In this document: positions 1 to 36,250 of the stretch, piece by piece | How positions within the stretch are numbered: position 1 is the stretch's first letter | Layout: the number at the start of each line of letters is the position of its first letter | Program-made: the position numbers and the translations under genes | The notes under the pieces: model-generated | Database searches by the model: none | What the model was told of the DNA's origin: nothing | The model's input: only the letters and a program-made list of their open reading frames with translations | IMG/VR virus record: IMGVR_UViG_3300005611_000090 | Coordinates: 1 to 36,250 of that record | DNA: 36,250 nucleotides | Source of the DNA: a virus | Taxonomy: Duplodnaviria; Caudoviricetes | Strand: one strand, 5' to 3'

Positions 1-131
1 CGTTTATCTTTAGTTGCTGATAAAATAGTAGTGACACTTGGAACTTTAGCTTCTCCAACAAGATACTTTCTACCTGTTGTATCTGAAAATCTATTGTAAT
101 GTGTGTAGGGATATTTTCTAATTAGTTTCAT
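1..131 (-). CDS. Phage exonuclease, PD-(D/E)XK-like, N-terminal part only (runs off window)
   Basis: Hand translation from ATG at 131: MKLIRKYPYTHYNRFSDTTGRKYLVGEAKVPSVTTILSATKDK. The GRxY...PSVTTIL motif is typical of the N-terminus of phage PD-(D/E)XK exonucleases. Catalytic part is not in the window. Confidence 0.65.
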   Translation of the reverse strand, partial: MKLIRKYPYTHYNRFSDTTGRKYLVGEAKVPSVTTILSATKDK

Positions 132-288
132 CTTTATTTTTTACAAATGAAACATCTACTTCTTTAGTGGTTGGTTGTTCTTTTTCTTTCTCGACAGCAT
201 CGAGGATAGCTTGTTCTAGCGGGCCAATAGGTTTTCCCGCATCTTTGTCTGCTTTAATTAAATCGTAAACACCTTTTATAGTAGCCAT
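118..288 (-). CDS. Small hypothetical protein (56 aa), not in supplied track
   Basis: MATIKGVYDLIKADKDAGKPIGPLEQAILDAVEKEKEQPTTKEVDVSFVKNKDETN*. The ATG overlaps the TAA of 288..2024 (TAATG) and the ORF fills the gap to the exonuclease. Confidence 0.7.
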   Translation of the reverse strand: MATIKGVYDLIKADKDAGKPIGPLEQAILDAVEKEKEQPTTKEVDVSFVKNKDETN

Positions 289-2024
289 TAGTAATCTTTT
301 CCTTTCTTATATACTTTTGTGTTATAGAATTTTACATTAGGTTTGTCTAGCATTTTTAATCCACTTTGTTCACTAATATTTAATATATTGTTTTGTATTA
401 TTTTAATTCTTTCTTTGGCTTTTTCATTTGATAAGTCAGAAAATTCTGGAATATTTAATTGTCTTAATCCTGTAAATGTTTTACCTACTACATCTGCACC
501 CTTTAATTTATTCAAAATTTTACCGGGATCTGCTCTTTCACCACTGATTTCATAAAAAGCTTCATTGGGTAATCTTAGTTCTTGGTTTTTTAAGTTATCT
601 CCAAATCCTCTTACATCAAATTGTTCAGTTCCAAAACCTCCCCTACCAAAATCTTCCTCTCCAGGTATTGCTAGACTAATTATTAATGAATCATATTTAT
701 CTCTATTTTGATTATATTCATCTGTAATTTTTTTAATTTGTGTTGTATTAGGTTTGCCTGCAAGTTCCGCATATAATCTATTTGCATTTCCGGTAACTCT
801 TACCCCACCAGTTCTTAACATCCAATCATACATCGGGCCAAAGTCTACACCGTTGTATCCTTCTTTAGTTAAAAAACCTACTCTTCTGTGTTCGGTATCT
901 CTAAAGTTTCCACCTCTCATACTGAAATTCAACATCTTACCGTCAGGCATAATAAATCCTGCTTTACCAATATCCTCTGTTGTTCCAAATCTTTTTAAAG
1001 TTTTTTCAATTAATTCTAAATCTTTTTCAGTCTGTGGTAGATATATAGATGCTCCTGAACTATCTAAGTTTTTAACTTTAAATGTAAAACCATCTACTGT
1101 TGCAGTTTCAGATAATAAGTTTGCAAAATTTAATGCATCTTGCATTTTTAAATTTGATCCAAAATCTAATTCAAACCCCACATTAGCACCTTCAAAATCA
1201 CTAGGGACACTTTCAGCTACAAATGCTGCATCTTGATCAAACGCTTTTGCTCTTTGTTTTACTACATCGCCAAATTTATCTAAATTAAAATCTGGTTTTA
1301 CGTTTGCTTCAATATCTAAACTTCTTTCCACCATATCTCCATAAGCACCAACAGTGTCGCCAATTTTATAATTAACCACTTGATCATCTTCTTCAAAGAA
1401 TTTCTTAATAGGTATTGCTAATTTACTTTGTTCTAATATTCCTGGAACAGTATCTTTTTGCGCAGATACTCCTGCAGTGATATCTTTTATTTGTTTACCA
1501 CCCTCAATAGCTTTAGTTCCAATAAGAGCTGTCTCTTCATCTTTTTGTTTTTCATATATAATTGGTTTAGTTTCCGTTGTCGCTGGAAACTCTTCTTTGG
1601 TTTCTATGTCTACTTCGGGTTGAACCGGTGGCTCTGGTTTTTGTTGCGGTTCTGCTGGAAATGTTTCAGTTGTTATGGGTTTAATAGGTGTTGAAGTTAT
1701 TGGGGGTTTAGTAACTTGTTTTATTTCTTCTTGTACCTTCTCTATATCACCTATTTTAGGCCCAAATACTTGACCCGATCCTGTAAGTTCTGGTGCAGAT
1801 TTAGATATTAAATCTTCTTTAACCTGTGTGCCTACAGCTTGAGACGGCAATAATAATGCCCGTAACATTTTTAATTGTGGTGTGTCCATATCTTCCGGAC
1901 TACTCTTTAACTGTTTTATGTAAGGTTGTAAATCTTTTTGTGCTTTATATCCAACAGCACCACCTACACCGATAGTTGCTATTGTTTGTAGTAAGGCAGG
2001 TAAACCTAAAAGAGGAGCAGGCAT
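288..2024 (-). CDS. Multidomain hypothetical protein (578 aa), possibly virion-delivered or polyvalent-protein-like
   Basis: Hydrophobic Gly-rich N-terminus, Pro/Glu/Thr-rich linker, then globular regions including GFIMPDGKMLNFS...DTEHR. Lies just after the internal virion gene block. Confidence 0.5.
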   Translation of the reverse strand: MPAPLLGLPALLQTIATIGVGGAVGYKAQKDLQPYIKQLKSSPEDMDTPQLKMLRALLLPSQAVGTQVKEDLISKSAPELTGSGQVFGPKIGDIEKVQEEIKQVTKPPITSTPIKPITTETFPAEPQQKPEPPVQPEVDIETKEEFPATTETKPIIYEKQKDEETALIGTKAIEGGKQIKDITAGVSAQKDTVPGILEQSKLAIPIKKFFEEDDQVVNYKIGDTVGAYGDMVERSLDIEANVKPDFNLDKFGDVVKQRAKAFDQDAAFVAESVPSDFEGANVGFELDFGSNLKMQDALNFANLLSETATVDGFTFKVKNLDSSGASIYLPQTEKDLELIEKTLKRFGTTEDIGKAGFIMPDGKMLNFSMRGGNFRDTEHRRVGFLTKEGYNGVDFGPMYDWMLRTGGVRVTGNANRLYAELAGKPNTTQIKKITDEYNQNRDKYDSLIISLAIPGEEDFGRGGFGTEQFDVRGFGDNLKNQELRLPNEAFYEISGERADPGKILNKLKGADVVGKTFTGLRQLNIPEFSDLSNEKAKERIKIIQNNILNISEQSGLKMLDKPNVKFYNTKVYKKGKDY

Positions 2025-2025
2025 A

Positions 2026-2217
2026 TCATATCCTTGTCACAAGTTCAAAAATGATATAACCCATACCGGCTAGTAATCCTCCGGCACATCCTATTAATAT
2101 TCTTTCTATTCTAGAAACTGATTGTTCTATCTTTTCCATTCTATCGTGAGTTTGTTTTTGCATGATACGGCATAACTTCTCGTGTGAATCGATTCGTTGC
2201 ATTGCCGTCTTAGTCAT
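2026..2217 (-). CDS. Small coiled-coil protein with C-terminal transmembrane helix (XhlA/holin-like architecture)
   Basis: 63 aa. Heptad-like charged N-terminus then hydrophobic ILIGCAGGLLAGMGYIIFELV. TAATG coupling to the upstream gene. Confidence 0.55.
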   Translation of the reverse strand: MTKTAMQRIDSHEKLCRIMQKQTHDRMEKIEQSVSRIERILIGCAGGLLAGMGYIIFELVTRI

Positions 2218-5200
2218 TATGCCATTCCTCTCTTAGCTATAGCTTCACCTAAAACATCTTGTGGAAATAAAGATCCATACTCTTGTCTTGATGCAACACT
2301 AGCGATCCCTTGTCCGGTAGCCGGTGGTGTTGGGCCAGGTGCCGCTGTAGTTGAACCTAGGTTCAATGGTAATGTAGGTGCCTCTAGTTTAGCTAATTCA
2401 GTTTGATCATCTCCCTCTTTAATATCTGTAACTGCTTCAGATACTTTTTGTTTATCTACAAAATCAATCATAGTTGGTGAATATTCATCGTCTTCAAAGA
2501 ATTGTTGATCAAAAATATAATAACCAAACAATCTAGATATGGTTTGTTTTGCTAAAGGAGATGTAGATTTTACATCTTTTAGTTTTAATAATTCTTTAAG
2601 TTGATTTGGATTAGTAATAATTTCTGTTAATTGTTTGTCTATATCCGCTCTTACAATTTTTTTCAACGCAGTAAATGTTCTACCTGCAACTGTAAACTGT
2701 CCAAGTCTCGCTCTAATTATATCATTTAATGCAGTCTCAGCTTTACCAATTGTTTTTTGTGTAGACTTTCTAGTAGTAATTTCTAGAGCATCTCTAAACA
2801 TATCTAAGTCTTTTACGTACTGAGGATTGTCTGCAAATGTTTTTGTTAATAGTTGTCTATTATTTTTCATGTAATTTGCAAATTTATCAAATACAAATTT
2901 ACCTCTGTTGTCGGTAGATTTAAACATTAAATCATTCTTAGCAACAGTTTGAAAAGCGTTAAGTAAATCTTTATCTTCTTTAATGATTGAAATCACTTTA
3001 TTTAAAGTTGTAGGTGCTTTGTTGTTATATACATAATCAAATATTTTATCAGGATCTAAATTTTCTAACTTACCTTTGGTAGTTGTTCCAAGTTGTTTCA
3101 TTAAATCATTTCTTTTAGCTGCAGTTGCTTCAACTTTTTTAGCAAGTGCACCTACTTTATTTATTTCTTTATATCCATTTTTACCAAAGAATGTTTCTAA
3201 TGCGTATTTGTAATCATTTAAAAATTTTTGATGAGCAATTAAATTTATTTTACCCGAGTTGTTTGGATCGACTTTATTTTTATAAGATTGTAAAATAGAT
3301 TCTTTATAGTTTTGAATATATTCTGGTTTTCTTTTTAGAATTTCATAGATTTGGTCTACTCTTCTTTCTTGGCCCATTCCTTTTTTAAAGGTTTGATTGA
3401 ATACGTCTTCATCAGCTATTTTTAACACACCATCTTTGGTTGATATTAAATCTGCAACAATACCTTTATATAATTGTTTATTTGCAGCATACTCTTTATC
3501 TAGTTTATTAAACTCTCTATACCAAACATCCGTTTCGCCTAAATCTTTTTTTAGTTGCTCTTTAATAGATCCTATTAATTTAGATACTGCTCCTTCAACA
3601 GGTTGTCCTTCTACTGGAATTGTACCTTTAGATAATTGTCTATCGAACCTTCTTAAATCACTTAACGTATTTTTAAGTGCATTGACTGAAACAGTTTTTG
3701 TTTTTGGTGTTTCAAAAAAAGTTTTAATGTTAGGGTATTTTTTAAATAAAGTTTCTTTTTGTCTTTTATTTAATGTGTTTACAGCATTTTTAATTACATC
3801 TGTATTTACTTTTCTTCCCTTACCAGTTTCAAATAATGCTGTATATTTCTGATTGTATAGTGAATCAAAATCATCGTATAGAGTATCAATTACACTTCTA
3901 ATCGTTTGTCCAATTTCTTTTTGGCTACCATCTGGTAGTTTAATTAAAGCGTTTGTAAGATCTGTTTCTGCGTTTTCTAAAGCATTAGTTAAAACTTTTT
4001 GTCTAGGATTTAATCTTTCAATAATTTTATTTTGTACCATTTTGCCTAATTGATCCGCAGTTATTGGATCCTTTCCAGACAAACCTTTATAATTATAAGG
4101 ATCACTTGCTAATAAAAAAAATGTATCTAAAGCTTCAGCTTGTTCTTTATTAAAAGTATCAAAAGTCCCTTTAACACCATACTTAGGGTTTTGTTCGTAA
4201 GCATTTTGTAATGCAAGTAATTCTGGATCATCACCTGCTTGACCTAAAGTAAATTTTAATTTTTTCTTTGTGCCTAATTGAATTAATCTGTCATTAATTT
4301 TTGTAAGTAGTTTATCTGCTTGTTCTGCATTTTTAATTGTACCACCAAATTCTGAAGCGTTAATCTTACCTGTGTTCTTTAAACTTTTTACCATTCTGTA
4401 CAATTTTGGAATAGTAAATCCCGCAGTGGTTAAAGTTGCGTTGATAGCGGCCATGTCTCTACCTTCTTTTTTAAGATAGTCCATGAAACCTTCTTCAGTT
4501 TTATTTACTCCGTATAAAGCGTGACCTATAGCAAGTCTTGCTGTTTCTAATGCAGCACTTGATACTGCGGAAGTTATCACAGCACCCGTTGGCCCTGTTG
4601 CTCCTGTAGCAAATACAGTTGCAACCACTTCTGGTATAACAAATGCACCAGTAGTTCCAAATCTTGCAATATCTCCTGCATCTAAACCTGCTTTATTTAA
4701 TAATTCGTATTCACCTGACTGTGGGTTTAAAAATTCTAATACTTCTGTTTCTGGGCCAAATCTTATTGGAACATCTTGGCCAAAGTAATCTGACAAAACT
4801 GTTTTTGCTGCTAATGCTTTTTGTTCATCATCTCTTGCTAATGCTTGTGCAAACCCAACCTCTGCTAATCCTACATCAGTATCGGGATTAACACCTCTCA
4901 TTTCAGCTATTTGTTTAACGGTATACTCTGGTTCATCTAGGGCAATACCTGATAATAGATAACCAATTTCTTGTGCTGCATCTCTTTCTTGTGGTGCAAA
5001 GGTATTTACAAAATCTTTAAATCTTACAGTACCTTTCCCTTGTAACTCTTCATAAGCTTTATTGATTAAATCAGTATCGTTTGCATCTTTTTGATCAGTT
5101 GCAAATCTATAATTTTCTATATTCGAATATTTTCCATCAGGGTTAAATGATTTATAAAAAGAATAATAATCTACATCTGCTTTACCTTGTATTTTTTTGT

Positions 5201-5321
5201 AGATAGCATCAGTTAACATTTCATCAGTAATAATTTTACCAACTTGTTCTTCTTTAGCCGCAAGTTCCTTTGCATATTTTTGTCTATATTCATCTATGTT
5301 TTTTACTGAAAGTATAGCCAT
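2217..5321 (-). CDS. Large putative internal virion / DNA ejection protein (1034 aa)
   Basis: Largest ORF, predominantly helical and Lys-rich, with a hydrophobic Gly/Ala stretch near aa 220-265. Last of a small-medium-large series after the tail genes, as for podovirus ejection proteins. Confidence 0.6.
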   Translation of the reverse strand: MAILSVKNIDEYRQKYAKELAAKEEQVGKIITDEMLTDAIYKKIQGKADVDYYSFYKSFNPDGKYSNIENYRFATDQKDANDTDLINKAYEELQGKGTVRFKDFVNTFAPQERDAAQEIGYLLSGIALDEPEYTVKQIAEMRGVNPDTDVGLAEVGFAQALARDDEQKALAAKTVLSDYFGQDVPIRFGPETEVLEFLNPQSGEYELLNKAGLDAGDIARFGTTGAFVIPEVVATVFATGATGPTGAVITSAVSSAALETARLAIGHALYGVNKTEEGFMDYLKKEGRDMAAINATLTTAGFTIPKLYRMVKSLKNTGKINASEFGGTIKNAEQADKLLTKINDRLIQLGTKKKLKFTLGQAGDDPELLALQNAYEQNPKYGVKGTFDTFNKEQAEALDTFFLLASDPYNYKGLSGKDPITADQLGKMVQNKIIERLNPRQKVLTNALENAETDLTNALIKLPDGSQKEIGQTIRSVIDTLYDDFDSLYNQKYTALFETGKGRKVNTDVIKNAVNTLNKRQKETLFKKYPNIKTFFETPKTKTVSVNALKNTLSDLRRFDRQLSKGTIPVEGQPVEGAVSKLIGSIKEQLKKDLGETDVWYREFNKLDKEYAANKQLYKGIVADLISTKDGVLKIADEDVFNQTFKKGMGQERRVDQIYEILKRKPEYIQNYKESILQSYKNKVDPNNSGKINLIAHQKFLNDYKYALETFFGKNGYKEINKVGALAKKVEATAAKRNDLMKQLGTTTKGKLENLDPDKIFDYVYNNKAPTTLNKVISIIKEDKDLLNAFQTVAKNDLMFKSTDNRGKFVFDKFANYMKNNRQLLTKTFADNPQYVKDLDMFRDALEITTRKSTQKTIGKAETALNDIIRARLGQFTVAGRTFTALKKIVRADIDKQLTEIITNPNQLKELLKLKDVKSTSPLAKQTISRLFGYYIFDQQFFEDDEYSPTMIDFVDKQKVSEAVTDIKEGDDQTELAKLEAPTLPLNLGSTTAAPGPTPPATGQGIASVASRQEYGSLFPQDVLGEAIAKRGMA

Positions 5322-5329
5322 AGTAACTC

Positions 5330-6655
5330 CTAAAAATCTAAATCATCCGGGCTGTCAGTGTCTCCTTCTAAAGGCACCCCTGAGAAATATGAATAATTTT
5401 CTACAATTGATTTATATTTATTTGGTATTTGATCTCTTGTTATATCGTAAACTGTTTCGTACTCGAATAATGCATTGTCTGTAATTTGTTGACCAATTCT
5501 TTTTAGACCTGCTAAGAAAGTAGCTTTGTTAGAACTTTCTCCAACAGATTCTAATGCTAATTCAATATCAGGTACACTGAATCTTCCACCTGGTTCTCTA
5601 GCTTTTGCTATAGAATATGCTAAATCAATTACAGAAGTTTTAGCTGCTTGACTTTCTGGTGCATTTAAAAATCTTGTAATTCTAGCATTGTAATTAGGAT
5701 TTTCTGGATCTGTTAATTGTCTTATTGCATCGTCTACTTGTCTCTTCTCGTCTCTGTATTTTACAGGGTCTTGTTCTCTTTGTTTACTTACAAATGAATC
5801 TATGAAACCTGTTAATCCTGTAATTGATAAAACTGTATCACCTGCAGCTCCTGTAAACGCCCCTCTTTTAACAATATCTTTTTCAAGTTCTCTAATAATT
5901 ACCGCAACATTTCTTGCTGCAATCATAGTTGCATCTGCATCACTTCTTTGTTTTTTAGCTCTCTGTGCATCACCCATTTTCAACATCATTTCAATATTAC
6001 CTTCTACAGGAATATATGAATCAGGGTTTTCTATTACTTGTTTTTTTGTAACAAATTTTGGTGTATCAGATTGAACACCACCTATTACTTCATAAGCTTT
6101 AACTAATGAATCTGATTTACCCACAGGTACATACCTTGGAGAACCATCTTCTAATTTAGTAGTTAGTATTTGATTAGGATCTACAAAAACTTCTGTTTGT
6201 TCAACGGTATCCCAAACTGATTTAGGTTGTCTTGTTGCATCATCTACAGTTGGGACATATCTTGGTTGATCTGGTTTAGTTTCCGACATCACTGTTTGAA
6301 TTTCTTCTTCAGGTTTAAATATTATATTTCCTGTATCTTGGTCTAAAACTTTTTTTGATGATGCAAATTTTGCAGTCTGTGCTGCTTTTTCTCTTTGTTC
6401 TATTTCTCTAATAGCTAATTGTGTTTGTGGTAATGTTTGTATACCTTTACCAAAAGCTCTAGCTAACGCACCAAGCTCTCCTTCACCAGGCATCTTTCTT
6501 GCTTGTAATAATGCAGAAGTAATTGGAGTAAGTAGTAAATTTCTTTTTTCTACTTTTGAAAAACCTCCAACGTTAAATTTTTTAACGTCTAGTTTTTTTT
6601 CTGATTTTTTTAGGTAAGCGTTCCTAAATAGAGGTCTTAATAAAACCTTATTCAT
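5330..6655 (-). CDS. Putative internal virion / ejection protein (441 aa)
   Basis: Position in the ejection-protein series. N-terminal LLRPLFR and KKFNVGG motifs. Internal imperfect repeats (PRYVP twice, SYIP). Confidence 0.55.
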   Translation of the reverse strand: MNKVLLRPLFRNAYLKKSEKKLDVKKFNVGGFSKVEKRNLLLTPITSALLQARKMPGEGELGALARAFGKGIQTLPQTQLAIREIEQREKAAQTAKFASSKKVLDQDTGNIIFKPEEEIQTVMSETKPDQPRYVPTVDDATRQPKSVWDTVEQTEVFVDPNQILTTKLEDGSPRYVPVGKSDSLVKAYEVIGGVQSDTPKFVTKKQVIENPDSYIPVEGNIEMMLKMGDAQRAKKQRSDADATMIAARNVAVIIRELEKDIVKRGAFTGAAGDTVLSITGLTGFIDSFVSKQREQDPVKYRDEKRQVDDAIRQLTDPENPNYNARITRFLNAPESQAAKTSVIDLAYSIAKAREPGGRFSVPDIELALESVGESSNKATFLAGLKRIGQQITDNALFEYETVYDITRDQIPNKYKSIVENYSYFSGVPLEGDTDSPDDLDF

Positions 6656-7783
6656 TTAAGCCCCCATGCCTGAAAATGCTTGAAAAGCTCCTAAACCTGT
6701 ACCGATTGATTGTGCTAATGGCGCTGCTTGTGGAGCAGTTGCCATTTCAATTTGTGATTGTGACTTAGGCCCTGCAGCATATATATTAGATAAGAAACCA
6801 ACTCTTTGGTATGGTTCATATGCTTGTTGTAACTGCGTTGCTCTTTGAGCTTCTAAAGCTTGTTGTGCTAATTGTCTTTGTAAACCACCAGCACCCATTA
6901 ATTGAGATATGTCAGCTTGTGCTTGTTGCTGTTGTTGTAAACCTAATTGTCCTAATTGTTGTCCAGCAGCTAACCCCGTTTGAGCTGCTAATTGTCCTCC
7001 AGATAATCCTAGTTGTCCTGCTTGTAATCCTGTTTGAGCACCTAACTGCGCTCCAGATAATCCTAGTTGTCCTGCACCTAAACCGAGTTGCCCTGCTTGT
7101 AATCCTGTTTGTGTTGCTAATTGTTGTTGTCTTTGAGCAGCACCTAATGCTGTTTGGAAACCTGCAGCTTGAAGTTGACCTATCTGACCAAGTCTTGCTC
7201 TTTCTTGTTCAGCTGCTTGTATTCCCTGTCTTCCTCCACCAAATGCACCAGAACCTACAGCTTGTGCTGCTAATCTATTTTGCTCCATTTGTGATTGTCT
7301 ATTTATTTCATCAATTACATATTGTTGATATGGATTTAAAAATTGATTTATATTTGGGCCTGCTGCTGCAGTTCTCATAGCACCTGCACCATACAAACTA
7401 GCAAGTTGTCCTGCTTGTCCTGCTTGTTGTTGACCTAAACCCGCTGCACCCACTGCCCCTGTTCCATATTGACCAGCAAGTTGTTGTGCGGTCGTAGCTG
7501 CAGTTGGAGCACCTAAAACAGATTGAATACCTTGTCCAACTGTACCTGCCCCAATTCCAGTTTGTCCGGCAGCCGTTATCCCTTGTTGTTCTAACGCTGA
7601 CAATGGTGCTACTTGTACAGAAGGGATAGAAACAGGTTTTTGTGCAACCTGTCTTGCAATATCCATTAATTCAATTTTTCTTTCCTCTATACCTGGTGCT
7701 TCTCTAACGACACTTGTTTGTGATGCAGGAACTGAAGGTTGTGAGCCTCCGCCACCGCCAAATAAATTACTTACAAAACTCAT
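6656..7783 (-). CDS. Gly/Gln/Ala-rich putative DNA pilot / ejection protein (375 aa)
   Basis: Low-complexity G/Q/A sequence with FLNPYQQYV and GAFGGGRQG motifs and repeated GLxAGQLGL units, typical of podovirus ejection proteins. Confidence 0.6.
   Translation of the reverse strand: MSFVSNLFGGGGGSQPSVPASQTSVVREAPGIEERKIELMDIARQVAQKPVSIPSVQVAPLSALEQQGITAAGQTGIGAGTVGQGIQSVLGAPTAATTAQQLAGQYGTGAVGAAGLGQQQAGQAGQLASLYGAGAMRTAAAGPNINQFLNPYQQYVIDEINRQSQMEQNRLAAQAVGSGAFGGGRQGIQAAEQERARLGQIGQLQAAGFQTALGAAQRQQQLATQTGLQAGQLGLGAGQLGLSGAQLGAQTGLQAGQLGLSGGQLAAQTGLAAGQQLGQLGLQQQQQAQADISQLMGAGGLQRQLAQQALEAQRATQLQQAYEPYQRVGFLSNIYAAGPKSQSQIEMATAPQAAPLAQSIGTGLGAFQAFSGMGA
6997..7075. repeat. Exact 25-bp direct repeat, period 54 nt, inside the Gly/Gln-rich gene
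   Basis: ctccagataatcctagttgtcctgc at 6997-7021 and 7051-7075. A second unit cctgcttgtaatcctgttt occurs at 7017-7035 and 7092-7110. Confidence 0.85.
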
Positions 7784-8244
7784 TTATCTAACCATTTCTC
7801 CAATTGTACATGTTTTTTTTGCCATCCCCATTTTTTAGAAACTTTCTCCCAACCGGGTCTAGCCCAAATACATAAACGTTTGCAACCATTGGCTTTTGCA
7901 AATTTTGTTATTGTATCAACAAATTGATCTTCCCATAAGTCCCTTCTTTTACCAGTACATATTACAATCTCCAATTGTGAGTAATTAGGCATTTCAGATA
8001 TTCTAGTAATCCCTATACCAAAAACTTTATTCTCTTCATTTTCATCAGATCCAAACATAATCCAGCATTGCATCATATCCTTCAAAAGATAATCATACAC
8101 ATGTTTACTGTCTGCATATTTACCAGAATAGTTTAACGCTTCAGTAACCATAAATTCTGCTAAAGGCCAAAATTTTTCTACGTGTTTTGGCTCAACAGTA
8201 ATTACATTTACTAATGGTTTAATTTTCTTTTTTGTTTGTTTCAT
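7780..8244 (-). CDS. GNAT-fold-like virion assembly protein (positional analogue of T7 gp13 / P22 gp14)
   Basis: 154 aa. C-terminal FAKANGCKRLCIWARPGWEKV matches the GNAT-like pattern. Sits immediately before the ejection genes. Confidence 0.55.
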   Translation of the reverse strand: MKQTKKKIKPLVNVITVEPKHVEKFWPLAEFMVTEALNYSGKYADSKHVYDYLLKDMMQCWIMFGSDENEENKVFGIGITRISEMPNYSQLEIVICTGKRRDLWEDQFVDTITKFAKANGCKRLCIWARPGWEKVSKKWGWQKKHVQLEKWLDK

Positions 8245-9196
8245 TTTTATCCTTAATTAAATCAAACACTCTTTTGTATTTTGCTTGTTGTTCGTAAAAA
8301 TATTTAGCACCCTTTTCTCTCATGTCTTTCATGCTGTTTGGATTTGCACCCGCAATTATTCCAGCACCTAAAACACCATCAGCACGGGTAACAAATTCAC
8401 CATCAGCTAATTGAGCTAACATTGTGTCTTCGTCTTTATCTCCATTGCCTGAACCATCTTCAACATAACCAGATGCTCTTACATAATTGTTTGCATCATT
8501 TTCATCATGAGATACTTTTGAAGGCAAATAATTTATACCTCCTTCATTAAATTTTTTAATTTCAGCTAGGCCGCCTGTATTAAATCTGTTTCTTGAAATT
8601 GCATAAGGCCCTAATCTTTCTGTTTCCTTAACATTAGCTTCAGGAATATATACATCTTCATAAGTTTTTTCCTGCCCTGTTTCAGGATCAATGTATTTAA
8701 AATCAGGTCTTTGTTCAGCTAATTCTGCATATCCAACATTGTATGTTGGTTGAAATAAATCTACTGGTTTTTGTTCGAAAGCTCCAGATAGATATGCTAA
8801 TCCTCCTGCACCAATAGCCGCTTTAGTTGGGTCAAGTTCAAACTCTCCCGTAAAATCACCATCTTCATATCTTTTTCTCATTAATAATCTTTGTAAGAAA
8901 TTTCTTTGATCATCTTCATTATTTACTTTTCTAGCATCTCTAGCTGTTGGTAAATATTGAGATAGTGCTTGTCCTGTAGATGTTTGAAGAAAAGGAGTAA
9001 ATTTATCTTGTGCAGTTGCGAACCCAGGTATGCCTAATTGTTGACCTCCAGCCAATACACCTTTACCACCGTAGTATCCTGCAGTGGCTCCTGTAATAGC
9101 ACCTAAAATTCTATTAAGTCCTCCCGCATCTTTATTAGCTCTATAACCCTTGTATCCTCCATAGGCAGCTAGGGCATAAGGTAAAAATTGTAACAT
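8219..9196 (-). CDS. Putative internal virion protein (325 aa)
   Basis: Gly/Ala-rich hydrophobic N-terminus. C-terminal GxVxxGxGxGxxxxDTxxAxLADGEFVxRAxxV motif seen in phage virion and tape-measure-type proteins. Preceded by an AAGGAG SD. Confidence 0.55.
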   Translation of the reverse strand: MLQFLPYALAAYGGYKGYRANKDAGGLNRILGAITGATAGYYGGKGVLAGGQQLGIPGFATAQDKFTPFLQTSTGQALSQYLPTARDARKVNNEDDQRNFLQRLLMRKRYEDGDFTGEFELDPTKAAIGAGGLAYLSGAFEQKPVDLFQPTYNVGYAELAEQRPDFKYIDPETGQEKTYEDVYIPEANVKETERLGPYAISRNRFNTGGLAEIKKFNEGGINYLPSKVSHDENDANNYVRASGYVEDGSGNGDKDEDTMLAQLADGEFVTRADGVLGAGIIAGANPNSMKDMREKGAKYFYEQQAKYKRVFDLIKDKNETNKKEN

Positions 9197-9211
9197 CTAG
9201 TATATTTCTCC

Positions 9212-9262
9212 TTTAAAGATCTTTAAATATAAAATATTACCATTTTACTTAGGTAATATCAA
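9212..9262 (-). promoter_or_regulatory. Sigma70-like promoter (TTGATA-17-TAATAT, extended -10 TG) with a perfect 16-bp palindrome at the predicted start site
   Basis: Minus strand: TTGATA (9262-9257), 17 nt, TAATAT (9239-9234), then TTTAAAGATCTTTAAA (9227-9212) running into the AAGGAG SD of 8219..9196. Confidence 0.6.
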
Positions 9263-10141
9263 CTCATCAGCAAATCGTCCTTGATACTGATGTTCACCTA
9301 TGTGTGCTATAGGATCATCAATAAAGGCATAACATTTGCCACCTATTTCTCTCCATAACTTACAGAAAGAAAAATCTTCACCTAAGTATGTTTTAGTCTT
9401 TGGATCATGAATTGTATCAAAGAAATTCCACATGTTAGGCTTGTCTACATACTCTCCATTAATAACTGTCTTTTGTACTATTTGTTTATCAGGGTAGGCT
9501 TTAATCATTTTGTCAAATACTTGTTTTTTTATTAACATACATCCTGTAGGACTATGGGTAACTTCTATTACACCTCTATCAACATCAACATTATTAGGGT
9601 TTTCAATCTTCATTGGATAAGTATGTAACCATTTTCTAATATCGTCTGGCTTTTTAATTTCACCTTTTTGCATTTTTCTAAAAGCTTTGTCCCACATTAA
9701 AGTTTTAAGTGGGTAAGGTATTGAGATAACATCTTTATCTCTTTCAATCATTTTAAATATAGATTCAGCATTAAATAAAATATCAGAATCAATAAATAAC
9801 ATATGAGTTAATCCAGACTCTATAAAACCAGACACACATAAATTTCTACCTTGAGTAACCAGTGATGATTTCATTATTTGAAAAGCAACATCTACGTTTC
9901 TTTTCATACATTCTTTTTGAAATTCTAGTAACCCTTGAGCATAATGGATTGAACATTGATCATGAACAGGTGTTGCAACAAATATAGAATAAGGTGCTCT
10001 GTCTTTAACCGGTGTCCGTTGTCCGGTATCCGTTTTCCACATTGGAGCAACCTTCTTTGTTCCATCTACAATACGTGGCATTGGTTTAACACTTAGATTG
10101 TATAATGTTTGATAAGTATCTTGATTTATTGTTTTTTCCAT
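9245..10141 (-). CDS. Glycosyltransferase-like protein (GT-A fold)
   Basis: IFVATP start strand, SSLVTQGRN, THMLFIDSDI (DxD motif), TGCMLIK and YLGEDFSFC motifs. Confidence 0.7.
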   Translation of the reverse strand: MEKTINQDTYQTLYNLSVKPMPRIVDGTKKVAPMWKTDTGQRTPVKDRAPYSIFVATPVHDQCSIHYAQGLLEFQKECMKRNVDVAFQIMKSSLVTQGRNLCVSGFIESGLTHMLFIDSDILFNAESIFKMIERDKDVISIPYPLKTLMWDKAFRKMQKGEIKKPDDIRKWLHTYPMKIENPNNVDVDRGVIEVTHSPTGCMLIKKQVFDKMIKAYPDKQIVQKTVINGEYVDKPNMWNFFDTIHDPKTKTYLGEDFSFCKLWREIGGKCYAFIDDPIAHIGEHQYQGRFADELILPK

Positions 10142-10149
10142 TTTTTATC

Positions 10150-10608
10150 CTATGTAATATCTCCTCTAACCCCTAAAGAAAATGTTATTCTTGGGGTAAT
10201 TGAAAAACCTTGGTGAACTTTATTTTTTTCTATATATAGCAAATCTGTAGGATTTAAAATATAAGTTTCATTTTCTACTGTATATAAAGTTTTTCCATAT
10301 AAATTATATAATAAAACGTCATAATTATCTTTATGTACTTCTGTACATGCACCTGGAGAAAAACCAATAAACAAAAAAGCATCAAGTTTTTTGTCTGTTA
10401 AATTAAAAACTTTTACACATTTTTCTAATAAATTAAAAAAAATTTTACTTCTGTGAACATCTTTAATAACAAAAATACCTTCAAGTACATAATTACTTAA
10501 GTGTTTATCTTTTACAAAAGTTTCATAAGTATCTTTAGTAAACAAATTTACTAATTGATTAAAATCGATAGTTAAATTTGAAAAATTACTTTTTAATTTT
10601 TCCATCAA
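10150..10608 (-). CDS. Cupin / JmjC-like Fe(II)/2-oxoglutarate oxygenase
   Basis: HxD motif (VHKDNYDVL), distal His (LxPxDLLYIEKNKVHQG) and RITFSLG at the C-terminus. Confidence 0.7.
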   Translation of the reverse strand: MMEKLKSNFSNLTIDFNQLVNLFTKDTYETFVKDKHLSNYVLEGIFVIKDVHRSKIFFNLLEKCVKVFNLTDKKLDAFLFIGFSPGACTEVHKDNYDVLLYNLYGKTLYTVENETYILNPTDLLYIEKNKVHQGFSITPRITFSLGVRGDIT

Positions 10609-11521
10609 TAGCGCCTTTTAAAAAGCTTTCCCACTCCATGCCTTTTTTATTCCAATTATAAAATCGTTTATAAAACAATTGTTGTTGTTCTAAATGATCC
10701 TGTATGAATGGTTCATGTAAATAACTTGCTGCAACTTGAATAGCTGCTGCAGTGCCTTTTGCCATTTGTTCAAAATCTTCTGTATAGTTTATATATACTG
10801 GCCATTCTGCACAAGTTTCATATAAAGCACCGTAATTATTAGTGACCACATGAACACCTGCAGCTAAAGCTTCAAGCGCAGATACACAAAAAGTTTCTTC
10901 AAAAACACTTGGATACACAAACATATCATATTTATTCATGTTAGCTTTAATATATTCATTTGTTTCATAACCTATATAATTTACATTTGGTAATTGTTTA
11001 GCTTGTTCATATAAAGGTTTAAACTGATCATCGTTTTGTTTTTTAAATTCATCTCCATAAACTTGAGTTGATGAATAAACATCCAATGTAATATTAGGAT
11101 CATTAATTTCTTGCATTGCTCTAAGTAAAACATTTAAACCTCTCCATGGAGTACAGTGGTGTATTAATTTTATAGGTTCACCTTTTTTATATATTTTTCT
11201 TTCTGGAAAAGAATCAATACCGTTTTTAATTACTACCGATCTTTCTGTAGGTATATCAAAAAAATATCTAAATTTTTCATAATTCCAATTCGAGTTAAAC
11301 ACATACCAATCATATTCTTTATGTCTTTCTTTATTACCAAAAAATTCTTGTAGGTTTGGTTGATCGTATGAATTCTTTTGCCAAAGTATATTTACTTTGT
11401 TCGGATCAATTGGAACTTTACCAGGAACAGAAGTACATATTTGTACTTGGTCTAGTAATTCTTTTGGAACATGCTTGTGTAGCATTTCCATTTGTAGCTC
11501 AGTGGCTCCTCTAGGTTTCAT
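10586..11521 (-). CDS. Glycosyltransferase, GT-B fold (GT4-like)
   Basis: TPWRGLNVLL and DMFVYPSVFEETFCVSALEALAAG (Ex7E motif of retaining GT4-type enzymes). Confidence 0.8.
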   Translation of the reverse strand: MKPRGATELQMEMLHKHVPKELLDQVQICTSVPGKVPIDPNKVNILWQKNSYDQPNLQEFFGNKERHKEYDWYVFNSNWNYEKFRYFFDIPTERSVVIKNGIDSFPERKIYKKGEPIKLIHHCTPWRGLNVLLRAMQEINDPNITLDVYSSTQVYGDEFKKQNDDQFKPLYEQAKQLPNVNYIGYETNEYIKANMNKYDMFVYPSVFEETFCVSALEALAAGVHVVTNNYGALYETCAEWPVYINYTEDFEQMAKGTAAAIQVAASYLHEPFIQDHLEQQQLFYKRFYNWNKKGMEWESFLKGAIDGKIKK

Positions 11522-11718
11522 TATTCTTTGGTTTTAGCACCCATCGAAACTCTTGTCACCTTTATTTCTAAATCTTGTCTAAAATCTTCTTCGGTAGTAT
11601 CGGTGTTAGGATCAGCAACATCAGCATCGAACTCAGCTTTATTAGCATATACTTTTAAAGTTCTTTTGTGTTTAATGATCTCTTTTGCTTCAGCGGGTAT
11701 TTTTATTAATTCAGTCAT
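11521..11718 (-). CDS. Small hypothetical protein (65 aa)
   Basis: Coupled by overlaps on both sides (ATGA at 11715-11718, TAATG at 11519-11523). Confidence 0.7.
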   Translation of the reverse strand: MTELIKIPAEAKEIIKHKRTLKVYANKAEFDADVADPNTDTTEEDFRQDLEIKVTRVSMGAKTKE

Positions 11719-11846
11719 CCTCTTCCTTGTTTGTTATATTTCTTATAATCTCTTTTTTCATTTTTTGAAAGACTTTTTTTATGGCGACCTGGACGTTTCT
11801 TAGGTTTAGGTCTAGGTACAAAATGAGTAAATTTTTGTTTAGCCAT
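11715..11846 (-). CDS. Small, very basic protein (43 aa), not in supplied track
   Basis: MAKQKFTHFVPRPKPKKRPGRHKKSLSKNEKRDYKKYNKQGRG*. The TGA overlaps the ATG of 11521..11718 and the ORF fills the gap exactly. Confidence 0.7.
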   Translation of the reverse strand: MAKQKFTHFVPRPKPKKRPGRHKKSLSKNEKRDYKKYNKQGRG

Positions 11847-12177
11847 TTTCTTGTGATCTATCTATAAGCGCATAACTAACCAATCCTGTAATTTCATTAG
11901 CAGTATCTGCTTGCATTTTTAAAATATCATCAGCTTCTAAATTTATGCTTTCTAATGCAAAATTAAAAGTTTCTTTATTCAATTGTTTATGTGCAAGTTG
12001 TACATCTGCAGCTGCACCAGATTTTCTAATAAGTAAATCAGTATCAACGTTACTTGCAGTATCATGAACTGTTTCAATATTTTTAACAATTATTGTTGCA
12101 TCACTTGGACAAGTCAAAATTGTAGTGACGTTAGTAGTTGTTAAATCAAACGTATCGCTTTTGTATCTAATTGTCAT
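11839..12177 (-). CDS. Small beta-rich virion/tail protein (112 aa)
   Basis: C-terminal INLEADDILKMQADTA resembles IVLQSGDQLYVVSDTA in 24194..24526. Located in the tail module. Confidence 0.55.
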   Translation of the reverse strand: MTIRYKSDTFDLTTTNVTTILTCPSDATIIVKNIETVHDTASNVDTDLLIRKSGAAADVQLAHKQLNKETFNFALESINLEADDILKMQADTANEITGLVSYALIDRSQENG

Positions 12178-12338
12178 GACATAAAATAATTAAACGCATC
12201 TTGTTCATTTTTTAAGTCTTGTTGGTAAGATGTATTCAATTGATTCTCCACTGTTGATATTGCTTGGTTGATTTGTCTAAATCCTTCTTCAGTATATTCT
12301 TTAGGTGGTTCAGGTACATATACGTTTATCTTAGCCAT
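12174..12338 (-). CDS. Small tail-associated protein (54 aa), not in supplied track
   Basis: MAKINVYVPEPPKEYTEEGFRQINQAISTVENQLNTSYQQDLKNEQDAFNYFMS*. TAATG overlap upstream and ATGA overlap downstream. Confidence 0.75.
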   Translation of the reverse strand: MAKINVYVPEPPKEYTEEGFRQINQAISTVENQLNTSYQQDLKNEQDAFNYFMS

Positions 12339-14263
12339 TATCTTCTACCATCTGGGTTAACGTCTGCTCTAAATGTTCCAAATCTCCATGTTTCATTTGT
12401 TGAACTATTTTGTATTTTTAAGTTAGCCAATCTTCCTCTAGCTCTTGTATCAACTTTCTTAGTGTTTGAGTTTATCGTAAAAGGACCTAATTGTGAAGAG
12501 CTATCTGAATCAGTTGGAAAATCTTTTAAATTAATTGTAATTATAGCATTACCTTGTAAATTTTTAAAATCAGGTAAAAATCTAGATATTCTCATTAAAT
12601 ATTGACCGTCTCCTTGTAAAGGTAAATCAAAATCACCAGATTGTATATATGCAGAAATTGCCGTTTCTGTTCCATCAAGTGCTACTCTATTATTTCCTGT
12701 TTCATGTTCAAAAAGAGTAGATGCTCCAAAAGTATTAGTTGCACCACTTATATTGGTAACTGTTGGTGTTGCAGTTGAATCATATTCTGTAGCGTAAGGT
12801 TTATCATAAGTGCTTGCATCAACATAACTACTTCTTGCAAGTGTCATAGTTGACCAAGTGTTTTCAACATAATTATAAATAACAGATCTGTTATTTTGTA
12901 CCGAAGGATCATTTAAAGGTTTGCCTGCAGGGTACAACCAAATTATTTCATTGAATAAAGAATTGTGTTCAGCGTAGACAATTTCATTAGAAGAATAATT
13001 AATACCGGTGTTATTACCACTAGTGGTAAAAACAAAATCTTCTATTAACGAAGGTAATAATTTTACTGTACCATCAAATTTAAAAAATCCACCTCCCGAT
13101 CCCATCCAGAATACTTGACCATCTGCATAGACTGCTGCGTGTTGGCCAATACATCCACAATTCGATCCAACTTGTCTTATTGAAAATGTAAAAGGAGGAC
13201 CAACAAACTGCATAGTATATGCTGCAGTATCTGTTAAAATTAAATTGTAGTCTTTACCAGAAACAGCTGCTACAATTTTATTACCTGTATCCAGTCTAAA
13301 TGTTCCAGCAGTATTTACTGAGGTTGGTTCATATACATTATAGTTTTCCTGGTCACTAAATCTTATAAACATTGGATCCTGTGTTGTTGGATCACCAATA
13401 GTTGTTTCTGTTCCCAAGTGAACAACGTGTCTATCTCTATCAGATACAATTGTAGATCTAGATGCAGTTGGAGCCCCTGTCATTAAAGTTGCTCTTGTCT
13501 CTAGTTGTGGGTTTGTTGTTCCAGGATCCCAAACAAATGTTTTACTATCTTTTATGGTTGCAATTAGTTGTTGTCCAAAATTATCTAAACTCCAATTACC
13601 AGGGTCAAGAATTACATTTGACGATGTACTACCCGCTCCCCATTCATCAGAACCCCAAGTATCTGTACCCCAACCATAACCATATGTTTGAATAGTAGGG
13701 CCAACATCTTCATAAGGATCGATAGTTCCAGAACCTGCAGTTGACATAGGTGTTCCGGTTTCCGTTGTCTTTAATTTTATAGTAAAGGTATCTGCAGTAG
13801 GTACCGTTAAAATTTCAAAAGTAAAATTTTCAAAATCATCAGAGGTTAAAGAAGATGTTCCTGGTATTGTTACGCTTGAAAATGTAATGTAATCTCCAAC
13901 ATCTAGTGCATGAGTTACTTTATTAACAGTTACGATATCTGAACTAGAAGTTGAAGTAAATGTAGCACCAGTGATAGCGGTAGCTAGTGGAGTAATGTCA
14001 TAAAAAGCATCCTCATAATAAATGTATAAAGCTTTTGAAGTACCAATAGCATCATATTTTCTACCCTCTAGATCTGTCCAAGTATGCTGTGCACGTGCAG
14101 GGCCTGCTATGGTTTCTTGTCCAACAGCTACAAACCCTCCAATTTTTTCAGGTTGGTTGTATCTAAATCTAACAAAATCACCATCAATCCATTGTCCCTC
14201 TGCACCTGAGGGTGTGTCGGTTTTATTGATACCTGGTCTAATTTGTACATTTGCTAAAGGCAT
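12338..14263 (-). CDS. Tail nozzle / DNA stabilisation protein (P22 gp10 / T7 gp12 functional class)
   Basis: 641 aa, beta-rich with propeller-like repeats (FIRFSDQE, TAGTFRL, NCGCIGQHA, VFWMG, YNYVENTW). Size and position match podovirus nozzle proteins. Confidence 0.65.
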   Translation of the reverse strand: MPLANVQIRPGINKTDTPSGAEGQWIDGDFVRFRYNQPEKIGGFVAVGQETIAGPARAQHTWTDLEGRKYDAIGTSKALYIYYEDAFYDITPLATAITGATFTSTSSSDIVTVNKVTHALDVGDYITFSSVTIPGTSSLTSDDFENFTFEILTVPTADTFTIKLKTTETGTPMSTAGSGTIDPYEDVGPTIQTYGYGWGTDTWGSDEWGAGSTSSNVILDPGNWSLDNFGQQLIATIKDSKTFVWDPGTTNPQLETRATLMTGAPTASRSTIVSDRDRHVVHLGTETTIGDPTTQDPMFIRFSDQENYNVYEPTSVNTAGTFRLDTGNKIVAAVSGKDYNLILTDTAAYTMQFVGPPFTFSIRQVGSNCGCIGQHAAVYADGQVFWMGSGGGFFKFDGTVKLLPSLIEDFVFTTSGNNTGINYSSNEIVYAEHNSLFNEIIWLYPAGKPLNDPSVQNNRSVIYNYVENTWSTMTLARSSYVDASTYDKPYATEYDSTATPTVTNISGATNTFGASTLFEHETGNNRVALDGTETAISAYIQSGDFDLPLQGDGQYLMRISRFLPDFKNLQGNAIITINLKDFPTDSDSSSQLGPFTINSNTKKVDTRARGRLANLKIQNSSTNETWRFGTFRADVNPDGRR

Positions 14264-14268
14264 GGCAA

Positions 14269-14277
14269 ATTATAGCA
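14269..14277 (-). promoter_or_regulatory. Extended -10 element directly upstream of the nozzle gene (possible leaderless transcript)
   Basis: Minus strand TGCTATAAT-ttgcc-ATG, only 5 nt between TATAAT and the start codon. No SD and no good -35. Confidence 0.5.
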
Positions 14278-14308
14278 TATTGTATGTTTTAATTCTATAA
14301 ACCGTAAT

Positions 14309-14602
14309 CTATTTATCAGTCAAAGTTTTAGGATATTTATTAGCTAATAAAGTCTTGTAAGTTTTCTCATTAGATTTGACCATTTCATTTCTAAAGCTTT
14401 CTATAGCAGAACCCGCTTGTCTAGTCTGTTGTGAATTTTCAACCATAAGTAAAGGTAAATAAGAAACAGCACAGCCATACTCATCTTGCTCTTGTCCTGT
14501 TTGTGGATTTGTACCTCTTAGTTGGATAAACCAAGCACAATCAAATTTTCTACAAGGTTTAAAATTATCCAGAGGACAATTGTTTTTAATTTCTAATTTC
14601 AT
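14309..14602 (-). CDS. Small Cys-containing protein coupled to the tail fibre gene (possible fibre accessory)
   Basis: 97 aa with CPL...PCRKFDCAWF...GCA (4 Cys). TAATG overlap with the fibre gene. Confidence 0.55.
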   Translation of the reverse strand: MKLEIKNNCPLDNFKPCRKFDCAWFIQLRGTNPQTGQEQDEYGCAVSYLPLLMVENSQQTRQAGSAIESFRNEMVKSNEKTYKTLLANKYPKTLTDK

Positions 14603-15735
14603 TAATCTTTTGAAGCAAGTATTATATCAACATACTGAACATTCAAGTTAAAAGTATCACTAAAACTGTGTGAGTGAGAGCCTCCAGATAAAGTTCCTGC
14701 ACCGTGTGAGTGGCCTCCGCCTCCTCCAGTAGAACTCATTGTAAATGTTCCACTAGGACCTCCTTGGTCTCCTCGTTGTGGAATATAATCTGTTCCATCT
14801 TGGTGTCTAATACCTGCTGTCATTTGCCAAGCTGGTTTTGTGTGGGTGTGTGAAGGTATTTCAGAAACACTCAAAGTATGAGACGCAGTACTTCCAGATA
14901 TACTTACGCTTGAACTGCCTGTCGTTCCACTTACTGTTTTATTAGAATTAAACGCGTCTGTAAAAGAATTTGATCCTCCTGTAGATGCAGTTCCACTAAC
15001 TACTCTAAGCGCTTTGTTATTTTGTGATGTTAATTTAGTAAAACCGGTAGGTGCTGCTGTTTGTTGAAACAACATAATGGTTCCAGAAGGAATAGCAGCA
15101 TCATTAGTTAATTGGTCTGGACCCACAGCATTGTTTGCAATTTTAGCTTGAGTTACTGCATCATCAACTAATTGAGACGTATTAATAGCATCTGCAGCGA
15201 CCTTAGCATTAGTCACAGCATCATCTACAATTTGTACCGTATCAATAGCATCCGCAGCAACTTTATCATTAGTCACAGCATCGTTTGCAATTTGTGTAGT
15301 TCCAACAGTGCCCCCTAGTGTATCTAAAGATACTTCGTTTAAATTTGTACCATCAGCATAAGCTGCATAAATTTTATTAGAATCAAGTGTAAACCCTGTG
15401 CCGGTTGCTGTTTTAATGGTTAGGTTTGTTGGGTTAGTAATTAATGAACAATCAAAAATATAAAATTTTTCAATAGAATCTGGAATAGTTACAGTTGTTG
15501 CACTTGTTAAGGTAATAGTTGCAAATTTCAATACCATATTTCTAGCATTTGAAATAGAGGCATTATTCATTACTAAAGCTGTCGTAGCACCATCAGTAAG
15601 AGTAATTAATTCGTAACCTGCTATTGCTTGTTGAATTAAATTTAAATTTGCATTAGTCTTTGTTCCCCAAGTACCGGCATTTTCACCGGTAGCCATTAAC
15701 TCTAGTTTAAGATCTGTTGAATATGTGGATGCCAT
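14602..15735 (-). CDS. Tail fibre protein with repeat shaft and HxH-containing collar/needle tip
   Basis: N-terminal virion-anchoring type sequence (TGENAGTWG), about 10-residue DAVTxxKV/DAIxTxQI repeats, IPSGTIMLFQQTAAPTGF collar motif, and PSHTH, GHSHG, SHSHS metal-binding motifs as in T4 gp12/gp37 tips. Confidence 0.8.
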   Translation of the reverse strand: MASTYSTDLKLELMATGENAGTWGTKTNANLNLIQQAIAGYELITLTDGATTALVMNNASISNARNMVLKFATITLTSATTVTIPDSIEKFYIFDCSLITNPTNLTIKTATGTGFTLDSNKIYAAYADGTNLNEVSLDTLGGTVGTTQIANDAVTNDKVAADAIDTVQIVDDAVTNAKVAADAINTSQLVDDAVTQAKIANNAVGPDQLTNDAAIPSGTIMLFQQTAAPTGFTKLTSQNNKALRVVSGTASTGGSNSFTDAFNSNKTVSGTTGSSSVSISGSTASHTLSVSEIPSHTHTKPAWQMTAGIRHQDGTDYIPQRGDQGGPSGTFTMSSTGGGGGHSHGAGTLSGGSHSHSFSDTFNLNVQYVDIILASKD

Positions 15736-15743
15736 AATTTGCT

Positions 15744-15772
15744 ATTATACACTTATTAAGCTGCTATATCAA
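15744..15772 (-). promoter_or_regulatory. Near-consensus sigma70 promoter of the tail fibre gene
   Basis: Minus strand TTGATA (15772-15767), 17 nt, TATAAT (15749-15744). ATG is 8 nt downstream with no SD, consistent with a leaderless mRNA. Confidence 0.65.
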
Positions 15773-16640
15773 CTTCTGTCCAAGTATTCGTTACCCCTTC
15801 ATTTACGTTAGTCCAGGTATTTGTTACATTCGGATCAACATTTGACCATGCAGTAATTAAAGGACTTGCTATATCAGTTGATAATTCAACACCTGTAACG
15901 GGAACTTCAACCCCTGGAACCGCTACTACTGAACCAACAGATATCGCTGCAGATATACCAGTTACATCGACTGGAGTATTAATATCAACTGTTTCCTCAC
16001 CTAAAACAAGGGATAGTTGAACACCCGTTACATTAACATTTGCATCAGCAGTTATTGTAACTGATCCAGTATCAGTATTTAATAATATTCCATCAGCATC
16101 TGTGTTTGCATCTGCTGTAACAGTAGCTGTTCCTGAAGCAAAAGATAATTCAATACCAGTTACATCAATATTAGCAGTACCTGTTATATCGACATCACCG
16201 ACAGCGCCACTTAATTCACTACCATTTACGTCTACATCTGCATTTGCTTGAGTGGTTACTGAACCTACTGCTAACTCTATTTCACTTTCTGGCGATGCTA
16301 TAATTGAAACATTACCTCCAGCACTTATAGAGAAAGTTCCTATAGTAAAGTTGAGTTGAGATCCCGTTGGAGATGCAGAAGCTCCTGCAGTAACGGTTAC
16401 ACTACCTACGTTCGTATTGAGTTCAGATCCAGTTACATCTACTGGAGTATTGGTAACAATGGTTTCATCTCCTAAAAATGAATTTAACTGAATACCAGTT
16501 ACATTTACATTTGCATTAGCTTGTGTTGTAGCTGCACCAATGTTGGTTGTAAGTTGTACACCGGTTACTGCAACATTAGCGTTTAATGAGCCTTCAGCTG
16601 CAAAAGGTGCTTCGGAAAATGTTGTTATTCCAAAAGCCAT
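15756..16640 (-). CDS. Acidic beta-repeat virion protein (294 aa)
   Basis: Repeating V(T/N)G(V/I/S)(Q/E)L...G...(A/N)xV units, with no Lys or Arg in the translation. Confidence 0.65.
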   Translation of the reverse strand: MAFGITTFSEAPFAAEGSLNANVAVTGVQLTTNIGAATTQANANVNVTGIQLNSFLGDETIVTNTPVDVTGSELNTNVGSVTVTAGASASPTGSQLNFTIGTFSISAGGNVSIIASPESEIELAVGSVTTQANADVDVNGSELSGAVGDVDITGTANIDVTGIELSFASGTATVTADANTDADGILLNTDTGSVTITADANVNVTGVQLSLVLGEETVDINTPVDVTGISAAISVGSVVAVPGVEVPVTGVELSTDIASPLITAWSNVDPNVTNTWTNVNEGVTNTWTEVDIAA

Positions 16641-16643
16641 CTA

Positions 16644-16985
16644 TTAGGCTCCTGGTTTAGTTGGCCATGTGACTGAATTAACGTCTTCGACTGTAGTTAA
16701 ACCGTTTGTAATGTCTCTTAAAGATTGTCTATAAGTTCTCATGTCATCAGATAAAGTTTGATCTGATAAAGCATAATGATCTGTGTCAGCAAGTAATCTA
16801 TTTCTTTTGGCTCTTAAATCTTCCATAGCCATATCAAATTCTACAATAGGAAATTGTGCTTGTATGTCAGCTATTGGTATTGGTGTTGTTCCATTTAACC
16901 ATTGAATAGTATTAATATCTTCTTCAAGATATTTAAATTCTGCATTTGGATTTATTCTTTTTATTACTTTACTTAGTCTAATCAT
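16644..16985 (-). CDS. Tail fibre assembly chaperone
   Basis: LRAKRNRLLADTD...YRQSLRDIT...WPTKP, the characteristic phage tail assembly chaperone motif. Confidence 0.8.
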   Translation of the reverse strand: MIRLSKVIKRINPNAEFKYLEEDINTIQWLNGTTPIPIADIQAQFPIVEFDMAMEDLRAKRNRLLADTDHYALSDQTLSDDMRTYRQSLRDITNGLTTVEDVNSVTWPTKPGA

Positions 16986-16989
16986 ATTT

Positions 16990-17508
16990 TTATCCTAATA
17001 TTTCAAAAGCATTTAACATTGTGTGTGCTCTAGTTCTCCAATCAGAATTAGAAGATACATCTGTTCTACCATAAATTTTATAAGTAACCTCTGATGTTGT
17101 ATTTGGTTCGTCTAATTTTGCAAAATTAGGAGCAATTCCCATCTGCCCACCAGATACATCTATTCCTGTAGATTGATCAAATATAGTTGTTTCTACTCCA
17201 CCAACTGTTCTAGTTAATTTTGTTTTACTTGTAATACCGTCTTGGTCGTCTTGTCCATATTGTCCATCCATTTTAATAAAAATTTTATTTGATATACTAC
17301 TTGGAGTTATTGCAAGTGAAATTGCTAAAACATAACTTGTAGAATTTATTGTTGCAGGAGTTGCTTCTCCACTTGAAACAACTTGCAAAACCTTACCACC
17401 TACACCAGCAGGTAATGCTGTAATATTCCCGATAGAAGTATCATTAATATTCGCTGCAGGAAGTGTGCCTGTTATTGCATTTGCTCCGCCTAGTCTAGTT
17501 ATTGCCAT
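16990..17508 (-). CDS. Short fibre / receptor-binding module
   Basis: GGKVLQVVS, ITPSSISNKI, LDEPNTTSEVTYKI and C-terminal FEILG. Followed by a chaperone gene. Confidence 0.65.
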   Translation of the reverse strand: MAITRLGGANAITGTLPAANINDTSIGNITALPAGVGGKVLQVVSSGEATPATINSTSYVLAISLAITPSSISNKIFIKMDGQYGQDDQDGITSKTKLTRTVGGVETTIFDQSTGIDVSGGQMGIAPNFAKLDEPNTTSEVTYKIYGRTDVSSNSDWRTRAHTMLNAFEILG

Positions 17509-17509
17509 A

Positions 17510-17806
17510 TTATACTCCTATTAACGCTTTAATTTCTGCGTCATCCAATCCTAAATCTTTTAGCTTCTGTTTACCAGATGCTTTTTTAGTTTCTTTATCT
17601 GCTTCAGCTTGTTTTAATTCTTCAATTTTTGCATCTACTTCTGCTTTAGATGGCATTGTAGCACCATCTTTAATAATCTCTATGCACTCATAGCACATTC
17701 TATGTTCGTTAGGAATTTTGTTTCCGTTTTCATCAAACTTTTTCCAACCATACCAATTACCACCATTAAAAGTATGTAATGCTTCTTGTAAATAATCTCT
17801 ATTCAT
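17510..17806 (-). CDS. Putative fibre chaperone (98 aa)
   Basis: PSKAEVDAKIEEL...KASGKQKLKDLGLDDAEIKAL. Coupled to the upstream fibre module. Confidence 0.5.
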   Translation of the reverse strand: MNRDYLQEALHTFNGGNWYGWKKFDENGNKIPNEHRMCYECIEIIKDGATMPSKAEVDAKIEELKQAEADKETKKASGKQKLKDLGLDDAEIKALIGV

Positions 17807-18423
17807 TATTGGCTATCTCCTAATCTAATAAAATTAAATGATGTTATGCTATAAGCGGTATTTCCACTTAAAATAAAATTTGCAGAAGTAGAAGTTAAAT
17901 TAAATTTAACTCTAAAAGTTGAAGCATTAGTTACATTTATAAAAGTAGAACATATTCCTGTATTATAAGAATTTGTAGTATTTCCTTCTCCTTGTAATCC
18001 TCTTGCAACTGCATCATAACTTGAGCCACTATCACTTGAAGAATATATAAAAAAATTAACTGCATCATCACTTGAATTTGAACCTGTAAATACAAATTGA
18101 ACCCAATAAAGACCAGTAGCGGGAAAAGTAAAAATACCAGAACTTTCGGTCATACCTGTTCCAATTTTAGCAAAAGTTGCATCATCAGGCCTTTCTAGAT
18201 TAGTTGTAATATCACCATCAATTGAACCAGTTAAAGATGTAGTTAATCTCCATTGGTCAGCTTCTGTAATTCCTTGAAGAAAATTAGTACCACCATTTTG
18301 CAAAGTACCTACAACATTAACCGTATCCCCAGACTTACCGATTGTAACGGTATTGGCATTCTCATTGATAATATTATTGCCTGATGTATCTTGTATCGTG
18401 TCTACTTTTAATATACTGCTCAT
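17806..18423 (-). CDS. Short fibre module with C1q/TNF-like head
   Basis: SILKVDTIQD N-terminus shared with 22041..22583. SGIFTFPATGLYWV motif of C1q-like heads. Confidence 0.65.
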   Translation of the reverse strand: MSSILKVDTIQDTSGNNIINENANTVTIGKSGDTVNVVGTLQNGGTNFLQGITEADQWRLTTSLTGSIDGDITTNLERPDDATFAKIGTGMTESSGIFTFPATGLYWVQFVFTGSNSSDDAVNFFIYSSSDSGSSYDAVARGLQGEGNTTNSYNTGICSTFINVTNASTFRVKFNLTSTSANFILSGNTAYSITSFNFIRLGDSQ

Positions 18424-18932
18424 TATGCTCCTATTTTATATGCTCCAAATATGGTTCTTTTTGTTGAGTCACCACCTAAATTTTGTGAACTACCAATATC
18501 ATGATATACAAAAACTTCATAGTAATCAGTGGCTGTAACATTATCTATACAATGAACTAAACAACTATTACCATTTGAAGTAGCCCCTGATTGAATTTGA
18601 TTAAAAGCAAAATTGCTTCCATTTTTATAAATATAACAAACAATAGTATCATCTGTCATATTTTTTTGTAAAACTGAAGCATAAAAAAAATATTTTCCAA
18701 CAACACCAGGCGTCCATCTATAGTTTGCTCCACTCCAACCAGAATCAGTATCTAAATTTGTTTGATCAAATTGAACTTTTGTAGCTGTTGTATTTGGTAT
18801 ACTTTGATTAGAGGTTAATTGAACTTCAAAAGCTGGAACGTTAGATAACAACGTAACACCCGATCCAATAGCAATGTTACCAGATCCTGCGCTGTTTGTT
18901 ATTGTTCCTACTTTTAATGTTCCGTCTGCCAT
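18423..18932 (-). CDS. Short fibre module with C1q-like head
   Basis: PAFEV...Q...TKVQFD...YRWTPGVVGKY...IYKNGS...DYYEV...FGAYKIGA. Paralogue of the 22041-23744 genes. Confidence 0.75.
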   Translation of the reverse strand: MADGTLKVGTITNSAGSGNIAIGSGVTLLSNVPAFEVQLTSNQSIPNTTATKVQFDQTNLDTDSGWSGANYRWTPGVVGKYFFYASVLQKNMTDDTIVCYIYKNGSNFAFNQIQSGATSNGNSCLVHCIDNVTATDYYEVFVYHDIGSSQNLGGDSTKRTIFGAYKIGA

Positions 18933-19177
18933 TATTCTTTATCTCCTAACATATCATTCCATACAGCTTTTATTTCATCAACTGTTGTAGCTGTATCTAC
19001 TTGACTTGGTAAATCTCTTAAAGTTTGTTTGTCTGCAACAATAGAAGTTGTATCATTACCTTGTTCTTGTGCTTTAATAAAATCAACATCAAGTTTTTCT
19101 AATGCTGATTTTCTTGCAATTCTAATTTTATCTTTCCAAACTTCTTTTGCTTTAGTTATATCAATTGTTATAGCCAT
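18932..19177 (-). CDS. Putative fibre chaperone, second of a pair (start revised to ATG 19177)
   Basis: MAITIDITKAKEVWKDKIRIARK...KQTLRDLP. The LRDLP motif is chaperone-like and the TAATG overlap with 19177..19395 supports this start. Confidence 0.6.
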   Translation of the reverse strand: MAITIDITKAKEVWKDKIRIARKSALEKLDVDFIKAQEQGNDTTSIVADKQTLRDLPSQVDTATTVDEIKAVWNDMLGDKE

Positions 19178-19395
19178 TAGTCGCCAACTCCATCTGTTAA
19201 TTCTGTTTCGTTTATTGTCCAAGCATTTCTAAATTCTCTTGAACTAGGTAATTCATTATCTTCAATAATTTTATATGCTTTTCCTGTTGGAACATCTTTT
19301 TTTGCAATCTCTTGTATTGTCATAGTTCTTAAAGCAGCAGGTGTTGGAACCAAACATGCTATTGTATTATCATCTTTTAAGTATATTATTTTCAT
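19177..19395 (-). CDS. Putative fibre chaperone, first of a pair
   Basis: 72 aa, KDVPTGKAYKI...LPSSREFRNAW. Follows fibre module 19397..19873. Confidence 0.55.
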   Translation of the reverse strand: MKIIYLKDDNTIACLVPTPAALRTMTIQEIAKKDVPTGKAYKIIEDNELPSSREFRNAWTINETELTDGVGD

Positions 19396-19396
19396 A

Positions 19397-19873
19397 TTAT
19401 TTCACTATTATTACTGTTGTGTCATCTACATCTTCAAGTACAAAAGAACCAGTACCATCTATAGATCCTGTGTTAATTTGAATACTTCCAACATTATGAT
19501 CATTAAGTGAACCAGTTACAATTGGTTTTGCATTTCTACCAGACCATCCACCAAGTGCATAATCTGCATCTGGCATGGTATTTGTAAAATTAATTGTATA
19601 TACTCCTGTACCGCCATCAGCAACAGAACTAACACCTCCACTTGCTTCAATAACATTATTAACTTGGTCATATCTTAACCAAACTCTAACACCATAAGCA
19701 GTTGCAACTGAACCATAACCAGAGTTGAATTGTAAGTTTTGCGAATTATCTATCGTTACTGCATTTGTATTATTTGTTTTAATTGTAGTGCTGCCTGTAT
19801 TATTAGCTCCACCAATAGTTAAATTAGCTGTGCCTGATACTGTATCGATTGTGTTTGTCTCTAATTTACTCAT
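19397..19873 (-). CDS. Short fibre / receptor-binding module
   Basis: MSKLETNTIDTVSG N-terminus like the other modules. Head with VSSVADGGTGVYTINFTNTMPDADY. Confidence 0.65.
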   Translation of the reverse strand: MSKLETNTIDTVSGTANLTIGGANNTGSTTIKTNNTNAVTIDNSQNLQFNSGYGSVATAYGVRVWLRYDQVNNVIEASGGVSSVADGGTGVYTINFTNTMPDADYALGGWSGRNAKPIVTGSLNDHNVGSIQINTGSIDGTGSFVLEDVDDTTVIIVK

Positions 19874-20331
19874 TATAAAATTACGAATGTACTCCCTGAT
19901 GGAATCGTGATTGTACCTGATACCGTTACAGGGCCTACTAACGCTCCATTGTTTGAACCCGTCATATTTATATCTGACCAGGTCTGATTATTTTTTACAA
20001 AAAAGGTAGAGCCTAATGAACCCGCGGATACCGATCCATCACTTGGAGTTCCAATGTCATATACATCCCCTAACACGGTTCCGAAAAACGTATCGGTTGC
20101 AGCAGGGTTTGATGTAAATGTAATCTGATTGCCTGTTATTGTATATGCAGTTTGAGGCTCTTGGATCACGCCTGAAATAGAGATAATAACATTAGCTTCG
20201 TTTTGTGGAGATATAGCACTCCCGTTGACCGTTAAATTAAACGGCCCTGGTGTTGATCCTGTGAACGAACTACTGATGTCGTCCAATATACTATATCGAC
20301 CCGATTGAGGGGCCTTTCCAACGTACGCCAA
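19873..20331 (-). CDS. Fibre adaptor / baseplate-like module, paralogue of 23744..24184
   Basis: MAYVGKAP...ISGVIQEP..AYTITGNQITFTSNP...VGPVTVSGTITIPSGSTFVIL. Confidence 0.6.
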   Translation of the reverse strand: MAYVGKAPQSGRYSILDDISSSFTGSTPGPFNLTVNGSAISPQNEANVIISISGVIQEPQTAYTITGNQITFTSNPAATDTFFGTVLGDVYDIGTPSDGSVSAGSLGSTFFVKNNQTWSDINMTGSNNGALVGPVTVSGTITIPSGSTFVIL

Positions 20332-20343
20332 TTGTTAACCTCC

Positions 20344-20691
20344 TTATTCAGTTGGGATAGGGTTAGCAGTTTTAACAGCAGCTACATGATCTTTCCATGT
20401 CGTAGTACCATCAACATTGTCATGATACTGCATGTCTAACTGTGCACCGATATCGCCATAAGCTTGTTTTCTTGTAGCTCTTACTGCTGCTTGTCTTTCT
20501 TCAAGATCAGCTGCAGCATCAACAGCGTTTAATTGTGCGTCAGTTGGTTTAGCGATTGCAAGGTTCCATTCTTTGATGTATGGGCCTTGACCATTGCTAT
20601 CATCCTGAAGCAGAACGTCTGCTGTAAAGTCTACAGAAGCCACACCGTTGTCTGATGCGTATTTCTTGATTTTGCTTGATAGTGATGCCAT
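20344..20691 (-). CDS. Putative fibre chaperone (XkdW-like)
   Basis: DVLLQDDSNGQGPYIKEWNL..KPTDAQL and RKQAY..IGAQLDMQYHD...WKDHVAAVK..NP. Strong AGGAGG SD. Confidence 0.6.
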   Translation of the reverse strand: MASLSSKIKKYASDNGVASVDFTADVLLQDDSNGQGPYIKEWNLAIAKPTDAQLNAVDAAADLEERQAAVRATRKQAYGDIGAQLDMQYHDNVDGTTTWKDHVAAVKTANPIPTE

Positions 20692-20710
20692 AGTTTGTCC
20701 TCCTTATTCT

Positions 20711-20738
20711 ATTATATATTATTCTGGTGGGTTATCAA
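20711..20738 (-). promoter_or_regulatory. Candidate sigma70 promoter inside the fibre array
   Basis: Minus strand TTGATA (20738-20733), 16 nt, TATAAT (20716-20711), then AAGGAGG and ATG 20691. Confidence 0.5.
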
Positions 20739-20901
20739 TAACCGTGTTCCCCTCTTGAATCCACTCTTGTATTGCTTGGTAATCTGAGTTTGCTTCGTCT
20801 AGTGGTACAGATTTAACTCTGTTAGAATTTACATAAGTTATTCTGTAATTAGAAAATGTATTTGTTCTTGTATCATATATTTTTTCTATTGTATTAATCA
20901 T
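20719..20901 (-). CDS. Small fibre-associated protein (60 aa)
   Basis: SVPLDEANSDYQAIQEWIQEGNT motif. Directly follows fibre 20904..22037. Confidence 0.6.
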   Translation of the reverse strand: MINTIEKIYDTRTNTFSNYRITYVNSNRVKSVPLDEANSDYQAIQEWIQEGNTVIDNPPE

Positions 20902-20903
20902 AA

Positions 20904-22037
20904 TTATAACTCCGAATCAAAAGCGATTAATGAATTAGCATTACTTGATGTTACTGTACTTCCTTGACCAGCAGTTCCAGAAACATTAGAAGTTGCATAT
21001 AAATATACACGATTTTTAGTTATGCCTGTAATTCCAGTAAAATCATTAAAATAATCAAGTGTATTTACATCAGTATAATAATAATTTGTTCCTGTGTTTT
21101 GCACTAATGTAGGATTAGCTCTCATTTCAACTTGAAAAAATACATTTACATCAAATCTAGTACTTGATAAATAAGCACCTGACCCAACCATTTGAGCATT
21201 ACCATTAACATATAAATAATAATATCTTAAACATCTTCTTAAATTCACATCAGTTGGCAAGAACTCAAAGTCAGATGCAGTGGTTCCAGCTTCTAGTTGT
21301 ACGCCTGTAATAAACCATTCGTTTGATGTGCTGTCTGCAATATTAACTTGTCCTACGGCTCTGTTTGCATTTGTACTAGTGTTCCAAGAAGTATTCAAAG
21401 TTCCAGATGTGTAATCTGTTCCAGCAACTAACCAGAAATATATATCTAAACTTCTACCATTATCATTATTAAAAGCACTAGCAACATCTCCAGAAAAAGT
21501 TATGGTTTTCTTTTCCCAAGTATCAGCACTATTTACTGTATAAGATTTTGAAATTTGTCTATCTGGGTCACTATCAATATTAAATAATTCACAAATATAA
21601 GTTCCTGTTTTATTTGATTTAACCCAAAATGACATTGTTAAAGATTGAGCAGAAGATGTACCAAATTTTAAATATTGTAAATTTTGACCTTCAAATCTTG
21701 ATGTTATATACATAACACTATTAGCACTTAAACTTGCATTAGCTGTTGTACAGTCCATTTTCATTGAATATCCAAAACCTTGACCAGTTGGAACATCTGT
21801 TGATTGAGATTGTGTCCAAGTACCAGCAGTATTATTAATTGTTCTCCATCTATCGCAAGTAAAATAATCAGAACTTGTAATCCCACTGGCTGAAGTTCCT
21901 CTTTGAGCAATACTCATATCACCATTGATGATGATGTTTCTGAATTGAGCAGGGAATTGTGATGCACCTGTTCCTCCTAATGTTTCAGGAAGAATGTTTT
22001 CAACTTGATTTTCTAAATCTACTTTACTTAATGCCAT
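20904..22037 (-). CDS. Tail fibre protein with carbohydrate-binding-module-like domain
   Basis: RNIIINGDMSIAQRGT...DRW...TMSFWVKS...ITGVQLEAGTTASDFE...LRRCLRYY...MRANPT motifs. Confidence 0.75.
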   Translation of the reverse strand: MALSKVDLENQVENILPETLGGTGASQFPAQFRNIIINGDMSIAQRGTSASGITSSDYFTCDRWRTINNTAGTWTQSQSTDVPTGQGFGYSMKMDCTTANASLSANSVMYITSRFEGQNLQYLKFGTSSAQSLTMSFWVKSNKTGTYICELFNIDSDPDRQISKSYTVNSADTWEKKTITFSGDVASAFNNDNGRSLDIYFWLVAGTDYTSGTLNTSWNTSTNANRAVGQVNIADSTSNEWFITGVQLEAGTTASDFEFLPTDVNLRRCLRYYYLYVNGNAQMVGSGAYLSSTRFDVNVFFQVEMRANPTLVQNTGTNYYYTDVNTLDYFNDFTGITGITKNRVYLYATSNVSGTAGQGSTVTSSNANSLIAFDSEL

Positions 22038-22040
22038 AAT

Positions 22041-22583
22041 CTATGCTCCTATAATTTTGTATCCTCTAAAACTTGTTCCAGTAGTACCATAAAATACTGA
22101 TGATGTTCCTGATGAAATTCCTTGAACCTCAAAATAATCAGTTGAACCATTTGCTTGTGAAATTACAGAAACATTTAAACCTTGACCCGCACCAGCATCA
22201 AAATAATTTCCAGCGAAATTTCTATCTATATTTGAAATATCACTTCCATTTTTAGTAATTCTTATATTAAAAGATTGAAAATCTGCAGCAGAATTTACTA
22301 ACATAATTTGTGCTTCTAAATAATAATAACCAGAAACAGTAGGTGTAAATCTATAATTAGTTGCATTATCATAACAGTTATCAGTGTCTAAAATTTCTGT
22401 ATTATATTGAACTTTAGTGTAAGTACTAGCAGATATAGATTGATTAGAATTAAGATAAACTTCAAAAGCTGGAGTGTTTTTCAACGCAGCATTATTAATG
22501 GTAATATTACCACTGCCATCAGACGTCATGATGTCATTGCCGTTGAAGTCCTGGTATTTATCTACTTTTAATATTCCTGCCAT
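22041..22583 (-). CDS. Short fibre module with C1q-like head
   Basis: PAFEV, DTDNCYDNATNYRFTPTVSGYY, KNGS, NGSTDYFEV, GYKIIGA. Confidence 0.75.
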   Translation of the reverse strand: MAGILKVDKYQDFNGNDIMTSDGSGNITINNAALKNTPAFEVYLNSNQSISASTYTKVQYNTEILDTDNCYDNATNYRFTPTVSGYYYLEAQIMLVNSAADFQSFNIRITKNGSDISNIDRNFAGNYFDAGAGQGLNVSVISQANGSTDYFEVQGISSGTSSVFYGTTGTSFRGYKIIGA

Positions 22584-22584
22584 C

Positions 22585-23154
22585 TTATGATCCTATCTTG
22601 TATGCACCGAAGTATGTTGATTTATCTGCACTTTTAAATTCTGTACTTCCACCAGATTGAACTACACCAAAACTTTCAATATAATCTGTAGTCCCATTCA
22701 TATCAATAATAGCTGTATTAATTACATTTGCTTGATTCATAGCTGATGCAGTATTTACAGGGTCAAAAGTAGTACTTCTGTATAAAGAACCATTTTTGTA
22801 AATGTAAACCTTACTATCTTCTATATCTCCATTACCGAAAATCATAATATTTGTATAAACCATATACTTACCAGCAACATTTGGAGTAAATCTATAATTA
22901 ACAGAATTGTCGTAACAACTATCTGTATCAAAAAGTTCTGTGTCAATCTCAACTTTAGTTATAACGGCACTGCTAACAGTTTGGTCTGCTGATAAATACG
23001 CTTCAAAAGCTGGGTAGTTTTGACCTGTTAATCCACCATTAGGAACAGTCAATGTAGCACCTGATGGTACACTAATCGTCTCGCCCGATTGACCAATAGT
23101 CAGGGTTCCAGAGCCTGTGATTGTTTCTATGTTTGTTGTTTTAATTGTTCCCAT
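22585..23154 (-). CDS. Short fibre module with C1q-like head
   Basis: PAFEA, DTDSCYDNSVNYRFTPNVAGKY, IYKNGS, NGTTDYIE, FGAYKIGS. Confidence 0.75.
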   Translation of the reverse strand: MGTIKTTNIETITGSGTLTIGQSGETISVPSGATLTVPNGGLTGQNYPAFEAYLSADQTVSSAVITKVEIDTELFDTDSCYDNSVNYRFTPNVAGKYMVYTNIMIFGNGDIEDSKVYIYKNGSLYRSTTFDPVNTASAMNQANVINTAIIDMNGTTDYIESFGVVQSGGSTEFKSADKSTYFGAYKIGS

Positions 23155-23660
23155 TATGCTCCTATCCTGTATGCACCGAAATAAGTTTGGTCATTAAGAA
23201 GTTGAACACCTGGATTTAATCCATTCTGTGTAAATATTAATCCATAAAATTCTAGATAGTCTGAAGAACCATTAAATTCTATAACTGCACTAGCTGTTAC
23301 TGAACCTGCTCTCATTTCATTTGCATCTGTATCGACAGATGCATAATTTCTTATTAAAGAGCCGTTTTTGTAAGGTTGTATATATAAAAATCTTGTGCCA
23401 TCCGGAGCACTTCCACCAGCCCAACCTCTTAAACCAAAATAACAAAAATATTTTCCAGCTACTTGAGGTGTAAATCTATAATTTATTGAAGCATCATAAG
23501 CAGAATCTGTATCAAAAATTTCATCACCACATTGAATTTTTGTTGTTGTATTATGATCTGTAGCTTGACTTGAACTTAATCTTGCTTCAAAAGCTGGATA
23601 GTTTTGACCTGATAATCCACCATTAGGAACTGTCATCGTAGCACCTGTTGGGACACTAAT
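23000..23660. repeat. 77-bp imperfect direct repeat shared by two adjacent fibre modules (23000-23076 and 23584-23660)
   Basis: Hand alignment gives 70/77 identical bases. Encodes ISVPxGATxTVPNGGLxGQNYPAFEA at the stalk-head junction. Confidence 0.85.
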
Positions 23661-23744
23661 AGTTTCACCTGAAGCACCAATAGTAATGGTACCAGAACCT
23701 TGTGAACTTTGATGTACTATTTCGTCTACAAATAATTTACTCAT
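23154..23744 (-). CDS. Short fibre module with C1q-like head
   Basis: PAFEA, DTDSAYDASINYRFTPQVAGKY, YKNGS, NGSSDYLE, FGAYRIGA. Confidence 0.75.
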   Translation of the reverse strand: MSKLFVDEIVHQSSQGSGTITIGASGETISVPTGATMTVPNGGLSGQNYPAFEARLSSSQATDHNTTTKIQCGDEIFDTDSAYDASINYRFTPQVAGKYFCYFGLRGWAGGSAPDGTRFLYIQPYKNGSLIRNYASVDTDANEMRAGSVTASAVIEFNGSSDYLEFYGLIFTQNGLNPGVQLLNDQTYFGAYRIGA

Positions 23745-24184
23745 TATACTACCGTTAATGTTCCGTTAACAACGACTGTACCTGTAAAGGCCGCTGGCCC
23801 ACAGACCATCATGTTATCACTAGCGTCAACTGTGATATCAGATGATATTGTTGCTTTGTTTTCATATCCACCATTGATGGATTTAATCATACCAAATTCA
23901 ATTGAGTTTGCACCTGCTGTAGTTTCACCAACAGACTTACCTTGAAACACTACATAAATATTATTGGTTCCCGATGCAGGGGCAGATGTAAAACTTAAAG
24001 TTTGTCCTGCTACTGTGTAAGCTGAAAATGGATCTTGTCTCACGTTTCCGATAAAGACTTCAATCTCTGCAGCTAAAGTTACGGTTTGAGCTAATGTAAA
24101 ATTAGTAGTTGTACCATCTCCAGAAAACTGTTCAGAATTCATTGTGATTAGATTTGTTTTTGGTGAGTTGCCTAAATATGCCAT
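23744..24184 (-). CDS. Fibre adaptor / baseplate-like module, paralogue of 19873..20331
   Basis: MAYLGNSP...FSGDGTTTNFTL...VFIGNVRQDP..AYTVAGQTLSFTSAP...CGP...VNGTLTVV. Preceded by a GGAGG SD. Confidence 0.6.
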   Translation of the reverse strand: MAYLGNSPKTNLITMNSEQFSGDGTTTNFTLAQTVTLAAEIEVFIGNVRQDPFSAYTVAGQTLSFTSAPASGTNNIYVVFQGKSVGETTAGANSIEFGMIKSINGGYENKATISSDITVDASDNMMVCGPAAFTGTVVVNGTLTVV

Positions 24185-24193
24185 CTAATCCTC

Positions 24194-24526
24194 CTATGAA
24201 CTAATTGTATCTACGGCTCCGACAACGCAATCAATAGATGATGCTGTGTCAGAAACTACATAAAGTTGATCTCCTGATTGAAGCACAATTTTAGATCCGC
24301 CATCAATCAATTCTAACGAACCTCCTGAAATAATCGGAACTGATTTGATTAAGTAATAATCTAATGATGTATTTTTAATATAAACATCTACATTAACTGT
24401 TGTTGAAACAATATTAGCTAATCGAATTGAAATTAAACAATCGAATGAATCTACTGCACCACCAAGTACATCAACATCAGAGGTTCCTATTTGTTGGTTT
24501 AAATATCTTCTAAAGTTTTGTGCCAT
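24194..24526 (-). CDS. Small beta-rich virion/tail protein (110 aa)
   Basis: GGSLELIDGGSKIVLQSGD motif, AGGAG SD, located in the structural operon. Confidence 0.6.
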   Translation of the reverse strand: MAQNFRRYLNQQIGTSDVDVLGGAVDSFDCLISIRLANIVSTTVNVDVYIKNTSLDYYLIKSVPIISGGSLELIDGGSKIVLQSGDQLYVVSDTASSIDCVVGAVDTISS

Positions 24527-24533
24527 AATTCTC

Positions 24534-24920
24534 CTATAACGCTATTGCCATTGCAACTGCAAATCCTTCACTTGCTGCTCCAACAGGGTTTCCATCCGCA
24601 TCCAAATAAACTGATTTACCTGCAGGTTGAGTACAAAATACATCTTTTAAACCTGCTGTAAAGTTTACCGCGTTATCTGAATTTGAACTCGATAAAATAG
24701 TATCTCTAGACAAAGTGTCTGTTGCAGCATCGGTAACTGTTCCAAGTCCTACTTCCCACTCGCCTGTTCCAGAATGAACTATTGCATAGTAAGTAGTATT
24801 ACCTGTTCCGATACCAGAGACAAACCCTTCGAAATCTTGTACAGCACCACCGAGATCTAGCGTACCAGTCCCTGTAGTGGTGCTTGTCTCTTTAACTCTG
24901 TCATTGAGCACAAGCGCCAT
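24534..24920 (-). CDS. Virion/tail protein with fibre-N-terminus-like domain (128 aa)
   Basis: DRVKETSTTTGTGT...EWEVGLGT...LSRDTILSSSN...VNFTAGLKDVF resembles N-terminal anchor domains of phage fibres. Ends FAVAMAIAL. Confidence 0.6.
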   Translation of the reverse strand: MALVLNDRVKETSTTTGTGTLDLGGAVQDFEGFVSGIGTGNTTYYAIVHSGTGEWEVGLGTVTDAATDTLSRDTILSSSNSDNAVNFTAGLKDVFCTQPAGKSVYLDADGNPVGAASEGFAVAMAIAL

Positions 24921-24929
24921 TTAATCTCC

Positions 24930-25373
24930 TTAACTAATTCTTAATATTGCAGCAGATGTTGTAAATGCAGGAAACTGAATAGTGAATGTTCCAGCTGTTG
25001 CTGTCTTATCTCCACCAAAATCTAATACTGCAACTGCATCAGTAGTACCTGTACCACCATCAGTTGTTGTATTATAAATTAAAGCTCCTCTTGCTGTTAA
25101 TGTAACACCTGTAAATGATAAATCAGCAAAATCTGTAATTGCAACACCAGATGAAACTTTTACTCCTTGGTTAACGAGTGCTTTACCACCTGCTGTGTAA
25201 CCAGATGAAGCCACTTCGTTTGAAGTAGTGTAATTTTCAGTTGATGCACCTAAAGTTGCAACTGAAGTGTACATTGCTAGTTTATACGTATCTGATGCAG
25301 CATCAAAATCATGTTTTCCTTGTAGTAATTCTTTTTTGAATGAATTACAAATTGCGTTTGTTGTTATAGCCAT
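24930..25373 (-). CDS. Virion structural protein (147 aa)
   Basis: SFKKELL.G.HDF...KLAMYT...NEV..SGYTAGG...DFADLSF...TARGALIYN...VLDFGGDKT...GTFTIQFP. Thr/Ala/Gly-rich, in the structural operon. Confidence 0.6.
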   Translation of the reverse strand: MAITTNAICNSFKKELLQGKHDFDAASDTYKLAMYTSVATLGASTENYTTSNEVASSGYTAGGKALVNQGVKVSSGVAITDFADLSFTGVTLTARGALIYNTTTDGGTGTTDAVAVLDFGGDKTATAGTFTIQFPAFTTSAAILRIS

Positions 25374-25384
25374 TTTAATCTCCT

Positions 25385-26053
25385 TTAACTGTTTGGTGAT
25401 GGTGACGAAACTTTAATTCTTGGAACGCCATCATCGAATTCTGCTCTTCTTCTTCTACCCATTTGTTGAATAGCAAAAGCTTGTATTTCTTCATTATACT
25501 TTGTTTTATACAGGTTGTACATATCTAAGGGTCCTTTTAAATAAGAAAATGCTTCTGTTAAAACTCCGTGCAATAACATAGATTCTTGATATTGTGATAA
25601 ATAGGTAGCAGTGCTGCTATCAAAATGAGGGGGTGTTACGATATAATTTAATTGTACCCCATATGCAATATTTGGAGTAGGTGCAACAACAATAGTTGCA
25701 TCATCCCAATTCGCATAATATTTAGGTTTTCCTGTAGCACCTGTACTATTGTACTCTGATATAAAACTTGTGTCTCTTTTTTCCATGAATTCTCTATCAC
25801 TAGTAATTGTTGCATCAGCAAATACTTGAAGGGATCTAATAATTAAAAAATCTGCAGGAGTTACTAAGTATCTTTTATTAGCAGTGAATGAAGAGGTAGC
25901 GTATTTTCTAGTATCATCATAATCAACTTGTCCTGCAATATCTAATTCTGTATTTCTAATAAATTGATCAATTAAGGTATCAGATAATACATTACTATCT
26001 ACTTCTGTGTAGTTTCTTACCTGGGTTAAAAAATCTGAATGTGATATAGCCAT
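25385..26053 (-). CDS. Head-tail adaptor-like protein (222 aa)
   Basis: Helical N-terminus (QFIRNTELDI), GKPKYYA...VAPTP and LLHGVLTEAFSYLKG, typical of podovirus adaptor / tail tubular protein A class. Confidence 0.65.
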   Translation of the reverse strand: MAISHSDFLTQVRNYTEVDSNVLSDTLIDQFIRNTELDIAGQVDYDDTRKYATSSFTANKRYLVTPADFLIIRSLQVFADATITSDREFMEKRDTSFISEYNSTGATGKPKYYANWDDATIVVAPTPNIAYGVQLNYIVTPPHFDSSTATYLSQYQESMLLHGVLTEAFSYLKGPLDMYNLYKTKYNEEIQAFAIQQMGRRRRAEFDDGVPRIKVSSPSPNS

Positions 26054-26451
26054 TATGTAATACTCACGGTTACGGATTTAATTTGAATAGATAACTGTCT
26101 TCTTCTATTTTGTAAAGAAGGATCCGCAGGTTTCATTGCAGAAGTTCCTTGATTATCAAAAGCAAAATCTCCAGGAAGTGTTAAATTAGCAACACCAACA
26201 GATGCTCCACCAGAATCAGCTTGTACACCATCTCTATTTGTCGGTTGTTGAAATCTTTGTGGTCTTGTATTTTGTAATGCAATTGCATCTGCTACAGTTC
26301 TTCTACGTCTTATTTGTGGATGTTTAGGTTCAAATTCAGAGTAATGAACTAAAGAGCCATTCCACTCTTTGACCATTTCATTATACGGAAATGCCATACC
26401 GGATCTATCAGATATAGCTAATGCACTTTTACCTGTAGCAAATTTTGGCAT
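26053..26451 (-). CDS. Hypothetical structural-region protein (132 aa)
   Basis: AISDRSG..FPY.EMVKEWNG.LVH.SEFEPKHPQ, located between two adaptor-like genes. Confidence 0.55.
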   Translation of the reverse strand: MPKFATGKSALAISDRSGMAFPYNEMVKEWNGSLVHYSEFEPKHPQIRRRRTVADAIALQNTRPQRFQQPTNRDGVQADSGGASVGVANLTLPGDFAFDNQGTSAMKPADPSLQNRRRQLSIQIKSVTVSIT

Positions 26452-26453
26452 AC

Positions 26454-27149
26454 TTAAACTCCATTAGGATAAAAAGATTGTGGAGTAATAAATGTCGATG
26501 CTCTTTGACCATCTTCATCTAACGCTCTTTTCAATTCATCCTCATAAATTAATTTATTTTGTTGTACTAATTGAGGTGCTTTTTTCATAGCTATGTAATA
26601 AGCTAATCCCGCACACATGCATGGTAAAAATCTATATGCAACATCTGCATCATTGGTGTAAGAACCTGCATCTTCAATTCTTTTAATTACATAAAATTTA
26701 AGTGTATTATAAGTATTTAAATCTGGTGCTTGGTATAAATAAATCTTTGGTGTTGTTTGTCTATCCACATAATATTGTGAAGGTTGTCCAGTTGCTAATT
26801 TATTTGGTAATGCAGCATATGCAGATCTATCAATTTTAGTTATTGAAACATCCTGTGTATTTGCATCATCTGATGCTGCTGCAGTTGAGGATACATATGC
26901 TTCAAGCACATCATTTACATCCGAATCAACTGTATATTCTGCTTGCCCTGCAACTAAAGGTATTTCGTTTAATTCTGTTTTCCAAAGATGAATACCTCTG
27001 TTACCCCACTCAGCAAACAATAAATCTAGACTTCTTCTTGCAGAACGTAAATCATAACCAGAAGTGGTGCTAAGACCACATCTTTCAAAACCTTCATCAA
27101 TTATTTCATCAATATTCAGGTTAAAACTTGTCGTTCCTGATGTAGCCAT
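26454..27149 (-). CDS. Head-tail adaptor-like protein (231 aa)
   Basis: ARRSLDLLFAEWGNRGIHLW, GQPSQYY and RFLPCMCAGLAYY (P22 gp4-like adaptor class). AAGGAG SD. Confidence 0.65.
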   Translation of the reverse strand: MATSGTTSFNLNIDEIIDEGFERCGLSTTSGYDLRSARRSLDLLFAEWGNRGIHLWKTELNEIPLVAGQAEYTVDSDVNDVLEAYVSSTAAASDDANTQDVSITKIDRSAYAALPNKLATGQPSQYYVDRQTTPKIYLYQAPDLNTYNTLKFYVIKRIEDAGSYTNDADVAYRFLPCMCAGLAYYIAMKKAPQLVQQNKLIYEDELKRALDEDGQRASTFITPQSFYPNGV

Positions 27150-27311
27150 TTAAATGTTCTCCTTTTTAGCGGCCGCTTTGAGAGTGTAAAGCTTCTCCTT
27201 TTTGCGGTTGTACAACTTATTTGATTGTACCACTTTTAAACTAAATTTTGAAGACCTTAGGTTTTTTGCTATTGGGTTTCTTTTTGACTTGTAATCTTTT
27301 CTTTTTTTCAC
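27150..27311 (-). CDS. Small basic protein (53 aa, GTG start) with ArfA-like pattern, not in supplied track
   Basis: MKKRKDYKSKRNPIAKNLRSSKFSLKVVQSNKLYNRKKEKLYTLKAAAKKENI*. The stop abuts the ATG of 26454..27149. Confidence 0.55.
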   Translation of the reverse strand: MKKRKDYKSKRNPIAKNLRSSKFSLKVVQSNKLYNRKKEKLYTLKAAAKKENI

Positions 27312-27372
27312 CTCTAGCGCCTCTTAACTTGCCTTCTATTTGTTGTGGTATTTGTGATCGTCCTATTGGCAT
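27241..27372 (-). CDS. Small basic protein (43 aa), not in supplied track
   Basis: MPIGRSQIPQQIEGKLRGARGEKKKRLQVKKKPNSKKPKVFKI*. The ATG overlaps the endolysin stop (TAATG). Confidence 0.55.
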   Translation of the reverse strand: MPIGRSQIPQQIEGKLRGARGEKKKRLQVKKKPNSKKPKVFKI

Positions 27373-27848
27373 TATACTAAATCAGTAGCCTTTCCTATAA
27401 TTGGTTTATATTTAGTTTTACCATCTTCTTTAAAAGCTCGCAAGAATTGTTTTCTACCTTTTTCAGGAACATAGGATACATGACACCATCCACTATTTGG
27501 TTCTCCTGGAACATAGAACTCTAAAATCATTTGATCATAATCTAGGTTTTTATAAATCCAATCACAAACTTCTGCGTTGTCTTTACCTGGACATTCGAAA
27601 TCAACGGCTTCAGCTTTACAGTGCTGGCTATCAATCGAACTTCCTATTTTTAAACATAAATCTGGACTACGATAGCCGCTAGTCACTAAAACAGGGCCGA
27701 AGTGATCACGTACCGGTTGAAGTATATTTTCACACAATAATTTTAATTTTTCTATTTGATTAGCATTTGGATTATTATCAATGTTTAATCTAATTGCTGT
27801 ATCGGATTTTGTTAACTCTTGAAGAGTAAAATTTCTGGAAAGGTTCAT
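27372..27848 (-). CDS. Peptidase M15A-family (Zn D-Ala-D-Ala type) endolysin
   Basis: LSRNFTLQEL, VTSGYRS, SQHCKAEAVD (Hx6D) and WCHVSY (third Zn ligand). Confidence 0.85.
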   Translation of the reverse strand: MNLSRNFTLQELTKSDTAIRLNIDNNPNANQIEKLKLLCENILQPVRDHFGPVLVTSGYRSPDLCLKIGSSIDSQHCKAEAVDFECPGKDNAEVCDWIYKNLDYDQMILEFYVPGEPNSGWCHVSYVPEKGRKQFLRAFKEDGKTKYKPIIGKATDLV

Positions 27849-28066
27849 TATTTTGGTTTTATAATCTTGTCTATACTTATACTACCATCTATATTTTTTT
27901 CAACAGTAGCCTCTACTTCCCCGCACATTAATCTTTTATTATTCATTTCCATGTTTCGTGATGCTTCTCTCTTCATCTTAAGACATGTCGATATATCCGG
28001 CTGAATACGGTGCTCTATTAATTCACCACCTATAAATAAACATAATGCAATAACTGTTTGTATCAT
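27848..28066 (-). CDS. Small secreted/membrane-associated protein (72 aa)
   Basis: Short hydrophobic N-terminus, 3 Cys, TAATG-coupled on both sides within the candidate lysis cassette. Confidence 0.55.
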   Translation of the reverse strand: MIQTVIALCLFIGGELIEHRIQPDISTCLKMKREASRNMEMNNKRLMCGEVEATVEKNIDGSISIDKIIKPK

Positions 28067-28446
28067 TAGTGATTACCATTAAGTTTACCAATATTAGCTC
28101 TAACGCTATCTTTTAATTTTTCTGTATCTATTCTTAATCGTTCTACATCCATTTGTAGTCGTTCAATATTAACTCTATTGTTCATCATACCATCAACTCT
28201 TATCGTTAATTTTTCTAATCCTTCTGCTATATGTTCTAGTAACATAAATTGTTCTTGATCAATTGGTTTTTGTGCTGATGCTTCTAATAAGTCTTGTTCA
28301 AATAATTTATTTGCTGTTTCTAGTGCGTTCAATCTTTCAATAACACCAAACGCAAACCACGCGCCAATAACTACCGCTGCGATCAATCCTATTAAATTAC
28401 GTAACGGAAGACCGATACTTGTATTGTCGTCGATTTTTATTGACAT
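28066..28446 (-). CDS. Membrane-anchored coiled-coil protein (i-spanin/holin-like); start likely ATG 28446
   Basis: TM helix LIGLIAAVVIGAWFAFGVI followed by a long heptad-rich region, two genes upstream of the endolysin. Confidence 0.5.
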   Translation of the reverse strand: MSIKIDDNTSIGLPLRNLIGLIAAVVIGAWFAFGVIERLNALETANKLFEQDLLEASAQKPIDQEQFMLLEHIAEGLEKLTIRVDGMMNNRVNIERLQMDVERLRIDTEKLKDSVRANIGKLNGNH

Positions 28447-28571
28447 GATAAACACTCATCAGAATCAGAATCTAATTCTGTTAACGCTTCTTCCTTACAT
28501 TGTTGACTGCAAAATAAATCAAATTCATCTTTTGGTTCAAACTTTTTTTTACATTGTTTACATTGCTTCAT
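28437..28571 (-). CDS. Small Cys-rich protein (44 aa): Zn-ribbon-like motif plus acidic CxxC C-terminus, not in supplied track
   Basis: MKQCKQCKKKFEPKDEFDLFCSQQCKEEALTELDSDSDECLSCQ*. AAGGAG SD upstream. Fills the gap between neighbours. Confidence 0.75.
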   Translation of the reverse strand: MKQCKQCKKKFEPKDEFDLFCSQQCKEEALTELDSDSDECLSCQ

Positions 28572-28761
28572 CGTTGTACTCCTTAAATAGCCAGTTTACG
28601 TATCTTTGCCATAAAGATAATTTTTTGGGTTTTGATTTTAACACTAAAGGTGTACAGCTGCAACTATCACAAATACAACTATCACATTTATTTGTATTTA
28701 AATTATAACCTTTGCCATAACAATGACATGCATGATCACATATTTTACATTTTTTCTTCAT
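28558..28761 (-). CDS. Small metallothionein-like Cys/His-rich protein (start likely ATG 28761)
   Basis: MKKKCKICDHACHC...KCDSCICDSCSC has 9 Cys and 2 His in the first 36 residues. GAGGA SD-like sequence precedes 28761. Confidence 0.6.
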   Translation of the reverse strand: MKKKCKICDHACHCYGKGYNLNTNKCDSCICDSCSCTPLVLKSKPKKLSLWQRYVNWLFKEYNDEAM

Positions 28762-29401
28762 CTTTGTCCTCAATACTATAAAACATTTTATCAGAATCTT
28801 CTGTTACCCAATCACCGCCTTCTGCATCCCAATACGTAGTTTGTACTTTGTAATCGGGCCATTCATTCTCGGTTGTGTAACTATTAACATGCCAAATGAT
28901 TCTGTTGTTTGGCTGCGCGGCGAAGTTGCCGTTTTCTAATTGCATTATGTGAGCACACTTATGTTCTTGTGGAATCTCAGAATGTTCAACGTCTAATATA
29001 TTAGTGTCTGGATGTGCCCAGTCAATAGTAAATAAGTATTGACCTTTGTAAAATTTTTTATCTTTACCTAAAAATTTACCGTTTATACCATCCAACCAAT
29101 CAAAGCAATGCACGCTAGGATAATAACTAAAACAGTTCCACAGTTGTAACTCGTTCGTCTGCATATCCGGCACATCGGCTCGATCATATTGTTTTTGGAA
29201 AAACGCTGAGATAGGCAAACGCCAAAAGCACGCACCATTGGGTAGCATGATGTTAAATAAGAGAGCCCTTCCTGAAATAGAGCTAACACCAAAGATAACG
29301 CATTCACGACTATCGTTCTTATATTTTTCATCCATGTCATAAAGATATTCCCTCCTTATTTTGCAGTAAATGGGTGGTATATTCGCATTTAAATAGGCCA
29401 T
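28745..29401 (-). CDS. Conserved-looking phage hypothetical protein (218 aa)
   Basis: Aromatic-rich globular protein with EHKCAH...GNFAAQPNNRI. GAGG SD. No function recognised. Confidence 0.7.
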   Translation of the reverse strand: MAYLNANIPPIYCKIRREYLYDMDEKYKNDSRECVIFGVSSISGRALLFNIMLPNGACFWRLPISAFFQKQYDRADVPDMQTNELQLWNCFSYYPSVHCFDWLDGINGKFLGKDKKFYKGQYLFTIDWAHPDTNILDVEHSEIPQEHKCAHIMQLENGNFAAQPNNRIIWHVNSYTTENEWPDYKVQTTYWDAEGGDWVTEDSDKMFYSIEDKDEEKM

Positions 29402-29412
29402 AGTTCCTCATA

Positions 29413-31350
29413 TTATTTAATTTCGCCCCAATTAGGACCCTTTTCATAATCAACTTTATTAGGAACTTCTAGATTTACTGCCTGTTCCATTATTTGTTTT
29501 ATTTTATCAGCTTGTGATTCTGATTCAATAGAAAAATCTAATTCATCATGTATTTGTATATGACCTATTAAACCTTCTTTATATAAATCAACCATTGCTT
29601 TTTTAGTCATATCTGCAGCTGATCCCTGAATTAATTTATTTAAAGCTTTATAAGTAAATGCTCTACGTGTTGAATTTTCATGCCAATAATTTTTCTTTGG
29701 ATTACCATCTTTATCTTTTATAATATTACCTTCAAAATCTTTTAAGTGAGGGCCCATTTCTTGTAGTTCTCTCATACGTTCATCATCTTCTGGTGGTACA
29801 TATGTTCCCCAATCTGCACCTCTTAAGATAGGTTCATACTTAGGAAACCTACAACGTCTGCCTAACAATGTTTTAATTTGTCCTCTGGACTCTGCAGCTT
29901 TCATAACTTTATTCATCAACTGTTTAACGAATGGCGCTTGACCGTGATATTTTGCAAATAGTTCTTCTGATTTTTCTTTTGATACACCTAACTCACCTTG
30001 TAGTTTTGCTTTACCCATACCATAAAACAAACCTAGATTAATTGTCTTAGCTTGTGATCTTGGTATTGATGCCATCTCTGCAACTATTTTGTGAAAGTCT
30101 GTTGAAGGATCATTTTCATATGAGTCTGCAATTGTATTTACAGAAGGGAGTCCAAATTTTAATGCATAGTGTGCAACCAATCTTGGTTCCTGTTGCGAGT
30201 AATCAAATGTTCCCCAGTTACAACCTTGTTCAGGTATAAACAATGATCGAAGGAGTGGCCCTGTTTCCGGATCCCTGGCGGGTATCTGCTGTAGGTTTGG
30301 ATTCGAATAACTAAATCGTCCGGTAACAGTTCCACCATCATCCGATCGTATTTGATTGATGTCTGCATGGATTCTGCCATTGTGTTCATGCTTAAAAATA
30401 GTGTCAATAAATGTAGTTCTGACCTTGTTTATTTTTCTAGCTTCTGCTATCATGTTGACTACAGGATGAGCATGATTAGTAATAAAATTTTTTGTAAATG
30501 AAGGAGAGTCCGTCTTTTCAGTTCGGCTATAAGGTAGCTTCAGTTTTTCAAAAACTTTGGCAATGCTTGCTGCAGCCCATATCTGAGTATCTACTCCTGT
30601 TTCTATTTTTATTTGTTGCAATAGGTTTTGTTCTTTTGCTGCCAGTGCTATTTTTAATTGACCGGCTTTTTCAATATCTACCCGCACCCCTAGGTGACGC
30701 ATATCAACTAGACAAGGAAAAAGATCAGTCTCTAAATTAAATATATCTTGAAGATCATCTTCAACAATTACTTTTTTTAATTTGTGCCAAAGTCTTAAAG
30801 TTAGTTCAGCATCTTTTTCACCATAAGCTCCAACTTCCATCGCAGGCATTCTCCACATATCTGCTTTAGGATCCAATCCTCTTTCTTTAGCAGCGTCGTT
30901 TAATCTTGCTTCGCTTTTACCTTCACCTAAATGATGCCAAGATAAAGTATTCAACGTATATGAGAATCTGTTTTCATCTATTAGACTGGCTGCAATCATT
31001 GTATCTACGATTAAACCATTGATTTTTATACCTAAATTACGTATCCAACATACGTCATACATTGCGTTATGAAATATTTTTGTAGCAGGTGATGCACAAA
31101 TATCTTTAAACCATTCTAAAGTTTTCTTTCGATCTAAGTTTGGTCCTTCTTCATGAGCTATTGGAAAGTATCCTTTGTATCCATCTACAGCAACAGCTAT
31201 ACCTACAACTTCACCATTACCGGTGATTGCACCAGAACCAATAGATTTTAAATCAGGATCTCTAGTCTCTAAGTCAATTGCAATTTCATCTGCGTTCCTT
31301 AAATCAGGAAACTCTGTAGGCATGTTCCATTCTGTCTGTGGTACTATCAT
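29413..31350 (-). CDS. polA: Family A DNA polymerase with 3'-5' exonuclease domain
   Basis: Exo motifs IDLET, FHNAMYD and YGEKD. Polymerase motifs TGRFSYSNPNLQQIP, DYSQQEPR (A), RSQAKTINLGLFYGMG (B), IQGSAAD and IHDEL (C). Confidence 0.95.
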   Translation of the reverse strand: MIVPQTEWNMPTEFPDLRNADEIAIDLETRDPDLKSIGSGAITGNGEVVGIAVAVDGYKGYFPIAHEEGPNLDRKKTLEWFKDICASPATKIFHNAMYDVCWIRNLGIKINGLIVDTMIAASLIDENRFSYTLNTLSWHHLGEGKSEARLNDAAKERGLDPKADMWRMPAMEVGAYGEKDAELTLRLWHKLKKVIVEDDLQDIFNLETDLFPCLVDMRHLGVRVDIEKAGQLKIALAAKEQNLLQQIKIETGVDTQIWAAASIAKVFEKLKLPYSRTEKTDSPSFTKNFITNHAHPVVNMIAEARKINKVRTTFIDTIFKHEHNGRIHADINQIRSDDGGTVTGRFSYSNPNLQQIPARDPETGPLLRSLFIPEQGCNWGTFDYSQQEPRLVAHYALKFGLPSVNTIADSYENDPSTDFHKIVAEMASIPRSQAKTINLGLFYGMGKAKLQGELGVSKEKSEELFAKYHGQAPFVKQLMNKVMKAAESRGQIKTLLGRRCRFPKYEPILRGADWGTYVPPEDDERMRELQEMGPHLKDFEGNIIKDKDGNPKKNYWHENSTRRAFTYKALNKLIQGSAADMTKKAMVDLYKEGLIGHIQIHDELDFSIESESQADKIKQIMEQAVNLEVPNKVDYEKGPNWGEIK

Positions 31351-31421
31351 ATTAACCTAGTCCAAAAGTAATAAGTACATATAGTCATAAAACATAAATC
31401 GTAGACTGCTAATATATTCAT
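31347..31421 (-). CDS. Hydrophobic 24-aa mini-ORF, not in supplied track
   Basis: MNILAVYDLCFMTICTYYFWTRLI*. ATGA overlaps with both the upstream gene stop and the polymerase start. Confidence 0.55.
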   Translation of the reverse strand: MNILAVYDLCFMTICTYYFWTRLI

Positions 31422-31666
31422 TTCTTTTTACCCATGTCTTTCATCTTTTTAATTTCTAATTCACAATAGTGAATTACTTTTTCTAAATCTTGTATACCAT
31501 TTTTATTTTTATAACGGCACACATATTTTATAACATTCCCTTGGAAAAAAGAAAGCTCATTCTTTGAAATAAACTCGTAAGGTTGGATGTGAAAATCTTT
31601 GTAGTGACTCCCACCTATTTGCTTATCTTGTGGAAAAGCACTTTCAAACATATCTTTACTTGTCAT
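31418..31666 (-). CDS. DUF3310 / SaV-like protein (T7 gp1.7 nucleotide-kinase-related family)
   Basis: QIGGSHY...IQPYEFI...FFQGNVIKYVCRYKNKNGIQDLEK. Confidence 0.85.
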   Translation of the reverse strand: MTSKDMFESAFPQDKQIGGSHYKDFHIQPYEFISKNELSFFQGNVIKYVCRYKNKNGIQDLEKVIHYCELEIKKMKDMGKKK

Positions 31667-33108
31667 AATTGATAACCCTTTCTTGATTTGTTTAGTTTTA
31701 GTTTATATAAATTGTTACGTGCTCTTGTAGTTCCTACGTACCAAACTCTATGTTCTTCATCGGCTTTATCTTGACTTTGTTTTATTGCTTTGATGATTTT
31801 ATCACCCATGTCTAAACATAGAATTACATTGTCTTGTTCTCCACCTTTAATAGCATGTATAGTGGATAACCATATTCTTGCAGGTTCTTTTAAATTTTCT
31901 TTATTCTCTAATAAATTTACTAAATATTCTTTATCAATATCTTTAACTAATTTAAATGCATCAAACCAAGTTTTATTTTTATTTAGTTTCACATCTCCTG
32001 TAAAATCTTTTATATTTTTTATTTCTTCTTCTGTTAACTCTTCACCTTTACGCCATTCATTATAGCTATTCATAGCATTAAACATTCTGACTTTAATACT
32101 TTTACCTCTGTTACTTTCAAAATATAAACCTTTTTCTATTAACATATCTTGTATTTTTAAAAGTTTAGATACTGTTCTAGTTAAAATTAACCATTTACCT
32201 TTAGTTAAATCTATCTCATCTAAATTGTATATCTCTTCGCATTTACCTTGATAGTTTCTTGGATAATATTTTTTTAATTTTCTAACACCTATAATATTAT
32301 TAATAGGTACAGTTGATTGTAATTGAACTGATTTAGATATTCTTTTTGAATATTTCAAAGTCTTTTCTTTCGCAGGTTCTTCAATAAATCTTTTTACATC
32401 TGCACCGGCCCATGCAAATATGGCTTGATCATCATCACCCGCTAAGTAAATATCTTTAGTTTTTGTTTTTAAAATATCATATAGTTTCCACTGTAATGGT
32501 GATAAATCTTGAGCTTCATCAATAAATATAACATCAAACTCAGGTATGTTTTCTGGTTGACTAATTAAAATTTCAATCATGTTATTAAAATCCAATAATT
32601 TTTTTTTAGATTTATATTCAATTAAATTATTGTAGATATGATTTAAAGGTGTCCAGTCTACATTTTTTGGATCATGTTCTTCTAAATCAAATTCTTTTCT
32701 AATATCTGTACATTTATTTACAGCTCTATTTATTATTTGAAAGTACGGGTTTTCAAAACCTAAGTAAAAAGATTCATCTTTATTATATCTATCATAAAAT
32801 TTTACTTGAAGATTTAACTTCTTACCAAATTCCTCATAGTGATAAGGTTGCATAATATCTTCTTGACTAATATTTAAGTCATTAACTTTTATACATTCAA
32901 ATGCTAAAGCGTGTAATGTTTTAAAATATTTTAATTTTTTGTTTTCAAAAGGCATTCTTTGTTTAGCTTCCTCCGCAGCTTTCTTAGTAAAAGCAAAATA
33001 ACCAATACGGTGTAAAGGTATTTTATATTTTCTAGCATAAGCTTTTGCTCTGCTAATTAATCTATAAGTCTTACCTGTACCTGGAGGACCATAATATTTA
33101 TAAATCAT
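31663..33108 (-). CDS. Superfamily 1 (UvrD/Rep-like) DNA helicase
   Basis: GPPGTGKT, AFTKKAA, TLHA, IDEAQD, GDDDQAIF, STIHAIKGGE and YVGTTRA. Confidence 0.92.
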   Translation of the reverse strand: MIYKYYGPPGTGKTYRLISRAKAYARKYKIPLHRIGYFAFTKKAAEEAKQRMPFENKKLKYFKTLHALAFECIKVNDLNISQEDIMQPYHYEEFGKKLNLQVKFYDRYNKDESFYLGFENPYFQIINRAVNKCTDIRKEFDLEEHDPKNVDWTPLNHIYNNLIEYKSKKKLLDFNNMIEILISQPENIPEFDVIFIDEAQDLSPLQWKLYDILKTKTKDIYLAGDDDQAIFAWAGADVKRFIEEPAKEKTLKYSKRISKSVQLQSTVPINNIIGVRKLKKYYPRNYQGKCEEIYNLDEIDLTKGKWLILTRTVSKLLKIQDMLIEKGLYFESNRGKSIKVRMFNAMNSYNEWRKGEELTEEEIKNIKDFTGDVKLNKNKTWFDAFKLVKDIDKEYLVNLLENKENLKEPARIWLSTIHAIKGGEQDNVILCLDMGDKIIKAIKQSQDKADEEHRVWYVGTTRARNNLYKLKLNKSRKGYQL

Positions 33109-34745
33109 ACTATATTGTCTTGACTTTCTATTTCGATAGTTTCTTTAACTTCTTCTGGTTTTTCAAAAATATGTAAAGGTATTCTTGCTACTCTTATTGG
33201 TTTAAAATAATTACCTTCATCGTCTTGACCTGGAAATCTTTTTTGTTTACCAAATAAAGCTCTTCTGTTTTGATCCTTATCTTCATTATTAAATAGTTCA
33301 TGTGAAATCATGTATGATGTTTTCTGTGCATCGTATTTCCATTCTTCATTTTTTAATTTGTCAAAGAATTTATCAAACACAAACCATGCAAACTCACCTT
33401 CAACTAAAGGTCTACCACTTTCAAATGACATATAGTTTGTTGCCTGAGCCCCGTATATATGTTTCTCCAATAATTTTTTAAGTATATCAATTGGACTAGT
33501 TCCTTCTGCAGGTTCTATAATTTCTATTTTATCTTTACCACTTATTGATTTTAATATTTCATCAAACTGATCTTGTTTAATTGATGGTGCTACAATAATA
33601 GCTTGTTCAAACAACACCGTTTTAAATTCATGAACCTGTGTTAGTTTATAAGTATTTTTTAAATGAAGTTGTATAGTTTCTTTTTCGTCTGGATGTTCTA
33701 CAGTCACTCTCCATTCTGGATTAGGTTTAATATTTATTTTTTGTAAATTACTTAGTGTTGGATAGTTTGCTTTCTCTCCAGATAAAACACCAAACTTTCT
33801 CTTTATACATAATGCTTTCATACAGTTTGGTTCTAATAATGGATCTGTACAAGTAAAACCTTTCTTTTGTTTTTCCCAACTACCTATTTTCTTTTCTATA
33901 TGTGTATCAGTCCAATGCTCATCAAACGTAAAATATTTTCTACCTGCTTGTACAACCATTTTCTTCCAAGTATCTTCACCAGGATATTTCTTTTTAGCCA
34001 TTACCATGTAATTATATAGGAACCTATCTCTACCATCTGTAAATACCATAATTTCTTTAGTTAATTTTTGTAGACATGGTGGTCCATCTTCAAATTCTTC
34101 TCCACCACCTTTTAATTCAGAATAAATTATATCTTCTTTTATTTTTTTAAAATCTTTTGGATCTACTAAATTTAATCCAACTGTTTGTACAAATTTTTCA
34201 AATGGCATTTGACTACCATCTATATCTAATGCTTTTCTATCATTACCGTTGTATGGTAAATTTATAAAATTACCATTAGATACTGTTCCATCAGTTGATA
34301 TTAACTGTGTTTGTTTTGGAAATATCTCTGTTGCATGTGGTAATTTAAATGGAACCAACAACTCTTCTAAAAAACTTCGTATCTCTTTTGCTTTAACCAA
34401 CCGAGCGGTGAATACATATAAATGCAGTCCACCACTCTTTGATAATATAGGTATTATTGGTAGGTTCTTATCTTGGATGACATCAAGATAAAATTTTTTA
34501 TCTATTGGATATTTATCCACATCAATTGCACCAAACCTTGCCATACCCTCATCGGTACATGGTTGTATTCCAATTGATTTAATTCCTTTTAAATGATCTA
34601 AGTAATCTTGATCAGTGACTGGTTCTTTAGTCCATTCATGTTTCCATTTTTTCTTTCCTGTTTCCGGATCTATGTAACCGTCATCAACTTTGCAGACACC
34701 ATAACTTCTCGTTAGTCCACTAAAATATTCTATGTATTCTTTCAT
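33105..34745 (-). CDS. Archaeo-eukaryotic primase-like (primase-polymerase) protein
   Basis: AIDVD (DxD) and SKSGGLHLY (sxH) motifs, GNFINLPY, downstream PPCL and Cys cluster. No Walker A seen. Confidence 0.8.
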   Translation of the reverse strand: MKEYIEYFSGLTRSYGVCKVDDGYIDPETGKKKWKHEWTKEPVTDQDYLDHLKGIKSIGIQPCTDEGMARFGAIDVDKYPIDKKFYLDVIQDKNLPIIPILSKSGGLHLYVFTARLVKAKEIRSFLEELLVPFKLPHATEIFPKQTQLISTDGTVSNGNFINLPYNGNDRKALDIDGSQMPFEKFVQTVGLNLVDPKDFKKIKEDIIYSELKGGGEEFEDGPPCLQKLTKEIMVFTDGRDRFLYNYMVMAKKKYPGEDTWKKMVVQAGRKYFTFDEHWTDTHIEKKIGSWEKQKKGFTCTDPLLEPNCMKALCIKRKFGVLSGEKANYPTLSNLQKINIKPNPEWRVTVEHPDEKETIQLHLKNTYKLTQVHEFKTVLFEQAIIVAPSIKQDQFDEILKSISGKDKIEIIEPAEGTSPIDILKKLLEKHIYGAQATNYMSFESGRPLVEGEFAWFVFDKFFDKLKNEEWKYDAQKTSYMISHELFNNEDKDQNRRALFGKQKRFPGQDDEGNYFKPIRVARIPLHIFEKPEEVKETIEIESQDNIV

Positions 34746-34759
34746 TTGTCATCCTTTTT

Positions 34760-34797
34760 AATTAATAAAGGTGGGCCAGTCTCCCGACCCTACCTTT
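34760..34797 (-). terminator. Rho-independent terminator-like hairpin downstream of the SSB-like gene
   Basis: Minus-strand RNA AAAGGU-A-GGGUCGG-GAGA-CUGGCCC-ACCUUU with a GNRA loop, followed by AU-rich UUUAUUAAUU. Confidence 0.7.
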
Positions 34798-34821
34798 TCT
34801 TGCAAGTGTTCCCTTAGGGAA

Positions 34822-35601
34822 TTAGATAATCTCTTCAGATTTTGTTTCTCCAACTTTCTCGTACTTAGGTTTACTTGAACCCGCTGATACTTGTTTTTGA
34901 AACTCTTGAGCCATCATGTATATAGCTGCATCTTTTCCATCAGATACATCTAACATCTTAGATATTGATGGTTTGTATACATGCCAAGTTTTATCTCCTG
35001 CATTTTTTTCTACAGTTTGTAATTTAAAAACTGCAGAGTATGCTGCCGGTTGAAAAGAACCTTTATCATCTGTCATTCTTAAATTAGAAATCAGATCATT
35101 TAGTTTTCTTGCCGGTGTAAGATTAGATGATCTCATAGTGATCACCGCTTTTCTTGGCGCACCATCTACCATTACAATAATGTAGAAGTACATAGTTTTT
35201 TCAATATAGTTACCATTTAGTAGTCTATATTTTATACCACGCATTTCTTCTTTTGCATTAGCAGGTGGAGTTAAATGTGTTCCAACAGGTGCTGATGGAC
35301 TATCACCCATCTCTTGCCACTCTGGATATCTAGTTTGTGTATGTGCTACAATAACTTCGATACCTTTCTCTCCGTCCATAGGTTTACCAAAACTAGCAGA
35401 ATATAACATACCAGGTTCAGCACCTTCTACATGTTTAGGGCTTCTTGAGTTACACTCTGGCGATAGTTGGTGTAAGATTTTCAGAATCGGTGTTGATACG
35501 TCATCTGATTTGATTTCCTCTGCACCTTTACCAGAATCGGCTCTAAGGTTTAGAGTTGCTAGTGCACCTGCACTATTCTTTTTTACGACTTGTTTGTCCA
35601 T
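34822..35601 (-). CDS. Putative single-stranded DNA-binding / recombination protein (259 aa)
   Basis: PILKILHQLSPE...GAEPG...YPEW...MRSSNL..ARKLN pattern, position upstream of primase and helicase, strong AAGGAG SD and its own terminator. Confidence 0.55.
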   Translation of the reverse strand: MDKQVVKKNSAGALATLNLRADSGKGAEEIKSDDVSTPILKILHQLSPECNSRSPKHVEGAEPGMLYSASFGKPMDGEKGIEVIVAHTQTRYPEWQEMGDSPSAPVGTHLTPPANAKEEMRGIKYRLLNGNYIEKTMYFYIIVMVDGAPRKAVITMRSSNLTPARKLNDLISNLRMTDDKGSFQPAAYSAVFKLQTVEKNAGDKTWHVYKPSISKMLDVSDGKDAAIYMMAQEFQKQVSAGSSKPKYEKVGETKSEEII

Positions 35602-35613
35602 ACTATTTACTCC

Positions 35614-35654
35614 TTTATTAGTTTAGTATTTTATTAGTTTATTTTTTATTAGTT
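35614..35654. repeat. Three 10-bp direct repeats (minus strand AACTAATAAA) just upstream of the SD of the SSB-like gene
   Basis: tttattagtt at 35614-35623, 35630-35639 and 35645-35654. Confidence 0.75.
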
Positions 35655-36187
35655 ACACTAGTTCGGTTTCCCTCTAGTGTATTAAACAGATCAGCGGGAA
35701 CTTCATTACCTTTTTCTTTCCATTCACGCATTACTGCAGAGAGTCGAGCGTGGTGAACCTTCTCTTGTTGAGTTGGTTCATAACCACGCTCCCTCGCAAG
35801 GCTAGCGTATTCGACAGCCTTGTTATCTTCGCCTTGGCCAAATGTTACTGTGATGTTATTATCAACAATATCACCTAAGCCATTGTCTCGAAGCCATTGT
35901 ATACCTTCCTCTTTTTTTTCTGCTCTAAAGGAAGCATAAAACTTTTTACCTACTGATAGTTCAGAACCATCTTTTAGTTTCAAAGTTTTTAAATTTTGTT
36001 TCTCCATTATATCTGGAATAACATGTTCACTAATATATTTTTCTTGTTCTTTAAGTTCTTTTAATTTTATTTCTGCTGCTAATATCTGTGCACCAACAGA
36101 TTTAAATTGTTCTATCGCTTCTGATAATTCATTGACATCAACTTTATCAGTTTGATCAGGTGCATCCTGTCTTAAATTTATATTCAT
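35639..36187 (-). CDS. Replication-module hypothetical protein (182 aa)
   Basis: N-terminal coiled coil, WLRDNGLGDIV and VHHARLSA motifs, AAAGGA SD. Confidence 0.7.
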   Translation of the reverse strand: MNINLRQDAPDQTDKVDVNELSEAIEQFKSVGAQILAAEIKLKELKEQEKYISEHVIPDIMEKQNLKTLKLKDGSELSVGKKFYASFRAEKKEEGIQWLRDNGLGDIVDNNITVTFGQGEDNKAVEYASLARERGYEPTQQEKVHHARLSAVMREWKEKGNEVPADLFNTLEGNRTSVTNKK

Positions 36188-36206
36188 AATATTTCCTTTC
36201 GTAAAA

Positions 36207-36236
36207 GGTATATATAGGAGAATTTTATATTGTCAA
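36207..36236 (-). promoter_or_regulatory. Sigma70-like promoter of the replication operon
   Basis: Perfect TTGACA (36236-36231) followed after 16-18 nt by TATATA/TATACC, then AAAGGAAA SD and ATG 36187. Confidence 0.65.
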
Positions 36237-36250
36237 CTAGTTTTGAAAAA

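What the first reader, a model, noticed from the sequence alone, without database searches (positions are those of the whole stretch)
28437..28571. 44-aa peptide ending in a ribonucleotide-reductase-like C-terminal redox tail (DSDSDECLSCQ)
Seen: an ORF missed by the track, with a good SD, a CxxC-x13-CxxxC Zn-ribbon-like motif, an acidic linker and a terminal ECLSCQ-stop. Established: class I RNR alpha subunits end in an acidic flexible tail with a Cys pair that shuttles electrons from thioredoxin or glutaredoxin to the active site, and many alphaproteobacterial NrdA proteins end in an ECLACQ-like sequence. No RNR gene is in this window. Inference: a stand-alone tail mimic that re-reduces or hijacks host RNR in trans to boost dNTP supply, or decoys thioredoxin. 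It lies just downstream of polA.
Basis: partly seen in the sequence, partly recalled or inferred. Interest (0 to 1): 0.8.

Follow-up and report, generated by a model that had tools for sequence, protein, structure and literature searches.

The report
Pelagiphage copy of host reductase tail
A marine phage of a very abundant group that likely infects SAR11 bacteria encodes a strongly conserved 44-residue protein, predicted to be a zinc finger, whose last six residues are identical to the two-cysteine "recharging" tail of the SAR11 enzyme that makes DNA building blocks, so it likely acts on that host enzyme, which is untested.

Summary
The ORF is real and lies on the minus strand (28437-28571, 44 aa). 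The phage resembles HTVC027P (PolA 75% identical). In 119 viral loci found by the N-terminal motif alone, all 117 complete copies end [SN]DECLSCQ-stop. Codons vary freely, so the protein is selected, not the DNA. Pelagibacteraceae NrdA ends YEECLSCQ-stop (56 of 56 matches); five phage NrdA tails differ, so the peptide matches the host's. New here: a second, unrelated Cys-rich scaffold carries the same kind of tail on a 4-35-residue linker (117 of 117 end CxxC-Q/L-stop; 43 ECLSCQ). Among 48 carrier records each had one CLxCQ gene. No RNR alpha in 92 carrier records (mostly fragments), but the cultured relatives lack both RNR and the peptide. Best reading (0.5): a detached, thioredoxin/glutaredoxin-recharged tail that re-reduces host NrdA. 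A decoy or competitor at the same sites is the main rival (0.3). No binding or activity was shown; the complex prediction never ran. Not found in print in six searches. The scan noted the same idea before on other phage DNA with other hosts' tails.

The parts
28437..28571 (-). 44-aa microprotein gene (P0001, family A)
   Evidence: homologues; codon selection
28579..28584 (-). Shine-Dalgarno-like AAGGAG, 7 nt before the ATG
   Evidence: sequence
28497..28562 (-). Residues 4-25, C4/C7/C21/C25: predicted treble-clef zinc finger
   Evidence: AF2 pLDDT 88-90 for residues 1-30; weak Foldseek hits to YacG, MYND, FCS and ribosomal fingers, E>=2.4; Pfam YacG E=0.006, below cut-off. Zinc binding is inferred.
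28467..28505 (-). Residues 23-35, predicted helix. L33 and D34 are invariant outside the search motif, and the F20-to-stop length is fixed at 25 residues
   Evidence: 98 of 98; C21, C25, K26, E28, A29, L30 were fixed by the search pattern itself
28437..28460 (-). D38-E-C40-L-S-C43-Q44-stop: copy of the host NrdA redox tail (host YEECLSCQ-stop), low-confidence (likely flexible) in the model
   Evidence: invariance; host tail; pLDDT 54-67
28558..28761 (-). Upstream 67-aa ORF: tail-less member of the second (family B) Cys-rich scaffold; overlaps the SD and start of P0001
   Evidence: alignment; profile match E=1e-9
28066..28446 (-). Downstream 126-aa ORF (phrog_20984) whose ATG lies inside the tail codons; context only
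29413..31350 (-). Family A DNA polymerase, 75% identical to that of HTVC027P; marks the start of the variable small-gene island

Best explanation
This gene encodes a conserved 44-residue phage protein ending in the same six residues as the SAR11 class I ribonucleotide reductase alpha subunit, and it likely works as a detached, zinc-finger-stabilised copy of that redox tail: host thioredoxin or glutaredoxin would reduce C40/C43, and the pair would then re-reduce the oxidised active site of host NrdA, likely raising dNTP supply for a phage that probably has no reductase of its own. SHOWN: the gene; protein-level invariance of the terminal DECLSCQ; identity of the last six residues with Pelagibacteraceae NrdA and not with phage NrdAs; the same tail type on a second, unrelated scaffold; no nrdA, nrdB or thioredoxin in the carrier records searched. 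[quoted passage not shown] INFERRED: SAR11 host, zinc binding by C4/C7/C21/C25, expression, contact with NrdA and Trx/Grx, and a stimulatory sign.
For: (1) Anchored on the N-terminal motif only: 117 of 119 loci end [SN]DECLSCQ-stop, and the other 2 are cut by the contig end. (2) In 98 distinct DNA variants D-E-C-L-S-C-Q-stop never changes while Leu and Ser use all six codons; pN/pS 0.08 against 0.35 in the linker (the variants are related, not independent). (3) Host: 56 of 121 Pelagibacterales genomes matched the tail pattern and all 56 read YEECLSCQ-stop. P0273, named Ca. Pelagibacter communis NrdA, ends KEPEYEECLSCQ. Across the class Ala is commoner than Ser (19 against 9 of 30 loci), yet family A always has Ser. 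(4) Five phage NrdAs (four pelagiphage isolates, one uncultured) end CLSCEG, CLACEA, CLACEG (twice) and CLACHA. (5) Second scaffold: 95 of 106 in-frame viral EECLSCQ-TAA hits are family B microproteins, and 36 of these end YEECLSCQ, including the host's Tyr. Without the tail, A and B share only the first CxxC (hhalign 5.4%). Scaffold-anchored B: 117 of 117 complete ORFs end CxxC-Q/L-stop after 4 to about 35 residues. (6) One CLxCQ-stop gene in each of 48 carrier records, 23 A and 25 B. (7) No RNR alpha in 45 + 47 carrier records, 6 of them >=90% complete; no nrdB or thioredoxin in 21; hosts have both Trx and Grx. (8) HTVC027P has no nrd genes and host nrdAB rises 2.5-8.9-fold in infection (PMC12753301), so this group depends on host RNR.
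Against: The gene is dispensable: only 13 of 26 close polA relatives that span the island carry one, and both cultured relatives lack it. Lack of nrdA is a group trait, so it does not single out carriers. Family A replaces the host's invariant Tyr with Ser or Asn. In family B only 43 of 117 tails are ECLSCQ; 74 have other inner residues (ES 28, EV 15, EA 10, others). Of these only [DE]CEACQ was found as an NrdA end in a 151-genome phylum sample, so exact host matching is not universal. Thirty of 33 re-searched Pelagibacterales genomes gave no match to this NrdA, and 5 of 5 checked have class II NrdJ with another end, so the target exists in only part of the order. The native tail is tethered, so a free copy should compete poorly unless it docks (inference). 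Sequence cannot tell a booster from a decoy. The host is inferred from relatedness; a preprint notes other possible hosts for this group.
Confidence: 0.5

Rival explanations
1. Tail decoy or competitor. The peptide mimics the NrdA tail but occupies one of its readers instead of shuttling electrons: thioredoxin or glutaredoxin, the tail site on NrdB or NrdA, or an unknown host protease or defence protein that attacks the NrdA tail. It would thereby tune, inhibit or shield RNR.
For: All the mimicry evidence fits equally. Two unrelated scaffolds and a variable linker suit a passive carrier that displays an epitope. The alpha tail contacts three partners: active site, TrxA and beta (PMC11903788). 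Patchy presence (13 of 26) suits a conflict gene.
Against: Both cysteines are kept in every complete copy of both families, with inner residues relaxed in B, as expected if dithiol chemistry matters. Carriers lack RNR in the records searched and the group leans on host nrdAB, so plain inhibition would likely cost the phage. No tail-targeting defence system is known to me (recalled).
Confidence: 0.3
2. General metal or redox microprotein. All cysteines bind zinc or iron (metallothionein-like), or act as a redox buffer. The tail was captured from nrdA by recombination and is kept as a ligand pair, not as a mimic.
For: Family B has 8 invariant Cys/His scaffold positions plus the tail. Inner tail residues vary in B. 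In hosts the end of nrdA overlaps the nrdB start, as the tail here overlaps the next gene, so a host origin is plausible.
Against: A linker of 4 to about 35 residues is hard to fit with one rigid site. The tail is always terminal and ends in Gln (116 of 117 B; all A). Non-ligand residues D, E, L, S, Q are invariant in A. Four scaffold Cys already complete a treble-clef site and the tail is the low-confidence part in both models (the B model is poor, mean pLDDT 55). Tail-less B scaffolds exist.
Confidence: 0.12
3. YacG-like DNA gyrase inhibitor (the automatic name given to some members).
For: Pfam YacG E=0.006; top Foldseek row is gyrase-bound YacG, E=2.4, probability 0.25; JGI names on 3 listed members.
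Against: Score 16.7 is below the cut-off of 25.5 and covers only the finger. YacG motifs (recalled) occur in 1 of 43 and 0 of 43 members. The same finger recurs as repeats in many unrelated longer proteins. It does not explain the tail or family B.
Confidence: 0.05
4. The tail is a by-product of DNA constraints: overlap with the next gene's start codon and ribosome-binding site.
For: In the window the next gene's ATG lies inside the Ser-Cys codons.
Against: That ATG is absent in 78 of 164 variants, with many different downstream genes, while the peptide is unchanged. Ser uses both TCN and AGY codons.
Confidence: 0.02

Closest known systems
C-terminal redox tail of class I RNR alpha, PRK09102 / NF006577 type (Pelagibacteraceae NrdA)
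   Same: Acidic run, CxxC and free C-terminal Gln; last six residues identical; 36 family B members match eight.
   Different: Detached from the catalytic barrel and fused to a small Cys-rich domain; family A lacks the host's Tyr; activity untested.
In-trans action of the yeast Rnr1 C-terminal CX2C tail, and its inhibitor Sml1 (recalled; the paper was not held)
   Same: Precedent that a tail can recharge an active site on another polypeptide, and that a small protein can regulate that step.
   Different: There the tail stays on a full alpha subunit within the dimer; Sml1 is not a tail copy; neither is viral.
Phage auxiliary nucleotide-metabolism genes (nrdA, nrdB, thioredoxin/glutaredoxin; e.g. 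HTVC019P-type pelagiphages)
   Same: Likely same purpose: dNTP supply in infection (PMC12753301).
   Different: No catalytic or thioredoxin fold; 135 bp instead of about 3 kb; carriers lack nrdA, nrdB and Trx in the records searched.
YacG (PF03884) and treble-clef fingers (MYND, FCS, ribosomal)
   Same: CxxC...FCSxxC plus helix, small size, acidic tail.
   Different: Below the Pfam cut-off, YacG motifs absent, ends in the NrdA tail.

Membership tests
Class I RNR alpha subunit | Catalytic barrel (PF02867, NF006577) | tested here: not met
   44 aa; no NCBIfam hit; no PF02867 in the record
Class I RNR alpha redox tail (works-like) | CxxC at the extreme C-terminus after an acidic, flexible stretch | tested here: met
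   117 of 117 complete copies; net charge -7 over the last 18 residues; pLDDT 54-67
Class I RNR alpha redox tail (works-like) | Sequence match to the likely host's NrdA end | tested here: met
   ECLSCQ-stop in 56 of 56 Pelagibacterales matches; Tyr at -8 not matched in family A
Class I RNR alpha redox tail (works-like) | Reduced by Trx/Grx and re-reduces the active-site disulfide | not testable with these tools
   needs enzyme assays
Class I RNR alpha redox tail (works-like) | Docks in the NrdA active site | not tested
   complex prediction could not be queued
YacG gyrase inhibitor | PF03884 above gathering cut-off | tested here: not met
   16.7 bits against 25.5
YacG gyrase inhibitor | RPFC and DLxxW motifs (recalled) | tested here: not met
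   1 of 43 and 0 of 43
Treble-clef zinc finger | CxxC knuckle, loop, CxxxC at a helix start | tested here: inconclusive
   Motif and confident AF2 core fit; all Foldseek hits E>=2.4; metal binding untested

The most novel reading that the evidence does not exclude
A major group of SAR11 phages has replaced a whole reductase operon with a ~45-residue detached redox tail, mounted on two unrelated Cys-rich scaffolds, that recharges the host ribonucleotide reductase in trans: a new class of auxiliary gene that supplies only the moving part of a host enzyme.
Probability: 0.45. Interest if true: 0.92.

Novelty: categorically new. Interest (0 to 1): 0.8.

Why it matters
HTVC023P-type phages are reported as the most abundant known marine phage group (passages). 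HTVC027P has no nrd genes and depends on host RNR. A 135-bp gene that taps the RNR re-reduction step would be a new route of metabolic hijacking that auxiliary-gene screens miss (no Pfam family above cut-off, no NCBIfam hit, PHROG hits only to the finger at E>=4e-4). It is also a natural reagent for an open enzymology question, how the flexible alpha tail is recharged and whether it can work detached (PMC11903788 calls tail dynamics unresolved). If it is a decoy instead, it points to an unknown host factor that reads the NrdA tail. The tail sequence may also help predict hosts.

Tried and rejected
Complex prediction of tail-less host NrdA with the peptide: never queued, the queue was full, so there is no result either way. 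tblastn of the peptide against 50,697 phage records gave only weak finger-like hits, E>=0.1. The cultured relatives HTVC023P and HTVC027P have neither family. PDB sequence search with the family profile: no hit under E=0.029. ESM Atlas: 29 of 30 hits unnamed, one weak cluster with 14% YacG. Family B: 0 of 33 members hit Pfam at E<=0.1, and its AF2 model is poor. YacG was not found in 5 Pelagibacteraceae genomes. RNA-library contigs from 4 runs cover the ORF but cannot show transcription. Promoter scan: 15 sites against 16.2 in shuffles. Five hits in cellular genomes are short contigs in unrelated MAGs or SAGs; I read them as phage DNA (70 of 85 loci at most share any one window gene; these five were not examined one by one) and did not use them for host assignment. 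An ECLACQ-TAA viral scan found mostly NrdA ends and only 2 microproteins in 90 loci. The nrdA anticorrelation was judged weak. Gene-overlap constraint rejected. Literature searches for a phage or stand-alone tail mimic found nothing relevant. PMC9599517, on 80 uncultivated pelagiphage genomes, has no occurrence of ribonucleotide, nrd, thioredoxin, glutaredoxin, zinc or YacG in its main text; its supplements were not read and might annotate these genes.

Full report
OBSERVATION. The ORF is on the minus strand, 28571 to 28437, 44 aa. The plus strand is closed. An AAGGAG lies 7 nt upstream. The window is a 36,250-bp virus record, about 60% complete, without RNR alpha. Its PolA is 75% identical to that of Pelagibacter phage HTVC027P, with the same gene order: primase, helicase, small gene, polA, phrog_3704 gene, small-gene island, M15 peptidase. 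All 20 blastn hits of the region were Pelagibacter phages. A SAR11 host is therefore inferred, not shown.

CONSERVATION. Protein search gave 32 homologues with invariant DECLSCQ. The viral scan gave 352 confirmed relatives among 599 pattern hits. Both searches favour the tail, so I rescanned with a DNA pattern for the N-terminal FCxxxCK[EQ]EAL only (22 of 64 parts of the collection scanned). Of 119 loci, 113 end SDECLSCQ-stop, 4 end NDECLSCQ-stop and 2 are cut by the contig end. Among 98 distinct DNA variants the F-to-stop length is always 25 residues and D-E-C-L-S-C-Q never changes. Leu and Ser each use all six codons; pN/pS is 0.08 against 0.35 in the linker (related sequences, not independent events). 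The next gene's ATG overlaps the tail in the window, but it is absent in 78 of 164 variants, which have many different downstream genes. Selection is thus on the peptide.

HOST TAIL. ECL[S/A/T/G-type]CQ-stop occurs in 127 of 301 genomes of the class sampled around an alphaproteobacterial MAG, against 3 control matches. That count includes unpublished G045 and the centre genome, whose match is the phage gene itself. Of 30 loci fetched, 29 end long or RNR-motif frames; the middle residue is Ala in 19 and Ser in 9. Eight of 8 full proteins scanned are PRK09102-type NrdA. In the order sample around a Pelagibacteraceae genome, 56 of 121 matched a pattern with an extra leading constraint, and all 56 read YEECLSCQ-stop. 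P0273, named Ca. Pelagibacter communis NrdA, ends KEPEYEECLSCQ. Of 33 non-matching genomes re-searched, 3 had this NrdA and 30 did not (unpublished G413 is one of the 3, and no other claim rests on it). Five of 5 checked from the 30 carry a 1,200-aa class II NrdJ with a different end. Five phage NrdAs end CLSCEG, CLACEA, CLACEG, CLACEG and CLACHA. So the peptide matches the host tail, not those phage tails. It lacks the host's invariant Tyr.

A SECOND SCAFFOLD. Tail-anchored scans showed other carriers. Of 120 DECLSCQ-TAA loci, 105 were canonical and 3 of the other 15 had a different Cys-rich N-terminus. Of 106 in-frame EECLSCQ-TAA hits, 95 were this family B (CxxCxCxCHC...CxCxxC), 10 were NrdA and 1 was unclear. 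Thirty-six of the 95 end YEECLSCQ, 32 of them EIEYEECLSCQ beside the host's EPEYEECLSCQ. With tails removed, A and B align only over the first CxxC (probability 5.4%). Anchored on the B scaffold alone (one subgroup motif; 20 of 64 parts scanned), 117 of 117 complete ORFs end in CxxC plus Q (116) or L (1), after 4 to about 35 residues. Inner residues vary: LS 43, ES 28, EV 15, EA 10, ET 8, others 13. [DE]CEACQ-stop ends a second group of proteobacterial NrdA-like proteins (21 of 151 genomes matched; 18 of 19 translated frames show the RNR motif), but ES, EV and ET ends were not confirmed there. B therefore either has other hosts or relaxed inner positions. The window's own upstream ORF (28558-28761) is a tail-less B scaffold.

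DISTRIBUTION. Each of 48 long carrier records (23 A, 25 B; 5 at least 90% complete) has one CLxCQ-stop gene; the only second match reads CFTCQ. That pattern is blind to ECExCQ tails, but a wider rule found at most one terminal-CxxC microprotein per locus in 80 polA loci. Both families sit mostly in the island after polA and sometimes near the head genes. Of those 80 loci, 26 span the island: 12 carry A, 1 carries B and 13 carry none. RNR alpha was found in 0 of 45 and 0 of 47 carrier records (6 at least 90% complete), while a viral NrdA control rang. NrdB and thioredoxin were found in 0 of 21. HTVC023P and HTVC027P lack both RNR and the peptide, so this is a group trait and not a real anticorrelation.

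STRUCTURE. AF2 on 43 sequences gives mean pLDDT 80.8: 88-90 for residues 1-30, a helix at 23-35, and 54-67 for the tail. Foldseek hits are weak (E>=2.4) and mostly small zinc fingers, YacG first. YacG membership fails on score and motifs. The same finger recurs as repeats in many longer proteins, so it is likely a common phage module used as a carrier. The complex with NrdA could not be predicted.

MECHANISM. In class I RNR the alpha tail Cys pair reduces the active-site disulfide and is recharged by thioredoxin; the tail can contact the active site, TrxA or beta (PMC11903788, passages). A terminal CXXC is in 1,737 of 2,022 class I sequences (PMC9531940, passages). HTVC027P has no nrd genes and host nrdA and nrdB rise 3.1-8.9 and 2.5-5.8 fold at 9-15 h (PMC12753301, passages). 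Pelagibacteraceae genomes have Trx and Grx. I commit to the shuttle: a folded carrier presents a host-like dithiol that Trx/Grx load and NrdA unloads (0.5). Retention of both cysteines in every complete copy and the phage's likely need for host RNR favour it. A decoy or competitor at the same sites is the main rival (0.3), because a free tail must compete with a tethered one and the gene is patchy. A metal or redox-buffer role (0.12), gyrase inhibition (0.05) and an overlap artefact (0.02) follow. That the tail mimics NrdA in some way is about 0.8.

KNOWN AND NEW. It works like the NrdA tail but is not an RNR subunit and not a YacG. In-trans tail action in yeast Rnr1 is recalled only; that paper was not held. 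Six searches found no report of a phage-encoded stand-alone tail (listings only), in a library that lacks most subscription papers. PMC9599517 has no relevant term in its main text (supplements unread). PMC9221315 and PMC8102999 (passages) added nothing specific. The preprint 10.1101/2019.12.14.876532 (passages) gives the group's abundance and warns of other possible hosts. The scan's own notes hold 13 similar findings in other phages with other hosts' tails (8 shown, unchecked, seen after my reading was set). None matched either family by sequence. What this locus adds is the SAR11 tail type, the codon-level proof and two interchangeable Cys-rich scaffolds.

VERDICT. Real, strongly selected, host-matched in family A, and without a named family. 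Function is inferred. Interest 0.8.

Noticed in passing
window 28558-28761 (-): Tail-less family B scaffold ending in a Trp-containing, probably amphipathic segment; similar C-termini are seen in HTVC027P gp12 (L256:8640-8798) and P0357. It sits directly before family A genes in 5 of 8 loci drawn, suggesting tail shuffling between neighbours.
   Followed up: partly
L491-L597, L692-L811, P0333-P0359: Family B microproteins (about 45-65 aa, 10 Cys plus His, no Pfam hit), about 390 stored stretches estimated for one subgroup motif; tails vary ECLSCQ, ECESCQ, ECEVCQ, ECEACQ.
   Followed up: yes
L383-L387 against L388-L393: The Pelagibacterales sample splits into a class I NrdA group and a class II (B12) NrdJ group of about equal size in this draw.
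   Followed up: partly
L388:2357-2366, L235:3157-3166: In Pelagibacteraceae the nrdB start codon lies inside the last codons of nrdA, and the Glu-Glu codons double as its ribosome-binding site; about half of the phage genes use the same overlap for an unrelated gene.
   Followed up: partly
window 28745-29401 (-): Conserved 218-aa gene after polA with conflicting labels (PHROG 3704 'ferredoxin', GenBank 'PurM') and no Pfam hit; both labels look doubtful.
   Followed up: no
L286, L345, L358, L363, L412; P0067, P0109, P0182: Divergent family A variant with a shorter CxxC second knuckle; L412 and the family B locus L435 end ECLACQ.
   Followed up: partly
L396-L400: Pelagiphage NrdAs have very short linkers between the catalytic core and the tail Cys pair, compared with about 30 residues in the host.
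   Followed up: no
L081-L085: The gene occurs on short contigs binned into unrelated archaeal and bacterial MAGs or SAGs, probably phage DNA.
   Followed up: no
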